From: an uncultured Thermoplasmata archaeon
GTDB taxonomy: Archaea > Thermoplasmatota > Thermoplasmata > Lutacidiplasmatales > UBA184
Length of the DNA stretch: 64,000 nucleotides
NCBI GenBank assembly: GCA_963696985.1
Contig: CAVOMG010000003.1
Location: 257,747-321,746 of the forward strand
Direction: 5' to 3'
Shown here: piece by piece, positions 1 through 64,000 of the stretch
Position numbering within the stretch: the first letter of the stretch is position 1
Layout: every line of letters starts with the position of its first letter
Notes under the pieces: model-generated
Database searches by the model: none
What the model was told of the DNA's origin: nothing
What the model saw: only the letters and a program-made list of their open reading frames with translations
Program-made: the position numbers and the translations under genes

Positions 1-655
1 TCCGCGGGGAGAAGATGTCGAAGTCTCTCGGCAACGTCGTCGGCCTGTCGGACACCATCCGGACGTACGGCCCGATGGTGCTACGCTTCTACTACCTCAA
101 TGCCCACTACCGAAGTCCGCTCGCCTACGTCCCCGGGGAGAGCCTCGAGCAGGCCGGGGAGTCGTACGGGCACCTCGCCGCCCCGTACGAGCGCCTCCAA
201 GCGGCGTTCTCGCGGGCCGGACCCGACCGGCCCGGACGGGAGCTGCCCGGGGAGTTGCTCGCCGCCTCGGGGGCCTCGTCGACCAGCTCGACGAGGTCCT
301 CGCGGCCGACTTCGCCACTCGGGAGGCGATCGCGGCCCTCTTCGGGTGGGCGAAGACCGTGAACGAATGGCTCCCGCACCTCGACTCGCTCTCGGGGGCA
401 TCCCTCGGCGCCCTGGGAGCCCCGTACCGTTGGGGCCGGGAGGTGCTCGGCCTCTTCGAGCTCCCGGCGGAATCGGGAGGTGCGGCGGCCGCCGGGGTCA
501 TCGAGGCCGCGATCGGCGCCCGGACGCGGGCGCGCGAGCGGGGGGATTTCGCGGAAGCCGACCGCATCCGGGGCGATCTCCTGGCCGCCGGCATCGTCCT
601 CGAGGACGATGGGCCCCGAACGCGCTGGAGGGCCACGGGGGGGCCCGGGGCTTGA
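1..655 (+). CDS. cysS: cysteinyl-tRNA synthetase, C-terminal part (5' end outside window); frame broken once
   Basis: Class-I aaRS KMSKS motif (KMSKSLGN) at 12-35. Sense is lost after '...LPGELLAAS'. It resumes in another frame as 'GLVDQLDEVLAADFATREAIAALFGW...' and ends 'DFAEADRIRGDLLAAGIVLEDDGPRTRW' (ORF 359..655). The frames join at the G5 run 269-273. Confidence 0.85.
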   Translation, partial: PRGEDVEVSRQRRRPVGHHPDVRPDGATLLLPQCPLPKSARLRPRGEPRAGRGVVRAPRRPVRAPPSGVLAGRTRPARTGAARGVARRLGGLVDQLDEVLAADFATREAIAALFGWAKTVNEWLPHLDSLSGASLGALGAPYRWGREVLGLFELPAESGGAAAAGVIEAAIGARTRARERGDFAEADRIRGDLLAAGIVLEDDGPRTRWRATGGPGA

Positions 656-1692
656 ACGGCTTCGGGTTCGTCGAGCACGGTGGCATCGAGCGCACGGGGC
701 CGGTCGAGATCCCGACCCCGGAACCGGGGCCGGGGGAAGTACGGATCCGCCTTCGGGCCGCTTCGTTCAACCATCTCGACCTCTTCACGCTCGCCGGCAT
801 TCCCGGCGTGGCGGTCGAGCGTCCCCACGTTCTAGGCTCCGATGGGGCCGGGGTCGTCGATCGCTTGGGCGCCGGGGTGGAAGGAATCCAATCTGGCGAC
901 CGCGTCCTGCTGAACCCGGGGCTTTGGGACGGGAGCTGCGAGGCTTGCCTCCGGGGGGATGAATCGCTGTGCCGGAACTACCGGATCGTCGGCGAGCACA
1001 CCCAGGGGACGGCGACCGAGTTCATCGTGGTCCCCCCTCGCAACGTGCATCCGGCCCCCGAACGTTGGACCTTCGAGCAGGCCGCGGCGGCGCCGCTCGT
1101 CTTTCAGACCGCCTGGCGGGCCCTCCGGACGGTGGGCGCGCTGCGAGCGGGCGAGACGTGCGCGGTCATCGGCGCAGGGGGCGGGGTCTCGACCGCGGCG
1201 ATCCAGATTGCGAAATTGGCCGGGGCCCGCGTGGTGGTCGCCGCCCGGTCGCGCTCGAAGGGCGAGCGGGCGCTCCGCCTCGGGGCCGACGACCTCGTGC
1301 TGTTCGGCGGAGAGGAGCTTCCGCTCGACCGGGCGCTCTGGCAATGGAGCGGGAAACGGGGGGTCGACCTGATCTTCGATTCGGTCGGTCAACCGACGCT
1401 CCCGAGGTCGCTCCAGGCTCTCGCCCGGGGAGGCCGGGTGGTGGCCATTGGAGCCACCGGCGGGCCGAAGGTGGAGATCGACCTTCGCACGGTCTTCTGG
1501 CGTCAGACCTCGCTGCGCGGAAGCACGATGGCCGGAGCGCAGGAGTTCCGCGCGGTGCTCGAGGCGTTGTCGGACGGTCGCCTCTCGCCGGTCATCGATT
1601 CGACCTTCCCGCTTTCGGACGGGACCCGAGCCCTCGCCCGGATGGGCCACCCCGACCTGTTCGGGAAGGTCGTGCTGACGGTGCCCCAATAG
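652..1692 (+). CDS. zinc-type alcohol dehydrogenase / quinone oxidoreductase family (MDR) protein
   Basis: Real part of ORF 100..1692. 'GEVRIRLRAASFNHLD', 'GSDGAGVV', 'GDRVLL', Rossmann 'VIGAGGGVSTAAIQIAKLAGARVV', C-terminal 'GKVVLTV'. TTG 652 overlaps the cysS stop (TTGA). The upstream 180 aa of the ORF are Arg/Pro/Gly off-frame junk. Confidence 0.8.
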   Translation: MNGFGFVEHGGIERTGPVEIPTPEPGPGEVRIRLRAASFNHLDLFTLAGIPGVAVERPHVLGSDGAGVVDRLGAGVEGIQSGDRVLLNPGLWDGSCEACLRGDESLCRNYRIVGEHTQGTATEFIVVPPRNVHPAPERWTFEQAAAAPLVFQTAWRALRTVGALRAGETCAVIGAGGGVSTAAIQIAKLAGARVVVAARSRSKGERALRLGADDLVLFGGEELPLDRALWQWSGKRGVDLIFDSVGQPTLPRSLQALARGGRVVAIGATGGPKVEIDLRTVFWRQTSLRGSTMAGAQEFRAVLEALSDGRLSPVIDSTFPLSDGTRALARMGHPDLFGKVVLTVPQ

Positions 1693-1877
1693 CCAGGATC
1701 GGTCGGACCCGGGTCGAGCCACTCTACTTCTGGGCGGAAAGGATCGCAGGAGCTGGCGAAGCTCACCACGCGCCTGAAAGTTGGAAGGTGCTCGACCATC
1801 AGGGGGGAAAGCGGGGTCCGGGAGGAATCCGGCGCGCCCACACGCCAGCAGTCAATACAATGTGAACTGCTACATCA

Positions 1878-1885
1878 TTTTTATA
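1878..1885 (+). promoter_or_regulatory. TATA box (TTTTTATA) about 27 nt upstream of the GTG 1909 start; implies a leaderless transcript
   Basis: Only AT-rich octamer in a GC-rich intergenic region. The spacing is typical of archaeal TATA-to-TSS distance. Confidence 0.5.
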
Positions 1886-1908
1886 CCGGGACCACACCAT
1901 TTGCGAGC

Positions 1909-4900
1909 GTGAACAGCCCACGCGGCACCGTCCGGACCGCCCGGAGGAACGTTCGCCGGACCGATCGACCCGCCCACCTTCTGATGCTCGGCGCCCTGAT
2001 GCTCCTCACCGTGCTCGGAGCCTGGGGCGCGCTCGGGGGCTCGCCGAGCTCCGCCTCGGCTCACGCGGCCCCGGTCGCCCCGGCCTCGGCCCACGCCACC
2101 TCGGTCCTGCCGCGACCGTCCGCGACCCAATATGGAGGCGACCTGACCGTCCTTTCCGGAACCAACCTGACGATTGGATCGACCCACGGCAACCTGACCT
2201 ATTACGAAGGGGGCAACATCACGGTCCAGTCGGGGGCCACCCTGACGATCCAGAACACGACCCTCGTGTTCGTGGAGTTCGTCGGGAACTCCGGCTCCGT
2301 GGCCGATCAGCTTGCTCACATCTTCCACCTGAGCGTGGCCGGCACGATGGTGCTCTCGAACTCCTCGATCACCACCTTCGTCAACCAGCTCGACCCCTAC
2401 CCGATCCTCACGGTTACGATCACCGGGAGCCTCCAGATGACCGACGGCGCCCTCGCGTTCCCGGGATCGATCAGCGTGAACGGAAGTTCCGCCCAGCTCT
2501 GGCTGTCCCAGAGCATCGTGGAGCGAAACCCGAACATCGGAGAGATACCGGTCAACTCCTCCTCCAACGCCACCGTCTCCGTGGCCCCCGAGTTCATCGC
2601 CGCGGTCGACTACGCGCCGACCATCTCCGTCGTCGGTGGGGCCCAGGCGACGTTCCTCGGCTCCGAGCTCAACAACACGTTCCAGGACGCCCTCAACGGA
2701 ACGATCCTGCCCGGGATCCAGCCGAGCGTCGCTTCGCCGACGCCGGCGAACGCCGTCCTCGGGGCCACCGCGCCCGCGCCCCTGAGACTCCCGGCCCCCT
2801 CGAGCGCCGCCGATGCGCTCGCCCTTGCGGCCACCTACCCGACCGTCGTCTCGGGCACCGTCTCGATAGTGTACAACGCCACCGCGGCTTCATCCTCGTC
2901 GAACTCGCAGTTCGATATCGCGCCGTCGAGCTGGAACCTGCCCACGATCAACTTCGCCGCGACCTCTCTCGCTACGGTCCGGGTCGCGCTCCCGGGAGCG
3001 GCCATCACGAGCATCAATAACGCCGGCGTGCCGAGCTACCTCGCCGCGCTCGCGGCCGGCCAGGTCTCCGTCGCGTTCGGCACGGCGACCACCCCCGTGA
3101 CGATCCACTCGGTGAACGTCACGTTCGTGGCGCCTTGGAGCTTCAACCTCACCGTCTCCGGCGCCGGAAGCACCCTGACGGCCGCCGACACCTCCTTCGA
3201 CATGAACTGGAACGCGACGCCGGGGATCTCCGGAGCTCCTCCGTACGTCCCGTGGGGGTCGAACAAGGTCGTCCTTTCCGGAGGCGCCCGCGCTTTCCTC
3301 GCGAACGTTTCGATCCCGGAACCCCTCCCGCTCGATTACCAACACCAGTCCTTCGTCGTACCCGACCCCGCGAGCTCCGCAGCGTTCTACCGGTGGCTCG
3401 ACGTCCCGGTGCGCGGCGCCGGCGGGATCATCGTGCAGGGCGCCTCCGTCCAGGCCGAGTACGCTTACTCCGGGGCCACGAGCGAGAACGCGACCGTCAC
3501 GGCCCTCAACGCATTCGCCACGGCCGACCCCGCCCTGGCGCAGTATCTCGCCCAGTGGGACGCGTCCGAGGGGATCGCGACGTACGGCGAGGTCGACGCC
3601 CAGGGCAACGCGACGCTCCTCGTGGCGAGCGGCGAGGTCACGAGCGTCACCCTCCCCGACGGCAACTTCCTCGGGGACTACCACGTTGGGGTCACCGCGA
3701 ATCCCGGCAGCGTCGCCGTCACCCAGTGGTTCTACGCCTCCGTTCCGGCCTACCCCTACGATCTGCAACCGACCGGGGCCAACGCGACGGCGCCCACCTC
3801 GACCGCGATCGTGAGCTTCCCGCAGTATCGCGTCTCGGTGAGCGCCGGATCGCCTACCTTCGCGCTCACCGGGGTCCAGGTCACCAACAATTCGACCGCC
3901 GTCGGCCAGCCGTTGACCATTAAGGAGTCGGTCCAGAATACCGGCACGGGGACCGCCTCGACATACTCGGCGACGCTCCTCTTGTCGACCCCGAGCCGCG
4001 CGGTGGTCCAGATCGGGCCGACCCAAACGTTCACGAGCCTCGGCCCGGGGGCGTCCCGAACGATCGATTTCAACTGGACCGTCAATGGGACGCTCGTCGG
4101 CTACCAAGCGAATGGGGTGTTCACCACGTTCACTGTGGAGATCACCTGGAACCCCGGCGCCGGTTCCGCCAACGCTTCGCGGAGCCTCACGATCTTCCCG
4201 CCGTACATCTCGTTCAGCCTCCAGAGCCCCTCCGGGACGCTCACGATCGGCGACAGCTACCTGGTCCACGTCTTCCTCGGCTATGCCGGGAACGGGACCG
4301 CGGTCCTCAACATCCTGGCCCGGGACACCGCCGGGGACGCGATCAGCATCGCCGCGCAGCGCGCGATCTCCCCGGGCGAGACCAACCTGAGCCTCCTCCT
4401 CGATGCGCCGGTCATGCCGGGCACCTACTCGATCACCGCCTCGGTTGTCCACGATAATCGGACCGCCTTCTTCAACGTCTCGAAGGCGTTCATCGTCCCG
4501 TCGGCGACGCCCCCGAGCCCGACGCCGTGGTACGAGCAGACCTTCGCCGGGCTCCCGCTCTGGATCTGGATCGTGATCGCGGCCGCCATCGCGGCCGGCG
4601 TCGGCCTCTTCCTGTGGGTCTCCGTCCAGAAGGCGAAGGGCAAGGTCGTCGAGTGCGGCGAGTGCGGGGCGATGATCCCCGAGACCGCCGTCGCCTGTCC
4701 GGAGTGCGGCGCCGAGTTCGAATCGGACCGGGTCCGGTGCAGTCGCTGCGGTTCGACGATCCCCGGCAACTCGGCGATCTGTCCGGAGTGCGCCGCGACC
4801 CTCCTCGGCCGTGCGGGCGAGGAGAAGGACGACCCCGAGCGCCAGGGGTACACGGACTTCGTGGAGCGGTTCCGCGTCGAGGGCCGCAAGGCGCTCGGCG

Positions 4901-5262
4901 ACAGCTATTCGGAGAGCGCGTTCTGGGACTGGTGGAAGCGCCAGTCGACCTACGTGCCGTTCGGACAGTGGAAGATGCAACAGGCCCAGGGTTCCCGGGC
5001 CGGCATGAGCGCGCCGCGCGAGAGCTCGGCGCCGGCCGCGCCCCCGACGACCCCGCGGCCCCCGAGCCGGCCGCCCCCTCCTGCGACCTCGCCGCCCCCC
5101 ACGGCCAAGCCCCCGGCCACCCCGACCGGAACGGCTGCGACGTCCACGGGAGCGGAAGCGGAGAGTGCCTCCCCGGCCGGGATGATCACCTGCAGCAACT
5201 GCCACAAGGAGATCCCCGCGGGCTACCTCGTCTGTCCGTTCTGCGGAGCGGTGACCCAGTAA
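1909..5262 (+). CDS. large surface glycoprotein candidate: signal/anchor, beta-helix-like and CARDB-like extracellular region, one TM, cytoplasmic tail with three zinc ribbons
   Basis: N-terminal hydrophobic 'LLMLGALMLLTVLGAWGAL'. More than 20 N-x-S/T sequons by eye. Repeats such as 'LTVLSGTNLTIGSTHGNLTYYEGGNITVQSGATLTIQNTTLVF'. TM 'LPLWIWIVIAAAIAAGVGLFLWVSV'. Then 'CGECGAMIPETAVACPECGAEF', 'CSRCGSTIPGNSAICPECAA', a Pro-rich linker and terminal 'CSNCHKEIPAGYLVCPFCGA'. Confidence 0.75.
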   Translation: MNSPRGTVRTARRNVRRTDRPAHLLMLGALMLLTVLGAWGALGGSPSSASAHAAPVAPASAHATSVLPRPSATQYGGDLTVLSGTNLTIGSTHGNLTYYEGGNITVQSGATLTIQNTTLVFVEFVGNSGSVADQLAHIFHLSVAGTMVLSNSSITTFVNQLDPYPILTVTITGSLQMTDGALAFPGSISVNGSSAQLWLSQSIVERNPNIGEIPVNSSSNATVSVAPEFIAAVDYAPTISVVGGAQATFLGSELNNTFQDALNGTILPGIQPSVASPTPANAVLGATAPAPLRLPAPSSAADALALAATYPTVVSGTVSIVYNATAASSSSNSQFDIAPSSWNLPTINFAATSLATVRVALPGAAITSINNAGVPSYLAALAAGQVSVAFGTATTPVTIHSVNVTFVAPWSFNLTVSGAGSTLTAADTSFDMNWNATPGISGAPPYVPWGSNKVVLSGGARAFLANVSIPEPLPLDYQHQSFVVPDPASSAAFYRWLDVPVRGAGGIIVQGASVQAEYAYSGATSENATVTALNAFATADPALAQYLAQWDASEGIATYGEVDAQGNATLLVASGEVTSVTLPDGNFLGDYHVGVTANPGSVAVTQWFYASVPAYPYDLQPTGANATAPTSTAIVSFPQYRVSVSAGSPTFALTGVQVTNNSTAVGQPLTIKESVQNTGTGTASTYSATLLLSTPSRAVVQIGPTQTFTSLGPGASRTIDFNWTVNGTLVGYQANGVFTTFTVEITWNPGAGSANASRSLTIFPPYISFSLQSPSGTLTIGDSYLVHVFLGYAGNGTAVLNILARDTAGDAISIAAQRAISPGETNLSLLLDAPVMPGTYSITASVVHDNRTAFFNVSKAFIVPSATPPSPTPWYEQTFAGLPLWIWIVIAAAIAAGVGLFLWVSVQKAKGKVVECGECGAMIPETAVACPECGAEFESDRVRCSRCGSTIPGNSAICPECAATLLGRAGEEKDDPERQGYTDFVERFRVEGRKALGDSYSESAFWDWWKRQSTYVPFGQWKMQQAQGSRAGMSAPRESSAPAAPPTTPRPPSRPPPPATSPPPTAKPPATPTGTAATSTGAEAESASPAGMITCSNCHKEIPAGYLVCPFCGAVTQ

Positions 5263-5320
5263 TCGCCCTCGGCCCGAACCGCTTTAACCCAGGCCGCTCC
5301 ATCGGCGCCCCGGCGGTCTG

Positions 5321-6553
5321 ATGGTCGGCGACGTCTCGGTGGGGCGGCTCAAGGTCGACTGGGCCCGTACCCACATGCCGGTCCTCGAGGGGATCCAGCG
5401 AAGGTTCGAGTCCGAGCGGCCGTTCGCCGGCCTGACGCTTTCCGCGGTCCTGCACGTCGAGGCGAAGACCGCCGTGCTCGCCCTCGCGCTCAAGGCCGGC
5501 GGGGCCAAGGTCCATCTCGCGGCGGGGAACCCGCTCTCGACCGACGACGACGCCGTCGCGGCGCTCGTCTCGGAGGGGATCGACACGCACGCCCGCAAGG
5601 GCGAGTCGGTCTCGGAGTACCGGGCCGGGGTCCGGGCGATGCTCGACGCCGGCCCCGAGGTCATCATCGACGATGGGGCCGACCTCGTCGCCCTCGCCCA
5701 CACCGAGCTCCCGGACCGGGGGGCGATCCGCGGGTCGACCGAGGAGACGACCACCGGCGTGACCCGGCTAAGGGCCCTCGAGCGCTCGGGGAAGCTCCGC
5801 TTCCCCGCCATCGACGTGAACGACGCCCAGATGAAGCACCTCTTCGACAACCGCTACGGGTGCGGGCAGTCGGTCCTCGATGGCCTCTTCGGCGCGACGA
5901 ACCTCCTCATCGCCGGCCGGGTCGCGGTGGTCGCCGGCTACGGTTGGTCCGGGCAGGGGATCGCCTCCCGGCTCCGCGGCCTGGGGGCCGAGGTGATCGT
6001 CACGGAGATCGACCCCGTCCGGGCGCTCGAGGCCCGGCTCGAGGGTTTCCAGGTCCGTACGATGCTCGACGCCGCCCGGGTCGCCGACCTCATCGTCACG
6101 GTCACGGGGAACCGCGACGTCGTCCGGGAGGAGCACCTGCGCGTTCTGAAGGACGGCTGCCTGCTCGCGAACGCCGGCCACTTCGACGTCGAGATCTCGA
6201 AGCCGGACCTCGAGGGGCTCGCCGTCGACCACCGGCGCGTCCGCCCCCAGGTCGAGGAGTACCGCTTCGCGGACGGGCGCCGCGCCTACCTGATCGCGGA
6301 GGGCCGTCTCGTGAACCTGGCCTCGGGCCAGGGTCACCCCGTGGAGATCATGGACCTGAGCTTCGCCCTGCAGGCGCTCTCCGCCGAGCGGATCGCCCTC
6401 GAGGGCCGGAAGCTCCCCATCCAGGTCCTCCCCGTGCCGCCCGAGATCGACCTCGCCGTCGCCCGGGCCGCGCTTTCCCCGCTCGGCGCCGAGGTCGACG
6501 AGCCGACTGACGCGCAACGTAAGTATGCCCAGAGCTGGGAAGGGGGCACATGA
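5321..6553 (+). CDS. ahcY: adenosylhomocysteinase (S-adenosyl-L-homocysteine hydrolase)
   Basis: 'VDWARTHMPVL', 'LHVEAKTAVLALAL', 'IIDDGADL', 'EETTTGV', 'AIDVNDAQMKHLFDNRYGCGQS', NAD site 'VVAGYGWSGQGIA', 'GHFDVEI'. Confidence 0.93.
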   Translation: MVGDVSVGRLKVDWARTHMPVLEGIQRRFESERPFAGLTLSAVLHVEAKTAVLALALKAGGAKVHLAAGNPLSTDDDAVAALVSEGIDTHARKGESVSEYRAGVRAMLDAGPEVIIDDGADLVALAHTELPDRGAIRGSTEETTTGVTRLRALERSGKLRFPAIDVNDAQMKHLFDNRYGCGQSVLDGLFGATNLLIAGRVAVVAGYGWSGQGIASRLRGLGAEVIVTEIDPVRALEARLEGFQVRTMLDAARVADLIVTVTGNRDVVREEHLRVLKDGCLLANAGHFDVEISKPDLEGLAVDHRRVRPQVEEYRFADGRRAYLIAEGRLVNLASGQGHPVEIMDLSFALQALSAERIALEGRKLPIQVLPVPPEIDLAVARAALSPLGAEVDEPTDAQRKYAQSWEGGT

Positions 6554-6928
6554 CGACCCCGGCCGACCGTCGGTACACGAAGAGCCACGAGTGGATCCGG
6601 GAGGAGTCGGGCGAACTCGTGGTGGGGATCACCGACCACGCCCAGTCGGAGCTCACCGACATCGTCTTCGTCGACCTTCCGAAGTCCGGGCGCGCCGTGA
6701 AGCGGGGCGAGTCGGTCCTCGTCCTCGAATCGGTGAAGACCGTCGCGGACGTCTACGCCCCCGCCGACGGGACGGTCTCCGGGGCCAACTCCGCGCTCCA
6801 GGCGACGCCGGGGCTCGATCAACCAGGACCCGTATGGAAAAGGCTGGATCTACCGGCTCAAACCCTCCTCACCGTTCGACGCTTCCGCCCTCTTGACGAA
6901 CGAGGCGTACGACGCCTCCGTCGGCTAG
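6550..6928 (+). CDS. gcvH: glycine cleavage system H protein; frame broken once
   Basis: 'YTKSHEWIR...VVGITDHAQSELTDIVFVDLP' and the lipoyl-Lys motif 'ESVKTVADVYAP'. After about 6817 the listed ORF turns to junk. The +1 frame reads 'INQDPYGKGWIYRLKPSSPFDASALLTNEAYDASVG*', the canonical GcvH C-terminus, with stop at 6926-6928. ATG overlaps the ahcY stop (ATGA). Confidence 0.88.
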
Positions 6929-6981
6929 AACTCTCCGAGATCCACGGTCTCGACCCGGTCAGGGGTCGGGGCCGGCGCGCG

Positions 6982-8890
6982 CTACCGACCTTCGAACTTC
7001 GCCGTCCGGCGCTCTAGGAAGGCTCGCATCCCTTCCGTCCGGTCCGCCGTCGCGAACGTATGGCCCGCGGACTCCCCTTCGAGGCGGAGCGCGGCGTCGA
7101 GCGAGGCGTCCGCCCCGCGGTTGATGACGGACTTCGCCCAGGCGAGCGCGAGCGGGGCCCGGGAGGCGATCGTCGAGGCGAGGGCCTGGACCTCGTCCCG
7201 GCCCGACTCCGGGGGCACCGTCCGGGCGACGAACCCGATCCGAAACGCCTCCTCCGAGGCGACCGGTTCCGCCGAGAAGATGAGGAGCTTGGTGCGCGCC
7301 CGGCCGATGAGCCGGGTGAGGCGGCTCGCGCCCCCGAACCCAGTGTGGATCCCGACGGTCGCTTCCGGGAGGCCGAGTCGGGCTCCCTCGGCCGCCACGA
7401 TGAAGTCGCAGGCGAGGGCGATCTCGAGCCCGCCGCCGAGGGCGTACCCCTCGACGAAGGCGATGACGGGCGCGCGGAACTCCTCGATCGTCCGGCAGAC
7501 GGCCTGCCCCTCGAAGCCGAACGCCCGGCCTTCGGCGAGGTCCTTCTCGGCCATCTCGGCGATGTCGGCCCCGGCGGCGAAGACCGGCGAGGAACCGGCC
7601 ACCACCACGCACCGGACGCTCGGGTCCCGGGCGAGGCGTTCGAAGGCACCGCCGAGGTCGGCGAGGACGCGGGAGTTGAGCGAGTTGAGGACCTCCGGGC
7701 GGTCGAGAAGCACCCAGTCCACCGCCCCCTGGCGCTCCGTGCGCACGTAGGAGAGGGGCCAGGAAGGCTCGCCCAGCCGTGCCCGCTCCGTGAGGGCGCG
7801 CGCGATGGGGAACGCCTCCCCCCAGGGCGCGGCGTACTGGGTCACCAACCGGTGCGCCTCGGGGATCCCGACCGAATTCAAGAGTTCGAACGGGCCCTTC
7901 GCCCACCGGAGACCGACGGTCGCCCCCCGATCGGTCGCCTCCGCCGAGGCGACCCCATCCTCGACGAGCTCCGTGGTGATGCCGAACACGAGGCCGAGGA
8001 GGCGCTCCCGCACCGCGCCCTTCCGATCGGGCTCCACGGTCGTCTCCTTCCACGCCCACGGCTTCCCCGAATGGAACTGGGATTCGAGGAGGGTCGATGG
8101 GGCGTACGCCCGCCCAAACGCGGCGGCGAGCGAGGACTCCGAGTGGAAGGCGATCGGGATCCCGGTGACGTTCATCAGCTCGAACGGGCCGAGCGTCGCC
8201 CCGAACGTCTCACGGCCGACCTCCTCGATCGTGGCGAGGCTCGCGATCCGTTCTTCCGCGAGCCGGGTCGACTCGTTGAGGTAGGGAACGAAGTAGCGGT
8301 TCACGGCGAAGCCGGCGGCGTCCCGGACCCGGATCGGGACCTTCTTCAATCGGTACCCGAACTTTTCGAGCGCGTCGAGCGTCGACGGTTCGGTCGAGGG
8401 CCCGCCGATCACCTCGAGGAGCTTGTTCACCGCGGCGGGGAAGAAGAAGTGGAGTCCGGCGAATCGGCCCGGTCGGGGGAACCCTTCCGAAAGCCCGGCG
8501 ACCGAGAGGCTCGAGGTGTTCGTCGCCACGATCGCTTCCGGATCGGCGAGCGCGCCGACCTCCTCGAAGAGGGTCCGCTTGATCTTCTCCTCCTCGAAGA
8601 CGGCCTCCACGATGAGCCCGGCGCCCCGGACCGCCTCGCCGACGTCCTTGGTCCAGCTCGATGCGGGCGAGGATCTCGTCCCGCTGCTTCGGCGTGAGCT
8701 TCTTCCGCTGGATCCCCCCTTCGAGGGTCTTGGTCAAGAGGGAGCGCCCCCGCTCGAGGCTCGCCTCGTCGACGTCGCGGACCCGGACCGGGAACCCGGC
8801 TCGGGCGCAGGCTTGGGCGATTCCACTGCCCATGTTGCCGCCGCCCAGCACGGCGACGGGGCGTTCTGGAGTGAGCTTGACCGGGGACAT
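6982..8890 (-). CDS. bifunctional 3-hydroxyacyl-CoA dehydrogenase (N-terminal) / enoyl-CoA hydratase (C-terminal); frame broken once
   Basis: ORF 8210..8890 begins 'VAVLGGGNMGSGIAQACARAGFPVRVRD' (Rossmann) and loses sense after 'DEILARIEL'. ORF 6982..8610 continues 'EAVFEEEKIKRTLFEEV...ATNTSSLS...HFFFPA' and ends in a crotonase fold 'VVVAGSSPVFAAGADI...GYALGGGLEIALACD'. Junction at about 8646-8654. Confidence 0.85.
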
Positions 8891-9049
8891 CCTCGACGAC
8901 CGATCCGGCGGCGCGAGAGGGGGGCGGGTTAAAAGGCGTATCGACGCGATGGGGGATCGCGGGTGCGCCGGGTCGGCCGGCGGTGCCCGGCCGGGGACCC
9001 AACACCGTTATGGGCCGTCCCGCCGGGTCGGGCCGAGGAGCGCCGCGCG

Positions 9050-9893
9050 GTGGACGATTTCGCTGCCGAACGGGTGCTCGCCTCGGAGCGGAGCTTCGTC
9101 CTCGCCCTCGGGGGGTTCTCCCTCGAGGTCACCGGCGCGAGCCTCGTGACCCACGAGCGGATGTTAGCGCCCCTCCTCAACTACGTCGCGGTCGGTCCGG
9201 TCGGCCCGGAGCGCCAGGCCGCGTTCTTCGAGCGGGCCCTCGACCATTACTTCCAGCGGGCGCTACGCCCGCGTTTCCTCACCGACCGCCCCTGCCCCGC
9301 CCACCTCGATGCGGGGCTGCGGGCCTTCGGGTTCCGGCCCGAGGAGGAGCCGGTGACGCTCCTCGAGGCCGAGCGGCCGGGGGCCCAGCCCCCGGCCCCG
9401 TCATCGTTCGAGGTCGTTCGGGTCGGACCGGGGGAGCTGGCCCGGATCGTGCCGTTCTGGGCGTCCGAGCGGGAGCAGGACGAACTCGCCCGTTCCATGG
9501 AAGTCCTCGCGCACCACCCGAACCCGGGCGAGCGGTTCGTCCCGCTCGTGGCGGTGCGCGATGGGAAGGATGTGGCGACGGCGATCCTCTTCTCGGACGG
9601 TCGGACCGCGGGACTGCACGGCGTCGGCACCCGGCCCTCGGACCGCGGCCAAGGCGCCGCGAGCGCGCTGGTCGCCCACGCCCTCCATCGGGAGTTCCCT
9701 CCCGGGGTGGACCGGATCGGGATGCTCGTCCGGCACCCCCGGATCTCGGCGCGCCTCGAGCGGCTCGGGTTCCGGACCGTCGGCATGCGCACGGAGTACG
9801 TGCTCCCGGCCCAGGTGGAGTCTCCATTTCCCGCCCCCCGGCCCCCCGACCGGGCCGCGGTGGCGACCCCCCCGATCGCCGGGGAAGGGCTAG
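9050..9893 (+). CDS. GNAT-family N-acetyltransferase-like protein; both ends uncertain
   Basis: First part of ORF 8963..11836: '...VATAILFSDGRTAGLHGVGTRPSDRGQGAASALVAHAL...LERLGFRTVG', an acetyl-CoA-binding R/Q-x-x-G-x-G/A-like motif. There is no in-frame stop. The C6-C7 runs at 9830-9870 suggest an indel that would bring TAG 9891-9893 into frame. GTG 9050 or GTG 8963 are possible starts. Confidence 0.55.
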
Positions 9894-12241
9894 CCGTCGG
9901 CCCGTCGGAGCCCGTCGAGCTTCATCCGCTGCTCGAGCGAGGCGATCGATCGGATCGTCGACACGACGGTGTCGGCGTTCAGCGAGATCGAATCGATCCC
10001 CCGGCGGACGAGGAACTCGGCGAACTCGGGATAGACGCTCGGGCCCTGACCGCATATGCCGACCGTTCGACCCGCGGCGTGGGCCCCCTGGATGAGCATC
10101 TCGACCGCGCGCAGGACCGCGGGGTCGCGCTCGTCGAAGTAGCCCATCCGGGCGAGGATCTCGGAGTCCCGGTCGGCGCCGAGCACGAGCTGGGTCAGGT
10201 CGTTCGACCCGATCGAGAAGCCGTCGCAATGCGCGGAGAACTCCTTGGCGAGGAACACGACCGACGGCACCTCTGCCATCAGGTAGAGCTGGAAGTCCCG
10301 GGAGCGCCGCAGGCCGGCCGAGCGCATCATCCCCTCGATCTCCTCGAGCTCCCAGGTGTTCCGGACGAACGGGAGCATCACCATGGCATTGCGAAGCCCC
10401 TTTTCGACCCGGACGCGCTGGATCGCTTCGAGCTCGGCGAGGAACGCGGGACGGTAGGTCGGCGAGATGTACCGGGAGCATCCCCGCCACCCGATCATCG
10501 GGTTCTCCTCGTTCGGCTCGAACGGCTCCCCGCCGGGCATCCCGCGGTACTCGTTGGTCTTGAAGTCGGAGGTCCGGATGATCACCGGCCGGGGGTGGAA
10601 CGCCTGGCAGACCTGCGCGATGCCCTCGGAGAGCCGCTGGACGAGCTCCTCCTTGCGACCCTGCTGGAGGAGCGAGAGCGGGTGCTCTCGGACGTGCGCC
10701 GTGAAGATGAACTCGATCCGCATGAGCCCGACCCCCTGGACCGGGAGCCGGGCGTACTCGGCGGCCTTCTCCGGGACCCCGACGTTGACGTAGATGCGGG
10801 TCGCCGTCACCGGGACGCTCGCGTGGGAGGAGTCGGTGTGGCCGGCGGCCGCGGCCGGAGCCGAGCGCTTCGCGCGCTCAGCGGGTCCGAGCCCCGCGTA
10901 CACGGTGCCGGCCTTCCCGTCCACCGAGACGAGGGCGCCCTCGGCGATCCGTTTCGTCGCCTCCCGGGTCCCCACGACGCAGGGTACTCCGAGCTCCCGG
11001 GAGACGATGGCGGCATGGCACGTCATCCCGCCTTCGTCGGTCACGATGGCGCCGGCCTGGGCCATCGCGGGCACCATGTCGGGGGTCGTCATCGTCGTGA
11101 CGAGGATCTCCCCGGATTTGAGCTTCCCCATCTCGGCGGCGGTCCTCAAGATGCGGGCCGTCCCGCCGACAACGCCCGGACTCGCCCCAAACCCGCGCAC
11201 GATCGGGGCTTCCTCCCCGGCCTCGCCGCCCGAAGGGGCGGCGGCCCCCCTTGGTCGGTCGGCCGTCGCAGCGCCGCTCGGGACCGTGGTGATCGGACGG
11301 GCCTGGACGATGTAGAGCGAGCCCGCGTCGGCGCACCATTCGACGTCCATTGGTCGCCGATAGTGGGACTCGATCACCCGCGCGAGCGACGCAAGCCGCT
11401 GGATCCGCTCGTCGGAGAGCTTCTGGCGCCCCCGCTCTTCCGGCGGGATATCCTCCTTCCGGTTCCCGCCCTCGGGGTCCCGGACGAGCCGGAAGGCCTG
11501 CTCGCTGACCTGCTTCAGGATGATGCGCTGGGAGGCGCCGTCCACGACGTAGTGGTCCGGGGTGACCTCCCCGCCCACGATCGCCTCCCCGAGGCCCCAC
11601 CCGGCCTCGATGATCATGTGGTTCTCCCCGGTGTTCGGGTCCCGGGTGAACAGGATCCCGCTCGTCGTGGAGTCGACCATCTTCTGGACGAGGACGGCGA
11701 GGCGCACCGCGGAGTGATCGAACCCTTTCTTCGTCCGGTAGACCAGGACCCGGGGCGTGAACAGGGACCCCCAGCACTTCCGTACGGCCTCGAGGATCGC
11801 GTCGGTCCCCCGGACGTTCAGGTAGGTCTCCTGTAGGCCGGCGAAAGAGGCCCCTTCGAGGTCCTCGGCGGTCGCCGAGGACCGGACCGCGGACCAGGTC
11901 ACCGAGTTCTCCTGCGTGAAGCGCTCGAGCGCCTTCCGAATCGGGGCCGCGAGGGTCTCCGGGAACTCGGATCGCTCGAACGCGTCCCGGATATTCCGGG
12001 AGGCCGCCTCGACCGTCTCCGACCGGGCCGGATCGATCCCCGCGAGGGCCTGGGCGATCGTCGGGCCGATCCCCGTGCCGTCGACAAACGCATCGTAGGC
12101 GTCCGTGGTGATCACCATTCCGGGGGGCACCGGCAGCCCCTGGCGCACGACCTCGCCGAGCTTGCTCGCCTTCCCCCCCACGAGGGCGTGGTCGGCGGTG
12201 GAGACGTCCGCGAGATTGACGACGAGGCGCGGTTCGCTCAC
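9890..12241 (-). CDS. ppsA: phosphoenolpyruvate synthase (pyruvate, water dikinase)
   Basis: 'HALVGGKASKLGE', 'GLPVPPGMVITTDAY', phospho-His swivel 'TDEGGMTCHAAIVSRELGVPCVVG', C-terminal PEP-utilising barrel 'FSIGSNDLTQL...GIDSISLN'. GTG 12241 overlaps the upstream stop (GTGA). Confidence 0.93.
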   Translation of the reverse strand: MSEPRLVVNLADVSTADHALVGGKASKLGEVVRQGLPVPPGMVITTDAYDAFVDGTGIGPTIAQALAGIDPARSETVEAASRNIRDAFERSEFPETLAAPIRKALERFTQENSVTWSAVRSSATAEDLEGASFAGLQETYLNVRGTDAILEAVRKCWGSLFTPRVLVYRTKKGFDHSAVRLAVLVQKMVDSTTSGILFTRDPNTGENHMIIEAGWGLGEAIVGGEVTPDHYVVDGASQRIILKQVSEQAFRLVRDPEGGNRKEDIPPEERGRQKLSDERIQRLASLARVIESHYRRPMDVEWCADAGSLYIVQARPITTVPSGAATADRPRGAAAPSGGEAGEEAPIVRGFGASPGVVGGTARILRTAAEMGKLKSGEILVTTMTTPDMVPAMAQAGAIVTDEGGMTCHAAIVSRELGVPCVVGTREATKRIAEGALVSVDGKAGTVYAGLGPAERAKRSAPAAAAGHTDSSHASVPVTATRIYVNVGVPEKAAEYARLPVQGVGLMRIEFIFTAHVREHPLSLLQQGRKEELVQRLSEGIAQVCQAFHPRPVIIRTSDFKTNEYRGMPGGEPFEPNEENPMIGWRGCSRYISPTYRPAFLAELEAIQRVRVEKGLRNAMVMLPFVRNTWELEEIEGMMRSAGLRRSRDFQLYLMAEVPSVVFLAKEFSAHCDGFSIGSNDLTQLVLGADRDSEILARMGYFDERDPAVLRAVEMLIQGAHAAGRTVGICGQGPSVYPEFAEFLVRRGIDSISLNADTVVSTIRSIASLEQRMKLDGLRRADG

Positions 12242-13260
12242 GCCGCCCTCCGGATCTGGAAGAGCGCGAGCTCCTGTCGGGGCGAGTACGGGTGGACCCG
12301 GCGGGCGCTCGCCGGAACCCAACTTCCCGCGACCGACCCGAGGAGTTCGGCAAGCTCCGCGGGCCGTCGGGAGAATCCCCCCATATCGGTGACCTCGTAA
12401 TAGTAGATCGAGCCGCCGGGCTCGACGGTGGTTCCCACCTGGGGAAGATACTTAATTCCTTCGCGAGGGAGATTGAAGATCACCCGTTCGCAGCGCTCCG
12501 CAGCGCCCACGAACTGCTCGATCGGCTGCTCGATGAACGCGACGCGGGCGGCCAAACCGAGCCGCTCGGCGTTCGATCGACCGAGCGCGATCGCCGCCGG
12601 GTTGAGGTCGACCGCCCAGATCCGGCGCGCCCGACCGGCGCGCGCGATCGTCAGCGAGAACGGCCCGACCCCGCAGCACAGGTCGAGCACCTTGTCCCCG
12701 GTCCGGACCTCCTCGGCGACGCGGGCGTGCTCCCGGGCGAGCCGGGGAGAGAAGTACGCCCGCTCCAGGTCGACGTCGAACGACAACCCGTTCTCCGAGT
12801 GGCGAGTGGACCACGGTCCGCTTCCCGCGAGCCGGCGAATCGACCGGATCCGCTCGATCCCCACGACCCCGAGATCCTCGCCGACGGTCCGAGCGCCGGG
12901 GACGAATTCGAGGAGCGCCTGGCCGATCTCCGCGCCCCGGGGCGCGAGTTCGGGTGGCACTCGGACGAGGACGATGTCGCCAATCACGTCGAACGCCCTC
13001 GGCAAGAGGGCGGCCTCCTCGGGTGGGAGGGCCAGGAGGTCCCGATATGAGCGAGGGCGCGGGGGCCGGAGGGGGCGGAATTCCCGCTCCTCGATCATCC
13101 CGCCGGGGATCGGGTGTTCAGGGGCTGAAGCGATCGGGAAGGAGACCGTGGAACCGTCCGAATCGATCCGGAGATCCGCTCGCAGGAGACCAAGCTCCGA
13201 GAGACGCCGTCGGACCTCCTCCCCGTGGGCGCGGGCGGCCACGATCGCGAGGCTACGCAC
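12238..13260 (-). CDS. trm5: tRNA (guanine37-N1)-methyltransferase Trm5/Taw2-type (Met-10+ domain) SAM methyltransferase
   Basis: 'FDVIGDIVLVRVP', 'FDVDLERAYFSPRLAREHARV', SAM motif 'VLDLCCGVGPFSLTIA', 'AVDLNPAA', 'NLPREG'. GTG 13260 lies 11 nt after the apgM stop. Confidence 0.8.
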   Translation of the reverse strand: MRSLAIVAARAHGEEVRRRLSELGLLRADLRIDSDGSTVSFPIASAPEHPIPGGMIEEREFRPLRPPRPRSYRDLLALPPEEAALLPRAFDVIGDIVLVRVPPELAPRGAEIGQALLEFVPGARTVGEDLGVVGIERIRSIRRLAGSGPWSTRHSENGLSFDVDLERAYFSPRLAREHARVAEEVRTGDKVLDLCCGVGPFSLTIARAGRARRIWAVDLNPAAIALGRSNAERLGLAARVAFIEQPIEQFVGAAERCERVIFNLPREGIKYLPQVGTTVEPGGSIYYYEVTDMGGFSRRPAELAELLGSVAGSWVPASARRVHPYSPRQELALFQIRRAA

Positions 13261-13271
13261 GTCGGGACCCC

Positions 13272-14558
13272 TTAACGGAGGAGGAGCGGCAACACGTCGA
13301 CGCCCCGTATCGTCCCGATCGAGCCGGCCGAGGCCGCCGTCTCGCCGAATTTTCGGGGCGGGACTCCCGGGTCGAGCGGCTCGGCCGGGACCCCGGCGCC
13401 GGCGACCACGAGGGGAACCGGATCGTCCGAATGGGCGTGCAGGAGGCAAGGGGTGGAGTGGTCCGCGGTGACGAGGACGCGGTCCTCCTCCCAATGCACT
13501 TCCTGGAGGAACGGGCCGAAGAACCCCCGGTCGAGCGCTTCGATCACGGCCTGCTTCCGGCGGGCGTCCCCGTCGTGCCCCGGTTCGTCGGGACCCTTCA
13601 AATGCACGTAGACGAGGTCATGGGAGCGCAGCGCCGCCGCGGTGACCCGCGCGCGTTCCCCTAGGGCGGCCTCGACGTCGGGACCCATCGGTCCCACGAA
13701 GAGGTCCTCGAGTCCCAGCCAGCGGGCGATCCCCCGTTCGACCGGCATCTCGGTGACCGCCGCCGCGCTCACGCCGGTGCGTTCGCGGAAGGAGCGCCCC
13801 GGGACCGAACCGAGGCTGCCCGCGCTACGGAGCAGCAGGGCGTTCGCCTGGAGCCGCCCCCCCATCGCCCGGCGGGCATTCACGGAGCTTCCGGCGAGGA
13901 GCGGCACGGCGCGCGCGAGGAACCGCTCCACGAGCTCCGCCGTGCGAGTGGCCCCGGGGCTCCCGTCGAGCGGGCGGACCGGGTTCAGGTGCGGCCGAAC
14001 GGCCTCCCGGGCCTGCCCGGTGCCGCCGACCCGTTCGTAGAACGGGTCCGAGTTCGAGAGTTCCGCCGAGAGCTTCCGGCCGTCGAGGGGGTGCATCGTG
14101 AGGACCCCGCGGTGGCCGACGGTGGCCCGGACCTCGGCCCGCACCGCCTCCTCCTTCAGGAGGTCGGCGTCGGTCAGGGAGCGGGCCAGGGCGGCGCTTT
14201 CGGAGGTGGAGAGGGATCGGCCGACGCGGGCGTCGAGGATCGCTCCGGCCCCATCCGAGGTCGCGAAGTTCAACCGCCAGGCGACGTCGCCCGGCGCGAG
14301 ATCGAGCCCGGCCCCGAGCGCCTCGAGCACCCCTCGGCCGGGGGACTCGACCCGCGGATCGAGTCCCAGGAGGGCGAGGACGCCGGCATCGGACTCCGGA
14401 GCGATCCCCGGACCGAGCAGCATCACCCGCCCGAGCCGTCCGCGCGTCGCGAGAGCGTCGAGGTTCGGGGTCGGAGCCGCCTCGAGCGGGGTCCGGCCCC
14501 CGGTCTCGGGATTCGGGCGATCGCCGAGCCCGTCGAGGACGATGAGCGCGCGATGCAT
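13272..14558 (-). CDS. apgM: 2,3-bisphosphoglycerate-independent phosphoglycerate mutase, archaeal type
   Basis: 'ALIVLDGLGDRP...TPLEAAPTPNLDALA', 'GIAPESDAGVLALLG', 'LVYVHLKGPDEPGHDGD', 'VTADHSTP'. Confidence 0.9.
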   Translation of the reverse strand: MHRALIVLDGLGDRPNPETGGRTPLEAAPTPNLDALATRGRLGRVMLLGPGIAPESDAGVLALLGLDPRVESPGRGVLEALGAGLDLAPGDVAWRLNFATSDGAGAILDARVGRSLSTSESAALARSLTDADLLKEEAVRAEVRATVGHRGVLTMHPLDGRKLSAELSNSDPFYERVGGTGQAREAVRPHLNPVRPLDGSPGATRTAELVERFLARAVPLLAGSSVNARRAMGGRLQANALLLRSAGSLGSVPGRSFRERTGVSAAAVTEMPVERGIARWLGLEDLFVGPMGPDVEAALGERARVTAAALRSHDLVYVHLKGPDEPGHDGDARRKQAVIEALDRGFFGPFLQEVHWEEDRVLVTADHSTPCLLHAHSDDPVPLVVAGAGVPAEPLDPGVPPRKFGETAASAGSIGTIRGVDVLPLLLR

Positions 14559-14586
14559 ACCGATCCTCCCCCAACTCCCATCGTGA

Positions 14587-14596
14587 CCTTATATGC
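14587..14596. promoter_or_regulatory. TATA-like element (CCTTATATGC) in the 44-nt divergent apgM / membrane-protein intergenic region
   Basis: Sole AT-rich element between start codons 14558 (-) and 14603/14621 (+). Confidence 0.4.
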
Positions 14597-14602
14597 GGAG
14601 CC

Positions 14603-15661
14603 ATGCTCGCAATCGCCGGTATGGCCTCCGGGGGCTGGAAGGAGTTCGGGACCCGGCCCGTCGGGCGCGCGGTCCTCATGGCCGCCGCGATCCTTACGCT
14701 CGTCGGGAGCCTATTCTACCTCGGACCGTACGTCTCGATCGCGGTCCTGCTCCTCTTCGGAGCGGCCGTCCCGATCTACCTCGGCTGGAAGCGGCCGCGC
14801 CAACTCGCCATCGCGGCGTTCGCGGTGCTCCTGATCAGCGCCCCGCTCTTCTCGGTCATCTACGCGGACGAGCTCCGCGTGGCCACTCCGGCCGCCTCTT
14901 CGAACCCGGCCCTGCCTTTTGGGAACGGGAACCCGGCCCTACAGAACGCCAGGGTGACTCCGTTCGACGGGCCCCAGGGCGCCAATTACAGCTTCACGGT
15001 CGCGGTCCATCCCGAAGACCTCCCCCTAGGGATGCAGGCCCGTTTCCTCGAGCTCTTCATCTCCGATTGTCCCGGCGCGACCGGGAACCGATCGCCGAAC
15101 TGCCCCTCCGGGTACACCTACTTCGTCCTCAACCACACCTTCGCCCCGAACCTCACCGCTCCGACCACGGTCACCTTTGGCCACATCCTCCCCGGCGCCG
15201 ACGTCTGGTGGTGGAACCTCGCGCTCGCGATCTCCAATACCTCGGCCCCGAAGACCTACACCTGGGTCTGGCTCTACACGGGCGGGGGATACAATGGCGT
15301 CCAAGGACCCGTCTCCGGCGACTTCCTCTCCACGACCGAGCTCATCCTGCCCGCGGCATACGAGGTGATCCTGATCTACCCCGGCCTCGTCTTCTACATC
15401 GGGCTCCTGATCTACGTGCTACTGAAGAACCGAGAGGCCGCCCGGAAGGTGCCGACCGGTGGGACCCTGCCACCGCCTGCCCCCGGGTCACCGGCCGCGA
15501 CGGCCGTCTCGACCCCCTCGAGCGCGCCCGCCGAGCGGACCTGCCCCAACTGCGGCGCGGTCGTCTACCCGAACGAGACGAGCTGCTGGAAGTGCGGAAA
15601 GAGCCTCACGGAGCCGATGCCCGCACGCTCAAAGCCGCTCGAATCGTCGAAGGGCTCGTAA
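14603..15661 (+). CDS. membrane glycoprotein candidate with C-terminal cytoplasmic zinc ribbon
   Basis: N-terminal TM helices ('AVLMAAAILTLVGSLFYLGPYVSIAVLLLFGAAVPIYL', 'LAIAAFAVLLISAPLF'). Sequon-bearing middle region ('NYSF','NRSP','NHTF','NLTA','NTSA'). TM 'VILIYPGLVFYIGLLIYVLL'. Pro-rich linker, then 'CPNCGAVVYPNETSCWKCGKSL'. The start may be ATG 14621 if the transcript is leaderless. Confidence 0.7.
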   Translation: MLAIAGMASGGWKEFGTRPVGRAVLMAAAILTLVGSLFYLGPYVSIAVLLLFGAAVPIYLGWKRPRQLAIAAFAVLLISAPLFSVIYADELRVATPAASSNPALPFGNGNPALQNARVTPFDGPQGANYSFTVAVHPEDLPLGMQARFLELFISDCPGATGNRSPNCPSGYTYFVLNHTFAPNLTAPTTVTFGHILPGADVWWWNLALAISNTSAPKTYTWVWLYTGGGYNGVQGPVSGDFLSTTELILPAAYEVILIYPGLVFYIGLLIYVLLKNREAARKVPTGGTLPPPAPGSPAATAVSTPSSAPAERTCPNCGAVVYPNETSCWKCGKSLTEPMPARSKPLESSKGS

Positions 15662-15770
15662 ACCGACCGACGGGCGCTCGGATGGCGTCCCGGAACCGTC
15701 GCGAGCGTCGAATCTTGGCCAGTTATACTGCGGTGGGGCGCGCCCGGGACCAGAGCGCGGCGACCGGAAA

Positions 15771-15889
15771 TTTGTTCGACACGACGAGCAACGCTGTTCT
15801 GTGGCGCTTCTAGCAGTATCCTCACGGCCCAAGGACTTGGTTTAAGTAGAAGAAATTTGCATAGTTCGGACCCGTCGTGTTCGACAAAC
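15771..15889 (+). promoter_or_regulatory. promoter region of the RHH gene: TATA TTTAAGTA (15841-15848) bracketed by two GTTCGACA cores (15774-15781, 15879-15886) with inverted CGACG/CGTCG arms
   Basis: 'tttGTTCGACAcgacgag' and 'ccgtcgtGTTCGACAaaca'. The TATA lies about 30 nt upstream of GTG 15877. Confidence 0.5.
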
Positions 15890-16380
15890 AGCTCCGACGT
15901 TCGGCCGAGGACACCGAGTCCCGGCCTCCCAAGGTCGGGCCCGAGGACGAGCGGATCGCGCTCCGGTGCAACCGCCGAGAACTCCAGCTGGTGGACTCGT
16001 TCGTGGCGAACGGCGAGTTCCGTAACCGGTCGGAGCTTATTCGGCAAGCGCTCCACGCGTTCCTCCGGGACCGAGCCACGTCGGCCGTCGCCGCCCCCGC
16101 TCCGAGCGGGGCCGCCACCGGGCTCGTCGAGGTCCCGGTGCGGCTGCGCGCGGAGGAGATCGAGACCTACCGAGCCTACGGCGAACTCGTCTCGAACGGG
16201 CAGCAGATCGAGGATCTCCTCGCCCTGCTCGTTCGGCGCGGGGAGCTCGAGCTCAAGGTCGTGGAGACCGTCGCCCGGTCGCGCGCTTCGGTGCGCGACG
16301 CGGCCGAGGCGAAGCAGCGGATCCGGGAGCTGGGACGGAGCGCGGAGGAGCTGGAACGGCGGGGGGTCGTCGGCCGGTAG
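15877..16380 (+). CDS. ribbon-helix-helix (CopG/Arc/ParG-like) DNA-binding protein, apparently tandem RHH plus C-terminal coiled coil
   Basis: 'ERIALRCNRRELQLVDSFVANGEFRNRSELIRQALHAFL' fits a beta-strand, helix, helix pattern. There is a second similar unit, 'VEVPVRLRAEEIETYRAYGELVSNGQQIEDLLALLVRRG'. Then a charged heptad-like tail 'AEAKQRIRELGRSAEELERRG'. Confidence 0.7.
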   Translation: MFDKQLRRSAEDTESRPPKVGPEDERIALRCNRRELQLVDSFVANGEFRNRSELIRQALHAFLRDRATSAVAAPAPSGAATGLVEVPVRLRAEEIETYRAYGELVSNGQQIEDLLALLVRRGELELKVVETVARSRASVRDAAEAKQRIRELGRSAEELERRGVVGR

Positions 16381-16383
16381 ACG

Positions 16384-16408
16384 CCCGTCGTGCGCCGGAT
16401 TCGACAAA
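16384..16408 (+). promoter_or_regulatory. third copy of the CCCGTCGTG...TTCGACAAA element, between the RHH stop and the FtsZ-like start
   Basis: 'CCCGTCGTGcgccggaTTCGACAAAag' compared with 'CCCGTCGTGTTCGACAAAca' at 15871-15890. It is followed by the SD-like AGAGGGGTG. Confidence 0.45.
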
Positions 16409-16417
16409 AGAGGGGTG

Positions 16418-17328
16418 GTGCAAGTGTTCGAGGGGGAGGGAACTAGAGGCGAGCGAAGCGAGGATTTCGGCACCGGGGAGTCGTACGGGTCGGAGGCGTT
16501 CGAGACGCCGCGGCTCGGCCACGACATCCGATTCGTCCTGGCCGCCGTCGGCGGTGGGGGTATCCGGGTCGCCCGCGCGGTCGCCCGACGCCACCTGCCC
16601 TATCTCGAGACCGTCGCGATCAACTGCGACCCGAGGGTCCAGGAACTGGAGGAGTTCGACCGGCGGATCTGCCTGGGACCGGAGAGCGGGGCGACCCCGT
16701 CGACAGGGGGTTCCCCCCTGGTCGGCAGTGAGCTCGCGCGCTCGGCCGAGCCCGTCCTCCACCGGCTCTTCGAAGGGGCCACCTTCGTCACGATCATCGC
16801 TAGCCTCGGCGGGGGAACCGGCACCGGGGCCCTCCCCTACGTCCTCGAGTCCGCCTCGAGGAGCGCCTCCGCCCTCAAGGTCTTCGTGATCAAGCCGTTC
16901 GAGTGCGAGGGGGAGCGCCGCGGGCTGGCCGAGCGGACGCTCGCGCGCCTCCACTTCCTCGACGCCTTCGTCGAAAAGCAGCAGCTCGGAATGGCCACCC
17001 TGCAGATCCTCGACAACGAAGTGCTCGCCCGGACCGAGCGGCAGCTCCCGATCGGTCGGATCGACCGGTACTGGGGCGAGGTCGTCGCCCACCTGGTCGA
17101 GCGCGAGATCATCCGACCCGCCGAGGCCGTCCTCAACGCGGAACGGCTGCGCACCCTCACCCAGAGCACCCCCGTGATCCGTCCGGCCGGGCCGAGCTCG
17201 AGCCGATCGAGCGCGACCCCCTGCTCCCCGTCGGCCCTCACCTCGCTCCCGCCGTCGCCCGGTCCTCGGCCGAGGCGGTCGAGCTCACGATCGAGTCGTT
17301 CCCTTCGGACTCCCCGCGGGTCCCCTAG
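16418..17328 (+). CDS. FtsZ/tubulin-superfamily GTPase-domain protein lacking the T7 loop and C-terminal subdomain; frame probably broken near the 3' end
   Basis: Inside ORF 15857..17362: 'FVLAAVGGGGIRVARAV' (T1), 'AINCD' (compare FtsZ AINTD), tubulin signature 'GGGTGTG' (16808-16828), 'VIKPFECEGERR' (compare PFxFEGxxR), 'ILDNEVL' (compare PNDxLL). After about 17170-17195 the listed frame becomes Ser/Arg/Pro junk with poor GC3. The other frame (ORF 16903..17328) reads 'RAELEPIERDPLLPVGPHLAPAVARSSAEAVELTIESFPSDSPRVP*' with high GC3. GTG starts at 16415/16418/16424 follow the SD-like element. Confidence 0.7.
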
Positions 17329-17385
17329 GCCGACCCACGGACCCCGTCGAACCAAACGTTAAGTGGGGGGGGGCGTCCGCCCGGC

Positions 17386-17556
17386 ATGGACGGACGGGCC
17401 GTCACCGCCTCCCTCACGATCCTCCTGCCGGCGATCCTGGTCGCCGTAACGGTGTGGAAGTTCGCGTCGAACCCGCTCGTGATCCTGATCCTCTTCTCGA
17501 CGATGATCGCCGGGGCGCTCTACCTCTTGACCTACCGGGAATCGTTCGGGGCGTAG
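17386..17556 (+). CDS. 56-aa two-TM micro-protein (below the ORF-track size cut-off)
   Basis: ATG 17386 to TAG 17554-17556: 'MDGRAVTASLTILLPAILVAVTVWKFASNPLVILILFSTMIAGALYLLTYRESFGA'. High GC3, two hydrophobic helices. Confidence 0.55.
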   Translation: MDGRAVTASLTILLPAILVAVTVWKFASNPLVILILFSTMIAGALYLLTYRESFGA

Positions 17557-17565
17557 GCCCCCGGG

Positions 17566-18345
17566 CTATCCGTAGATCGTCCGTTCCACCGGGGCGGACC
17601 CCTCGGGGCCCTCGGGTCCGCGCCTCGTCCGCCCTTTGAGGGCGGCCCGCAGAGCCCGCTCGATCATCTCGGCCTGGGTCCGCAGCGGTCCCGTGTCGAT
17701 CTTCAGGTCCGGCAGGAACCGGTCGAGCGTCTCGATGAGCGCCGCTCCGGCGCGGTTGTCCGGGAGTCCCTCCTCCGAGGGCCTCGCGCCCACCAGCAGG
17801 ACCGCGACCGGGATCGACCTTCGGATCCCCTCGACGAGGAGCGCGCCCGAGACGCCGCCGATCACCCCGTCCTCGAGGATGCGGGCCCTGGCGGTGCGGA
17901 GTTGGCCGAGCAGGGCTTCGTCCCGCCGCGCGAGCGCGGCCCAGACGAACTCCTCGGCCGGGGCGTCCTCGTCGCTCCCGTCTCCCGGGTGGGGGAACAC
18001 GCCCTCGAGGCCGATGACGATCCGCGCGCGGCGCTCCTCGGCGCCCTCGAGGATCATCCGGGCGATCTCCGGGCCGGATGAGAGAGAGATCGGGAGCTCC
18101 GAGAGGACGACGGCGAGGTCCTTGCGGCCGTGGATCCGCACCGCCGGTTGGACCTGGCCCCCCTGCACGATCGCGATCGCCGAACCGTCCGGGCTGTCGA
18201 CGAGCCCGATCCTCGGCAGGTCGAGGGTCTGGACGATGTAGTGGGCGGCCACCGTCGCGGCGAGGCCGGCGCTCGGGAAGCTCGACAGGACGATCGCCCC
18301 CGGCTGGAGCACTCCAGCTCCCTCGTCGACCCACTTCGCCGGCAC
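17566..18345 (-). CDS. PAC2-family (proteasome assembly chaperone-like) protein
   Basis: 'AIVLSSFPSAGLAATVAAHYIVQTLDLPRIGLVDSP...VRIHGRKDLAVVLSELP...GVSGALLVEG' resembles archaeal PAC2/DUF75-type proteins. GTG 18345. The upstream 73 aa of ORF 17566..18564 look non-coding. Confidence 0.55.
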   Translation of the reverse strand: MPAKWVDEGAGVLQPGAIVLSSFPSAGLAATVAAHYIVQTLDLPRIGLVDSPDGSAIAIVQGGQVQPAVRIHGRKDLAVVLSELPISLSSGPEIARMILEGAEERRARIVIGLEGVFPHPGDGSDEDAPAEEFVWAALARRDEALLGQLRTARARILEDGVIGGVSGALLVEGIRRSIPVAVLLVGARPSEEGLPDNRAGAALIETLDRFLPDLKIDTGPLRTQAEMIERALRAALKGRTRRGPEGPEGSAPVERTIYG

Positions 18346-18475
18346 GGTTCGCCTCCAGGGTGGTCTAACGAACGGAGTACATATCGGCGCTGCGGAGGGG
18401 CCCGGGTCTGGACACGGCCCGACGGTGGGGGCGGCCCGACAACCGACAAGTACTGCGCCTCGCTCGTCCCTGCCC

Positions 18476-19498
18476 GTGGGGCTCCCGTTCGGCGAGATCG
18501 TCCACTCCCAGGAGGTCCCTTGGACGACCCTCGCCGGGCGGCTCCTGGCCGTCGACGGCAACAACGCGGTCTACCAGTTCCTTGCGACCATCCGGCAGCG
18601 CGACGGCCAGCCGTTCTCCGACCCGGAAGGGCACGTCACGAGCCACCTGATCGGGGTCCTGTACCGCACGACGTCGCTCCTGGCCCAAGGCGTCCGACCG
18701 GTCTGGATCTTCGACGGCCAACCCCCGGAGCTCAAGGCCGGTACCTTGAGCGCCCGGTTCCGCGCGAAGGAGCGCGCGGAATCGGAGTGGAAGGAGGCGG
18801 TCGCCCGCGGGGATTGGGAGACGGCCCGCCGGAAAGCGTCGGCCACGTCCCGGTTCACCCGTCCGATGGCCGCCGAGGCGATCGAGCTCCTGCAGGCCCT
18901 TGGGGTCCCCACGGTACAGGCGCCGTCGGAGGGGGAGGCCCAGGCCGCCCGGATGGCCGCCGACGGCCGGGTGTGGGCCGCCGGCTCGGAGGATTACGAT
19001 AGCCTGCTCTTCGGCGCGCCCCGATTGGTGCGAGGACTGGCGGCCCGGGCCCGCTCGGGGGACCAACCGGCCGCGCAACTCGTCGTTCGGGAAAAGCTCC
19101 TCGGGGAGCTCGGAATCTCCGGGGAGGAGCTCATCCTCCTCGGCCTGATCGTCGGAACCGACTTCAACGACGGAGCGAAGGGGTTCGGGCCGAAGAAGGG
19201 CTTGAAGCTCGTCCAGCGCCACCTCGGCTGGGACGAGACGCTACGCGCCGCGAACCTCGTGCCGGAAGAGATCGCCCCGGCCGCCGAGATCTTTCGAACC
19301 CCCCAGGTCGCGGAGGTCGGGGATCTCACGTTCCGGCCGATCAATTCGGAGGCCGTGGAGCGGATCCTCGTCGAAGGCCGGGGATTCTCCGCCGATCGGG
19401 TCCGTTCGGCGGTCGACCGGGCGCGGCGGGCGCCGCCGGTCGCGGCGCCGCCGGATGGGCGGCACCAGAGCCAGCTCGATCGCTTCGGAGGACCGTGA
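18476..19498 (+). CDS. fen: flap endonuclease 1
   Basis: 'LAVDGNNAVYQFL', 'HLIGVLYRTTSLL..GVRPVWIFDGQPPELK', 'APSEGEAQAARMA', 'SEDYDSLLFGAP', 'LIVGTDFN'. GTG 18476 gives the usual FEN1 N-terminus (VGLPFGEIV). Confidence 0.92.
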   Translation: MGLPFGEIVHSQEVPWTTLAGRLLAVDGNNAVYQFLATIRQRDGQPFSDPEGHVTSHLIGVLYRTTSLLAQGVRPVWIFDGQPPELKAGTLSARFRAKERAESEWKEAVARGDWETARRKASATSRFTRPMAAEAIELLQALGVPTVQAPSEGEAQAARMAADGRVWAAGSEDYDSLLFGAPRLVRGLAARARSGDQPAAQLVVREKLLGELGISGEELILLGLIVGTDFNDGAKGFGPKKGLKLVQRHLGWDETLRAANLVPEEIAPAAEIFRTPQVAEVGDLTFRPINSEAVERILVEGRGFSADRVRSAVDRARRAPPVAAPPDGRHQSQLDRFGGP

Positions 19499-20989
19499 AG
19501 CTCTTCGAGGCGGTCCCGAACTACTCCGAGGGCCGGGACCCGGCGAAGGTCGAACGGATCGTTCGGGCCGGCCGATCGGTGGACGGCGTCTCCGTGCTCG
19601 ACGTGGAGTCGGACTCCGCCCACAATCGTTCCGTCGTGAGCCTCGCCGGACCCGGCGAGCCGCTCCTCGAGGCCCTCGTCCGGATGGCTCGGGCGGCGAT
19701 CGAGGAGATCGACCTCAACCGCCACGTCGGGGAGCACCCCCGGATGGGGGCCGTCGATGTGGTCCCGATCGTGCCGTTCGGCGACGCCACGATGACCGAG
19801 GCCATCGCCCTGTCCGAACGGCTCGCCCAGCGGGTCTGGACCGAGCTCGGTCTGCCGGTCTACCTCTACGCCGCGTCGGCCCGACGCCCCGAGCGCTCGG
19901 ACCTCGCCGTGGTCCGACACGGCGGCTTCGAAGGGATCCGGGATTCGATCGCGACCGACGCGGCGCGCGCGCCCGACTTCGGCGAGGCGCGCGTGCACCC
20001 GACGGCGGGCATCGTGGCCATCGGAGCCCGCCCGGTGTTGATCGCCTACAACGCCTATCTTTCCACCCCGGACGTCGCGGTCGCCCGCTCCATCGCCCAC
20101 GCGGTGCGGGCTCGGGACGGAGGACTCCCTACGGTCAAGGCACTCGGCTTCGAGATCACCGACCGGCGCCAGGCCCAAGTCTCGATGAACCTCACGGACT
20201 TCCACGCGACCCCGATCCATGCGGCGCTCGAGGCCGTCCGGACCGAGGCGGCCAAGCGGTCGACTTCGGTCGTCACGTCCGAGATCGTCGGCCTGGTTCC
20301 CGAGGATGCCCTCCTCGACGCCGCCGAGTTCTACCTGAAGCTCGAGCGGTTCGATCGCTCGGCGATCCTCGAGCGACGGATGCAGGTCGCCGCCACGAGT
20401 CCGGGAGAGGCGGCGGACCTCGGCTCGCTGAGCCTCACGGCGTTCGCCGCCCGGGTCGCCGCCCGGACGCCGACCCCTGGGGGTGGCAGCGTCGCCGCCG
20501 CGGCCGCCGCCTTCGGCGCCGCCCTCGGGGAGATGGTGATCCGGGTACTCTCGGGTCCCGGACGGCCCCGATCCCGAGCTCGACGAAGCTCTCGCCGACC
20601 TCGGGCGGGCCCGGACCCGCCTCCTCGAGCTCATCGATGCGGACGCAAGCTCCTACGAGGCGGTCCGGGCCGGACGGCGCGACCGCAAAGCCCACCCGGA
20701 CGATGTTGAGGCGCGTCAAAGGCACCGGGCGGCGCTCCGCCAGGCCACGGAAATCCCGCTCGAGACCGCCCGCCTCGCCCGGAGCGCCGCCGACCTCCTC
20801 GAGCGGATCCGGGGCCGGATCAAGCCGGTGATCCTGAGCGATCTCGTCACCGGCCAGGCCCTCTTGAGAGCCTCCGTGGAGGGAGCCGCCGCCAACGTCC
20901 GCACGAACCTACGCGACCTCGCGGCCGAGGGGATCGACACGCACGGGCTCGAGGGGCAGCTCGCCGAGCTCACCGGGGAGCCGTCGTGA
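19495..20989 (+). CDS. ftcD: glutamate formimidoyltransferase / formimidoyltetrahydrofolate cyclodeaminase (bifunctional); frame broken once
   Basis: N-terminal 'LFEAVPNYSEGRD...NRSVVSLAG...HPRMGAVDVVPIVP' (formiminotransferase). 'TPTPGGGSVAAAAAAFGAALGEMV' opens the cyclodeaminase domain. After the C4 run 20566-20569 the third frame reads 'DPELDEALADLGRARTRLLELIDADASSYEAV...ATEIPLETARLA...LSDLVTGQALLRASVEGAAANVRTNL...*'. The stop at 20987-20989 overlaps the next GTG. This part is not represented in the ORF track. Confidence 0.85.
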
Positions 20990-21651
20990 CGATCGACCGA
21001 CCCAAGATCCTCATCAACTGCGCGATCTCGATCGACGGTCGCCTCGCGTACGCCGCGGGCCGTCGGGCGCGGCTCTCCGGACCCGAGGACCTCCTCCGGG
21101 TCCAGCGCCTCCGGGCGGCGGCCGGAGGGATCCTGGTCGGCGCGGGGACCGTGGTGCTCGACGATCCGACCCTGAGGGTTCACTGGGACCTGCTGAAGGA
21201 GCCCGAGCGGGCCGGCCCGACCCGGATCGTCCTCGACTCGATGGGCCGGATCCCCGAGACGGCCCGGGTCCTCGATGGCTCGGCCCCGACCTTGGTCGTC
21301 ACTTCCGAACGCAACCGGCGGCGGTTCCCCCCGGCCGTCGAGACCGTGGTCGCGGGCACCGAGCGCGTCGAACTTGGCCGGCTCTGGCCGCTGCTCGCCG
21401 CGCGCGGGATGCCTTCGGTGCTCGTCGAGGGGGGCGGCAACGTCATCGCGAGCGTGCTGAGGAGTGGGATCTTCGACCGGCTGACGGTCTACGTGGCCCC
21501 GGTGGTGATCGGGGGGCGGACGGCCCCGAGCCTCGCCCTAGGCCCGGAGAGCCCCGATGCTGGCTCGGTCGTCCAGATGCAGCTCTTGGGCGTCGAGCGG
21601 CTCGGCGAGGGGGTCCTCCTGTCCTGGGGGCCAGGTCGCCCACCCGCGTGA
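20986..21651 (+). CDS. 2,5-diamino-6-(ribosylamino)-4(3H)-pyrimidinone 5'-phosphate reductase-like (RibD C-terminal/DHFR-fold) protein
   Basis: 'ILINCAISIDGRLA', 'LRVQRLRAAAGGILVGAGTVVLDDPTL', 'VLVEGGGNVIASVL..GIFDRLTVYVAPVVIGG'. Confidence 0.78.
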   Translation: MTIDRPKILINCAISIDGRLAYAAGRRARLSGPEDLLRVQRLRAAAGGILVGAGTVVLDDPTLRVHWDLLKEPERAGPTRIVLDSMGRIPETARVLDGSAPTLVVTSERNRRRFPPAVETVVAGTERVELGRLWPLLAARGMPSVLVEGGGNVIASVLRSGIFDRLTVYVAPVVIGGRTAPSLALGPESPDAGSVVQMQLLGVERLGEGVLLSWGPGRPPA

Positions 21652-21697
21652 CCGCGAAGTTATCTTCCGGGCCGCGTCGGCCCGCCTGAGGGATCGC

Positions 21698-22675
21698 GTG
21701 AGGCTCGTCCACTTCGTCCTGGCCGACCAGTTCCACTTCGGGATGATCACCGACCAGAACGAGTATATCGACCTCGACACGGCCTGCCGGGACTACTTCG
21801 GGGTCAACCCTGTGAAGGGCGCCGACCCGAGCCGGTTCCGCGACATGCGGGCGTTCTTCCAGGGCGGCCCGGAGTCGGTGGAGATCACGCGCAAGATCCT
21901 CGAGTACATCGACCGCCGTCGGAAGGCGGGTTGGACGCCGAGGGCCGCGACCGGGGCGCGCTTCCTCTTCAAGCCCGAGGAGGGAGTCCGACTGCTCGCG
22001 CCGGTGATCTCGGGGTCGAAGATCTACTGCCTCGCGACCAACTCGAAGAGTCACGTCGCCGAGCAAGGGAAGCCGACCCCGACGCAGCCGTACGCTTTCA
22101 CCCGCTTCTTCAACAGCCTGGTCGGCCCGAACGAGCCGCTCGTTCTCCACCCGGCAGGGACGTTCCCCGACGTCGAGCTCGAGCTCGCCGCGGTCGTCGG
22201 GCTCCGGGGGAAGCACATCCCGGCCGCCAAGGCGATGGAGCACGTCGCCGGCTACACGATCGCCCTCGACATGGGCTACCGGGACCTTCAGTACCCCCCG
22301 GGAAGCGCGGTCGACTGGGTCATGGGGAAGGGGTTCGATGCGAGCATGGCCGTCGGCCCGTGGGTGATCCCGAAGGAGGAGGTCGGCGAACCGTACCCCC
22401 TCCGCATGGAGCTCAAGGTCGGCGGGACCGTCCGCCAATCCGGCGACACGTCGGACTACATCTTCCGGATCCCCCAGGTGATCGAGCACCTCACGAAGGG
22501 GATCACCCTCGAGCCGGGCGACCTCATCTCGCTCGGGAGCCTGGGCGGCAGCCCGGGATTCGAGTTCGGAAAGGAGAGCCGCAAGCTCAAGGCCGGCGAT
22601 TCGATCGAAGGGTCGATCGAGAAGATCGGCCGCCTCGTCGTGCCGGTTAAGGCCGAAGCTCCGCTTCCCCCCTGA
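21698..22675 (+). CDS. fumarylacetoacetate hydrolase (FAH) family protein
   Basis: 'KIYCLATNSKSH', 'ELELAAVVG', 'HVAGYTIALDMGYRD', 'WVMGKGFDASMAVGPWV', 'GDLISLGS'. GTG 21698; upstream ORF residues overlap the ribD-like gene out of frame. Confidence 0.8.
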   Translation: MRLVHFVLADQFHFGMITDQNEYIDLDTACRDYFGVNPVKGADPSRFRDMRAFFQGGPESVEITRKILEYIDRRRKAGWTPRAATGARFLFKPEEGVRLLAPVISGSKIYCLATNSKSHVAEQGKPTPTQPYAFTRFFNSLVGPNEPLVLHPAGTFPDVELELAAVVGLRGKHIPAAKAMEHVAGYTIALDMGYRDLQYPPGSAVDWVMGKGFDASMAVGPWVIPKEEVGEPYPLRMELKVGGTVRQSGDTSDYIFRIPQVIEHLTKGITLEPGDLISLGSLGGSPGFEFGKESRKLKAGDSIEGSIEKIGRLVVPVKAEAPLPP

Positions 22676-23852
22676 GGACGAGGAAGAGGGCGACGTTCGG
22701 CGGGAGCTCGAGGAGCTCCCCGGGGGCGCCCCGGACCGGCGGGTCGAACGGATGATCGACCGCCTCGCGCAGCTCGACCCGCACCGGCGCGGCGCCGGGA
22801 TCGGGGACGAGGGCATCGCGGAGCGGCTCGAACGCGTCGAGCCGGTCCCGGTCGAGCGCGACGACCCGGAAGCCCGTTCCCCCATGCAGCGAGCCGGGCA
22901 GCCGGATCAATCGGTGGATGTCGGTGGTCACGGGCGCGTCGGTCTCCCCTTGCATCTCCACCGAAGCGGACTTCAGGACCGTCTCGAAGAGCTCGGTCGG
23001 AACCTTCACCGGGAAGGCTTCGAGGGTGAGCCCCTCCCGGAGCCGGGCCGCCCCGCCCTCCTTGATCAGGAACCGGGCCATCTGGCGGGCGGCCCGCGGT
23101 TCCGCGCCGGCCTTCACGAGGTCCGCCTCGACGGCCGCGGGGTCTCCGGTCTCCCAGCGGTGGAGAAGCTCGAGGAGGCCACGGGTCGTCCGCCCGCGCC
23201 AACCCGGAGCGTCCGGGGGCGGGAGCCTCCGGAACGATCGGGTCCGGCGGGTCCCTTCGTCGAGATGCCGCTCCTCGAGGATCGAGCCCGCGACATCGAG
23301 GTCGGTCCCGGAGAGGTAGTCGACGAGCTCCCGACGTTCGGCGCTCGAGAGGGGCCAGAACCGCTCGTCACGGACGTGGACGTGGTATCCGCGCCCGCCG
23401 GAAAAGACGATGCCGGCTTGGGCGGGATCGATCCCGAAATCGCTCGTGAGGAAATCATCGTAGAGCCGCTTCAGTTGCTGCTTGACGAGTCCGAGCTGGT
23501 CCGAGTAGCCCAGCGATTCGGCGCCGCGGAGATGGTCCGCGTCGAGGTCGAAGATCAGGTCCGCGCCGAGCCACTCCTTCTCCGCCATCGAGGGGTGATC
23601 GGGCCGGGCGTAGTACGCCGAGGAGTAGTAGACGTGGCGGGGGACGGTCGAGGCGAGGTACTCCCCGAGCGCCTCCGAGGTCGGGAGGGTGGCGTGCCGA
23701 CGCATCATCGTCTCGGTGGCGAAAGGGAACGCCGCGAACTCGCGCCGCGCGAGCTCCGAGGGCGGATCGATGTGGGTCCGCCGGTAGTAGCGCGCGAACC
23801 GGTCGCGGGCCCATCCGAGCGCCGGTTCGGCGAGCGGGACGATCTTGGCCAT
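22647..23852 (-). CDS. priS: DNA primase small (catalytic) subunit PriS
   Basis: AEP primase motifs: 'REFAAFPF', 'HVYYSSAYY', 'LGADLIFDLDADH', 'IVFSGGRGYHVHV', 'VTTDIHRLIRLPGSLHGGTG'. ATG 23852 (MAKIVPL). Confidence 0.9.
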   Translation of the reverse strand: MAKIVPLAEPALGWARDRFARYYRRTHIDPPSELARREFAAFPFATETMMRRHATLPTSEALGEYLASTVPRHVYYSSAYYARPDHPSMAEKEWLGADLIFDLDADHLRGAESLGYSDQLGLVKQQLKRLYDDFLTSDFGIDPAQAGIVFSGGRGYHVHVRDERFWPLSSAERRELVDYLSGTDLDVAGSILEERHLDEGTRRTRSFRRLPPPDAPGWRGRTTRGLLELLHRWETGDPAAVEADLVKAGAEPRAARQMARFLIKEGGAARLREGLTLEAFPVKVPTELFETVLKSASVEMQGETDAPVTTDIHRLIRLPGSLHGGTGFRVVALDRDRLDAFEPLRDALVPDPGAAPVRVELREAVDHPFDPPVRGAPGELLELPPNVALFLVLRGEAELRP

Positions 23853-23869
23853 CGGCCCCTGCTCCCCGG

Positions 23870-24445
23870 CTATTCGGGGAGCTCCTCCACGTTCGCCGGG
23901 GCCGTGGCGTCGTCGCGGGCGTCGTCCCGGCGCTGCCGGGCGAGCATGTGGAAGACCGTCGAGTGCTCGCTCCCCCGCAGGAGCAGTTCCACGGCCTGGG
24001 TCGCATGCTCGAGCTGGCGCTCCTGGCCGATGATCGCGACCGTCGAACCGTAGACGCTCACGGAGCATCCGGAGAGCTCCTCGATCCGCTCCCGGGCCTT
24101 TCCGTGCGAACCGATCAGCCGGGAGCGGATCCTCCAGAGCGCCGCCTTCGCCCTCTTCCCGCTCACGAGCTTGATGTCGAGGACCGCGAGGTAGGAGTCG
24201 TCCCGGAGGAGCCGGCGCGCCCGCTCGGGAGAGAAGCCCCGCCCGATCGCGAGGATCACATCGCGGGCCTTGAGGACGGCGAGGGGATCCCCGTCGTCCG
24301 GTCCGTGGACCCGGAACTCCCCGGGCTCCGGACCGGCCTCGATCTCGGTCCGGGTCGCCTCGGCGAGGGCCCGCTTGGTGGACCCCCCGGGGCCGATCGC
24401 CACGCCGATCCGGTCCTCGGGGATCCGGACATAGACGACCGGCAT
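23870..24445 (-). CDS. KH-domain RNA-binding protein (Dim2/Pno1-like)
   Basis: 'RIPEDRIGVAIGPGGSTKRAL', a second KH 'RSRLIGSHGKARERIEELSG'. ATG 24445 overlaps the RIO kinase stop (ATGA). As far as I recall, the rio-KH pair is a conserved archaeal neighbourhood. Confidence 0.8.
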   Translation of the reverse strand: MPVVYVRIPEDRIGVAIGPGGSTKRALAEATRTEIEAGPEPGEFRVHGPDDGDPLAVLKARDVILAIGRGFSPERARRLLRDDSYLAVLDIKLVSGKRAKAALWRIRSRLIGSHGKARERIEELSGCSVSVYGSTVAIIGQERQLEHATQAVELLLRGSEHSTVFHMLARQRRDDARDDATAPANVEELPE

Positions 24446-25233
24446 CAGCCCTCCGCCTCGGCCCCCATCGTCGCGGCGCCGACCTCCTCCATCATTCGAT
24501 CGGCGGAGGTCTCCACGCCGAGCTTCACGAAATATTTCGCGAAGTTCCGTAGGTCCCGCTCGAGCAGTCCGCGCGCTGCCGGATGGTCTGAGGCGATCGA
24601 TTGGGCGACGTCGATCAGGACGGGCCGACCGTCGTGCAAGAGGACATTGTACGGGGAGAGGTCCCCATGCACAAGTTGGGCGCCGACGACCATCCGGCGG
24701 ATCTCCTCTACCAGATCCCGGTAGAGCGCCTCGGGATCGTCGACCACCGACTCCTGCAGAGGGGGCGAGGGCAGCCCCTCCGGCGTGCCGATGAGCTCCA
24801 TGACGAGCACGTTCCTTAGGTAGCCGTAAGGGACGGGGCATCGGACCCCCGCGGCGGCCAAGCGGCGGAGGATGGTGTGCTCCCGCCGGGTCCAGGCGAA
24901 GATGAGCTGGGAGCGGTTCCGGCCGCTCGCCTCCTTGACGAGCTCGCCGAGGACATAGGGCGGCAGGTGACGGAACATCGTGTTGCCGATCCGATAGACC
25001 TTCACCGCACGGAACCCGCCGGGCAGGGAAGCCCGGAACACCCCGCCTTCCTTCCCGGTCGAGATGGGATAGTCGAGCGATTCGAACTGGCCCTGGGTCA
25101 CGAGCCGGGAGATCGCGAGGAGCGTGGGATGATCGAAGAACTCGTCGAGGAGTTTGCGATGCCGGGCATCTTTCCGGCGGTCCTCGACCCGCTCCTTCTT
25201 CGTCGGGTAGAGGATCTCGTTCGGATCGGGCAT
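24445..25233 (-). CDS. rio1: RIO-type serine kinase (RIO1-like)
   Basis: 'ISTGKEGGVFRA', 'AVKVYR', 'EHTILRRL..AGVRCPVPY', catalytic 'LVHGDLSPYNVLL', 'VLIDVAQS'. ATG 25233 (MPDPNEILY). Confidence 0.88.
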   Translation of the reverse strand: MPDPNEILYPTKKERVEDRRKDARHRKLLDEFFDHPTLLAISRLVTQGQFESLDYPISTGKEGGVFRASLPGGFRAVKVYRIGNTMFRHLPPYVLGELVKEASGRNRSQLIFAWTRREHTILRRLAAAGVRCPVPYGYLRNVLVMELIGTPEGLPSPPLQESVVDDPEALYRDLVEEIRRMVVGAQLVHGDLSPYNVLLHDGRPVLIDVAQSIASDHPAARGLLERDLRNFAKYFVKLGVETSADRMMEEVGAATMGAEAEG

Positions 25234-25354
25234 CTTTCGCGCGCGCACCCCCACGGAGCCTAAAGGATGCTTCCGTCCGTGGCGACCCGGCGGAAGGACG
25301 GCGGGCGGCTCCGAGTTACGCCCCCGTAACCTTCTGTTCATAAGGGTCTGCACC

Positions 25355-25945
25355 GTGTTCCGGGCGATGTCCCGGTTGCTCGGTACGGCCTTCGGCCGCG
25401 GGAACTTCCCTGCCCGATCCGGTAAGTCGCCGCTCTCCGCTCCGGGCGGCGCCCCGAACGCGCCGTTCGAGACGGCCCTCGACCTGCCCATGGACTTCGA
25501 CCGGGTCTTCCGAGTGGTGCGCGAGACGACCCGTTCGACCCTGGGCCTCGAACGGACCGGTCTGGGCCTCGCCCTCTCCGACCTGCCCCCCTCGCTCGGG
25601 GCGTACTGGCCGGTCACCGGCAACCTGATCGTCCTCAATGAAGGGCTCGTAGAGACGATGCGCGCGCACGCGCGGGACCACCGGGAGTTCAACTCGTTCG
25701 TCTTCGTGGTGCTCGCCCACGAGTACCTCCACGCCCTCGGTTACCTTTCGGAGCATGAGGTTCGCCCGGTCACCGCCGACGTGGCGCGCCGGTCGTTCGG
25801 GCCCGTCCACCCGGCGACCCGGATGGCCGAAGGGGACATGTGGCGAATGTACCCGTTCCTTCAGGAGGCTCCCCCGGGCCACGGTCGGCATCTGAAGGTC
25901 GTCCCAGGGTTCGACCGGGCTTCGACGCTGAACTACATCCGATAG
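25355..25945 (+). CDS. hypothetical protein with HExxH zinc-metallopeptidase-like motif
   Basis: 'FVFVVLAHEYLHALGYLSEHEV' contains HEYLH. No other family recognised. TATA-like TTCATAAGG at 25331-25339. Confidence 0.5.
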   Translation: MFRAMSRLLGTAFGRGNFPARSGKSPLSAPGGAPNAPFETALDLPMDFDRVFRVVRETTRSTLGLERTGLGLALSDLPPSLGAYWPVTGNLIVLNEGLVETMRAHARDHREFNSFVFVVLAHEYLHALGYLSEHEVRPVTADVARRSFGPVHPATRMAEGDMWRMYPFLQEAPPGHGRHLKVVPGFDRASTLNYIR

Positions 25946-26026
25946 CGAGTTCATCGCCGGCGGGGCCTCGAGGGGCGTTCCCGCGCGCCCCACAGCCTTA
26001 ATCGGGGGCGAATCCTCCACGCGCCG

Positions 26027-26497
26027 ATGGTCGTGGTCGACGTCTTCATCGGGGTCGCCCTCGTCGTCGCCGGTCTCGTCCTCTTCGCGATGGAGTTCGC
26101 TCACCCGGGCGCTCTCCTCTTCATTCCGGGATCGGTCCTGTTCGTCGGCGGTTTCCTCTACCTGTTCCTCCCCTCGGTGCTCCTCGATAGTCCCTTCGGC
26201 CCCCTCGCGGTCATCGTCGCCGCGGTCGCGGCGGGGCTGCTCGAGATCCCCTACTACAAGTGGGTCGCCCCCACCCATAAGCCGATGACGACGACGTCCG
26301 GGGGCCTTCAGGGCGAGCTCGCGATCGTCACGGTCCCGATCATCCCGAACACCCTCAAGGGCAAGGTCCGCGTCCGGTCCGAGATCTGGTCCGCCTCTTC
26401 CAATCGACCGATCCCCCAAGGGACCCAGGTCCGGGTCGTCCGCGGGGAGGGCGTCTCGCTCTGGGTGGAGCCCGTCGAGACCGGCGTGGCCGCGTAG
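26027..26497 (+). CDS. NfeD-family membrane protein
   Basis: Three or four N-terminal TM helices, then an OB-fold tail 'LQGELAIVTVPIIPNTLKGKVRVRSEIWSASSNRPIPQGTQVRVVRGEGVSLWVEPV'. Confidence 0.8.
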   Translation: MVVVDVFIGVALVVAGLVLFAMEFAHPGALLFIPGSVLFVGGFLYLFLPSVLLDSPFGPLAVIVAAVAAGLLEIPYYKWVAPTHKPMTTTSGGLQGELAIVTVPIIPNTLKGKVRVRSEIWSASSNRPIPQGTQVRVVRGEGVSLWVEPVETGVAA

Positions 26498-26524
26498 CCT
26501 CCGCCACCGCCTCAGGCGAAGTAG

Positions 26525-26530
26525 CTTATA
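26525..26530 (+). promoter_or_regulatory. TATA element (CTTATA) about 28 nt upstream of ATG 26556
   Basis: Sole AT-rich hexamer in the 58-nt intergenic region. Confidence 0.4.
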
Positions 26531-26555
26531 CCGCCTCGACGGTCCCGCCGATCAG

Positions 26556-27242
26556 ATGGGGCGGGGCGAGTTCGCTTTCCCGGGAGCCGGGGCGCTCGTC
26601 CTGACCCTTCTCCTGCTCGCCGCGGGCACCGCCCCGAATCTCTCCCCGGGAGCCCCGTCCGAGAGGCTCACGGTCTTCGCTTCCTCGGCGGCCGCTTCCG
26701 GGGTGCACGCCTACGTGACGTGGGACGGGGTCAACACCACGAGCGCGACCTCCGCCAGTGCGGCGCTGTCGACCAACTTCGCATCGACGATCCAACTCAA
26801 GTACCACTGGTCGAGCGCCTCGCTCTACAATATCAGTGACGCCCGGCTCCAGATGTTCTACTTCGGCTTCGCCCTCTCGACCCGGGACGTCCTCGACTCG
26901 AACCCGATCGCGACCAACAACGGAACGTTCACGATGACCTGGCAGGCCGGCGCCCTCGACTACCTCCTCGAGGGCACGTACCGGCTGACGGCGACGCTGC
27001 TCACTCCCGGGGGCGCCTCCGAGTGGAGCCAATCGTTCTACATCCGGGCCTCGGCTCCGCTGAACGTCCTCGCGGCGATCCCCATCATCCTGATCCTGAT
27101 CGCCATCTACGAGATCTACGGACTCCTGACCGCCGGGCGAACGCCCTCGATGGCGAAGCCCCCGAAGAAGCCGGCGAAGACGCCGCCTTCCGAGGAACCG
27201 GAAACGACCGGCCCGCCCACGGCCGAGGAGGAGAAGAGTTGA
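26556..27242 (+). CDS. secreted/anchored hypothetical protein (signal peptide, sequons, C-terminal TM, Pro/Lys tail)
   Basis: 'GAGALVLTLLLLAAGTA' signal-like. 'NTTS','NISD','NGTF' sequons. TM 'LNVLAAIPIILILIAIYEIYGLL'. 'AKPPKKPAKTPPSEEPE' tail. Confidence 0.65.
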   Translation: MGRGEFAFPGAGALVLTLLLLAAGTAPNLSPGAPSERLTVFASSAAASGVHAYVTWDGVNTTSATSASAALSTNFASTIQLKYHWSSASLYNISDARLQMFYFGFALSTRDVLDSNPIATNNGTFTMTWQAGALDYLLEGTYRLTATLLTPGGASEWSQSFYIRASAPLNVLAAIPIILILIAIYEIYGLLTAGRTPSMAKPPKKPAKTPPSEEPETTGPPTAEEEKS

Positions 27243-27457
27243 GCGCGACCACCCGGGGCCTTGGCTGCGGCATCGTCCTCGGACTCGTCCTCGTGCTGCT
27301 GGGTCAGCAGTTCGGCTTCTTCGACATGAGCGACCTCACCCCGGCGATCGAATACCTGATCGTGGGGGCCGTGGTGTTCGGGATACTCGGCGCCGTCGTC
27401 GGTCTAAGCCTCGGTCGTCGCGCCGCCCACCGAGCGGCGCAGACCCCGTCCGAATAA
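27239..27457 (+). CDS. 72-aa two-TM membrane protein
   Basis: TTG 27239 overlaps the preceding stop (TTGA). 'GLGCGIVLGLVLVLLGQQFGFF...IEYLIVGAVVFGILGAVVGLSLG'. Confidence 0.55.
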   Translation: MSATTRGLGCGIVLGLVLVLLGQQFGFFDMSDLTPAIEYLIVGAVVFGILGAVVGLSLGRRAAHRAAQTPSE

Positions 27458-27594
27458 GGGCGGCCGATCGGGCCCCTGCCCTTCGGATTAGTCTCCTGCC
27501 GCGCTTCGAGGCGCCCGGCGTACACCCCCGACGCGGACAAGGGTAAGTAGGCACGCGACCGTGGGCGGCCCAACCGGGGGCGCCGGCAATCAGC

Positions 27595-28896
27595 ATGGCC
27601 GATTACACACTGCTCATCGTAGGCGCGATCTTCCTCGTCCTCGCCATCTTCATCGTCCTCGAGCCGGATGATGTATCAGATCCTACCGTACCAGCAGGGG
27701 ATCGTCACCGTACTCGGATCGTACAAACGCCTGCTCAATCCCGGGCTGAACATCGTGAGCCCGATCGCCTCGGTCGTCAAGCTCGACCTGCGGACCCAGG
27801 TGCTCGAGGTCCCCCGGCAGGAGGTCATCACCAAGGACAACTCGCCGACGAACGTCGACGCGATCATCTACATCAAGGTCGTCGACACGCCGAAGGCGCT
27901 CTTCCAGGTCCAGGACTACCACGTGGCCACGGTCGCCCTCGCGCAGACCACCCTCCGGTCGGTGATCGGCGACATGGAGCTCGACGAGGTGCTCTACAAC
28001 CGCGAGCGGATCAACGCTCGGCTTCGCGACATCCTCGACGAGTCCACGGACCGCTGGGGGGTCCGGGTCGAGGCGGTCGAGATCAAGGAGGTCGACCCGG
28101 TCGGCCCCGTCAAGGCCGCCATGGAGGAACAGACGTCGGCCGAACGGCAGCGGCGGGCCGCCGTATTGCGCGCCGATGGGGAGAAGCGATCGGCGATCCT
28201 CGTCGCGGAAGGGAACAAACGCTCCCGGATCCTGCAGGCCGAAGGGGTCCGTCAATCGAAGATCCTCGAGGCGGAAGGGGGCCGGGTCGCGACGATCCTC
28301 GAAGCGCAAGGCGAGGCCCAGCGCCTTCGGATCCTGTCGCTCGGGGCCGGGACCCTGGATGCGAAGGCCCTCACGGTCATCTCGCTCGACACGGTCGCGG
28401 CGCTCGGGGATGGCCAAGCCACGAAGATCCTCTTCCCCTTCGAGTTCTCGCGGCTCATGGAGGGGGCTTCCGAGTACCTGGGGACCTCTCGGACGGTACC
28501 CGACCGCAGCCTGAACACGCTCGCCGACCTCGAGAAGCAGGTCGGGTCGATGGACGACATCCTCGGGCCGATCCCTCGGCAGGAGGAGCTGATGACCGAG
28601 ATCAAGACGATCGAAGAGGAGATCAAGGCCGAGTCCGATGCTTCCACGGCGATGGTCAACCGCGGGGCGACGGGAGCGGTCGCCTCGCCGAGCATCCCCG
28701 AACTCGACGATAGCGTGGTGCCCAGCCCGGCGCCGCGACGACCGTCGACGACCCCCCAGTTCGGCGCGAGCCCGGGACCGACCCCTTCGCCGAGCACCGG
28801 GATCCCCCTCCGGGCAGCGCGGCCCCGCCAAGCTCTCCGCCCCCTCCGACCACGGATGCGTCGGCCGCGACCAAGCGAAAACCGTCGGGACCCTGA
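27595..28896 (+). CDS. SPFH/band-7 (stomatin-type) protein; frame broken near the 5' end and probably again in the Pro-rich tail
   Basis: TM anchor 'MADYTLLIVGAIFLVLAIFIVL' (ORF 27595). The SPFH core is in ORF 27668..29575: 'YQQGIVTVLGSYKRLLNPGLNIV', 'PRQEVITKDN', 'LRSVIGDMELDEVL', 'WGVRVEAVEIKEV', 'AERQRRAAVLRADGEKRSAILVAEG'. First junction at about 27640-27668. With a shift at the C5 run 28804-28808, the tail 'PPPGSAAPPSSPPPPTTDASAATKRKPSGP*' ends at TGA 28894-28896, 18 nt before the next ATG. Confidence 0.8.
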
Positions 28897-28913
28897 GGTC
28901 GGGCCCGCCCTCC

Positions 28914-29727
28914 ATGGCCCCCACCACCCATCCCGCGACGCCGGGGGCCATTCGGGTCCGCAACGAAGGCGCGGTCCGGGAGATCCGGATCGACCGGCCA
29001 GGCCGGCTGAACGCCCTCGACGTTCCCACCTTCCGGGCCCTTCATGCCGCCCTTCAGGACGCGAGTCTCGAGTCGGCGGTCCGGGCGGTGGTCCTCACCG
29101 GGGAGCCGCCGGCGTTTCGGCCGGCGGCGACGTGGCGACGATGGAGGAGGCCCGGTCCTCGGGCGAGCTGCCGAAACTCTTCCACGAGTTGACCGGGGTC
29201 CAAGAGCTGTCGGTCCGGGAGATCGTCGGCATGGCGAAACCCGTGATCGCCTCCCTGCCGGGGGTGGCCGCCGGAGGGGGTTTGTCGCTCGCGCTCGCCG
29301 CAGATTGGCGGATCGCCTCGGAGAACGCCATCCTGGTGCCGGCGTTCCCGGCGCTCGGGGCGGTGCCCGACGGTGGTCTCACCTACTTCCTGCCGCACTT
29401 CCTCGGGATCGGCCTCGCCCAGGAGCTGCTCTTCACCTCGGCCCGGGTCCCCGCGGCCCGGGCCGGGATCTCGGCCTCGTGCACGAAGTGGTGCCGCCGG
29501 CCGATCTCGAGCGTCGGGCGTGGGAGCGGGCCCGGGAGCTCTCGGAGGGACCCACCTTCGCGTACGGATGGATGAAGCGGCTCCTGGTGAGCGCCTTCAG
29601 CGAGAGCCTCGAGTCCCAGATGGCGCTCGAGCGACGGGGCGCCGTGGAAGCGGCCCGCGGGGCGGAGCTGGGCGAGGGGATCCAAGCGTTCCGGGAGAAG
29701 CGCCGCCCGAGATTCCCGCCGCCGTGA
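28914..29727 (+). CDS. enoyl-CoA hydratase/isomerase (crotonase) family protein; frame broken twice
   Basis: Segment 1: 'IRVRNEGAVREIRIDRPGRLNALD...VRAVVLTGEPPAF' (ORF 28638..29192). Segment 2: 'SAGGDVATM...KPVIASLPGVAAGGGLSLALAADWRIA' (ORF 27668..29575). Segment 3: 'DLGLVHEVVPPADLE...GIQAFREKRRPRF*' (ORF 29044..29727). Junctions at the T3 run about 29115-29117 and at 29462-29470 (ggcccgggccggg). Confidence 0.85.
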
Positions 29728-29838
29728 CCCGCCCGGATGCCGTGCTATCCCGGCCCCCGCGACAACGCTCGGGACGGCCTTTTTCCGTCGAGGGCGCGGC
29801 CCGGGAACCTCGGCCCACCGACGCAGGCCGAGCGACCG

Positions 29839-29897
29839 TTAAATATTGAGGATTCGTCGGAGAGACATCGGTCTATCCGTCAGCCGTAGGAGGGAGG
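29839..29897 (+). promoter_or_regulatory. nuo operon promoter and RBS: TATA TTAAATAT (29839-29846) and SD GGAGGGAGG (29889-29897) before ATG 29901
   Basis: Strongly AT-rich octamer in a 170-nt GC-rich spacer. A purine-rich SD lies 4 nt before the start. A T5 tract at 29781-29785 may terminate the upstream unit. Confidence 0.55.
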
Positions 29898-29900
29898 AAG

Positions 29901-30266
29901 ATGGGGGCAGATATCGAGACCTTCCTCGTCTTCGTGGGCATCGCGGTCGCCTTCGCGGTCGGCTCCCTGATCGCGAACCGGTCCCTCGGCGCGAAGGCTC
30001 GGAGCTCCTACCTCAGGCTCACCACCTACGAGTGCGGGGAGGAGGCCGAGGGCGAAGCCCAGATCGACTTCCCGAGCCAGCACTACACCTTCGCCATCGT
30101 CTTCGTGGCGGTCGATATCCTGGGGTTCATCCTGGCGCTCTGGGCGCTCACCTTCCGCGGCGTGAACTCATCCTGGTACCCGATGTTCATCGCGGCGGGC
30201 TTCACCGCCCTTGCGCTCGCCGGCATCTACTATGCGCTTTCGGGCGAGAAGCGGTGGGTGGTATGA
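29901..30266 (+). CDS. nuoA: NADH-quinone oxidoreductase subunit A
   Basis: Three TM helices, conserved 'YECGEE' loop. Confidence 0.88.
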
Positions 30267-30862
30267 GCACGGCTCCGTCGGCCGCGACCGTCCCGCGACC
30301 CGAGGGCGCGGCGCTCCCGATGGCCCAGGAACCCGCCGTCCCGTTCCTCGAGATCGAAGGACTTCGGACGGAGCAGTTCATCCCGGCGGCGAAGGAGGCC
30401 CTGTCCTCCCTGATCGCCGAGCAGGCTCAAGGGAAGCTGATCCGCCCGGTCTTCAACTGGGCGGGTCGGAACTCGCTCTTCCCGCTCCACTGGGGACTCG
30501 CTTGCTGCGCCATCGAGTTCGCGAGCGCCTTCGGCGCCCGGTTCGACGCGGAGCGGTTCGGGGTCGTGCCCCGGTCCTCGCCCCGCCAGTGCGACCTCCT
30601 GATCGTCAACGGGACGGTCACCTGGAAGGTCGCCCACAAGCTGATCACCCTCTATGAGCAGATGCCCGAGCCGAAGTGGGTGATCGCCATGGGGAACTGC
30701 GCGACCGGGGGCGGCCCGTTTCGGACCGCCTATTCGGTCGTCCCCGGGGTCGACAAGCTCGTGCCGGTCGACATCTACATCGCAGGATGTCCGCCCCGTC
30801 CGGAAGCCCTGCTCGACGGGATCCTCAAGCTCGAACAGCTGATCCGGGAGCGCGGCGCATAG
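30263..30862 (+). CDS. nuoB: NADH-quinone oxidoreductase subunit B
   Basis: '[10 protein letters not shown]', '[13 protein letters not shown]', '[16 protein letters not shown]', '[14 protein letters not shown]'. ATG 30263 overlaps the nuoA stop (ATGA). The upstream part of ORF 29846..30862 is off-frame. Confidence 0.92.
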
Positions 30863-30887
30863 GCTGGGGCGGCGCCCCCGAGCCCTG

Positions 30888-31373
30888 GTGGAACGAATGG
30901 CACCCGAGGAGCTCTCCGAGAGGCTTCGGGGCCGGTTCCCCTCTGGTGAGATCATCTTCGAGCCGTTCGAGGGGCTGGCCGGCCGCATCCGGTTCCCGCC
31001 GGCGATGGCGCTCGACCTCTTCCGATTCTTCCGGGACGACCTCGCCTACCCCCACCTCTCGCTGGTGGGCGGGATCGACTGGGAGAAGGAGCGCGAGATC
31101 ATCTACCTCCTTTGGTCGGACGCGGCGCGCCAGTACGTCCTCCTGAGCACCCGGGTCGAAGCCGCCGACCCGCACGTCGAGAGCGCCACAGCGGTCTGGC
31201 CCTCCGCGAACTGGCACGAGCGCGAGGCCTGGGAGATGGTCGGGATCCGGTTCGACCACCACCCGGACCTTCGGCACCTCCTCATGCCCGACGGCTACCA
31301 GTTCCATCCGCTCTTGCGCTCGTTCAAGCTCCACGAGCCCGAGGAGCTGGAGGTGAAGGTGCGCCGTGTCTGA
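30888..31373 (+). CDS. nuoC: NADH-quinone oxidoreductase subunit C
   Basis: 'VWPSANWHEREAWEMVGIRFDHHPDLRHLL'. Confidence 0.9.
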   Translation: MERMAPEELSERLRGRFPSGEIIFEPFEGLAGRIRFPPAMALDLFRFFRDDLAYPHLSLVGGIDWEKEREIIYLLWSDAARQYVLLSTRVEAADPHVESATAVWPSANWHEREAWEMVGIRFDHHPDLRHLLMPDGYQFHPLLRSFKLHEPEELEVKVRRV

Positions 31374-32511
31374 GATGTGGATCAACATGGGGCCCCAGCA
31401 CCCCATGACGCACGGTCTGTGGAACCTGCGCGTCCGCATCGACGGGGAGATCATCGTCGACGCCGACCCCGAGATGGGCTACCTGCACCGGGGGATCGAG
31501 AAGATCAGCGAGGACCGCCACTACAACGAGGTCATCACCCTCATGGACCGGACCTGCTACGTCGCGGGGATCGCCTGGGAACACCTCTACATCCAGGCGG
31601 CCGAGCGGGCGCTCCATGTCGAGGCGCCGGAGCGGGCCCAGTTCATCCGGGTCCTCGCCGAGGAGATGCAGCGGCTGGCGTCCCACATCATGTGGTATGC
31701 CGCGTTCGTCCAGGACTTGGGCCTGATGAGCCCCTTCCTGTACGGGATGCGGGACCGCGACCTCCTTCTCGACCTCTTCCAGAGCTTCACCGGCGGCCGC
31801 CTCACCTACGAGTACATGCGCGTCGGCGGGGTCCGCAACGACCTCCCGATGGGCACCACCGGCCAGATCCGCAAGACCATGGACTGGCTCATGGACCGGT
31901 TCGTCGAGTACGACCGCCTCTGCCTCGGCTCGGAGATCTTCCGGCGGCGGTGCGATGACATCGGGGTCCTGAAGGCGAACGATTGCGTCACCTACGGCGT
32001 CACCGGTCCGATGCTGCGCGCCGCCGGGGTCCGAAGGGACCTTCGGAAGGACCGCCCGTACGCCGCCTACGATCGCGTCGAATTCGACGTCGCTCACGCT
32101 GATTCGGCCGACGTCACCGGCCGCTACCTCGTCCGCCTGGAGGAGATGCGCCAGTCGGTCCGTATCATCCGCCAGGTCGTCGACTGGCTCGACCGGAACC
32201 CGAGCCCCGTGATGGCCGAGCGGGTCCCCCGATGGATGGGGGCGCCGTATGCCCCGATCGGCCGCGAGGGCTACCTCGTGAAGCGGAGCTACCCGAAGGG
32301 CGTCGGGATCTCGGCGATCGAAGAGCCCCACGGCGAGGCCGTCGCCTACGTCGTCAACGAGGGCGGGGAACACCCCTACCGAGTGAAGTTCAAGTCGCCG
32401 ATCTTCGTCAATCTGAGCGCCGTCAAGAAATACCTCGTCGGATACCGGGTCGCCGACATCCCCCCGATCCTCGGGAGCGTCGACGTCTGCGTCGGCGAAG
32501 TCGACCGGTAA
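31366..32511 (+). CDS. nuoD: NADH-quinone oxidoreductase subunit D
   Basis: 'NMGPQHPMTHG', 'GYLHRGIEK', 'YVAGIAWE', 'RVGGVRNDLP', terminal 'VDVCVGEVDR'. Confidence 0.93.
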   Translation: MSEMWINMGPQHPMTHGLWNLRVRIDGEIIVDADPEMGYLHRGIEKISEDRHYNEVITLMDRTCYVAGIAWEHLYIQAAERALHVEAPERAQFIRVLAEEMQRLASHIMWYAAFVQDLGLMSPFLYGMRDRDLLLDLFQSFTGGRLTYEYMRVGGVRNDLPMGTTGQIRKTMDWLMDRFVEYDRLCLGSEIFRRRCDDIGVLKANDCVTYGVTGPMLRAAGVRRDLRKDRPYAAYDRVEFDVAHADSADVTGRYLVRLEEMRQSVRIIRQVVDWLDRNPSPVMAERVPRWMGAPYAPIGREGYLVKRSYPKGVGISAIEEPHGEAVAYVVNEGGEHPYRVKFKSPIFVNLSAVKKYLVGYRVADIPPILGSVDVCVGEVDR

Positions 32512-32529
32512 GGGAGGAGGGCGAGGTCG

Positions 32530-33624
32530 ATGGCGGTCCAGAGCCTCTACGGGGTCGCGAGCCTCATCGCGAATACCCTCTTCGGATCGATCGCCCCGGC
32601 GTGGCTCGTCGTGCTCGTCGCGGACGTGGTGTTCGGCGCGATCCTGCTCGCGGCGAGCATGCTCAACACGATCCTCCTCATCTGGTACGAACGCAAGCTC
32701 TTGGGCCGGTTCATGGACCGGCGCGGGGCGATGCACGTCGGCTACGCGGGCCTCCTCCAGAACTTCGCCGACGGCCTCAAGCTGTTCCGCAAGAACACCT
32801 ACCCGCCGCGGGAGGCGGACGCGCTTGGCTTCTACTCGGGCCCCACCGCTTACATGGTAAGCTCGCTCGTGATCTTCGCCGTCCTGCCGATCTCCACGGG
32901 CTGGGACAACGGCTCCCTCCCGCTCTCCCTGCTCCTCGCCCTCGTGATCTTCTCTTTCGCTCCGCTGTTCATTTTCATCAGCGCCTGGTCCTCGAACAAC
33001 AAGTACTCGCTGATGGGCGGGATGCGCTCGGCCGCCCAGATGATCGCCTACGAGGTCCCGATCCTGATCGCGGTCGTCGCGGTGGTCGTCCTTTCGGGGA
33101 GCTTCGACCTGACGACGATCGTCACCGAGCAGCAGAACTACTGGTTCTGGGCCCCGCTCTTCGTCGCCCTCATCGTGTTCGTCGCCGGCATGCTCGCCGA
33201 GATGGAGCGGATCCCCTTCGATCTTCCCGAGGCCGAGGCGGAGCTCGTGGAGGGGTGGAACACCGAGTACGGCGGGATGCTCTTCGCCTTCTTCATGCTC
33301 GCCGACTACCTGCGGGCGCTCATCGGCAGCATCCTGATCGTCCTCCTGTTCCTCGGCGGATGGACCCTCCCCTCCTACGTCCCCTCGGCCCTCACGACGT
33401 TCCCCCTCGCCGGGATCTTCTGGTTCATGGTCAAGACCTACCTCGTCTTCGGCCTATTCGTCTGGATCCGGGCCTCCCTGCCGAGGGTCCGGACCGACCA
33501 GCTCCTGCGCGTCGGCTGGATGCGGATGGTCCCGCTCTCCCTCGTCGCGGTCTTCCTGGCCGCCCTCGTCGTGATGGTGAACTGCCTCCCGGTGATCGGT
33601 TGTGTGCCGGGGATGGGACGGTGA
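32530..33624 (+). CDS. nuoH: NADH-quinone oxidoreductase subunit H
   Basis: 'ERKLLGRFMDRRG', 'QNFADGLKL', 'AEMERIPFDLPEAEAELVEGWNTEYGGM', 'RASLPRVRTDQLL'. Confidence 0.92.
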   Translation: MAVQSLYGVASLIANTLFGSIAPAWLVVLVADVVFGAILLAASMLNTILLIWYERKLLGRFMDRRGAMHVGYAGLLQNFADGLKLFRKNTYPPREADALGFYSGPTAYMVSSLVIFAVLPISTGWDNGSLPLSLLLALVIFSFAPLFIFISAWSSNNKYSLMGGMRSAAQMIAYEVPILIAVVAVVVLSGSFDLTTIVTEQQNYWFWAPLFVALIVFVAGMLAEMERIPFDLPEAEAELVEGWNTEYGGMLFAFFMLADYLRALIGSILIVLLFLGGWTLPSYVPSALTTFPLAGIFWFMVKTYLVFGLFVWIRASLPRVRTDQLLRVGWMRMVPLSLVAVFLAALVVMVNCLPVIGCVPGMGR

Positions 33625-34406
33625 ACATGGCCGCGAGCGCACCGAACCCCCCCCCGGAGAACACGAACCCCGCCCTGTGGGTCGCGAAGCCGCTCGCCAC
33701 GGCGGCCCGGCAGTTCCTGAAGAGCCTCGTTCGGCCCTCGACGATCGTCTATCCGTTCGAGCGGCTCGAGGACCCGAAGTTCCGCGACGAGGTCCGGGTC
33801 GCCGCCGGCGCCCCGATCGGCATTGGTCAGGTCTGGGACAACTATCGCGGCGTCCACGCCCTCAACATCGCGACGTGCATCTCGTGTAACCTCTGCGCGT
33901 TCAGCTGCCCGGACCTCTGCATCGAGATGGTGACGGTGCCCGGGGGCGATCCGAAGCATCCGAAGAAATGCCCGCAGATCGACTACGGGAAGTGCAGCTA
34001 CTGCGGGTTCTGCTCGGACGCGTGCCCCGAGGGGTGCCTCTCGATGACGACGCGCTACGAGCTTTCGAGCTCCAAGAGGTCGGAGTTGGTCTTCTCCCCC
34101 CAGAAGCTCTACGAGGTCTTCGAGCGCAAGCTGCCGATGAACCCGATCCGGATCGAGCGTCCCGCGAACGAGGACGCGATCCTGCTCGACGGCCCGCTGT
34201 GCATCGGCTGCAACGCCTGCGCCCGCGACTGCCCGACGAGCTGCATCACGATGCTCGAGATCCCGAAGCCGGTGGCGAAGCCGGGCGAGAAGCTCCCGAA
34301 GCGGATCTGGAAGGAGCCCGTGGTCAACGACTCCGACTGCGTCCGATGCGGGACGTGCATCTCGGTCTGCCCCAAGGAATGCCTCTTCTGGGGGACTCAC
34401 CCTTGA
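33621..34406 (+). CDS. nuoI: NADH-quinone oxidoreductase subunit I with an extra 2x[4Fe-4S] ferredoxin module (four CxxCxxCxxxCP motifs)
   Basis: 'CISCNLCAFSCP', 'CSYCGFCSDACP', 'CIGCNACARDCP', 'CVRCGTCISVCP'. GTG 33621 (GTGA overlap) or ATG 33627. The rest of ORF 32232..34406 is off-frame over nuoH. Confidence 0.85.
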   Translation: MNMAASAPNPPPENTNPALWVAKPLATAARQFLKSLVRPSTIVYPFERLEDPKFRDEVRVAAGAPIGIGQVWDNYRGVHALNIATCISCNLCAFSCPDLCIEMVTVPGGDPKHPKKCPQIDYGKCSYCGFCSDACPEGCLSMTTRYELSSSKRSELVFSPQKLYEVFERKLPMNPIRIERPANEDAILLDGPLCIGCNACARDCPTSCITMLEIPKPVAKPGEKLPKRIWKEPVVNDSDCVRCGTCISVCPKECLFWGTHP

Positions 34407-34891
34407 TCCTCGAGGAACTTGCGTTCCTCGCGATCGCCGCCGTCGCGATCGGGACGGCGCTCCTCGCGCTGCTGACCCGGGAGCTCGTCCACACGATCAT
34501 GTGGATCGCGCTCTTCTTCGTCGACCTGTCGGCGCTCTACTTCCTCCTCGAGGCGCCGTTCCTCGGCGTCCTCCAACTCGGGGTCTACGCCGGCGCCGTC
34601 ACGATCCTCCTGCTCTTCGGCGTGATGGTCACCCGGAAGCGGATCTTCTCCCGCGAGGCGGCGACGGGGATCGGCGCCGGCCCGATCGTGCTCGCCGGCC
34701 TCACCCTCTCCGTCCTTGCCCTCGGCTCGGAGGAGCTCCCGTCGACCGGGTCGACGCTCCACACCTACGACCCGGCCCTGCTCTCCCAGACGCTCTTCAA
34801 TTCCGACGGACCGTGGCTCCTCCTCCTCGGGCTCGTGATGCTTTCGGCCCTCGCCGGCGCGATCTACCTCGTCCGGGAGGGACGCGATTGA
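34403..34891 (+). CDS. nuoJ: NADH-quinone oxidoreductase subunit J
   Basis: 'ALYFLLEAPFLGVLQLGVYAGAVTILLLFGVMV'. TTG 34403 overlaps the nuoI stop (TTGA). Confidence 0.82.
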   Translation: MILEELAFLAIAAVAIGTALLALLTRELVHTIMWIALFFVDLSALYFLLEAPFLGVLQLGVYAGAVTILLLFGVMVTRKRIFSREAATGIGAGPIVLAGLTLSVLALGSEELPSTGSTLHTYDPALLSQTLFNSDGPWLLLLGLVMLSALAGAIYLVREGRD

Positions 34892-35205
34892 GCGCGTTCT
34901 CTCCCGCCGGGCTCCTCGCCCTCTCCGGGGCGCTGCTCGCGATCGGCCTCTTCGGGATCCTCACCCGCCGCAACTTCATCCTGCTCCTGATCTCGATCGA
35001 GATCGCGATCAACGCCGCCGTCCTCAACTTCGTCTACTTCGCCTCGTTCGCGGGGGGCGCGAACGGGCTCAGTGGGCAGGCGATCGCCGTCGTCGTCATC
35101 GGCCTCGCCGCCACCGAGGTCGCCGTGGGTCTCGCGATCGTGCTCGCCCTGAACCGGCTGCGCGGATCGATCAACGTCGCCGAGGCGGCGACGCTGAAAC
35201 TGTAG
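34888..35205 (+). CDS. nuoK: NADH-quinone oxidoreductase subunit K
   Basis: 'GLFGILTRRNFILLLISIEIAINAAVLNFV...GLAATEVAVGLAIVLAL'. TTG 34888 overlaps the nuoJ stop (TTGA). Confidence 0.85.
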   Translation: MSAFSPAGLLALSGALLAIGLFGILTRRNFILLLISIEIAINAAVLNFVYFASFAGGANGLSGQAIAVVVIGLAATEVAVGLAIVLALNRLRGSINVAEAATLKL

Positions 35206-35214
35206 GGGGCGGAC

Positions 35215-37200
35215 GTGTCGGCGCTCGATTTCGCGTTCGGATGGGCGCCCCTCGTGCCGGCGCTGACGGCGATCGCGTTCGTGATCATCGGCCTCGGGGG
35301 CCGACGTCTCGCCCGCCTCGAGTGGGGCGGCTGGGTCGCCGTGGCGTTCTCGTTCGCCTCGATGGTGGTCGGCGTCCTCGTGGCGGTCGCCGAGATGCTC
35401 GATCCGGGCTCCTACACCGACACGAGCTTCACCTGGATCTCGATCCCCGGGTCCCCCGGGACCTTCCCGAACGGCTTCCAGCTCGACATCGGCGTCCTCG
35501 TCGACCCGATCTCGGCCCTGATGCTCATCGTGGTGACGGTCGTCGGTTTCCTCGTCCTCCTCTACTCGATCGGCTACATGCACCACGACCACGGGCTACC
35601 CCGGTACTACGCCGAGCTCTCGCTGTTCCTGACGGCGATGACCGGGCTCGTTCTCTCGGATAACCTCCTCGAGTTCTTCCTCTTCTGGGAGCTCGTCGGG
35701 GTCTGCTCCTACTTCCTCATCGGCTTCTACTACGAGAAGCCGAGCGCCGCGAGCGCCGCCAAGGAGGCGTTCCTCGTGACCCGGGTCGGCGACGTCCTCT
35801 TCCTCCTCGGGATCTTCATCTTTTTCGCGACCTACGCGACGAGCGGCCCGGGACTCGGGTGGGCCGCGAGCGGGTTCAAGTTCACGAACGGGAGCGCGCC
35901 GTTCCTCCAGGGGATCATGGGGGGGAACACCCCTATGCTCACCCTCGCCGGCCTCATGATGCTCGCCGGGGCCGCCGGCAAGTCGGCCCAGTTCCCGCTC
36001 CACGTGTGGCTCCCGGACGCCATGGAGGGTCCGACCACGGTGAGCGCCCTCATCCACGCCGCGACGATGGTCGCCGCCGGCGTCTACCTGCTCGCGGTGG
36101 TCTCGCTGTTCCTCGGCTTCACCCCGACCGACCAGCTCGCCATCGTGGCGGTCGGCGGCTTCACCACGTTCTTCGCGGCCTCGATGGCGGTCGTGAACCC
36201 GGACATCAAACGGGTGATCGCCTACTCGACGATCTCCCAACTCGGGTACATGGTTCTCGCCGTCGGGGCCGGTTTCACGATGGTCGGGATGTACCACCTC
36301 TTCACCCACGCATTCTTCAAGGCCCTCCTCTTCCTCGCCGCCGGCTCGGTCATCCACGTCGTCGGCACCCAGGACCTGTTCAAGATGGGCGGCCTGCGCC
36401 GGGCGATGCCGCTCACCGCGGCGGCGTTCGCGATCGGCGGCCTCTCGCTCTCGGGGATCCCGCCGTTCTCTGGGTTCTTCTCGAAGGACGACATCCTCGG
36501 CTCGGTCTTCGGGGAGCTCGGCACCCACCCAGCGTATTGGCCGTTCTTCCTGCTCGCCCTGCTCTCGGTCTTCCTGACGGCCTACTACATCTTCCGCGCT
36601 TGGTTCCTCGCCTTCTCCGGCGACGGCCCCCGGGACCCGACCCTTCCGAAGGCCCATGAGAGCGGCTGGGTGATGCGGGTCCCGCTCATCGTCCTCTCGG
36701 CGCTCGCGATCGGGGCCGGGGCGCTCATCTTCGACCCCGGGTTTGCCTCGCTCTTGAGCGGGTTCGGCATCCCGCCCGCCTACGGCTCGACCGACGTCGC
36801 CCTTTCCGCGGTCTCGCTCGGACTCGCGGCGTGCGGGATCGGCCTCGCCTATGCCTTCTGGGGGAACGGCCGGATCTTCGAGCTCCCGCAGGACTCCCTG
36901 GCCGCGAAGCTCCGGCACGTCCTGCTCCAGCGTTATTACTTCAAGATCGGGTACGACTGGATCGGCCTGCGCGCGACGTACGCCGTCGCGCGGGCGGCCG
37001 ACTTCTTCGAGCGCTACGTCATCGATGGGACCGTCCGGGGGTTCGAGCGCCTCTTCGCCTCCACCTCCGACACCCTCCGGCGCGGCCAGACCGGGATCGT
37101 CTCGGACTACGCCGCGTACGTGGTGGGCGGCCTCGTCGCCTTCCTGCTCGTCCTGATCTTCGTGGCGCCCTGGCTCCTCCAGGCAACGGGAGGGGGCTAG
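35215..37200 (+). CDS. nuoL: NADH-quinone oxidoreductase subunit L
   Basis: Antiporter-like subunit: 'FLFWELVGVCSYFLIGFYYEK', 'GKSAQFPLHVWLPDAMEGPTTVSALIHAATMVAAGVYL', 'IAYSTISQLGYM', plus a long C-terminal extension with TM helices. Confidence 0.92.
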   Translation: MSALDFAFGWAPLVPALTAIAFVIIGLGGRRLARLEWGGWVAVAFSFASMVVGVLVAVAEMLDPGSYTDTSFTWISIPGSPGTFPNGFQLDIGVLVDPISALMLIVVTVVGFLVLLYSIGYMHHDHGLPRYYAELSLFLTAMTGLVLSDNLLEFFLFWELVGVCSYFLIGFYYEKPSAASAAKEAFLVTRVGDVLFLLGIFIFFATYATSGPGLGWAASGFKFTNGSAPFLQGIMGGNTPMLTLAGLMMLAGAAGKSAQFPLHVWLPDAMEGPTTVSALIHAATMVAAGVYLLAVVSLFLGFTPTDQLAIVAVGGFTTFFAASMAVVNPDIKRVIAYSTISQLGYMVLAVGAGFTMVGMYHLFTHAFFKALLFLAAGSVIHVVGTQDLFKMGGLRRAMPLTAAAFAIGGLSLSGIPPFSGFFSKDDILGSVFGELGTHPAYWPFFLLALLSVFLTAYYIFRAWFLAFSGDGPRDPTLPKAHESGWVMRVPLIVLSALAIGAGALIFDPGFASLLSGFGIPPAYGSTDVALSAVSLGLAACGIGLAYAFWGNGRIFELPQDSLAAKLRHVLLQRYYFKIGYDWIGLRATYAVARAADFFERYVIDGTVRGFERLFASTSDTLRRGQTGIVSDYAAYVVGGLVAFLLVLIFVAPWLLQATGGG

Positions 37201-37201
37201 C

Positions 37202-38671
37202 GTGATCGGCGTCCTCTCCCTCATGCTCGCGACGCTGCTCGTCAGCATGGTCCTCACCTTCCTGTCGGGACGGCGGGCGCGCTACGTCGCTCTCGCCGGA
37301 TCGGTCGCCTTCCTCGCGGAGGTCCTCTACCTACTGTCGAGCTTCACCCAGTGGGCCGGCTTCGGGGCCGGCGGGGTCCCCCAGGTACAACGACGCCGAG
37401 ACGTACTCCTGGATCTCGATCTCCTGGCTCCACGTGAACTACGCCGTGGGGATCGATGGGATCTCCCTCGTCCTCGTCCTCCTTACCGCCTTCCTCCAGA
37501 TCGCGACGGTCATCTACTCCTGGCGGGAGTCGAAGGAGCCGTCGGCCTGGTTCGGCCTCGTCCTCCTGACCTGCCTCGGCTGCTTTGGGGTCTTCATCTC
37601 GCTCGACATCCTGTTGTTCTTCCTGTTCTGGGAAGCCGTCCTGATCCCGATGTTCTTCATGATCGGGTACTGGGGCGGCCCGCGCCGCCGCTACGCCGCG
37701 CTGAAGTTCTTCGTCTACACCCACGTCGCCTCGATCGCGATGCTGGTCTCGCTCCTCGCCCTCGCGTTCTACTCGGGGGCGCCGTCGTTCGACTTCACGA
37801 GCCTCTATGGACCCGCCCGGACCCTCTCGGCGACGACGCAGGTCTTCCTCTTCCTCGGGATGTTCTTCGGCTTCGGGGTCAAGTTCCCGATCGTCCCGTT
37901 CCACACTTGGCTCCCGGACGCCCACGTCGAGGCGCCGACCGGCGGATCGGTCCTGCTCGCCGGCCTCTTGCTCAAGCTCGGCGGATACGGACTGATCCGG
38001 TGGGCGGTGGAGCTCCTCCCGGTCGGGGAGAGCCACCTCGCGCCGCTCCTCTACGCCGTGGCGTTCGCCTCGATCATCTGGGGGTCGGTGGTCGCGCTCG
38101 CCCAACGGGACCTGAAGCGGCTCGTGGCGTACTCCTCGATCAACCACATGGGGATCGTCCTCCTCGCGATCGCCGTCGGTTCGTCGCTCGGGATCACGGC
38201 CGCGGTCCTGCTGATGTTCGCCCACGGGATCGTGAGCGGCCTCTTGTTCATGGTCTCGGGATCGGTCCACCACACGTTCGGCACCCGGGACGTGAACGCC
38301 GTCGGGGGGATCACCCCCGGACGCCGGCGCTCTCCACGATGGTGATGGTGGGCTCGCTCGCCTCGCTCGGGCTCCCGGCCCTGATCAGCTTCCCGGCGGA
38401 GTTCGGCGCCCTCCTCGCGGCCTGGGACCGCATCGGCGCCTGGGTCCTGATTCCCCTCCTCGTGCTCGTCGTAACCGCCGCGTTCTACCTGTGGATGATG
38501 CAACGGATGCTGTTCGGACCCCCGAAGGGGATCCCCGAAACGGCCCACGACCTACCGAGCTTCGAGCTCGTGGCGATGGTGATCCTCGCGGCCTTGATCG
38601 TCCTCTACGGCGTCCTCCCGAGCCTCCTCGTCCAGGTGATCGTGAACTCGCCGATCCAAGGGTGGCCGTAG
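37202..38671 (+). CDS. nuoM: NADH-quinone oxidoreductase subunit M; frame broken twice
   Basis: N- and C-termini lie in ORF 37202..38671. The core is in ORF 37434..38345: 'VGIDGISLVLVLLT', 'FFLFWEAVLIPMFFMIGYWGG', 'FGVKFPIVPFHTWLPDAHVEAPTGGSVLLAGLLLKLGGYG', 'LVAYSSINHMG'. Junctions at the C5 run 37378-37382 and the G6/C5 runs 38304-38318. Confidence 0.9.
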   Translation: MIGVLSLMLATLLVSMVLTFLSGRRARYVALAGSVAFLAEVLYLLSSFTQWAGFGAGGVPQVQRRRDVLLDLDLLAPRELRRGDRWDLPRPRPPYRLPPDRDGHLLLAGVEGAVGLVRPRPPDLPRLLWGLHLARHPVVLPVLGSRPDPDVLHDRVLGRPAPPLRRAEVLRLHPRRLDRDAGLAPRPRVLLGGAVVRLHEPLWTRPDPLGDDAGLPLPRDVLRLRGQVPDRPVPHLAPGRPRRGADRRIGPARRPLAQARRIRTDPVGGGAPPGRGEPPRAAPLRRGVRLDHLGVGGRARPTGPEAARGVLLDQPHGDRPPRDRRRFVARDHGRGPADVRPRDRERPLVHGLGIGPPHVRHPGRERRRGDHPRTPALSTMVMVGSLASLGLPALISFPAEFGALLAAWDRIGAWVLIPLLVLVVTAAFYLWMMQRMLFGPPKGIPETAHDLPSFELVAMVILAALIVLYGVLPSLLVQVIVNSPIQGWP

Positions 38672-38684
38672 GGGCGGGGGAACG

Positions 38685-40208
38685 ATGGACCCGATCGACT
38701 TCCTCCCGGAGATCGTTGTCCTGGCCGCGGCGCTCCTCGTCTTCCTTTCGGACACGGTGGGGGTCCGCCGGCTCGAGGTGTTCGGGGGCCTCGCCGTGGC
38801 CGGGAGCGCCGTCGCCCTCGCGCTCGTCCTCGGAGATCTGGGAACGCCGGGGCTATCGGCCCTTTCGACCCTTCCGGCGGCGCTGATCGACGCCCCGCTC
38901 GGCCCCTCGCTCGTCGATTTCACGAGCCTGGGCCTCGTCTTCCAGGCGATCTTCCTGATCGCGGCCCTCTTCGTCGCCCTCGGGAGCCTGTCGAGACCCT
39001 CCCGGGAGCCGGGGGCGGCGGTGTTCTTCGGTCTCCTTCTGCTCGCGACGCTCGGGATGATGCTGGTCGCGGTCGCCGCGGACCTCATCTTCCTGCTGCT
39101 CGCGATCGAGCTCGCGAGCATCTCGACCTACCTGATGGTCGGCTACTCCCGCAAGGAGCCGCGCCACCTCGAGGCGGCGATGAAGTTCTACATCATCGGG
39201 GCGCTCTCCACGGCGCTCTCGTTCTTCGGCGCGTCGCTCCTCTATGGAGCGTACGGAGCGACGAGCTTCTACGCGTTCGGACCGGCGGCGACCCCGATCG
39301 CCTACCCGACGCTCGCGTTGATCGGCTACGGCCTGTTGATCGCCGGGCTCGGCTTCAAGGTCACGGCCGTCCCGTTCCACGCCTGGGCGGTCGACGTGTA
39401 CGATGGCGCCCCCCACGATGTCTCGGCGTTCCTCGCCGGCGGGACGAAGAAGATGGGGATCTTCGCCTTCTTCCTCGTTTTCCTCGGGCCGATTCTCCTG
39501 CTCGAGCACACCCCGGCGCTCGCCCCCGCCGGGTTCGGGGAGGGCCTCGCCCTGACGATTGGTCTGCTCGCGGTCCTCACGATGACCATCGGGAACCTCC
39601 TCGCGCTCATGCAACGGGAGATGAAGCGGATGCTCGCCTACTCCTCGATCTCCCAGGCCGGCTACATGCTGATCGGCGTCGCCGTCGGCACGGCGCCGGG
39701 GGTCGCGGGGGCAACGTTCCAGGTCCTCGCCCACGCGTTCATGAAGACCGGGGCGTTCCTCGTCGTCGCGGCGTTCGCCGCGCTCGGCGTCGGGCCGCTG
39801 ATCGACGATTGGCGGGGTGTCGCGCGCCGCCGGCCGTACCTCTCCCTCGCCTTCGCCCTCATGCTCCTCTCCCTCGCCGGGGTGCCGCTCACGATCGGCT
39901 TCGTCTCGAAGTTCGTCCTCTTCAGCGCCGCGGTGCAGGCCGAGGGGCCGTTCTTCTGGCTCGCGGTCGCGGGGCTGTTGAACAGCGCCCTCTCGGTCTT
40001 CTACTACGCCCGGGTCCTCAAGACGATGTACCTCGATGCGCCCGCGCCGAACGCGGAGACCCCGTCCCCGACGGCCTCGATCGGCCTCGGCCGGGCGACG
40101 GCGATCCTCCTCATCACGGTCGGCATCGTGGCCCTCGGGATCTATCCAGGTCCGGTGGTCAGCGGCCTCCAGCTCGCCGCCTCCCACTTCGTCGCGATCG
40201 GGGCATGA
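38685..40208 (+). CDS. nuoN: NADH-quinone oxidoreductase subunit N
   Basis: 'LLLAIELASISTYLMVGY', 'EAAMKFYIIGALSTA', 'GFKVTAVPFHAWAVDVYDGAP', 'MLAYSSISQAGYML'. Confidence 0.9.
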   Translation: MDPIDFLPEIVVLAAALLVFLSDTVGVRRLEVFGGLAVAGSAVALALVLGDLGTPGLSALSTLPAALIDAPLGPSLVDFTSLGLVFQAIFLIAALFVALGSLSRPSREPGAAVFFGLLLLATLGMMLVAVAADLIFLLLAIELASISTYLMVGYSRKEPRHLEAAMKFYIIGALSTALSFFGASLLYGAYGATSFYAFGPAATPIAYPTLALIGYGLLIAGLGFKVTAVPFHAWAVDVYDGAPHDVSAFLAGGTKKMGIFAFFLVFLGPILLLEHTPALAPAGFGEGLALTIGLLAVLTMTIGNLLALMQREMKRMLAYSSISQAGYMLIGVAVGTAPGVAGATFQVLAHAFMKTGAFLVVAAFAALGVGPLIDDWRGVARRRPYLSLAFALMLLSLAGVPLTIGFVSKFVLFSAAVQAEGPFFWLAVAGLLNSALSVFYYARVLKTMYLDAPAPNAETPSPTASIGLGRATAILLITVGIVALGIYPGPVVSGLQLAASHFVAIGA

Positions 40209-41314
40209 CCGGCGCGGAGCGGTTCGACGTCGTCGTGGTCGGCGCCGGCCCTTCGGGAAGCCTCGCGGCGCGCGCGGCCGCCCTCGGCGGGGCGCGGACC
40301 CTGCTCGTCGACCAGCGCGTGGAGCTCGGCCAACCGGTCCAGTGCGGCGAGTTCCTCCCGACGCGGCAGGAACTCCTCGACATCTTCCCGTTCCCTAGCC
40401 TGCTCGACGACGCCTACGAGATCCCCCCGGCGTCGGTCCTCCGGACGACCGACACGATGGCGTGCATCGCCCCTGGCGGCCGGGAATACCGATTCCCGCT
40501 GCGAGGTTACAGCGTCGCGCGCCGCTCGTTCGATAAGGCCCTCGCCCTCCGGGCCGAGGGGGCGGGGGCCGAGCTCCGCTTCCCGGCCGGGGTCACCCGG
40601 GTCCGCGACGGCGAGGTCACCTTCGCCTCCGGCGCGATGGCCGAGGCCCGGGTGGTGATCGGGGCGGACGGGCCGCTGTCGACGGTGGCCCGGAGCGTCG
40701 GCTTTGCCCTCCCGCGGTCACTCTACCGGATGATCACGGCGACGTCGACGGGCGAGTTCCCTCCGGAGATCGACCTTTTCTTCGGCTCGGTCGCCCCGCG
40801 GGGCTACGCGTGGATCATCCCGAAGGCCGGGGAGGCCAACGTCGGGCTCGGCGTGACCGGACTAACGCCCGGTGCGACGCTCTCCGGCCTGCTCGACCGG
40901 TTCCTGCGGGCCCGCGGCCTCTCCGAGGCCCAGGACCGGACCCGCTGGTGGGTCCCAATCGGCGCGCCGCCCGATTCGGCGGTCCGAGGCCGGGCGCTGT
41001 TCGTCGGAGATGCGGCGAACCTCGTGATGGCGACGAACGGCGGCGGGATCCCGACGGCGATGCTCTCCGGGTGGGACGCCGGCGCGACCGCGGCCGCCCA
41101 CATCCGCGCCGGCACCCCACTCTCGGAGTACGATCGCCTCTGGAAGACCCACCTCTACGGCCCCCTCGCCCGGGGCCACCGATTGAAGGCGCTCGGGGAC
41201 CGGGTCGCCCGGACCGACCTCCTCCTGGCCCTAGGGATGCGATTTATCGGTCCGTCCGGTCTCGACTCGATGATGCGGCTGCGCTGGCCGGGTCGACTCG
41301 GGGGGGCGGGATGA
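40205..41314 (+). CDS. geranylgeranyl reductase family (digeranylgeranylglycerophospholipid reductase-like) flavoprotein
   Basis: 'FDVVVVGAGPSGSLAARAAA' FAD site, 'VQCGEFLP', 'VIGADGPLS', 'GYAWIIPK', 'LFVGDAANLV'. ATG 40205 overlaps the nuoN stop (ATGA). Confidence 0.85.
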   Translation: MTGAERFDVVVVGAGPSGSLAARAAALGGARTLLVDQRVELGQPVQCGEFLPTRQELLDIFPFPSLLDDAYEIPPASVLRTTDTMACIAPGGREYRFPLRGYSVARRSFDKALALRAEGAGAELRFPAGVTRVRDGEVTFASGAMAEARVVIGADGPLSTVARSVGFALPRSLYRMITATSTGEFPPEIDLFFGSVAPRGYAWIIPKAGEANVGLGVTGLTPGATLSGLLDRFLRARGLSEAQDRTRWWVPIGAPPDSAVRGRALFVGDAANLVMATNGGGIPTAMLSGWDAGATAAAHIRAGTPLSEYDRLWKTHLYGPLARGHRLKALGDRVARTDLLLALGMRFIGPSGLDSMMRLRWPGRLGGAG

Positions 41315-42365
41315 GCCGGGCGACGCCGCGGGACACCCCGGATGGCTCCCTCGAGAACCTCGTGAGCCGGACGCTCGGCGAGGGGCCCCCGAGACGCTCG
41401 TCGAGCTCCTGCCGACGCTGACCGCCGACCTCGCCGGCATCGACCAGCGGATGCTCGGGGTGCTGCCGTCGACGTACCCGAGGCTCACCGACGCGGCGAC
41501 CTACGCGGTGAGCGCGGGCGGCAAGCGGGTCCGGCCCCTCCTCATGGTGGTGATGGCTCGGGCGCTCGGCCTCGAGTCCGCGGGCTCGGTCTACTCGCTC
41601 GCGGCCGCCTTCCAGCTGATCCATACGGCGACGCTGGTCCACGACGACGTCATCGACCACGCCGAGATGCGTCGGGGGAAGCCGTCGATGCCGAGGGCGT
41701 TCGGGCTCCCCTCCTCGATCGTCACCGGCGACTACCTTTTCGTCCGCGCGTTCGAGCTCGCGGCGGAGTACCCCCGGACGATCATCCTCCGATGCGGGGA
41801 GGCATGCGCCGCCCTCGTCGAAGGGGAGGTCCTCCAGGACTCGAGCCGGTTCGACCTTACCACCGGCGAGGAGCATTACCTTCGGGTGATCGAGCGGAAG
41901 ACCGCCGCGATCGTTGCGGCGGCCCTCGCGTCGGTCGGGGAGATCGCCGGCGCCTCCCCGGCGGTCCGCGAGGCATGCGAGACGTACGGGCGGGCCCTCG
42001 GGGTCGCCTTCCAGATACGGGACGACCTCCTCGACGTCTACGGCGACCCCGACCTGCTCGGGAAGCCGCTCTACACCGACCTGCGGGAGGGGAACCCGAC
42101 CCTGGTCTCGCTCGAGACCTACGCCCACCTGAAGGGTGAGGAACGCGAGGAGTTCGAGCGGCTTTTCGTGCTGCGCCGAAAGGCCCCCGGGGACCTCTGG
42201 CGGCTCCGAACGCTCTCCGATCGCACCCCGGCCGCCCAGAACGTAGCGAGGGCCGCCGAGACCTGGGGGGAACGGGCGGTCCGGGCGCTCGAACCATTGC
42301 CGGCGAGTCCGTACCGCACGCTCCTCGAGTGGCTCGCGCGCGGGGCCGCGGCCCGACGATTCTGA
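41311..42365 (+). CDS. trans-isoprenyl diphosphate synthase (GGPP-synthase-like polyprenyl synthetase); frame broken once
   Basis: 'GGKRVRPLL', FARM 'LIHTATLVHDDVIDHAEMRRG', SARM 'AFQIRDDLLDVYGD', 'GKPLYTDLREGNPT'. The N-terminal 26 aa 'MSRATPRDTPDGSLENLVSRTLGEGP' are in the frame of ORF 40810..41421 and join at the C5 run 41386-41390. ATG 41311 overlaps the reductase stop (ATGA). Confidence 0.85.
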
Positions 42366-42434
42366 ACGGCCGGACCGGCGGCCGCCGACGCGTGCACGAA
42401 CGGCCTTAAGACCCCCAAGGTGGATTCGTCCGCG

Positions 42435-42903
42435 ATGCGGACGGCCGCGAGCTCGGCGGGGGGCGCCTCGGCCAGCCGGGCCGGGCCTGCCCCCGAGGTC
42501 GGTCACCTCCCGCCCCAGTGGGCCCCCGTCCGGGCGCGCCCCAGCCTCCCGCTCGGGGTCGCGATCCTCGCGGTCCTCATCGGCATCCTCGGCCTCGTGC
42601 TGCTGCTCGCCGGGAGCCTCTTCCTCCTACGGGTACTACGGGGGTCCGCTCGTCCCCGACGACGTCCTCATCGTCCACTCGGTCAATGCGATCGGGGCTG
42701 CGCTCCTCGTCCTTCTCGGGGCGATCTTCCTCGCCCTCGCGACGGCCCTGTGGCGCCAGGAGGTCTGGGCGCTCTACACCACCGTGGCCGTCACGTTCGG
42801 TGGGCTCGCCTTCCTGTTCTTCACCGCGTCCATCACCTACCTCTTCCTCATCCTCCTCGTGGTCTTCGTCTACCTCCTCCTCGTGCGTCGGCACTTCTAC
42901 TGA
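42435..42903 (+). CDS. multi-TM membrane protein of unknown function; frame broken once
   Basis: 'LPLGVAILAVLIGILGLVLLLAGSLFLL' (ORF 42420). After about 42625-42632 another frame reads 'GYYGGPLVPDDVLIVHSVNAIGAALLVLLGAIFLALATALWRQEVWALYTTVAVTFGGLAFLFFTASITYLFLILLVVFVYLLLVRRHFY*'. TATA-like CCTTAAGA at 42401-42408 favours ATG 42435 over GTG 42420. Confidence 0.65.
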
Positions 42904-43721
42904 TGCGCGTCCTCATCGGCGAGCTCGCTCCGGCGCTCCTTGACGTCGAGGCGAACCTCGCCCGGATCGAAGCGATCGTCATCAAGGGCCGCTCGGAGCT
43001 CGCGGTCTTTCCGGAGCTCTTCCTCTCAGGCTACCGCGTCGGCGACCGGGTCGGTGAGGTCGCTCTCCGGCCGGACGATCCCCACCACCGGCGGCTCGCG
43101 GAGATCGCTACCCGCACGGGGACGACGATCGTCGTCGGAAGCCCCCGGGCCTCTCCGGACCGGCCCGGGGAGACCGAGAACGCGGCGCTGTGCTACGGCC
43201 CGGACGGGGCGTTCGCCGTCCAGGCGAAGCGGTTCCTGCCCACTTTCGGTCCCTTCGAGGAGGGAACGCTTTTCTCCCCCACGGACGAGAGCCGACCGGT
43301 CCGGGCGCTCGGCCGGTCGGTCGGGCTCGAGATCTGCTACGACCTCTTCTTTCCCGAAGTGTCGCGCGACCTCGCCCTCGCCGGGGCGGAGCTGCTGATC
43401 GGGATCTCGGCCGCCCCGGTCACCTCGCGGCGACTCTTCGAGCGGGTGCTCCCCGCCCGAGCGATCGAGAACGCCCTCCCGGTGGTCTACGTGAACCGGG
43501 TCGGGGTCGAGGACGGACTCGTCTTCGGGGGCGGCTCGGTGGTCCTCGATGCCCGAGGGGAGGAGCTCCGGGGCGAGAAGCTCGAAGGCGCCGTGCAGAG
43601 TCCGGACGAAAGGGTCGAACTCGTCGAGCTCGACCTTGGGGCGGCCTCTCGCTGGCGGCCGTTCCGTCCGGTCCTACGCGACGTCGCGCAGCGGCGACGG
43701 GGCGAACGGACCCCGGGATAG
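42903..43721 (+). CDS. carbon-nitrogen hydrolase (nitrilase superfamily) protein
   Basis: Glu-Lys-Cys triad context: '[10 protein letters not shown]', '[10 protein letters not shown]', '[13 protein letters not shown]', '[17 protein letters not shown]'. ATG 42903 overlaps the preceding TGA by 1 nt. Confidence 0.82.
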
Positions 43722-43760
43722 GCCCGTCCCCGGCCTCCACGCCTCGCGTCCGCCGCGTCC

Positions 43761-43767
43761 CTTATAC
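43761..43767 (+). promoter_or_regulatory. TATA element (CTTATAC) about 28 nt upstream of GTG 43792 (top6B)
   Basis: Only AT-rich element between the nitrilase stop and the top6B start. Confidence 0.4.
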
Positions 43768-43791
43768 GGGGGGCCCACCCGTGGGGACCCC

Positions 43792-45808
43792 GTGCCCCGG
43801 ACCCGCACCCTCGCCGAGGAGCTCGCATCGAAGCAGCGCGAGATCTCGGTCGCCGAGTTCTTCGAGCGGAATCGCCAGATCCTCGGCTTCGACAACCCGT
43901 TGCGAGCACTCCTCACGACCGTCAAGGAGGGGGTCGACAATGCGCTCGACGCCTGCGAGGAGGCCCGGGTCCTCCCCGAGGTCCTGGTCGAGATCGCGAA
44001 ATCCGGCACCGACCGATTGACGGTCTCGGTCTCGGACAACGGCCCCGGGATCCTTCGGCGTGAGATCCCGAACGTCTTCGGACGGCTCCTCTACGGGTCG
44101 CGATTTCACGCGAACCGCCAATCCCGTGGCCAGCAGGGGATCGGGATCTCGGCGGCCGTCCTCTACGCCGGGCTCACGAGCGCCCGTCCCGCCCGCGTGG
44201 TCTCCAAGGTCAAGGAGGAGGAGGCCGCCCACGTCCTCGAGCTCCTTATCGACACCCAGAAGAACCTCCCGAAGGTCGTCTCGGACGACCTGCTCCTCTG
44301 GGACCGCGAGAGCGGCACGCGCATCGAGCTCGTCCTCAAGGCCAAGTACCAACGGGGTCGGCAGTCGCCGTTCGAATACCTTCGCGGCACCGCGATCGTG
44401 AACCCGCACGCCCGGCTCATCCTCGTAGAGCCGGACGGGACGCGGATCACCTACGAGCGGGCATCGAACGAAATCCCCCCCGTACCGAAGGAGGTCCCAC
44501 CTCACCCGTACGGCCTCGAGCTCGGCGAGCTCGCCTACCGCCTAAAGGCGACGTCGGCCCGTTCCCTCGCCGAACTCCTCCCGAAGGAGTTCGCCGGCGT
44601 CTCGCCCCGAGCGGCGGCCGAGATCCTTAGTCAGGCGGGCCTCACCGGCCGTGAGACGCCCGGGACGATTCATGGGGAGCGGCTCGAAGCGATGCTTGCG
44701 GCGATGCACTCGGTCCGGCTCCTCCCTCCTTCGTCCGAATCCCTCTCCCCGATCGGGCCCGTCCTGATCAAGCGGGGCTTGAGGAACGTGCTCGGCGAGG
44801 TGCGTCCGGAGTTCTACGCACCCCCGGTCGAGCCGGCCGCCGAAGGTCCGGGCGGGCTTCCCCTTCCTGGTCGAGGTCGGGCTCGTTTACGGCGGCAGCC
44901 TCCCGGCCGACCAGCCGATCCAGCTCCTGCGGTTCGCGAACCGGGTGCCGCTCCTCTTCCAGCAGGGAGCATGCGCGATCACGAATGCCGTCCAATCCCT
45001 CGATTGGCGACGGTACGGGCTCGACCAGAAGGGCGGGGCCGGGCTGCCGAACGGCCCCACGCTCCTCCTCGTCCACGTCGCCTCGACGAAGATCCCGTTC
45101 ACGAGCGAGGCGAAGGAGGCGATCGCCGAGGACCCGGAACTCGACAAGGAGCTGACCCTCGCCCTCCAGGTGGCCGCGCGCCACCTGCGGACCCACCTCT
45201 CCCGGAAGATCCGGCGCCAGTTCGCCCAAGAGAAGTTCGATATTATCCTCAAGATCCTCCCGAAGCTCGCCCAGAAGGCGAGCGGGCTCGTCCACAAGCC
45301 GGTGCCCGACCTGACCCCGGTGATCACCAAGATCATGGACGTCGTCAATCTCGAGACGACTCTCGACGCGAGCCCGAGCGCGAAGCGGCTGAAGACCGAG
45401 ATCACGAACTACACCCCCAGGGCGCGCGTTCTCGAGCTCTTCGTCGAGCTGCCGCCGGAGCTCCTGCCCTCGGCAAAGTTCGAACCCGTACCCGATGGGA
45501 CCGATGCGGAGCTCGGCCGGGCGTGGTGGACCCTCCCGAAACTTGCTCCGAGCGGCCGGACCGGCGTGGTGGTCACGTTCCCCGGAGGGACTGAGGTCGA
45601 GGCCGGCGATCCCGAGTGGTTCGTCGCCGGGGTCGACGAGGGCCATCTGCTCGGGGCGGAACCGCTGCCCGGCGACTGGGACGTGCGGCTCCCGAGGGCC
45701 GTGATCGAGGCCGCCGAGGCGGGCCTCGAGGAGAGCGTCCCGCAAGGAGAAACGGAGGTGGATTACGATGCCGCCGAAGCGAGCGTCCGCGTCGAAGACG
45801 AAGAGTAG
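43792..45808 (+). CDS. top6B: DNA topoisomerase VI subunit B; frame broken once
   Basis: GHKL ATPase motifs '[11 protein letters not shown]', '[10 protein letters not shown]', '[10 protein letters not shown]'. After 'RPEFYAP' (C5 run 44821-44825) the sequence continues in the frame of ORF 44945..45808: '[21 protein letters not shown]...[20 protein letters not shown]...[20 protein letters not shown]'. Confidence 0.9.
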
Positions 45809-46907
45809 CCCCCCGGCCGATCTGACGCCGGAGGCCCTGCGGCCGACCCGCCAGCTCGCCGAGGAGATCTACGGCCAGCTCAAGGACGGCCAAATCCCGA
45901 GGATGCGCCTGCCCCTTCGGACGAAGCAGAACATCCAGTTCCAGATGCGGGAGGGGGTCTGGAAGCTCGGCCGCGCGCTCGGGACCCGCAGCGCCCGAAA
46001 GCTCGACGGGGCGCTCATGCTCCTACGGACCTTCTACCTCGTCGATTTCATCAACGAGATGGCCCGCGACTCGAAGACGTCGACGCTGCGGGAGCTCTAC
46101 TACATCTCCGAGGGTTGGGAGGAGTCGAAGTTCCACAGCGAGGACGAGTCGAACCTCTTGATCGAGGACCTCGAGGTCCTCTGCGGGCGCCTCCGCGAGG
46201 ACTTCCGGCTCCATCCGGAGGAGAACGGGGCGTCGGTCCTCGGCGACCTCACGATCCGGGAGACCAACCGCAAGGGGGTCGTGAAGACGATCAACTGCCG
46301 GGACGACGTCGGGGACGGCGGCTACGCGCTCCCGTTCAACGTCGAGAGGGAGAAGATCGCCTTCGTGGGGACGAACGCCAAGTTCGTTATCGCCATCGAG
46401 TGCGGTGGGATGGTGGATCGCCTCGCCGAGAACGGGTTCGACGAGAAGCACGACGCGATCCTCCTCCACCTCAAGGGCCAGCCGGCCCGCTCGACCCGGC
46501 GGTTCCTGAAGCGGATGAGCGAGGAGCTCCACCTGCCCGTCGTCGTCTTCACGGACGGCGACCCCTGGTCGTTCCGGATCTTCGCGAGCGTGGCGTACGG
46601 GGCGATCAAGACCGCCCACATTTCCCACTACCTCGCAACGCCCCAGGCCGAGTTCCTCGGGGTCACGGCCTCGGACATCGAGAACTACAAGCTCCCTTCC
46701 GACAAGCTGAGCGAGCAGGACATCCGCGCCCTCCAAGCTGAGCTGACCGACCCGCGGTTCTCGACGCCGGAGTGGCGCGCCGAGATCGAGCTCATGCTCA
46801 AGAACGGGAAGAAGGCCGAGCAGCAGTCGCTCGCCAAGTACGGACTCAACTATGTGACCGACACCTACCTCCCCGAGAAGCTCACCGAGATGGGCGTCCT
46901 CCGGTAG
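45768..46907 (+). CDS. top6A: DNA topoisomerase VI subunit A (Spo11 homologue)
   Basis: '[11 protein letters not shown]' (catalytic Tyr region), Toprim '[10 protein letters not shown]' and '[14 protein letters not shown]', '[10 protein letters not shown]'. Overlaps top6B by 41 nt. Confidence 0.92.
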
Positions 46908-46935
46908 GGCCCGACGGCGGAGGCGGAACGGGCAG

Positions 46936-47352
46936 ATGCTCGACGACGCGGACCTTGAAATGAACGTCCTCGAGTTCCGGGGGAAGGGGTTCTCGTTCGA
47001 GCGCGCGGTCGACTGGGACGGGACCGAGCTCGCCCTCTTCCACCGGACGGAGACCGAGAGCGAGAGCCGATTCCGTCCACGGATCGTCCGCTTGCTGCTC
47101 GCCCTCCCCAAGAGCTGGCTCGCACTGGATGCCTCCGGGGAAGCGCTCGTGCTCGAGCGCGCCGGGACGCCCTCTCGCCCCGGGCCGACCCCCGCGGCGG
47201 TCGAGACCGCCGCCGAATCGACCCAGTTCGAGGAGCGAGGGATCGCCTGGAGGCGGCAACCGCTCTCCGAGACCGCGTACCTCTACCTTCCCGAAGAGTG
47301 GGTCGGGCGCCTCGGAACGCCCGAAGGGCTCGCGCGACTCGGCATTGCGTAA
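46936..47352 (+). CDS. hypothetical protein
   Basis: 138-aa ORF with high GC3 and balanced composition. SD-like GGAGGCGG at 46918-46925. No family recognised. Confidence 0.55.
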   Translation: MLDDADLEMNVLEFRGKGFSFERAVDWDGTELALFHRTETESESRFRPRIVRLLLALPKSWLALDASGEALVLERAGTPSRPGPTPAAVETAAESTQFEERGIAWRRQPLSETAYLYLPEEWVGRLGTPEGLARLGIA

Positions 47353-47433
47353 CGCACGTCGCCACCGACGAGAAATCAAGGGTCATCCTTTTAAGGCGGG
47401 ATTAGTAACCCGCGCCACCTCAGGCCGAACTGG

Positions 47434-47541
47434 ATGAAACGGAGCTCACGCGTCTGGAAGAAGCGCGGCCACATGCGCTGGAAGTGGCGCAAGAAGCGCA
47501 TGCGCCGCCGCATGAGAGCCCAGAAGATGCGCAAGCAGTAG
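47434..47541 (+). CDS. rpl41e: 50S ribosomal protein L41e (35 aa; below the ORF-track cut-off)
   Basis: 'MKRSSRVWKKRGHMRWKWRKKRMRRRMRAQKMRKQ' matches my recollection of the archaeal L41e pattern (...KRSSR.WKKKG.MRWKW.KKR.RR...). TATA-like CCTTTTAAGG at 47387-47396. Confidence 0.8.
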   Translation: MKRSSRVWKKRGHMRWKWRKKRMRRRMRAQKMRKQ

Positions 47542-47556
47542 TCGAACCCTTTCCCA

Positions 47557-47576
47557 GGGACGGGGCAACCCGTCCC
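47557..47576. terminator. perfect 8-bp GC-rich hairpin (GGGACGGG-GCAA-CCCGTCCC) between convergent rpl41e and the sucCD-linked small gene
   Basis: Exact inverted repeat with a GCAA tetraloop, 16 nt after the rpl41e stop and 22 nt after the minus-strand stop. A terminator or RNA-stability role is inferred only. Confidence 0.45.
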
Positions 47577-47597
47577 TCGGGCGCCCGCCGAGTGCGC

Positions 47598-47825
47598 TCA
47601 GCGACCGAGTCGGTCGAGCTTCCTCGATTCCTTGGTGCGCTTCTTCCACTCCTTGTAGTGAGGTCGGCACAACGGCGCATGCCGACCGGCGTCGGGGAGG
47701 TCGGGGAAGGCGCGACGGGCCTCCGCCAGCGCGAGGTGACGGAGTGGAGCTTCCTCGCAACCCGCGATGGCGCAGCGCTCCACGGGCGCTTCCGGCCGCG
47801 GAACCCGGGGACCCGTCGGGGTCAT
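47598..47825 (-). CDS. small Cys/His-containing basic protein, translationally coupled to sucD
   Basis: 'CAIAGCEE...(27 aa)...LCRPHYKEWKKRTKESRKLDRLGR'. ATG 47825 overlaps the sucD stop (ATGA). High GC3. Confidence 0.55.
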   Translation of the reverse strand: MTPTGPRVPRPEAPVERCAIAGCEEAPLRHLALAEARRAFPDLPDAGRHAPLCRPHYKEWKKRTKESRKLDRLGR

Positions 47826-48706
47826 CGCCGGTCGGCCTTCTCCAGACGGGCCGCCACGAGGCCGGGGATCTCGTACGGGAACCGGGCGACCTCGGCGCCG
47901 GCACTCCGAAGGGCCGCGACCTTGCTGGCGGCGGTCCCTTGGCCACGCGCGATGATGGCGCCGGCGTGCCCCATGCGCTTCCCCGACGGTGCGGAGCGGC
48001 CGGCCACGTAGGCGACCACCGGCTTCGACACCTGGGTGCGGATCGCGGCCGCGGCCTCCTCTTCGGCGGTCCCTCCAATCTCGCCCACGAGGACGATGAG
48101 GTCGGTCTCGGGATCCCGCTCGAAGAGGGGGAGGGCGTCAACGAAGCTCGTCCCGATGACGGGATCGCCGCCGAGGCCGATGCAGGTGCTCTGGCCGAGC
48201 CCGTGGTCCTTGATCCCGCTCACGATCTCGTACGTAAGCGTCCCGGACCGGGAGATCACCCCGACCCGTCCCGGTCGGAAGACCACGTTCGGAATGATCC
48301 CGACCTTCGACTTACCGGGGGCCGCGATCCCCGGACAGTTCGGACCGATGATGCGGGCGCCATGCTCCTGACCGTAGAGGTACATCGAGAGCATGTCGTG
48401 GAAGGGGATGTGCTCGGTGACGATCACCGAGAGCCGGATGCCGGCATCGACCGCCTCGATGTAGGCGTCGCGGGCGAACGGTGCCGGCACGAAGAGGCAA
48501 GAGGCGTTCGCGCCCGTCGCCTTCACGGCCTCCCGGACCGAGTCGAAGACGGGAACCCCCTCGACGGAAGTGCCGCCCTTCCCGGGGGTTGTCCCGGCGA
48601 CGACCTGGCTCCCGAAGAGCTTCATCTGCTTGGTGTGGACGGTTCCCTGGTGGCCCGTGATCCCCTGGACGACGATCTTCGTTGCCTGGTCGACGAGCAC
48701 GGTCAT
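47822..48706 (-). CDS. sucD: succinyl-CoA synthetase alpha subunit
   Basis: 'IVVQGITGHQG', 'GPNCPGI', 'GVISRSGTLTYE', 'CIGLGGDP', phospho-His loop 'RMGHAGAII'. ATG 48706 overlaps the sucC stop (ATGA). Confidence 0.93.
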   Translation of the reverse strand: MTVLVDQATKIVVQGITGHQGTVHTKQMKLFGSQVVAGTTPGKGGTSVEGVPVFDSVREAVKATGANASCLFVPAPFARDAYIEAVDAGIRLSVIVTEHIPFHDMLSMYLYGQEHGARIIGPNCPGIAAPGKSKVGIIPNVVFRPGRVGVISRSGTLTYEIVSGIKDHGLGQSTCIGLGGDPVIGTSFVDALPLFERDPETDLIVLVGEIGGTAEEEAAAAIRTQVSKPVVAYVAGRSAPSGKRMGHAGAIIARGQGTAASKVAALRSAGAEVARFPYEIPGLVAARLEKADRR

Positions 48707-49839
48707 GGGGACCTCCCCGACGCGGCCTGGACGGCCGCCTGCGCGGACTCTTTGAGGTCGGAGAGCGAGGTGATCCCCGCGGTTCGTAGGATCGCGACCC
48801 CTTCGACCTCGTTGTTCCCCCGGATCCGGGCGACCAGTGGGAACCTCTCGGAAGTGGGGACCTGCTTCATCGCCTCGACGAGCCCGGTAGCGACGGTATC
48901 GCATCGGGTGACGCCACCAAAGATGTTGAGGAATACGGCAGCCGGCCGGGCCTTAGACATCAGAAGGAACGCCTCGGTCACCTTCGTCGGGTCATCCGTG
49001 CCCCCGAGATCGAGGAAGATGCCCGGTCGCCCGCCGAACTCGGCGAGCACGTCGAGCGTCGCCATCGTAAGGCCGGCCCCGTTCGCGATGACCCCGATGT
49101 TCCCGTCCAACTGCACGAAGGCGATCCCCTTCTCCCGGGCGATCTCCTCGAGCGGGGTACGGTCGTCCGGGATCTCCGCATATTCCGGATGACGGAACCC
49201 CGCGTCATCTTCGATGATCACCTTGGCATCGAGGGCCACTACGCCCGAACCGACGAGGCCGAGGGGATTGATCTCCACGAGCTCGGCATCCTCGGTCTGG
49301 AAGACCTCCCAGAGATGATCGATCAGGCTTCCGAGGGAGGCGGCGGCGGGGCCGCTCAAGCCGAGGGTGCGGGCGACCTCACGCTTCTCGTAGCCGACGG
49401 GCCCGACGAACGGATGGATCGGGATCCGGAGGATCGCCTCCTCCCCGACGGACTCGATCTCAACGCCCCCGCTCGCGCTGGCCATCAAGAGTGGGCGGCG
49501 GGCGCCGCGATCGAGGGTGATCGAGAGGTAGAACTCGCGTTGGAGGGCGACCTTCTCCTCGAGCAGGACCTCACGAACCTTCTCGCCTTGGAACTCGAGC
49601 GCCAAGATCGCGCGGGCCGCCTCACCCGCTTCCTCGGGGGTGTTGGCGAACCGGACCGCGCCACCCTTCCCCCGGCCTCCGGCGAGTACCTGGGCCTTCA
49701 CCACGCAAGGGAGGGGGACCCGGCCGGCCCGGGTGGCCGCCTCGGCCTCCGAGGGACTGCGCACGACCTCCCCCTTGGGCGTCGGTATGTTGTGGCGCCG
49801 GAAGATCTCCTTGCCCCTCCACTCCGCGAGCTTGACCAT
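48703..49839 (-). CDS. sucC: succinyl-CoA synthetase beta subunit (ATP-grasp)
   Basis: 'EWRGKEIFRRHNIPTPKGEV', 'VVKAQVLAGGRGKGGAV', 'INPL', 'GNIGVIANGAGLTMATLD', 'FLNIFGGVTRCD'. Confidence 0.93.
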   Translation of the reverse strand: MVKLAEWRGKEIFRRHNIPTPKGEVVRSPSEAEAATRAGRVPLPCVVKAQVLAGGRGKGGAVRFANTPEEAGEAARAILALEFQGEKVREVLLEEKVALQREFYLSITLDRGARRPLLMASASGGVEIESVGEEAILRIPIHPFVGPVGYEKREVARTLGLSGPAAASLGSLIDHLWEVFQTEDAELVEINPLGLVGSGVVALDAKVIIEDDAGFRHPEYAEIPDDRTPLEEIAREKGIAFVQLDGNIGVIANGAGLTMATLDVLAEFGGRPGIFLDLGGTDDPTKVTEAFLLMSKARPAAVFLNIFGGVTRCDTVATGLVEAMKQVPTSERFPLVARIRGNNEVEGVAILRTAGITSLSDLKESAQAAVQAASGRSP

Positions 49840-49877
49840 CGATGGAAACCCCTCGGCCGCCGCCGAGACGGGTCGCC

Positions 49878-49883
49878 TATAAA
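49878..49883 (-). promoter_or_regulatory. TATA box (TTTATA on the minus strand) about 40 nt upstream of the sucC ATG, immediately after the coaBC stop
   Basis: Plus-strand 'cctataaagg'. An SD-like GAGGGG lies between it and ATG 49839. Confidence 0.45.
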
Positions 49884-49902
49884 GGGGGGTGGGCGGGGTC
49901 GT

Positions 49903-51219
49903 TCAACGCGCGCTCCGGGGCCGTTGTTTCGATCGGACCCGACGATGCCGGGGGCGCTCCGCGGTCATCGTCGAACGCCTTCCAGAGACCCGAGCGCCGA
50001 GGGATCGGCCAATCTCATCGAGCAGAGTCGCCGCGGCGTCGGACTTCAAGCCGGAGACCCAATGCCGGGCGCCGTTCGGCCGAACCAGTAGGAAGGAGGC
50101 GCGGGGTTGCCCGAGCGTGGCGCGATCGTTCGCGACCACGAAATCCAGGTGGGACTCGTCGAGCAGGACCCCGGCCGCCTCGGCGAGTCCTGCCTCATCG
50201 AGTCCGACCTCGAGCTTGAACCCGACGAGCTGGCAGGGGGGCGGGGCCAGCCGGCGGAGACGCTCCAAGACCTTCGGGCTCGGCTTGAGCTCGAGGTGGA
50301 GGCCCGGCGTCCCGCGGGAGGGGATCTTCCCCGCGCGCGCCGGCAGCGTGAAATCCGAGAGCGCCGCGGGAACGAAGACCGCGTCGGCCCTTCCGAGCAA
50401 GGCCGACTCGCGCTGGGCGAGTCGGAGGAGGTCGGCGACGCTCCCCCAACGCTCGATCCGTACGAAGGGTGGGACCGCGACACGAAGTCCTCCGGCCCAC
50501 AGCCGGACCTCGGCCCCGCGGAAGTACGCCTGGGTCGCGAGCGCGACGGCGGTCTCCCCGCTGCTCTCGTTGGTGATCGAACGGACCTCGTCAATCGGCT
50601 CGCGGCTGGCGCCGCCGATCACGATCACCGTCCGACGGGCCCACGCGCCTTCCGCAAGCCGATGGAGGATGGCCGCCGCGACCTCCTCCGGCGAGGCGAG
50701 CTTCTCCTCGCCCTCGGCCGAGACCGGCTCGATGATCCCCACTCCCCAGGACCGCAGGCGGGCGAGATTCTCTCGGACCGCGGGGTTCTGACCGAGGTGC
50801 GAGTGCATCGCCGGCGCGAGCAGCACGGGGACGCCGCCCCCGAGCGCGATCGACGCGAACGAGGTCACCGGGGTGTCATCGATCCCCTGGGCGATCTTGG
50901 AGATCGTGTTGGCCGTCGCCGGGGCGATCAGGAGGAGGTCCGCCCGTCGAGGTCCGGGTCCGAGCTCGGTCACATGCTCGACGCCGCCGGTGAGCGCCCG
51001 GATCGGAGGATGGCCCGACGCAAACGTCAGCGACTCCGCCGTGATGATCCGAAGAGCGTCTTCGCTCGCCACGACCTCGACTTCGGCGCCATGCCGGAGC
51101 AGCTCCCGGATCACCCGGGGGACCTCGACGGCCGCGATAGATCCTGAGACCCCGACGATGATGCGCCGGCCCTGGAGGAGTTGGGATTTCGAACCCCGGA
51201 TGGCATCGCTCGGGTGCAT
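49903..51219 (-). CDS. coaBC: bifunctional phosphopantothenoylcysteine decarboxylase / phosphopantothenate-cysteine ligase
   Basis: Flavoprotein half 'IIVGVSGSIAAVEVPRVIRELL', 'LIAPATANTISKIAQGIDD'. CoaB half 'EPIDEVRSITNESSGETA', 'FVPAALSDF', 'LVGFKLE'. The last ~35 Arg-rich residues may be an artefactual extension. Confidence 0.88.
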   Translation of the reverse strand: MHPSDAIRGSKSQLLQGRRIIVGVSGSIAAVEVPRVIRELLRHGAEVEVVASEDALRIITAESLTFASGHPPIRALTGGVEHVTELGPGPRRADLLLIAPATANTISKIAQGIDDTPVTSFASIALGGGVPVLLAPAMHSHLGQNPAVRENLARLRSWGVGIIEPVSAEGEEKLASPEEVAAAILHRLAEGAWARRTVIVIGGASREPIDEVRSITNESSGETAVALATQAYFRGAEVRLWAGGLRVAVPPFVRIERWGSVADLLRLAQRESALLGRADAVFVPAALSDFTLPARAGKIPSRGTPGLHLELKPSPKVLERLRRLAPPPCQLVGFKLEVGLDEAGLAEAAGVLLDESHLDFVVANDRATLGQPRASFLLVRPNGARHWVSGLKSDAAATLLDEIGRSLGARVSGRRSTMTAERPRHRRVRSKQRPRSAR

Positions 51220-51387
51220 CGGACCTCGTCGAACCGGGCGATCGAGCGCGCCTACTTGAGCGGGACTTGCGGGTTCGCCGGACGTCTATCTAAAGTGGGA
51301 GGGGGCGTCGCCCCGTCCGTGCCAAGAAAGAAGGCCCGCCGGCCGGACCCGGTGACCCAGTCGCCGAGCCCCCCGGAAGAGCCGGCG

Positions 51388-52191
51388 ATGCTCCCGATGA
51401 CGACCGCTCCGGGCGGGGGGCTCTCGACGAGCCAGTTCGCCGAGATCGCCCACACCGTGATCAAGGAGGAGCCGACGGTGGCCCCTCGTTCGATCGCTCG
51501 GGGGCTGATCCTCTTTGACCTCGACGGAACCATCCTCGATGATATCGGGCTGATCGCGGACGTGGCGGCCGATGTCCTCCACCGGGCGTTCGGCACGCCG
51601 ACGCCGGAGGGACGGCTCCATTACCTCGCGACCACGGGGATGCCGTTCGAGGCCCAGCTCGCCCAACTCTTTCCCGACACGGACCCCCAGCTCCGAGACC
51701 AAACGGCCCGTATCTTCCATCAACGGAAGGTCACCGAAGCCTACGCGGTCGCCGGGGTATTTTCTGAGATGCCCAAGCTCTTGAAGCGGCTCTCCGTTGC
51801 CGGTTGGACCATGGCGGTCTCGACGGGGGCCGAACGGGAGATGGCCGACCTGATGCTCGAGCGGGAGGGGCTGCGGTACTGGTTCGAGGATGTCCTCGGG
51901 TCCGGCCAAGGAACGAAGCGGGAACACCTCATCGAGTACCAACGTCGGTACCCTACGGCCCCGATCTACCTCGTCGGGGATTCGAGGTTCGACATGGAGG
52001 CCGCGACCGAGGTGCGCGGGGTGGCGGCGATCGGACGGGCCTCGAGCCTCCTCGGTTGGACGCTGACGCCCGACGATCTCAAGCGGTGGGGCGCCATCTG
52101 GGCGGATTACTCGCTCGCGGGCCTACCCGAATACCTCGAAGAACGGTCCGCAGTGCGACCCGATCGACGGGCCAAGGCGAAGCACCGGTAG
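51388..52191 (+). CDS. HAD-superfamily hydrolase
   Basis: Motif I 'LILFDLDGTILDD', 'AVSTGAE', motif IV 'YLVGDSRFDMEAA'. ATG 51388 chosen; the ORF track starts at 51181, inside coaBC antisense. Confidence 0.75.
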   Translation: MLPMTTAPGGGLSTSQFAEIAHTVIKEEPTVAPRSIARGLILFDLDGTILDDIGLIADVAADVLHRAFGTPTPEGRLHYLATTGMPFEAQLAQLFPDTDPQLRDQTARIFHQRKVTEAYAVAGVFSEMPKLLKRLSVAGWTMAVSTGAEREMADLMLEREGLRYWFEDVLGSGQGTKREHLIEYQRRYPTAPIYLVGDSRFDMEAATEVRGVAAIGRASSLLGWTLTPDDLKRWGAIWADYSLAGLPEYLEERSAVRPDRRAKAKHR

Positions 52192-52298
52192 GGCCGGGAC
52201 CGAGAGTCTCGGGCGCCGGGGGTGGGCCCCGTCGCCTTTTGAACCCGGGTCGAGGGATCCACAGTCCCCCAGGATAGGCCAAACTACCCCATCCCGGC
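52192..52298 (-). tRNA. tRNA-His (GUG) with a 32-nt intron in the T-loop (between positions 59 and 60)
   Basis: Minus-strand parse: GCCGGGA | U8 G9 | GGGU | A14..G18G19..A21 | UCCU | G | GGGGA-CU[GUG]GA-UCCCU | CGAC | CCGGG-UUCAAA^(AGGCGACGGGGCCCACCCCCGGCGCCCGAGAC)^U-CUCGG | UCCCGGC | C73.
- Acceptor stem: 7/7 Watson-Crick pairs.
- A genome-encoded G-1 lies opposite C73, the tRNA-His hallmark.
- G53-C61 is present, and the spliced T-loop is UUCAAAU.
- The intron forms a GGCG(A)CGGGG/CCCCGGCGCC hairpin.
- An A/T-rich 'AAAAACCTTTTCA' lies about 35-45 nt upstream. Confidence 0.8.
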
Positions 52299-52395
52299 CG
52301 CAAGGGAAGGACGGGGGTCGGCCATGAAAAGGTTTTTGGCTGCGCACCCGACCGGGCTCCGCTTGGGCCGGGTGCGATCTGGCCCGGGGCTCGAG

Positions 52396-52641
52396 TTACC
52401 GCCCCGGCGGTCCGGGCGACGACGGTGACGCCGCCGGTTCGGCGAGCTCGAGGAGCGCCAGCCGTTGCTGCCGGGCCTTGCGTCCCGTCATCCAAAGGAG
52501 GACGCCGAGCCCGACGGAGATGCCGCCCGAAAGAAGTAGTTCGGGATACGATGCGCCGGTCGTTGCGAAAGCGTAGAGGAGGACGAATCCGAGCGCGACG
52601 CAGATCACCCCGCCGATCCCGAACACGCGCTCGATGAGCAT
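52396..52641 (-). CDS. 81-aa two-TM membrane protein
   Basis: 'MLIERVFGIGGVICVALGFVLLYAFATTGASYPELLLSGGISVGLGVLLWMTGRKARQQ...'. This is the 3' part of ORF 52396..53199, whose upstream portion is Arg/Ser junk. Confidence 0.55.
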   Translation of the reverse strand: MLIERVFGIGGVICVALGFVLLYAFATTGASYPELLLSGGISVGLGVLLWMTGRKARQQRLALLELAEPAASPSSPGPPGR

Positions 52642-52930
52642 GGTCGCGCTCGCCGGGACGGGCCCCTCCGCCCCCCGTGAGGAGACCGGCAGGGCGATGA
52701 TGAGCCTTCCCACTCGATTCGCTCGAGGAACCCTCGGTCGGCCCGGTGGCGACTGTCCTGAGGTCGGCAGGCCGGCTCCTTGCCCGTCGGTCCGACCCAG
52801 CGCTCGCGGCTTCCAGCGGCGGGTTGTCTGTGGTCGCGGTCTGCCAGAGGTTTCAGTTCTGGTACTGGAGCGAATGACTTCGAGTTCTGCTCGGCGCCTA
52901 GCATTTCTATGACCCGCCTCTTCGTGGTTC

Positions 52931-53782
52931 GTGGCGGTTCGGAAGCGCCGAACCCCGCCGCGATCCCGACGGGGACGTCCGGTCGCGCTCGTCACAGGCG
53001 GGGGCACGGGACTGGGTCTGGCGATCGCCCGCCGAATGGCTCTGGAAGGTTTCGACCTCGTTCTGGCCAGTCGAGACCCCGCCCACCTCGAGCGCGGCCG
53101 AAAGGCCCTCGCGACTCGCCGGTGTCGGGTCGTCACTCTCCCTACCGACGTCCGGGATCCGGCGGCGGTCGACCGGTTGTTCGACGAGGTCGACCGCACC
53201 TACGGCCGTCTCGACCTCCTCGTCAACAACGCCGCTGGGAACTTCGTGAGCCCGGTGGAGCGGATCTCGCCGAACGGGTGGCGTGCGGTCGTGGATATCG
53301 TCCTCGACGGGACGTTCTTCGTCTCGCGGGCCGCGTTCCCGAGGCTGCGCCTTGCCCCCGCGCCCGCGATCGTGAACGTGGTCGCGGCCTACGCTTGGCT
53401 TGCCGGTCCGGGGACCGCCCATTCCGCGGCCGCGAAGGCCGGGGTCGTCGCGTTGACGCGCACGATGGCGGTCGAGTGGGCCCGCCACGGGATCCGGGTC
53501 AATGCCGTCGCCCCGGGACCGGTCCACACGGAGGGAACCGATCGGCGACTCTGGGTCAGCCGGGAGATCATCCGCCGAGTCGAGCGATCGGTCCCCCTCG
53601 GGCGGTTCGGGACCCCGGAGGAGATCGCCGAGGCGGTCGCGTTCCTCGCCGGCCCGCGGGCGAGCTTCATCACGGGCCAGGTCCTCGCGGTCGACGGGGG
53701 CCAGTGGCTCGGGGCCGGCCTCATGGACCTGTCGGGCGCGGAGCGGCCGGGGCCGACTCGGCTCGCGCGCCCGTCGAGGTGA
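52931..53782 (+). CDS. short-chain dehydrogenase/reductase (2,4-dienoyl-CoA-reductase-like SDR)
   Basis: 'ALVTGGGTGLGLAIA', 'LVNNAAGN', 'HSAAAKAGVVALTRTMAVEWA..GIRVNAVAPGPV', 'FITGQVLAVDGG'. TATA-like TTTCTAT at 52904-52910. Confidence 0.82.
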   Translation: MAVRKRRTPPRSRRGRPVALVTGGGTGLGLAIARRMALEGFDLVLASRDPAHLERGRKALATRRCRVVTLPTDVRDPAAVDRLFDEVDRTYGRLDLLVNNAAGNFVSPVERISPNGWRAVVDIVLDGTFFVSRAAFPRLRLAPAPAIVNVVAAYAWLAGPGTAHSAAAKAGVVALTRTMAVEWARHGIRVNAVAPGPVHTEGTDRRLWVSREIIRRVERSVPLGRFGTPEEIAEAVAFLAGPRASFITGQVLAVDGGQWLGAGLMDLSGAERPGPTRLARPSR

Positions 53783-53787
53783 ACTGA

Positions 53788-54341
53788 ATGACCGAGGAGA
53801 CCGACCCCCACGAGGCTCGGCGACCCGGGCTCGCCGGTCCCCCGCCGGCCGCCGAGATCATGCCGATCATCAATGCCCCCACTCGGCGCTCGACCTCAGC
53901 GCGCGGGAGCGGATCGTCCAGTCGAACCGGGAGCTCTCCTTCGGCTTCCTCCTCGGCTACCTTTCCCTCGCGCTCCACGCGACCCTGGACTACACGCAAT
54001 TCATCGGGTTCTACGTGGGTCCGTGGCGCGAAGATCCGCTCGCGTCCGAAGCGGAAGGGGCGCGCGCGTGGCGTCGACAGGTCGCCCGTAAGTCGGCCTA
54101 CAGTATGGAGAAGATCGTGGGCGAACTGATCGCCGTGATCAGCGACGGGCTCGAGGAACCGTCGGGAACGTTCGCGGCGCTCGGGGTCCCCTGGCCGGAC
54201 CCGGAGCCGAGCCGACGCCTTCCGATCCGACCCCGCCGACCTCGGGTCGACCTCGTCATCGATCCGGCACCGGGCTTCGTCTACGACCTCCATTCGTTCG
54301 CCCGCGAGGTCGGCGAGCGGTTCCGTCGGAACCTCGACTGA
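53788..54341 (+). CDS. hypothetical protein; frame broken once
   Basis: 'MTEETDPHEARRPGLAGPPPAAEIMPIINAP' (ORF 53788) joins at the C5 run 53876-53880 to 'HSALDLSARERIVQSNRELSFGFLLGYLSLALHATLDYTQFIGFYVGPW...FAREVGERFRRNLD*' (ORF 53502..54341). Both parts have high GC3. Confidence 0.55.
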
Positions 54342-54649
54342 GGCGGGCCCGGACGGGGCCGGAAACCGGAGTCCGGGCGGGGCTGAGCAGCCCCTCTTCC
54401 ATGACCTCGACGGATTCGACGCCGTCGACCTTGGCGAGGGCCTCTTCGGTCGCCGGCAGGAGCCCGCCGACGTCGGACATGACGACGCTCACGAGGAGCG
54501 CCTTGAGACCGTAGGCGATGTCGCGGACCTGCATCCCTCGGACGGTGATCCCTTGCGGGACGCTCGACCGGACGCCCTCGGCCATCTTGCGCATGTCGGT
54601 CTCGATGCTCTTCGGCATCGAGCCGGAAGAGGACCGCCACCTCGCCCAT
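54256..54649 (-). CDS. ef1b: translation elongation factor aEF-1 beta; frame broken once, 3' end doubtful
   Basis: 'MGEVAVLFRL' (ORF 54281..54649), then 'MPKSIETDMRKMAEGVRSSVPQGITVRGMQVRDIAYGLKALLVSVVMSDVGGLLPATEEALAKVDGVESVEVMEEGLL' (ORF 54256..54732). Junction at about 54616-54622. Homologues as I recall them are about 90 aa. Here no stop follows, and the ORF runs 45 more codons into the convergent gene. Confidence 0.8.
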
Positions 54650-54667
54650 CGAGCTCTCCTGCGGCCC

Positions 54668-54853
54668 TTACGGCCCTTCGAACGCGCAGTTCGGGCAGTG
54701 GTAGACGACCGACTGGTCCCGGCACTGCGCACAGCGTCCGAGCATCGCGAGACCGCAGCTCGGGCAGAGGAAGTGGGTCGCGCCCCGGCCCGCGATCGCC
54801 CGGCCGCACGAGGTGCAGCGCAGGTCCGTTACGGAGACCGAGGTGGGGGCCAT
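54668..54853 (-). CDS. zinc-ribbon protein of the COG2888 type (archaeal partner of aEF-1 beta)
   Basis: 'CTSCGRAI...FLCPSCG...RCAQCRDQSVVYHCPNCAFEGP': four CxxC pairs. It lies directly upstream of ef1b on the same strand. Confidence 0.8.
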   Translation of the reverse strand: MAPTSVSVTDLRCTSCGRAIAGRGATHFLCPSCGLAMLGRCAQCRDQSVVYHCPNCAFEGP

Positions 54854-54857
54854 GGCA

Positions 54858-55675
54858 TCACTTCTTGGCGCGTCCGCGCCGGCGCGCGGCCACCCGGGTC
54901 GACCATATAAAGAGCGCCCCCACGAACGCCACGGAACCCGCGGCGTACCAGATGGTGTAGTCCGGCGGCGGTCCGTTCACGTAGAACGTCTCGCTGTACT
55001 GCTGCGCCCCGCCCGGGAACGTCACGAGGCCGTGCTCGGTGGCGAGCGTGATCGCGAAGGTGTGGTACCCGGCGAGAGGCCGAGGTCGACGTAGGCGAAA
55101 TTGATCGGGTACGTCGAGCCCGCGGTCATCACCGGGACGGAGATCGACCCGACCGGCGTGCCGTCGAGGGTGACCGTGAGCTTGAGCGGCCCGACGGTGA
55201 CCCCGCTCGCCGCGACGAGCGTGGCGTTGAGCCGGTACGGCTCGACGATCTGGACGGCGTAGCTCAGGTTGTTCGACTGGTTGTTCTTCTGGTAGCTCGA
55301 GGTGATGAGGACGGTGATCGTCAGCGTCTCGGCGGCCGCCGGGGCAATCAGGTCGAGCACGACCGACCCGTTCAAGAGCACCCCGGTCGACGGGTTGATC
55401 GAGGCGCCCGTGGCGTTGATGCCTGTGACCGAGGCGTTGTAGGCGTACGTCCCGATCGTCGTCCCGTTCGACGCTTCGGCCGGGCCCCCGGTCGCGGTAA
55501 CGGTGTAGTTCGCATGGAGGGACTCTCCGACGTCGGCGGGGCCGTTGATGGCCCCGGTGACCGCCGGGGCGGCCCCCTGCGCCAACGGGGCGAACCCCGC
55601 GAGGAGCGTCCCGGACAGGCCCGAGGCGAGGAGAAGGACGATGGCGATCGCGGTCGGGAGGGAGGTTCGCGCCAT
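54858..55675 (-). CDS. secreted, C-terminally anchored glycoprotein candidate; frame broken once
   Basis: Signal 'MARTSLPTAIAIVLLLASGLSGTLLAGFAPLAQG'. Sequons 'NYTV','NGTT','NASV','NATG','NGSV','NQSN','NLSY','NATL'. After about 55077 another frame reads 'LAGYHTFAITLATEHGLVTFPGGAQQYSETFYVNGPPPDYTIWYAAGSVAFVGALFIWSTRVAARRRGRAKK*' (TM plus basic tail), with stop at 54858-54860. Confidence 0.7.
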
Positions 55676-55679
55676 CGGA

Positions 55680-58600
55680 TCAGCGCACCCATCGCCGGGT
55701 CGAGTACCATCGGTAGACCACGAGAGCGACCACGAAGGCGATCGCGGGGACGAAGGCGAGCAGGGGGATGAGCCAGTCGGGCGTCGAGGGCGGCGTGCCG
55801 ACGTTCGGGCCGATGACGGTGATCGCGGAGCCGTTCACGGAGATCGGCACCACCGGGATCGACACGGTCACCTCGGAGGTGGCGACCCCGCCCGTGGTGT
55901 TGAGCACTTCCGCGCTCACCGTGAGCGAGCCCGGCGGCGGAGCGGCCCCGAGGGTCGCGTTGAGGACGACCGTCACGGAGGTGTTCCCGGCGGGCGCGAT
56001 CGTGAGGGGGCCGTAGACCGTCGAGCCGGAGGACTCGATCTGGTTGGTCCAGCCGAGCTGGGCGAGGGTCGCGCCGTTCGAGACCGAGATCGCGACGGCC
56101 TCCGGGAAATTCCCGGTGTTCGTCGCGTAGAGGGGGACCGTGACCCGGCTCGGCGTCACGGAGAGGTCGACGCTCGCCGAGCGCCCTACGATGACGCCCC
56201 CCTTCGGGTGGATCGACACGGGCGCGGGGAGCGCCGACTGTCCGACCTGTTGGGTCGTTCCGGCGAGATCCGCGACGAGGAGGATCGGCGGGTGGTTGAC
56301 CGGCGTGCCGGCCGGGACCTTGACCGTGAACGATCCGCTCGAGCTCAGGTTGTTCGACCCGGTCCCGAGGGTGAAGTTCGAGGGCGATATCGTGAAGTTC
56401 CAGGTCGAGGGGTTGCCGAGGACCGTCACGTTCACCGGGGCGTTCCCGGTGTTGCGGATCGTGAACCCGAGGGCGACCGTGCCGCCCGACGGCGGCAGGT
56501 TCACCGACTGGGTCAGGTTGGTGGGCGAGGAGACCGAGATCTGGACCGCCCGGATGTACCGCTCGGTCATCGGGAGCGTCAGCCCCACGTTGCCTGTCAA
56601 CAGGTTGAACGTGACGCTCGCCGAGGCGACCGTCGGGACCCCGAAGGGGCGGGAGGGGGCCGTCGCGCTCGCGAGGTACGTGCCTGCCGGTAGGGGGATC
56701 GACAGCGCCGCGCTCGGGACGACGTCGGTGAGCGAGAAGGAGAGCCCGAGCGGGGAGCTGAGCGTGAGGTTGATCGCGCCGATCGCCTCCCCGGGGGGCG
56801 GCAGCGCCGTGAGGGCGACGCTCCACGCGGGAAGGAGCGTGAGCGTGACCGGGCCCGTGCTCCCGAGGAGGACGGCGACCGTCGTCAGGAGGGCGTACGT
56901 GCCGCTCGAGGAGTTCGCATAGACGGTGTACGTCCCCGGCGAGAGCGCGACCGAGAACGTCCCGTCGGAGGCGGTCTGGACCCGGGTCGAGGCGACCGAG
57001 GGCGACGGGCCCTCGAAGAGGAGGGCGCCCGGGACTAGCGCCGGCGAGTTCCCGACGGCGAGCCGTCCGGTGAGCGTCAGGTCGATCTCCCTCCCGACGA
57101 GGTTCACGTTGCAGATCGTCCCGACCGGGCGGACCTGGCAGCTCTCGCCGATCGGCACGCTGAGCGCCTCCACGACAGTGACGTTGTCCTGGGGGAAGGC
57201 CGCCGTGACGTTGAGGAACGGCGTGTAGGTCACGTTCACCGGCAGCGTCACGTTGTAGGTTCCGCTGACGACCGGAGCCGGGAAAGCGAACCCTCCGGGG
57301 TTCACGAAGCTCGCCACCGCGGGTACGGGGAGGGGGAGGAGGCTCGGAAGGTCGACGGAGCCTTCGAACGAGACCGAAGGTGTGGTGAGCGCGAAGGAGC
57401 GCGAGAAGGCGCCCGTGCTGCTGACCGATACGGAACCGAACGACATCCATCCCTGGCTCGTCTGGGGGCCCCCGACCGTCGCGATGTAGTCGTAGGACCC
57501 GGGGGCGAGGTAGAAGCCGTTCGTGAGCCCGCGGCCCGAGACCGTGGCATTCATCCGGTCGGAGAGGAACTCGATCTGCTCGGTCGAGGCCACGGCCTTC
57601 GCCGGGACGCTGATCGTTCCCCGCGCGACGATCTGATCGGCGAGGCGGACGGTGAGCTGGGGAGCCACGGCGCCCGGGGCGATCGTCCAGCTCGAAGAGT
57701 TCACCGGGTAATAGAAGCCGTTCGGCGAGCCGGGCGCCCAGGCGCTGATCGAGTAGGACCCCGGGGCGACCGAGACGGCGATGGGCGAGCTGCCGTTCGC
57801 CTGAATGCTACGCGCTCCCGCCGAGGTCGCCGTGAGGTTCACGTGCACCGACGTCCCGGTCGGAACGCCCGTGAGGACGATCGTTCCCGCGACCGGCGCT
57901 CCGACCAATCGGACCACGGTCCCGGCCGGCAGGGAAGCCCCCGAAACGTGGCACCGGTCGCTCGGCACGTACCCCGGGGCCGTCACGTTCACGCAGAACG
58001 TCGGGATGGCCCCCCCGAAGGATGCGGTCGGCGTGGTCGGCAGGATGGCGGACGCGTTGCCGTGGGCGTTCGATACGGCGGTCACGGTCGAGCCCTGGCT
58101 CGTGAGGGTGAAGTTCACCGTCGCGCCCTTCAACGGCTGGCCGGTGGCGTTGTTGAGCACGACCACCGTCGAGAGCGCGGTCGGTGAGGTGGCGAGGTCG
58201 ACCCGGGTCGGTCCGAAGACCGCGGCCTTCGCGAGGGCGGACTGGTCGGGGCTCGGGCTCGACGCGAGCACGGAGTACATCCCATCGGGAAGCCAGAGGG
58301 AGGTACTGGCGCGTGGAGTTCGAGAACGCCCAGACGACGTGTCCGGAAGCATCGTAGGCAGAGACCTCGATCGGGAGGCTGATCGACGCGTTGGCGGTCC
58401 CGTTCGCATAACCGTAGAGCCTCGAGGCGGACGATAGCGCGAGCGCGGGCACGGTGGTCGACCCGGGGCCGACGGGCCCCGACCAGAACCCCGCGCGGTA
58501 GGAGGAGCCATTGTAACCGAGCGCGTAGACGGAGTAGTTCCCCTCGGGCAGGACCAGGCTCGCGACCCCGTCGACGTTCGTCATGGCGACCGAGGTGTTC

Positions 58601-61600
58601 GCTTGCTGCTGGGTGAGATGGGCCGACGTGGTGTTGTTCGTCGGTCCGATCGAGATCACGGGGGGCAGGATCTGGGTGAACCGGACCGGGATCCCGGAGA
58701 CGGGGGTGCCGCCGGCGAGGACCTCGACCGAGACCGGGGCGACCGGGACGATGGTGAAATTGAGGGTGGTGTTGGCACCTGGGGTGGCGAGTCGAGCGGA
58801 TTGGGGGTTCGACGACTGCCTCGGCGAGGTCGTGGCCGCATGGACCGTGTAGTTGCCGGGCCCGAGGTCGTCGATATGGTAGCGGCCCGTCGCGTTCGTG
58901 GTGGCGGTCGCGGCGAGACCCGAGTTCCCCGCGACGGAGACCGTCACCCCCGGCGCCGCGGCGCCGTCGCCGAGCCTCACGGTCCCGAAGATCTCCCCGG
59001 AAGAGAGGCTCTCGGTCTCGTTGACGGTCTTCCCGGGAAGAGCCGAAGCGGTCGACTCGGTGTAGTTGGAACCTCGGTAGACGATCGAGACGTTGTAGAC
59101 GCCGGGCGGAACGTTCGAGATCCCGAAGGTGCCGCTCGCGTCGGTCGTCGCGGTGAGCTTCGAGAGGTTATGGCCCCAGAAGACGACCGTCGCTCCGACC
59201 ACCGGGTTCGTCGACCCCGAGTTGCCCGAGGTGCTCCAGGTCAGGAATCCCTGCACGGTCGCCGGCTTCACCACGAGGGGGAGGAGCATCGTCGGGCTGT
59301 TCAGGGAGAGTCCGTAGGCCGCGGGAACGGTCACGTTGAACGTGGTGAGGTGGGTCGCGCCGGCCTGGGTGAGGAGGTTGACCGAGCCCGTCGAGACGTT
59401 GACCGTATCCTCGCCGGGCGGAAGGATCAGGGAATAGGAGCCGTCCGAGCCGGTGAGGGTCGTCATGTGGGGGATCCCCCACGAATCGTAGACCGTCACC
59501 CGGGCGTCCGAGACCGGCCGGCCATTCGGCAGCTCGACGGTCCCGACCGCGGTGACCCCCGGATAGTATTGGAGGATCGCCTCGCCGCCCCCGAAGTAGG
59601 AGTTGAGGCTCAGGTCCGCCGTACCGTTGAGCTTCGACTGGACCTTCTCGGCCGTCGGGACGTTCGTGGCCATGAAGCACGGGGAGCCCGCGGTGGCGTT
59701 CGGGGTCGGGCAGGAGTACGCCGTCCGGTAGACGACCTGGAAGTGCTCGAGCATCCAACCCGGCTCGATCGGATCGCTCGCCCCCTGGCTGTTCGTCGAC
59801 GAGAGCCAGGGGATCCCGGCGACCTGGCCGACCTCTTGGCCGTCGTAGCCGAAGTAGGTATGGTAGATCATCGTGTTGTAGAACGCGTCGGTGTAGTTGA
59901 TGTTGTAGTTGACCGCGGTCACGCCGGCGGGGAGCTGGCCCGCCGCGTAGGTGTTCCCGTCGGAGCCGACGACGCTGACCGTGAAGTAGGACGTCGGTTC
60001 GCCACCCGCACCGATCACGCGGCCGGTGAGGTCCGCCGGGGCGTAGAAGATCCCGGTGTTCTGGCCCGAGAAGGGGATCAGGCGCGAGTCGACCATCGGG
60101 TAGCGGATCGACCAGCCCGTGTACGCCTGGATGTCATCGTAGACCCGGGCGACGCCGGAGAGCGGGAGGGTGGAGGCGAGGTAGTAGCTCACAGCGTCAT
60201 ACATCGCATTGTCCGCGGTGACCGTCGAGGGGTTGACCGCCACGTAGCGCTCGGGGTGGGCTTCGACGAGCGGCAGGTCCGCGGACGGGTGGGCGAGGAG
60301 GGCATCGAGTTGGCCCGTGTTGACACCGTCGTTGGCGAGGACCTGGTTGAGGCCCGCGGGCAGGCTGGGCTTGCCGGTCGCCTGGGCCTCGGCGCTGAGG
60401 AGGGTGGTGGACAGGACCCCGATGGCGAGCGATTCGTTCTGGGAGAGCAGGAAGTTCCCCGAGGGGTCGATGCCGTTCTGGAAGTTGTCGGCGACCGAGG
60501 GGTGGTCCCCTTCGGCGATGGTCTGGAACCCGTAATCCCACCAGCTCACGAGCGCCGGACGTTGGGGTTCGGGCAGGTTGGTGTCTTGGGTCGCTAACCA
60601 ATTGTACCCGGCCTCGTCGGTACTGGCTCGGAGTGTCGAGGTCGCTCCCGGCGGCCCCGAAGTAGTAGCTCGACGCGTTCGTGGGCGCGACCCGCAGGGG
60701 GGGCGGGAGGGCGTTGTAGACCTGGGTATCAAAACCGGATTTCGAGTTGTAGGGGATGCCGGCGTCGATCGCGTACCAGACGTTCGGGACGACGATGACG
60801 AGGACGAGCGCGAAGACGAGGATGTGGCGGGCCTTGAACGAGCGCCGGAACGCGGAGAGCTGGCTCCGCCGGTCCGAGAGGGAGACGACGTTCCGGCGGA
60901 GGGTCGGGTAGCCGCCGATGTCGAGGATGCGCGTGAACGCCTCCGCCGGGAGCAGGCAGAACGCCGCGGAGCCGATGTAGAAGAACTTCGCCGCCGAGAT
61001 CGGGAGGTAGATCGAGATCACCCCGAACATCAAGAAGAGCAGGTGGCGCCGCTCGAAGCGGCCCCGGACCATCTGGTAGACGACGAAACCGAGCCCGGCG
61101 AACGCGAGGAAGAACGTCACGACGCCGTAGCCGATCAGGAGCGAGTCGATCGAGGGCGCCTGCGCTTCGGCGACGGTCGAGTAGATCAGGGTCTTGACGA
61201 AGTACCCTTGCCCCGAGACGATGTCCGAAAACTGGGCGGGCGCGGAGATCGCGAGGGCGCCGACGGCGCCCGCCGCCGTCAGGACGAGGACGGGGAGGCT
61301 GATGACCCACGGCGAGTCCCGGAGGATGAGGAACGGGACCAAGACGAGCAAGGCCCCGAAGTAGATCAGGACCGGCTCGAGGAACCAGATGTGGTAGTCG
61401 CCCTGGACGAAGTAGTAGGGGAAGGCGAGGGGGAAGCCCACGACCCCGATGATGGCGGTGGTCAGGAACAGCCCGAACGAATCGATCCGCCGGATCCGCT
61501 CGACGATCATCTGGACGACGAGGAAGGCGATGACGAGCGCGACGAGGAACGTGTACCCCTGCCAGGTCAGGATGACGACCGCGAAGGAGACGCCGGTGAA

Positions 61601-62275
61601 GACGGCCCACTTCACCGCCGTGGGCTCGTAGTGGAAGTACTCCCGAACCCCGCGCACGATCTCTCTCGGCTTGCGGTAGCTGGTGACCCATCTTCGGGTC
61701 CCGGCGGCTCGGATCGTCCTCAGGTAGCCATAGACCATGACGAGAATGAAGAACGTGTAGAACGAGAGGTAGTTCGAGTAGCCGAACGTCGACGAGTCGA
61801 TGTTCGCCACGAGGAAGGGCCAGATCAGCGCCGCGACCAGGCCCATGCGGCGCGAGCTGACCTCCTTCCCGACGAAGTAGAGCGGGAAAACGCTGAAGGC
61901 CGCCCAGAGCGGGGCCGCGAGCTCGAGGGAGAACATCCCCGCCGACGCGGCGCTCCCGCCGAAGAGCGGCGCGAAGATGATCCCGAAGACCGCGTTCATC
62001 CAGTCGAACAGCGGTTCGCGGGGGTTGATCGCCCCGACCGGGTACCGGAGGAGCGAGTCGTTGATCAGGTTCCGGTGGTTCAGGATGATGTAGTCGCTGA
62101 CCCGCCAGTGGTAGAAGGAGTCCGAGCCGCCCGCGAAGAAGTAGGAGGTCCCGTACTGCTCGAAGAGCGGGAGGTTCCAGAGCGTCCGGATGAGGAACGT
62201 GATCGAGAAGGCGGCCAGCAGGACGAGGACCGTCCACCCGTGGCGGGCCCACCACCCCTCGCTTTTCGAATCCAT
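55680..62275 (-). CDS. aglB: archaeal oligosaccharyltransferase AglB (STT3) apparently fused to a long sequon-rich beta-sandwich repeat region with a C-terminal TM anchor; frame broken twice
   Basis: Multi-TM N-terminal region with 'GGSDSFYHWR' (ORF 60197..62275). 'WWDYGFQ' at 60523-60543 (the WWDYG core is 60529-60543) and the catalytic globular domain lie in ORF 57808..60732. Then repeats such as 'GTVELPNGRPVSDARVTVYDSWG...GSDGSYSLILPPGEDTVNV' (carboxypeptidase-regulatory-like). The sequence continues without a signal peptide or stop into ORF 55680..58511, which ends 'DWLIPLLAFVPAIAFVVALVVYRWYSTRRWVR*'. Junctions at about 60620-60650 and about 58295-58320. Confidence 0.75.
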
Positions 62276-62322
62276 CCCGGCTCGCGCCTCGGGTAGAGGC
62301 GGCGCGCGAGACCTGGACGGTG

Positions 62323-62330
62323 TATTTATT
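62323..62330 (-). promoter_or_regulatory. TATA box (AATAAATA on the minus strand) about 50 nt upstream of the aglB ATG 62275
   Basis: Plus-strand 'gtatttattc' is the only AT-rich stretch in the 200-nt spacer. Confidence 0.45.
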
Positions 62331-62477
62331 CTTTCGCGATGAGGCGAGCCCGCCCAACGGCGGGGCGCAGACGGTCGCAGAATCGTGCCCCCTCAACCGG
62401 CCCCGTCCGCGGCCGATCCCCTTTCCTCATCGTTCCCTTGCGGCCCTCAAGGGCCGTCGCCTCGGGCGTGACGCCGT

Positions 62478-63026
62478 TCAGGATTCGGAATCGCTCGCCG
62501 CCCGGAAACGGTAGAACACTCGCCCGTCCGGTAGATCGTACGGCTCCACCGAGACCGGTAGACCGATCCGGCACCGCTCCCACGTCGTGCCGGCGATCCG
62601 ACCGAACAGTCGCAGGGGCACCCCATCGAGGTCGACCAGGCCGACCACGAACGGGACCTCCGCCTCCATCCCGAGCGGCGCGCCGGCCAGCACCGCGCTG
62701 AAGGCGTAGATCCGGCCGGCCATCGGAAGATCGGCCCACTCGAGCTCGTTCGAGTGGCAGTGGGGGCAGACCACGCGGGGCGGCCAGAGCCATCGATCCT
62801 CCCGGGCACACCGGGTGGTCGAAAGCCGGCCCTCCCGAAGGCGGTCGAAGAACTTCGAGAGCCGGGTGTGCGCTTCGTCCTCGAGGGGGTAGAAGTCGAG
62901 GAGGAACGGGACGCCCGCAGCAATGGGGGCCGGGGTCGCCGGCGACCGAGCGGGGGCGACCGCCTCCGGCGCGGCCGATCCCGGGGACGCGCCCCGGACG
63001 GTCGGGTGAGGACGGGAGTCGCTCAT
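62478..63026 (-). CDS. DUF35-type OB-fold/zinc-ribbon protein (thiolase/HMG-CoA synthase scaffold)
   Basis: 'RLSTTRCAREDRWLWPPRVVCPHCHSNELEWADLPMAGRIYAFSAV...VPFVVGLVDLDGVPLRLFGRI'. ATG 63026 overlaps the thiolase stop (ATGA). Confidence 0.82.
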   Translation of the reverse strand: MSDSRPHPTVRGASPGSAAPEAVAPARSPATPAPIAAGVPFLLDFYPLEDEAHTRLSKFFDRLREGRLSTTRCAREDRWLWPPRVVCPHCHSNELEWADLPMAGRIYAFSAVLAGAPLGMEAEVPFVVGLVDLDGVPLRLFGRIAGTTWERCRIGLPVSVEPYDLPDGRVFYRFRAASDSES

Positions 63027-64000
63027 GACGCGCTCCGGCCGTAGATCATGACCGAATGCACGTTCGCGCTCCCGCTCAAGTTGTGGACGAGCGCCCACTC
63101 CGGATCCGCGACCCGTCGCTGGGGCGGACTTCGGCCGGAGAACTGCTCGTAGACCTCCACCGCCTGCCCGATCCCGGTCGCGCCCAGCGGGTGCCCGCAC
63201 CCGAGCAGTCCGCCGCGCGGGTTGACGACGACGTCGCCGTCGAGGCCCGAGCGGCGATCGAGCACGAACCGACCCCCTTGGCCGCGCGGGCAGAAACCGA
63301 GCGCTTCGTACTCGATGATCTCCGAGATCGTGAAGCAGTCGTGGACCTCGGCGAAGTCGATCTCTTTCGGGCCGATGCCGGCCATCGAGTACGCCTCCCG
63401 GGCGGCGGACGTGAGGCCGGCCCATTCGGAGAGGGAACCCGCGTTCGCGAGGTTGTGGAAGTCCGAGTACCTGGCCGCTCCCCCGGACCCAGACGGGGGT
63501 GTCGGTGTACTGGCGGGCCAGCGGCTCCGCCACCAACACGACCGCGGCGGCCCCGTCGGTCATGGAGGAACAATCGCCGAGCCGCAGCGGCGGCGCGACG
63601 ATCGGGAGTCGGCCGAGCTTCGCCCGGTCGAACGTTTTCGAATGGAACTGGGCGTTCGGGTTCGAGTTCGCGAACCGGTGGTTCTTCTCCGAAACCGCGG
63701 CGAGCGCCTCCTCCGAAGTACCGAACTCGAGCATGTGCCGCTGGGCGACCATGGCGAAGAACGGCGGGGCCGTCGCCCCGTGGGCGCCGTCCCAGGCCCG
63801 GTCCATGACGCAGGCCATCGCCGTGTTCGCCTCGGCCATCGACGGGAGGTTCATCTTCTCCACGCCGACCGCGACCGCCACGTCCGATAGGCCCGAGGCG
63901 ATCGCCGCGTAGGCGCTGCGGATCGCCGACTGGCCGGAGGCGCACGCGAGCTCGGTCCGCTGGAGGATGCGTCGCGGGGTGAGCCCCATCTGCTCCGCGC
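63023..64000 (-). CDS. archaeal-type acetyl-CoA acetyltransferase (thiolase), 5' end outside window; frame broken once
   Basis: 'ELACASGQSAIRSAYAAIASG..DVAVAVGVEKM' (active-site Cys). '...TPVWVRG' joins at the C5 run 63480-63484 to 'AARYSDFHNLANAGSLSEWAGLTSAAREAYSMAGIGPKEIDFAEVHDCFTISEIIEYEALGF...NPRGGLLGCGHPLGATG' (ORF 63023..63385). Confidence 0.88.

Follow-up and report, generated by a model that had tools for sequence, protein, structure and literature searches.

The locus poses the question of what half of an FtsZ, encoded between the gene for a ribbon-helix-helix (RHH) protein and that for a two-transmembrane (2-TM) micro-protein, is doing in the chromosome of a soil archaeon. The window, i.e., the whole 64,000-nucleotide stretch of DNA analysed, had been described in a sequence-only reading as carrying an RHH protein, a truncated FtsZ/tubulin GTPase, and a small membrane protein, and this three-gene set proves to be real, although some of its details are corrected below. 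The FtsZ-like protein is here called FtsZh and the micro-protein TM55, and the features of the locus are as follows.

15722 to 15728, + strand: TATA-like GTTATAC, ∼150 nt 5' of the RHH start
15773 to 15781, + strand: distal TGTTCGACA box (-103), a candidate RHH operator
15841 to 15848, + strand: TATA box TTTAAGTA, operon promoter
15877 to 16380, + strand: RHH gene (CdrS-like by profile match), 167 aa, tandem RHH, long C-terminal helix
15878 to 15886, + strand: proximal TGTTCGACA box, overlapping the start codon (GTG 15877)
16412 to 16418, + strand: SD-like GGGGTGG, upstream of the FtsZh start
16424 to 17328, + strand: FtsZh gene, 301 aa once a 1-nt frameshift is corrected; the open reading frame (ORF) as called runs to 17362
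16511 to 17167, + strand: GTPase N-domain (S1-S6, loops T1-T6) and helix H7, from AF2, Foldseek, and invariant residues
17186 to 17195, + strand: frameshift, a GGCCGGGCC run being one base short
17278 to 17295, + strand: C-terminal peptide VELTIE (family consensus AELTFEV)
17386 to 17556, + strand: TM55 gene, a 56-aa 2-TM hairpin micro-protein

FtsZh has the GTPase half of FtsZ. Every FtsZ/tubulin GTP-binding motif quoted from the sequence is present, and GGGTGTG, NCD, PFxxEG, and LDN are conserved in the FtsZh family, as in a Tubulin/FtsZ GTPase domain; GG (T1), NCD (T2), GGxGxG (T4), PFxxE (T5), and LDN (T6) are invariant, and the top-face loops T3 and T5 and a short N-terminal motif, YE(A/G)E, are also conserved. 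Tubulin (PF00091) is the sole Pfam match (E = 4.7e-15, residues 41 to 166), PDB FtsZ structures match with E values down to 4e-17 over residues 39 to 176 only, and the TIGR00065 ftsZ model scores 80.8 bits over profile positions 20 to 161 (the N-domain), below its cut-off of 295.2. The AF2 model of an intact homologue with 93% identity has a pLDDT of 86 (core above 95) and aligns with FtsZ in Foldseek over ∼195 columns (rmsd 2.5 Å) that comprise the N-domain and H7 only; nothing is folded beyond H7 in the monomer.

The similarity had been said to stop exactly at the T7 synergy loop, and the alignment, the PDB matches, and the AF2/Foldseek coverage all confirm a 'half' FtsZ rather than a full-length one. 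At the T7 position the window reads PAEAVLNAERL and the homologue P0002 reads PAEAVLDAERM, versus PSLINLDFADV in canonical FtsZ; the canonical NxDFAD is replaced by residues that are not conserved across the family, and AF2 models the segment as a continuation of H7. Relative to canonical archaeal FtsZ, ∼110 residues are absent and seven are inserted after H5. Control full-length FtsZs match both Tubulin and FtsZ_C (PF12327), whereas FtsZ_C is not found in the window protein and the 120 listed homologues carry PF00091 only; moreover, none of the window's reading frames after H7 encodes an FtsZ_C domain, as had been predicted. There are at least 498 FtsZh homologues, nearly all of the 120 listed being 291 to 324 aa long, and 0 of 21 family representatives are long enough to contain FtsZ_C. 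FtsZh is an FtsZ homologue that has neither a T7 catalytic loop nor any part of the C-terminal subdomain, a natural loss of the half of FtsZ that is required to build and fire filaments. The short FtsZ is a conserved and apparently undescribed variant, no description of a short or C-domain-less form having been found in the literature on archaeal FtsZ.

Canonical archaeal FtsZ1 and FtsZ2 share with FtsZh the T1-T6 GTPase fold, H7, a disordered linker, which in FtsZh is Pro-rich and variable, and a C-terminal peptide. In the FtsZh family this peptide, (A/V)ELT(F/I)E, is nearly invariant, and MAFFT aligns ELTFEV with the canonical C-terminal ELGIEV or DLGIDY, the tail that holds the 'GID' SepF-binding motif of archaeal FtsZ (PMC8178401). 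FtsZh differs from the canonical proteins in its tail, which is not (E/D)LGI(D/E) and departs from the invariant GID motif by G to T and I to F, as well as in lacking the T7 loop and FtsZ_C.

The RHH protein is, to judge from its profile matches, CdrS-like. Its top NCBIfam match is NF058555 'transcriptional regulator CdrS' (E = 5e-7) at 29.6 bits, below the cut-off of 100 for this haloarchaeal equivalog, and the same model matches 11 of 11 aligned FtsZ-linked RHH proteins (the window's and those of 10 relatives), with a best E value of 8e-21. Residues 22 to 68 give weak Pfam matches to RHH_1, RHH_8, and DUF7120, and the top Foldseek matches of the model are ParD RHH domains, also weak. Two RHH-like units and a coiled-coil tail had been described. 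Pfam recognizes unit 1, and AF2 models two helix-helix units (residues 33 to 44/51 to 70 and 92 to 104/111 to 161), with the last helix of unit 2 extending into a long C-terminal helix. The second unit of the window protein has no Pfam RHH match on its own, but the unit as aligned in relatives matches RHH_1 (23.1 bits, E = 6.6e-5); a test for internal duplication, comparing units 1 and 2 with hhalign, was not significant. The protein has 278 homologues, mostly of 162 to 181 aa, and is of one family with the RHH proteins encoded 5' of other Thermoplasmatota ftsZ genes.

In the cdrS-ftsZ2 pair already described (Darnell et al. 2020, PMC7439475; Liao et al. 2021, PMC8406309), an RHH gene is likewise directly 5' of ftsZ, and ftsZ2 is described as frequently with parD (PMC8178401); the RHH-ftsZ pairing within the combination presented in the sequence-only reading as unfamiliar in archaea has precedents there. 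A homologous RHH gene is directly 5' of five of five full-length Thermoplasmatota FtsZ genes and of five of five short-FtsZ groups examined, and the flanking genes vary among the RHH-linked loci. Because the RHH protein is CdrS-like and an RHH gene precedes every Thermoplasmatota FtsZ examined, the cassette is probably a cdrS-ftsZ2 derivative and not TubZRC-like. It resembles the cdrS-ftsZ2 operon in having a CopG/ParD-like RHH gene directly 5' of an ftsZ paralogue and apparently co-transcribed with it, a match to the CdrS model, and regulator sites (candidates here) 5' of the promoter; it differs in that haloarchaeal CdrS has ∼61 aa rather than a 167-aa tandem RHH with a long C-terminal helix, in the half that its FtsZ lacks, and in the 2-TM micro-protein gene that follows.

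Other short FtsZs with the Tubulin domain alone are found in Methanomassiliicoccales and in further archaeal metagenome lineages (P0287, P0356, P0313, P0274, and others). Like FtsZh they have 250 to 300 aa and consist of the N-domain and H7 only, and the same RHH family is 5' of them in the three groups looked up; unlike FtsZh they have different C-terminal tails, they share less than 35% identity with it, and no TM55 is called downstream in L085 and L101. In a rough neighbor-joining tree, which has no support values and no labelled FtsZ2 reference, the short FtsZs cluster together on a long branch of their own, apart from the RHH-linked full-length FtsZs, and it is therefore gene order and not phylogeny that speaks for descent from FtsZ2. 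The profile used to decide between FtsZ1 and FtsZ2 ancestry scores all canonical FtsZs about equally (80 to 90 bits) and does not separate the two.

The promoter that precedes the RHH gene is strongly conserved. TATA box TTTAAGTA is conserved, and in 59 of 61 promoter-pattern sequences precisely 28 nt separate it from the GTG start, a spacing that implies that the operon mRNA would be leaderless or near-leaderless. Of 57 upstream regions that were aligned, more than 90% conserve the more distal GTTATAC, which in relatives lies ∼29 nt before an additional GTGTTCGAC box that is absent from the window. The 64-kb window has just two copies of the 9-mer TGTTCGACA, at 15773 and at 15878, where chance predicts 0.16. 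At the distal position, 52 of 55 relatives have TTCGAC between -104 and -100, and 36 of the 55 have an extra copy at approximately -124. At the proximal box, GTGTTCGAC is present in 61 of 61 sequences, the pattern that selects these sequences itself including GTGTTCGAC, and part of this conservation is coding, as the box also specifies the conserved MFD(K/N) N-terminus. Related boxes (∼GTYNGACAAA) are found 5' of the RHH gene in the majority of the other lineages looked at, and the -103 box of the window is within the distance range of the H. volcanii CdrS motif, 41 to 110 nt upstream of transcription start sites (PMC8406309). Together, the TGTTCGACA boxes and the fixed spacing of TATA box and start suggest autoregulation of the operon. 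Rfam searches of the upstream region and operon gave no known noncoding RNA at E values up to 1.

FtsZh starts at GTG 16424, 43 nt (not the 38 nt first reported) from the RHH stop codon. The SD-like element noticed before the GTPase gene recurs, a purine-rich GGGGTGG-like sequence being present ∼5 to 10 nt 5' of the FtsZh start in most loci, and the element and the 43-nt gap suggest that the RHH and FtsZh genes are co-transcribed. Their order on the same strand is kept in all loci of the family, and the complete triplet is present in ∼60 species-level metagenome-assembled genomes (MAGs) of a high-GC Thermoplasmata lineage that includes UBA184 (Lutacidiplasmatales), the host lineage probably being Lutacidiplasmatales/TMEG. 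The 56-aa ORF at 17386 is a genuine gene with 58 distinct homologues (consensus MDGR..LPA..T..F.SNP..M..G..YL.Y.E.F). TM55 is directly 3' of FtsZh in 58 of 64 family loci, most of the others being incomplete; it is also found in the divergent L088 lineage, and it still adjoins FtsZh in L051, L052, and L058, where PAC2 and FEN1 are displaced. With GTTAAGT at 17358 to 17364, TM55 seems to have a TATA-like element of its own, and it is adjacency that links it to FtsZh. The locus is chromosomal and single copy, on a contig of 977 kb and flanked by housekeeping genes, and identity levels are similar for FtsZh (49 to 77%) and its neighbours FEN1 (61 to 82%) and PAC2 (47 to 68%). The cassette is vertically inherited across the ∼60 MAGs.

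We read the locus as this lineage's version of a cdrS-ftsZ2-type division operon in which the T7-less FtsZh acts as a tethered capper or regulator, with a probability of roughly 0.6. The RHH protein would be a transcription factor that acts on the TGTTCGACA boxes (those at the start codon and -103, plus the -124 copy of relatives) and autoregulates its operon in the manner of haloarchaeal CdrS and CdrL. FtsZ filaments require the GTP-bearing top face of each subunit to meet the T7 loop and C-subdomain of its neighbour. FtsZh probably binds GTP and would present a normal top (nucleotide) face but no bottom face, and so should not form self-activating homopolymers; a canonical FtsZ subunit could instead dock onto it by its T7 loop, leaving FtsZh at one filament end as cap, terminator, or nucleator. 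The C-terminal peptide of FtsZh would be the tether, with SepF or possibly the neighbouring 2-TM protein as its anchor. MciZ and SulA, which have unrelated folds, dock on the FtsZ bottom face and restrict the growth of the polymer, and plant ARC3 contains an FtsZ-derived domain; the functional analogy is that each occupies one longitudinal FtsZ face, although FtsZh, unlike MciZ and SulA, would be a subunit mimic offering the top face only. A capping or regulatory paralogue had been put forward from the sequence as an alternative, and it is still viable and is the mechanism we favour. Capping depends on a canonical T7-bearing FtsZ or SepF partner in the same genome. The 64-kb window contains no second FtsZ, neither SepF nor FtsZ is among 10 small window ORFs, and FtsZ, SepF, and ESCRT go unmentioned in the Lutacidiplasmatales paper and its supplements; the high-GC full-length FtsZ candidates P0429 and P0428 come from other assemblies.

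FtsZh might alternatively be a self-sufficient cytoskeletal or division protein that polymerises through a new interface, with H7 or the C-terminal peptide, for example, in place of the lost subdomain. TM55 would be its anchor, and FtsZh may have replaced canonical FtsZ2, or all FtsZ, in these wall-less archaea. Strong constraint over the entire N-domain and conservation of the C-terminal peptide favour this reading, and in several lineages short FtsZs stand at the place in the operon that full-length FtsZ takes elsewhere. Some Thermoplasmata are listed as having neither FtsZ nor SepF, Pende et al. having detected none in Ca. Methanomethylophilus alvus and Ferroplasma acidarmanus, and FtsZl1, in which T6-H7 and the C-domain are unrecognisable, has been proposed to form filaments by a novel mechanism. 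What makes this unlikely is the absence of any fold past H7 in the AF2 monomer and, for the replacement version, the need to presuppose genomes without canonical FtsZ. Moreover, longitudinal contact and GTPase activation in FtsZ and tubulin depend on T7 and the C-subdomain.

We also give a low probability to FtsZh being a non-polymerising GTP-binding switch or adaptor that recruits or sequesters SepF, TM55, or the membrane zinc-ribbon protein encoded nearby, leaving FtsZ filaments untouched. Such a role would account for conserved nucleotide-binding loops alongside lost catalytic T7 residues, for the conserved terminal motifs YE(A/G)E and ELTFEV, and for the conserved membrane-protein neighbours of FtsZh, but the conservation of T3 and T5, which contact the next subunit in FtsZ, is most easily explained by a subunit-like partner, and we know of no precedent for a switch of this kind in the FtsZ family.

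The partition-like cassette first proposed, in which the RHH protein would be a centromere-binding adaptor, FtsZh a cytomotive NTPase, and TM55 a membrane tether, is largely refuted and now very improbable. Repeated boxes do precede the RHH gene and a tubulin-superfamily NTPase follows, as in TubZRC, where the GTPase gene adjoins that of a small DNA-binding protein with repeats upstream, and RHH adaptors are known from type Ib and type II partition systems. TubR, however, is a winged-HTH protein, TubZ is a filament-forming protein with two subdomains, tubC is an iteron array, and TubZRC systems are plasmid- or phage-borne; the NTPase here lacks the domain required for filament formation, the boxes are just two or three of 9 nt, at +1, -103, and (in relatives) -124, and are positioned like operator or activator sites, and the cassette, vertically inherited in a chromosomal housekeeping context, has no match in the plasmid and phage collections searched. 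The RHH protein is CdrS-like, and the same family precedes ordinary full-length ftsZ genes. Similarity to TubZ and PhuZ is marginal, with PDB E values of 0.02 for TubZ/RepX and 0.4 to 0.6 for PhuZ compared with 4e-17 for FtsZ. FtsZl1 and FtsZl2 were likewise considered and rejected as the family of FtsZh. They too are divergent members of the FtsZ superfamily, but FtsZl1 has ∼1000 aa with a coiled coil, an alpha-helical C-domain, and vWA/OmpA operons, and FtsZl2 retains T7 and has an ∼300-aa alpha/beta C-region (Makarova and Koonin 2010, PMC2875224), whereas FtsZh is compact (301 aa), clearly FtsZ-like up to H7 with no folded region predicted thereafter, and has other neighbours.

The suspicion that had fallen on positions 17150 to 17330 was justified, and the end of the called ORF (312 aa) at 17362 is, from codon composition and homologues, an artefact of a 1-nt deletion. 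GC3 changes frame at ∼17150 to 17240, all homologues continue in the other frame, for which the window stop is at 17328, and they read ...RPxxPELEPIERD... across the site; adding a single base after 17193 yields 301 aa, a length typical of the family. The frameshift is confined to the linker and tail and lies in a GC-rich run typical of sequencing error. That FtsZh reflects an error of assembly or annotation, or an ordinary full-length ftsZ decaying into a pseudogene, is scarcely credible even though a second database copy (P0279) is likewise frameshifted, given the ∼300-aa architecture and invariant GTP-binding residues in ∼60 species and hundreds of metagenomic copies, identity levels like those of FEN1 and PAC2, the lack of FtsZ_C in any frame beyond H7, and the position and sequence context of the lesion.

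More speculatively, and with considerable doubt, the short FtsZs could constitute one ancient, Thermoplasmatota-wide paralogue family in the cdrS-linked FtsZ2 slot, T7-less, permanently GTP-loaded subunit mimics tethered to the membrane by their own tail or by a dedicated 2-TM micro-protein. If so, they would be either polarity-specific caps or nucleators of FtsZ1 filaments or the sole tubulin-superfamily division protein in lineages reported as FtsZ-free, the latter implying non-canonical division. Surveys that demand both FtsZ domains or near-full coverage could miss short FtsZs, which may affect claims of FtsZ-less Thermoplasmata. The promoter and box architecture offers a testable candidate operator for a CdrS-type cell-cycle regulator beyond haloarchaea. 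FtsZh itself, strongly conserved and with only a top half plus the linker and tail that serve in membrane anchoring, is a natural probe of filament polarity, capping, and treadmilling, and is relevant to the part played in constriction by FtsZ2, the second archaeal FtsZ.

Positions 15877-17556 of the window (69.5% G+C) contain three genes oriented in the same direction, coding for a ribbon-helix-helix (RHH) protein, an FtsZ-like protein (FtsZh), and a two-TM micro-protein (TM55). Sequence comparison makes this cassette a probable variant form of the cdrS-ftsZ operon. Its features are as follows.

15722-15728, + strand: GTTATAC, a TATA-like element conserved in >90% of loci, ~150 nt upstream of the RHH start
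15773 and 15878 (the latter at the start codon), + strand: TGTTCGACA boxes, the sole two copies in 64 kb (0.16 expected)
15841-15848, + strand: TATA box TTTAAGTA, exactly 28 nt before the GTG in 59/61 sequences selected by the promoter pattern
15877-16380, + strand: RHH protein gene, GTG start, 167-aa product
16424 (GTG start), + strand: FtsZ-like gene, 43 nt past the RHH stop and 5 nt past a GGGGTGG element
17386-17556, + strand: TM55 gene, 56 aa, two hydrophobic helices

The sequence-only reading took the FtsZ-like protein to be a 'half' FtsZ, and this is borne out by matches confined to the N-terminal domain and by a family conserved at ~300 aa. The sole Pfam match is to the Tubulin/FtsZ GTPase domain (residues 41-166, E = 4.7e-15), and a PDB sequence search matches FtsZ (E = 4e-17) over just residues 39-176, with TubZ/RepX and PhuZ as marginal matches (E = 0.02-0.6). 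There are at least 498 homologues in a large protein database; among those listed, nearly all are ~300 aa, and those named are nearly all from Thermoplasmata. When each species was represented by a single genome, FtsZh was found in ~60 Thermoplasmata MAGs, past which matches fall abruptly to ordinary FtsZs at ~30% identity, and among 1.8 billion representatives a profile search recovers 21 family representatives at E-values up to 1e-30, with a score gap below them down to ~120-80 bits. The half FtsZ is, by these sequence criteria, real and conserved.

The 3' end of the gene as called reads as a frameshift artefact, because GC3 shifts out of its frame into another at ~17150-17240, and every homologue, including one that is 93% identical, reads on in that other frame. 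With one base added to the GGCCGGGCC run near 17193, the product is 301 aa long and stops at 17328, a length that fits those of the family (mostly 291-324 aa). The same frameshift is present in P0001, the 312-aa database copy identical to the window. The contig is 977 kb long, and a homopolymer-type sequencing error is therefore the likely cause. A second database copy, P0279, is also frameshifted, with its first half out of frame, and this GC-rich gene seems repeatedly affected by indel errors across assemblies.

An AF2 model of the intact 93%-identical homologue (pLDDT 86 overall, >95 at residues 33-251) has a predicted fold of strands S1-S6 with helices and a long H7, the remainder being disordered; Foldseek aligns it to many FtsZ structures over ~195 columns at an rmsd of ~2.5 Å. 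Alignment with full-length archaeal FtsZs shows that T1, T2 (NCD), T3, T4 (GGGTGTG), T5 (PFxxEG), and T6 (LDN) are retained, that the T7 segment is replaced, with its catalytic positions unconserved (PAEAVLNAERL in the window and PAEAVLDAERM in the homologue P0002, versus the canonical PSLINLDFADV), and that the ~110 residues forming the C-terminal subdomain are missing. H5 is followed by a 7-residue insert specific to the family. In the tail, a variable linker rich in Pro leads to (A/V)ELT(F/I)E(V/I), a motif that hardly varies and that MAFFT sets against the C-terminal ELGIEV or DLGIDY of canonical archaeal FtsZs, where the tail is a SepF-binding 'GID' motif (Pende et al., PMC8178401). From this alignment, FtsZh is best described as an FtsZ minus T7 and the C-terminal subdomain, with the linker and tail kept.

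The RHH protein has weak Pfam matches to RHH_1, RHH_8, and DUF7120 at residues 22-68, and, of 18,950 NCBIfam models, 'transcriptional regulator CdrS' gives its top hit (E = 5e-7, under the haloarchaeal equivalog cut-off). Its AF2 model (pLDDT 78) contains helix-helix units at 33-44/51-70 and 92-104/111-161, the long C-terminal helix being an extension of the last helix of the second unit. This second unit has no Pfam RHH_1 match in the window protein, whereas that of one relative scores above threshold. The closest structural matches are ParD RHH domains, although these are weak (probability 0.8, rmsd ~2 Å over 42-47 residues). Short motifs are conserved outside the folded domains of both proteins, namely MFD(K/N) (15877-15890) and a strictly C-terminal LER(K/R)GVVGR (16354-16380) in the RHH protein, and an N-terminal (M/T)YE(A/G)E in FtsZh (within 16424-16510); the conserved terminal motifs of the two proteins could be interaction peptides.

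Haloarchaea transcribe the RHH gene cdrS together with ftsZ2, a pairing that is conserved throughout Euryarchaeota, and CdrS and CdrL are transcription factors governing division (PMC7439475, PMC8406309); ftsZ2 is also described as 'frequently with parD' (Pende et al., PMC8178401). All five full-length Thermoplasmatota FtsZs whose contigs were examined (P0463, P0479, P0429, P0267, and P0428, among them the full-length archaeal FtsZs that best match the FtsZh profile) have an RHH gene of 104-112 aa directly upstream with RHH_1 matches, joined by RHH_8 in 3/5 loci and DUF7120 in 2/5, and the flanks of these loci are mutually unrelated. The representative search also returned further short Tubulin-only FtsZ groups (248-303 aa), one cluster of which is named Methanomassiliicoccales, and the three looked up (P0287, P0422, and P0313) are immediately preceded by a small gene, as is the divergent FtsZh lineage P0392. 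The proteins upstream of short and full-length FtsZs form a single aligned family whose members have two RHH-like units in succession, and all 11 aligned match the CdrS model (best E = 8e-21); short and full-length FtsZs thus share one operon position behind one regulator family. A partition system, the interpretation initially preferred, is not supported, given the chromosomal setting, the lack of any plasmid or phage match, the CdrS-like RHH protein, and the marginal TubZ/PhuZ match.

Short FtsZ families with only the GTPase domain and H7 (P0287, P0356/P0422, P0313/P0273, P0274/P0390, P0266, P0272, and P0277; loci L085, L101, and L102) occur in Methanomassiliicoccales and archaeal metagenome lineages. 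The genes preceding the three looked up belong to the same tandem-RHH family, and all short forms cluster together in a rough NJ tree. Three proteins of 731-840 aa (P0262, P0264, and P0265) are tandem pairs of complete FtsZ units, with Tubulin and FtsZ_C domains each present twice, and rank among the best non-family matches to the FtsZh profile.

The 28-nt TATA-to-GTG spacing suggests that the RHH operon transcript is leaderless or nearly so. The distal TGTTCGACA copy lies at -100 to -104 in 52/55 relatives, and 36/55 have an extra box 21 nt further upstream (~-124) that is absent from the window. Related boxes are repeated upstream of the RHH gene in most other lineages examined (for example GTCGGACAAAA, GTCAGACAAAA, GGACAAAA, and five copies of TATGACA), a pattern expected of an operator co-evolving with its autoregulator, which would be the RHH protein. 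The CdrS motif of H. volcanii sits 41-110 nt ahead of transcription start sites (PMC8406309). The GTTATAC element could mark either an additional promoter or an upstream transcript; in the 36/55 relatives that have the ~-124 box (GTGTTCGAC), that box follows it ~29 nt on, which repeats the TATA-spacer-box arrangement of the main promoter.

The order RHH-FtsZh-TM55 is kept in family loci wherever the contig reaches far enough, and TM55 is detected in 58/64 of them. PAC2 and FEN1 usually lie 3' of the triplet and the upstream genes differ; in L051, L052, and L058, insertions push PAC2 and FEN1 away, yet TM55 still adjoins FtsZh. Amino acid identities of the RHH protein (49-85%), FtsZh (41-77%, mostly 49-77%), and TM55 (42-76%) are comparable to those of the neighboring housekeeping genes (FEN1, 61-82%; PAC2, 47-68%). 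The setting is chromosomal (apgM, Trm5, PPDK, FTCD, primase, nuo genes, and RIO kinase), and no match was found among 72,556 plasmids and 50,697 phage genomes. MAGs with the cassette include UBA184, and the lineage is therefore probably the order Lutacidiplasmatales/TMEG (~69% G+C, ~2.1 Mb; PMC9287336).

TM55 may be a separate leaderless transcription unit, though strictly adjacent to FtsZh, since a TATA-like GTTAAGT (17358-17364) lies ~22-27 nt before its ATG and similar AT-rich elements are present in the two relatives inspected (L026 and L038). The PAC2-family ORF as called (17566-18564, - strand) is 332 aa from a TTG start and shares 140 nt with the start of FEN1 (18425-19498, + strand); its homologues are 274-297 aa, so the real start probably lies further downstream. 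In the window and close relatives, the operon is immediately preceded by a gene (14603-15661, + strand), found within ~3 kb in many others, whose 352-aa product has multiple TM helices and a Pro-rich linker and ends in a zinc ribbon (weak Pfam Zn_Ribbon_1/DZR). The product is reminiscent of the DZR tail of CdrL and, in its membrane-anchor/disordered-linker/zinc-finger arrangement, of CdpC, reportedly an FtsZ1 membrane anchor (2026 preprint) with remote homologues in Thermoplasmatota.

By the structural principles of FtsZ and tubulin, a subunit without T7 and the C-terminal subdomain neither activates hydrolysis in its neighbor nor supplies the bottom half of the longitudinal contact. FtsZh, having lost both, would provide neither function, but would bind GTP and show a normal nucleotide ('top') face. 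In the simplest role that we infer, it would be a subunit mimic taking the T7 face of canonical FtsZ and, by accepting that face, would occupy one filament end, with the conserved tail tethering it to SepF or possibly TM55. That FtsZh forms an autonomous polymer through a new interface is unlikely, and there is likewise little chance that it is a non-filament GTP switch. Most Thermoplasmata in the table of Pende et al. have 1-6 FtsZs and SepF, and Ca. Methanomethylophilus alvus and Ferroplasma acidarmanus are listed with neither (PMC8178401). FtsZl1 and FtsZl2 are different proteins (PMC2875224) and were rejected as the FtsZh family.

The RHH-FtsZ combination, first thought unfamiliar in archaea, is already known, its adjacency having been published (PMC7439475, PMC8406309, PMC8178401). 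We found no description in the literature of a conserved FtsZ family without T7 and the C-terminal subdomain but with the tail. The literature searched likewise contained no account of TM55, of the arrangement of the boxes, or of a CdrS with tandem RHH units. The FtsZh cassette is of real interest to specialists in archaeal cell division and FtsZ mechanism.

Follow-up and report, generated by a model that had tools for sequence, protein, structure and literature searches.

Among the enzymes of archaeal N-glycosylation, AglB alone is nearly universal. Characterised AglBs are about 590 to 1,050 aa long, and structural and biochemical work is not known to have used enzymes outside about 600 to 1,050 aa. 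The minus strand near the end of the window (the whole 64,000-nucleotide stretch of DNA that was analysed) holds three ORFs in three different frames (60197-62275, 57808-60732, and 55680-58511 in the ORF listing). A sequence-only reading had bridged two frame breaks between them and proposed an AglB joined to a sequon-rich stalk of about 1,300 aa with its own C-terminal anchor. Does this region encode a single giant AglB, or do its frame breaks tell of a decayed gene, a recoded gene, or several separate genes?

The coding sequence and its two breaks are as follows.

55680..62275, minus strand: giant aglB coding sequence, from ATG 62275 to the stop codon at 55680-55682 (three-frame translation and full-length collinear homologues).
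60619, minus strand: frame break 1, an extra C following CAGTAC; the window reads AGCCAGTAC[C]GACGAG and the intact relative L001 reads AGC CAG TAC GAC GAG.
58302, minus strand: frame break 2, an extra C following CAGTAC; the window reads CGCCAGTAC[C]TCCCTCTGG and the intact relative L014 reads CAG CAG TAC TCG CTC TGG.

The protein is read in frame A until ...DTPSQY, in frame B from DEAGYNWLATQDT... until ...FSNSTRQY, and in frame C from SLWLPDGMYSV... until the stop. Deleting a single C at each of 60619 and 58302 yields a stop-free product of 2,197 aa, in which both repaired joins (TPSQYDEAGYDWLA and GRYALWLPNGEYSV) equal the intact homologue P0001 residue for residue and without gaps, so the continuous reading from ATG 62275 to TGA 55680 holds. 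Three-frame translation also agrees with the earlier remark that the 58.3-kb junction has no stop, start, or signal peptide.

Homologues of this length are common. More than 120 proteins of 2,186 to 2,231 aa, each a single ORF, match at 45 to 73% identity over 99 to 100% coverage, and at 80 loci from GTDB species-representative Thermoplasmata the gene is one uninterrupted ORF of about 2,185 to 2,220 aa wherever the contig is long enough. Collinear forms of about 2,150 to 2,440 aa occur in other Thermoplasmatota and in Methanomassiliicoccales, including a 2,173-aa orthologue in the cultured Methanomassiliicoccus luminyensis. A HMMER search with the last 873 aa against 1.84 billion representative proteins gave 117 matches, all of them giant forms or shorter sequences, and found no stand-alone stalk homologue or family of other architecture; a short cluster with a representative of about 1,000 aa (P0171) also includes a 2,153-aa member, and the other short matches look like fragments. 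The comparison of homologue length and domain content, set beforehand as the test that could separate the two parts into two genes, found one gene in every case, and hundreds of intact full-length homologues bear out the union of AglB core, stalk of about 1,300 aa, and C-terminal anchor in one polypeptide. Judged from these sequences, the AglB core, beta-sandwich chain, TM helix, and basic tail are one conserved polypeptide in the sampled Thermoplasmata and Methanomassiliicoccales. We put the probability that the region is one intact giant-AglB gene, with both frame breaks being single-base assembly consensus errors, at about 0.85.

The wider setting of the breaks bears directly on this reading. 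Between 45.7 and 64 kb there are four homology-verified frame breaks, all at GTAC sites and three of them within the 8-mer GCCAGTAC: two in aglB, one in a housekeeping thiolase of the mevalonate pathway, and one in the conserved gene downstream of aglB. A truncated ORF of 722 aa that matches the window exactly is on record as the genome's own call; it lies on a 977-kb contig, a length that implies a long-read MAG. A genuine pseudogene, with both +1 insertions being true mutations and no giant AglB produced in this organism, would fit that truncated call and the presence of the breaks in the deposited assembly. Such decay is nevertheless decidedly unlikely, as the three segments are free of stop codons or other decay at 60 to 84% identity to P0001, and four GTAC breaks in 18 kb, the thiolase and the downstream gene included, carry the signature of systematic long-read consensus error. 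A GC3-phase scan of the whole window suggests further frame breaks in respiratory-complex genes, which if real would also speak against decay of aglB. The scan flagged 10 of 143 GTAC sites, compared with a background of 3.8%, and several of the flagged sites are true gene boundaries; this window-wide signal is too weak by itself, and the GTAC link is thus drawn from the four homology-verified breaks. The breaks in aglB are almost certainly single-base insertions specific to this assembly and not a property of the gene.

Two other readings leave the assembly as it stands or divide the gene. Both aglB breaks have the 9-mer GCCAGTACC and require the same +1 shift, as programmed ribosomal frameshifts at a common CAG-UAC-C signal would, but relatives encode the identical residues in frame with no extra base, and the sites have no slippery sequence, rare codon, or stop codon. 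Moreover, the extra base in the thiolase precedes TAC and the break in the downstream gene is a deletion, so that no common recoding geometry exists, and reading continues undisturbed through the four CCAGTACC sites elsewhere in the window; recoding is scarcely credible here. Equally negligible is the idea of two or three separate genes, an AglB plus a secreted or anchored repeat protein, whose fusion would be an artefact of open off-frame ORFs in DNA of 70% GC. High GC does yield long spurious ORFs across the whole window, yet each junction interrupts a conserved stretch of protein that runs unbroken in every intact homologue, including the uninterrupted ORFs of the 80 species representatives, and neither junction has a start codon, signal peptide, or stop. 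The second junction, at 58302, falls within a beta-sandwich domain, where a gene boundary is impossible. As a candidate signal for error or recoding, CCAGTACC was set aside: its other copies, at 17067, 37666, 51875, and 52861, are in frame as ..YW.. in plus-strand genes.

With the giant AglB read as one gene, its enzyme module (aa 1-902) comprises the following parts.

60758..62275, minus strand: N-terminal membrane domain, aa 1-506, about 13 TM helices (AF2 helices, Foldseek, TIGR04154, and motif conservation).
62108-62131, minus strand: GGSD52SFYH, within the N-terminal membrane domain.
61790-61804, minus strand: NID160SS, within the N-terminal membrane domain.
61151-61180, minus strand: EL5-type motif STVAE370AQAPS, within the N-terminal membrane domain.
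59569..60757, minus strand: extracytoplasmic catalytic globular domain, aa 507-902 (A. fulgidus AglB-S C-terminal domains 3vu0 and 3vgp in the PDB; Pfam AglB_core-like).
60529-60543, minus strand: WWDYG, aa 578-582, within the globular domain.
60451-60471, minus strand: IDPSGNF at the DK-motif position, within the globular domain.

By sequence profile and modelled fold, the first ~900 aa are an AglB/STT3 homologue of the GT-C type, CAZy family GT66, with its predicted catalytic hallmarks (Asp52, Glu370, and WWDYG) retained, which agrees with the proposed STT3 core of about 13 TM helices. The NCBIfam archaeo_STT3 profile TIGR04154, which describes an archaeosortase-A-associated subfamily, matches aa 17-821 at E 8e-69 and 232.9 bits; its curated subfamily cut-off is 450 bits, so the protein is homologous but outside the subfamily as curated. 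The best Foldseek matches are A. fulgidus AglB structures (7e9s, 3wak, 5gmy, and 3waj; E 1e-14 to 6e-12, TM-score of about 0.5 on the target; AfAglB chains of 793 to 867 residues), with human STT3A/B, yeast Stt3, and PglB below them. The window protein scores under the gathering cut-offs of Pfam STT3 (PF02516; 21.5 bits versus 24.5) and AglB_core-like (21.8 bits versus 27), and a PF02516 match is precomputed for many homologues. AF2 models the catalytic module with only middling confidence (pLDDT 67.7, and <50 at aa 527-614, which include WWDYG). The TM domain is placed by profile and fold only; searched alone against the PDB by phmmer, it gave no match even at E 10.

The individual motifs are strongly conserved. 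WWDYG, found exactly at the position given by the sequence-only reading, is invariant in 48 of 48 homologues, as are G49-G50-S51-D52-S53, Y55, and H56 of GGSD52SxYH, the motif within which the earlier SDSFYH falls, and T367, A369, and E370 of STVAE370AQAPS. From its position, as distinct from a residue-level structural alignment, we infer that D52 is equivalent to AfAglB D47 and PglB D56. A candidate second acidic motif, N-I-D160-S-S, has Asp in 42 of 48 homologues and Q, E, or N in the others; its +2 residue is Ser rather than D, E, or H, and pLDDT is <50 at 159-167. The Lys of the DK motif (..DDAAKFF.. in AglB-S2 3vu0 and AglB-S1 3vgp) aligns with N607 of ..IDPSGNF.., a column occupied by N in 30, Q in 16, and A in 2 of the 48 homologues. 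On this alignment the putative Ser/Thr pocket is a variant with neither the canonical DK nor the MI motif. Given the replacement of the DK Lys by Asn or Gln and the atypical NIDSS, activity or specificity could differ from that of the studied AglBs.

Compared with A. fulgidus AglB-L (3WAJ, 3WAK, 5GMY, and 7E9S), the giant form shares the GT-C fold of about 13 TM helices with an external globular domain, the EL1 Asp, the EL5 TxxE Glu, and WWDYG, the surroundings of which align to the C-terminal domains of AglB-S1 and AglB-S2. It differs in having Asn or Gln instead of the DK-motif Lys, in scoring below the TIGR04154 and Pfam STT3 cut-offs, and in adding about 1,300 extracellular residues and a second membrane anchor, which make it 2.1 to 3.7 times longer than characterised forms of about 590 to 1,050 aa. 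The added part is laid out as follows.

55794..59568, minus strand: extracellular stalk, aa 903-2160, about 13 tandem beta-sandwich domains (Pfam, NOMO2 match, AF2, Foldseek, and sequon counts).
57951-57995 and 57111-57140, minus strand: two conserved stalk Cys pairs.
55683..55793, minus strand: C-terminal anchor, TM helix plus basic tail.
55698-55772, minus strand: anchor TM helix, aa 2168-2192 (Kyte-Doolittle 2.88; AF2 helix 844-868 of the 873-aa piece).

The repeated CarboxypepD_reg or Ig-like domains noticed earlier are recovered by Pfam, with five CarboxypepD_reg (PF13620) stretches at aa ~900-1330 (113.1 bits versus a gathering cut-off of 32.3) and two further stretches, below the cut-off, in the last 873 aa. 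The first part of the stalk is CarboxypepD_reg/transthyretin-like, resembling NOMO, and the last two domains are CARDB/NEW3/FixG_C-like Ig domains. NOMO2 (9c7v_B) is the best PDB sequence match of the stalk (E 6e-18), and several NOMO-specific Pfam domains match it, all below their cut-offs. The 873-aa C-terminal piece is modelled by AF2 at pLDDT 87.6 as all-beta plus a terminal helix; the Foldseek matches of the stalk model were all generic multi-Ig chains (HYDIN, alpha-2-macroglobulin, integrins, and pilins, for example), which gave no functional lead. The reported sequon density is borne out by 39 N-x-S/T sequons in the stalk versus 14.5 expected from composition, and 48 homologues have on average 36 versus 12.5 expected. 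Sequons are conserved in 19 alignment columns over the whole protein, and the stalk accounts for 13 of these. Sequence conservation is lower in the stalk, at a mean column identity of ~0.5, than in the enzyme module, at ~0.75. The terminal TM helix is followed, as had been described, by a basic tail (...YRWYSTRRWVR), whose R and W positions are invariant within the clade. Three-frame translation gave no internal signal peptide at the start of the stalk, and no PGF-CTERM or archaeosortase signal was found, the C-terminus (...PDWLIPLLAFVPAIAF...) having no PGF motif and no match to any NCBIfam archaeosortase-signal family.

A second conserved gene begins within a few bases of the aglB stop.

54858..55675, minus strand: conserved partner gene encoding ~272-275 aa (tblastn against L001).

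Behind a signal peptide, its protein has a beta region rich in sequons and a C-terminal TM helix with a basic tail; no Pfam or NCBIfam family matches it. The gene lies directly downstream of giant aglB in 72 of 82 loci; the copy in the window is disrupted at ~55068 by a 1-nt deletion (CCGGG-TACCAC).

Three known systems resemble the stalk in part. NOMO of the BOS complex (9C7V and 9C7U) likewise has about a dozen transthyretin/CarboxypepD_reg-like beta-sandwiches on the non-cytoplasmic side, with one TM helix and a short cytoplasmic tail at the end. However, NOMO is a free-standing protein of the eukaryotic ER that has a signal peptide, works with NCLN and TMEM147, and is attached to no enzyme, whereas the stalk is fused to AglB and has no signal peptide of its own; homologues of NCLN or TMEM147 are not encoded near giant aglB. 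Since this domain type is very widespread, the similarity does not imply common descent of the whole arrangement. Archaeal S-layer and multi-Ig surface glycoproteins share with the stalk its Thr/Ser/Val-rich beta-sandwich repeats, dense conserved sequons, CARDB/NEW3-like terminal domains, and C-terminal TM helix with basic tail (Sulfolobus SlaB, 8qox_B, is a weak Foldseek match at E 3e-4), but the stalk differs from them in lacking its own signal peptide and a PGF-CTERM/archaeosortase signal and in being covalently linked to an enzyme. Eukaryotic OST accessory subunits such as the ribophorins equip the catalytic STT3 with beta-rich domains in the lumen and with single TM anchors. Functionally, and speculatively, the stalk might supply such parts in cis, together with the small co-transcribed single-pass partner; no sequence or fold match to any of these subunits was found.

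From established knowledge of AglB, the enzyme would sit in the cytoplasmic membrane and transfer dolichol-phosphate-linked glycan to the Asn of N-x-S/T at the outer face. Because the globular domain of AglB is outside the cell, the whole stalk should be extracellular, and its last helix would bring the chain back to the membrane with the Arg-rich tail inside. The stalk may thus be a glycosylated, doubly anchored extracellular arch or spacer, with a contour length of up to ~45-55 nm. The sequence-only reading had proposed an S-layer-like, probably self-glycosylated stalk; the sequon statistics suggest that the stalk would be heavily N-glycosylated, either in cis or by neighbouring copies. Its most likely role, though speculative, would be that of a glycosylated spacer or scaffold, either holding the enzyme in place within a surface coat or contributing to the coat, and probably acting with the co-transcribed 275-aa single-pass membrane glycoprotein. 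The strong conservation of total length points to a role for physical length. A classical wall is missing from many members of the lineage, and ribophorins and NOMO are beta-sandwich accessory and spacer proteins around the eukaryotic OST and translocon. We offer only tentatively, and with considerable doubt, the idea of an envelope-spanning ruler that glycosylates itself, built from giant AglB and its 275-aa partner. It would be an archaeal counterpart, in cis, of those proteins, and its ~13-domain arch would either define how thick the glycoprotein coat of wall-less Thermoplasmata is or make up that coat itself. If so, the enzyme would be mechanically coupled to the surface layer being built.

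The same features could also belong to a precursor that is cleaved between catalytic domain and stalk, a polyprotein strategy yielding a normal-sized AglB and a C-terminally anchored surface glycoprotein. The lower conservation of the stalk would suit this, as would its composition and sequon density, which are those of archaeal surface glycoproteins, and its own anchor would hold a released stalk on the cell. Nevertheless, neither a conserved linker nor any motif recognisable as a cleavage or sortase-type site is present at the boundary; the first CarboxypepD_reg domain directly abuts the catalytic domain, with the boundary sequence YYPG..G.V.LP.G conserved, and a 1:1 stoichiometry with the enzyme is a poor route to an abundant coat protein. 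We regard cleavage as unlikely and retain the uncleaved arch or spacer as the preferred reading of the stalk.

Full-text literature searches, and term searches within the Lutacidiplasmatales genome paper (PMC9287336), PMC5898192, PMC9723798, and a 2024 review (PMC11407970), returned no description of a giant or stalked AglB. The architecture had been called unusual, which is true relative to characterised AglBs but not among the sampled Thermoplasmata and Methanomassiliicoccales, where this layout is the one found. In these groups, which include lineages abundant in soils and guts, the AglB found has about 2,200 aa, a second anchor, a length-conserved stalk with predicted glycosylation, and a dedicated partner gene. 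Databases mostly name the giant proteins "carboxypeptidase regulatory-like domain-containing protein," and name-based surveys can therefore miss them. The indels of the window, a piece of a long-read MAG, are linked to the motif GTAC/GCCAGTAC; they split genes and conceal such architectures. With M. luminyensis in culture and encoding an orthologue, experiments could address directly whether the stalk acts as a spacer, forms part of the coat, handles substrate, or is a product of cleavage.

Upstream of the gene, one further element was read from the sequence.

62316..62330, minus strand: AT-rich box AATAAATA, ~45 nt upstream of ATG 62275, in a 200-nt intergenic gap.

This box is a possible archaeal TATA element of the aglB-partner operon.

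The window has a GC content of ~70%, and spurious ORFs therefore occur throughout. Between 62275 and 55680, the minus strand has three long ORFs, each in a different frame, as follows.

60197-62275, minus strand: first long ORF
57808-60732, minus strand: second long ORF
55680-58511, minus strand: third long ORF

Three-frame translation of the ORF overlaps showed that the protein-like reading changes frame twice, at ...FGAAGSDLDTPSQY -> DEAGYNWLATQDTNLPEPQRPALVSWWDYG... and at ...VVWAFSNSTRQY -> SLWLPDGMYSVLAS.... When one base is dropped at 60619 and one at 58302, a single product of 2,197 aa with no internal stop is obtained (the bridged protein). The sequence-only reading had placed the ATG at 62275, the TGA at 55680, and the WWDYG motif at 60529-60543, and these coordinates are right. 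A AATAAATA box is present ~45 nt upstream of the ATG.

Comparison with homologous sequences shows that the AglB-stalk fusion is real. The bridged protein matched 357 proteins, and the best 120 of these matches were all 2,186 to 2,231 aa long, with 99 to 100% query coverage and 45 to 73% identity, from Thermoplasmata MAGs. Across the two junctions, the closest relatives (P0001 and P0002) read TPSQYDEAGYDWLA and GRYALWLPNGEYSV / HRYSLWLPTQRYSV, and the bridged protein aligns with them without gaps at both. A one-genome-per-species scan matched at least 582 stretches, from which 80 loci were retained. The MAGs of these loci all belong to Thermoplasmata or Methanobacteriota, with Candidatus Lutacidiplasma silvani among them; wherever the contig suffices, these loci carry a single unbroken ORF of about 2,185 to 2,220 aa. 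Searches from distant members recovered the same collinear layout, at 2,150 to 2,440 aa, in low-GC Thermoplasmatota and many Methanomassiliicoccales. It occurs throughout Methanomassiliicoccales MAGs, including those with P0270 and P0404 on 1.8-Mb contigs, and in the cultured methanogen Methanomassiliicoccus luminyensis B10, whose 2,173-aa homologue (P0409) is 27% identical to P0001 and collinear with it. The proposal of one gene encoding both parts is thus upheld by intact, full-length homologues throughout, and a check for homologues always encoded as two genes found single ORFs instead. In databases, most members are labeled "carboxypeptidase regulatory-like domain-containing protein," and the names of the Methanomassiliicoccales and M. 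luminyensis members vary among "carboxypeptidase regulatory-like," "glycosyltransferase family 39," "STT3 domain-containing," and "AglB." The aglB ORFs of three loci (L048, L058, and L065) are short, at 2,119, 1,950, and 2,135 aa, with tblastn matches still reaching the protein end; all three belong to the "MFD" series of long-read MAGs, and those assemblies may therefore carry indel errors of the same kind.

A tblastn comparison of a syntenic 26-kb locus (L001) with the window revealed two more breaks within the same 18 kb. The four homology-verified breaks are listed below, with the extra base in brackets; L014, like L001, is from an intact relative.

60619, minus strand: J1 in giant aglB, one extra C; window AGCCAGTAC[C]GACGAG, L001 AGC CAG TAC GAC GAG
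58302, minus strand: J2 in giant aglB, one extra C; window CGCCAGTAC[C]TCCCTCTGG, L014 CAG CAG TAC TCG CTC TGG
~63475, minus strand: break in a thiolase gene; window GGCCAG[G]TACTCG, L001 GGC CAG TAT TCG
~55068, minus strand: break in the gene downstream of aglB, 1-nt deletion; CCGGG-TACCAC

All four breaks verified in 45.7 to 64 kb lie at or adjoining GTAC, of which there are 46 sites in the 18.3 kb, and all are in minus-strand genes. Three of the four share the original 8-mer GCCAGTAC, with a C gained after CAGTAC twice and a G gained between CAG and TAC once, and the fourth is the loss of a G immediately 5' of GTAC; another copy of the 8-mer, at 63507, is unbroken. One break strikes a housekeeping gene (the thiolase), no other decay was seen, and a truncated ORF call from the same genome (P0121; 722 aa, 100% identical) lies on a 977-kb contig. 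From these observations together, we conclude that the breaks arose as systematic indels in the consensus of a long-read MAG, for which a methylated motif is a plausible site. Pseudogenization and recoding were both rejected as their cause.

The +1 insertion splits the archaeal thiolase gene (62800-63998, minus strand) over two frames, those of ORFs 62478-63989 and 63023-63385. The next gene, which is DUF35/ChsH2-like (62478-62951, minus strand; zf-ChsH2/OB), is by chance in frame with the N-terminal part of the thiolase, resulting in a single misleading ORF of 503 aa. A window-wide GC3-phase test, cruder than the homology comparison, was weakly positive and suggests more frame breaks elsewhere in the window, uncompensated or paired. 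One candidate is in a NuoM-like gene (37202-38671, plus strand), whose middle (~37440-38250) appears to be coding in another frame than its ends; other candidate shifts are at ~17200, ~42600, ~44840, and ~300, near GTAC in some cases only.

For the enzyme module (aa 1 to ~900), Pfam by itself was marginal, with matches to STT3 (21.5 bits) and an AglB_core-like model (21.8 bits) both below gathering scores, and phmmer with the transmembrane domain found no match in the PDB. NCBIfam TIGR04154 (archaeo_STT3) matched aa 17 to 821 (E = 8e-69), with a score of 233 bits, short of the 450-bit threshold set for the subfamily. The AF2 model built from aa 1 to 1147 of P0001 was of moderate quality (pLDDT 67.7; helices 80 to 94, aa 527 to 614 below 50), and its top PDB fold matches were the four AglB-L entries from A. 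fulgidus (E = 1e-14 to 6e-12), followed by human STT3A/B, yeast Stt3, and PglB. Across 48 homologues, GGSD52SxYH, T367-V-A-E370, and W578-W-D-Y-G do not vary. The segment after WWDYG aligns with the AglB-S1/S2 crystal structures, with Asn/Gln607 standing where the DK motif has its Lys; the candidate second acidic motif (NID160SS) is atypical. Judged by profile, fold, and motif evidence, the module is an AglB homologue that keeps the core catalytic residues and has a variant Ser/Thr-pocket motif.

The stalk (aa ~903 to 2160) had been described from the sequence as β-sandwich repeats dense in N-x-S/T and followed by a transmembrane helix and basic tail, and each of these elements was recovered. 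Pfam found five CarboxypepD_reg domains (113 bits) in the window protein, with weaker β-sandwich matches to SdrD_B, SpaA, NOMO, and EMC7. In distant family members, CarboxypepD_reg/NOMO-type domains were recognized over much more of the stalk, and the last two domains matched FixG_C, NPCBM_assoc (NEW3), HYDIN-like, and DUF7507 Ig models. The best match of the family profile among PDB sequences was NOMO2 (9c7v_B; E = 6e-18). The AF2 model of the last 873 aa was confident (pLDDT 87.6) and wholly β, with about nine sandwich domains and then one helix, and the two AF2 models together give about 13 stalk domains; Foldseek returned generic multi-Ig chains only. The stalk is rich in S/T/V/A/G/P and has 39 sequons versus 14.5 expected (mean of 36 versus 12.5 in 48 homologues). 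In 19 alignment columns the sequon is kept by 70% or more of the sequences, and 13 of these columns fall within the stalk. Mean column identity is ~0.5 in the stalk versus ~0.75 in the enzyme. Two Cys pairs are invariant in the 48 homologues.

57951-57995, minus strand: Cys pair C1427/C1441
57111-57140, minus strand: Cys pair C1712/C1721

These pairs suggest conserved disulfides in an extracellular region otherwise almost free of Cys. HMMER with the last 873 aa gave only 117 matches among 1.84 billion representative proteins. All were either giant forms or shorter sequences, with a 2,153-aa member present in one of the short clusters, and no stand-alone stalk family was found among them.

The AF2 helix (residues 844 to 868 of the 873-aa piece) corresponds to aa 2168 to 2192 and precedes an Arg-rich tail. 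Column identity of anchor and tail is 0.70, above that of the stalk, and this conservation may reflect a specific interaction and not simple anchoring. In the high-GC clade, helix and tail (55683-55772, minus strand) follow the pattern P..W..L...P.A.A...YRWWRTRRWxRR, in which the R and W positions are invariant and a Pro lies in the middle of the helix; in distant orders, a generic basic tail is all that remains.

By homology, the N-terminal module would be a membrane oligosaccharyltransferase transferring a dolichol-phosphate-linked glycan to N-x-S/T at the outer face. Since the globular domain of AglB is external, the stalk should be so as well, and from the topology the last helix would return into the membrane, with the Arg-rich tail inside, to form a doubly anchored arch, probably heavily N-glycosylated given the sequon statistics. 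The main alternative is that giant AglB is cleaved into two products. Total length is held at 2,150 to 2,440 aa down to 27% identity, so the physical length of giant AglB is probably under selection, which is consistent with the stalk acting as a spacer or scaffold in the cell envelope. Several Thermoplasmata lack a classical wall.

Giant AglB is homologous to AglB and probably works like one. It falls below two curated thresholds and departs from the DK motif, and its C-terminal extension has no counterpart in any characterized AglB. In domain type and anchoring, the stalk is similar to NOMO without being one. Its composition is like that of archaeal surface glycoproteins, whose signals it lacks. 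No description of the AglB-stalk architecture was found in the literature searched. This architecture is well supported and occurs widely, and the orthologue in cultured M. luminyensis makes it directly testable.

The gene order shared with relatives is thiolase, DUF35, giant aglB, a 275-aa gene, an aS21-like zinc ribbon, and EF-1beta, and these genes do not make up a glycosylation island. In 72 of 82 related loci, the aglB stop is directly followed by the 275-aa gene, so the two genes probably form an operon.

54858-55675, minus strand (L001:16591-17418): ~275-aa downstream gene, frameshifted in the window

Its product has a signal peptide, a sequon-rich β region, a C-terminal transmembrane helix, and a basic tail; it matched no Pfam or NCBIfam family, and its probable role is that of an operon partner or an accessory subunit. 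A tRNA-His gene (GTG; 52224-52299, minus strand) lies between a HAD-hydrolase-like gene and a small 81-aa gene.
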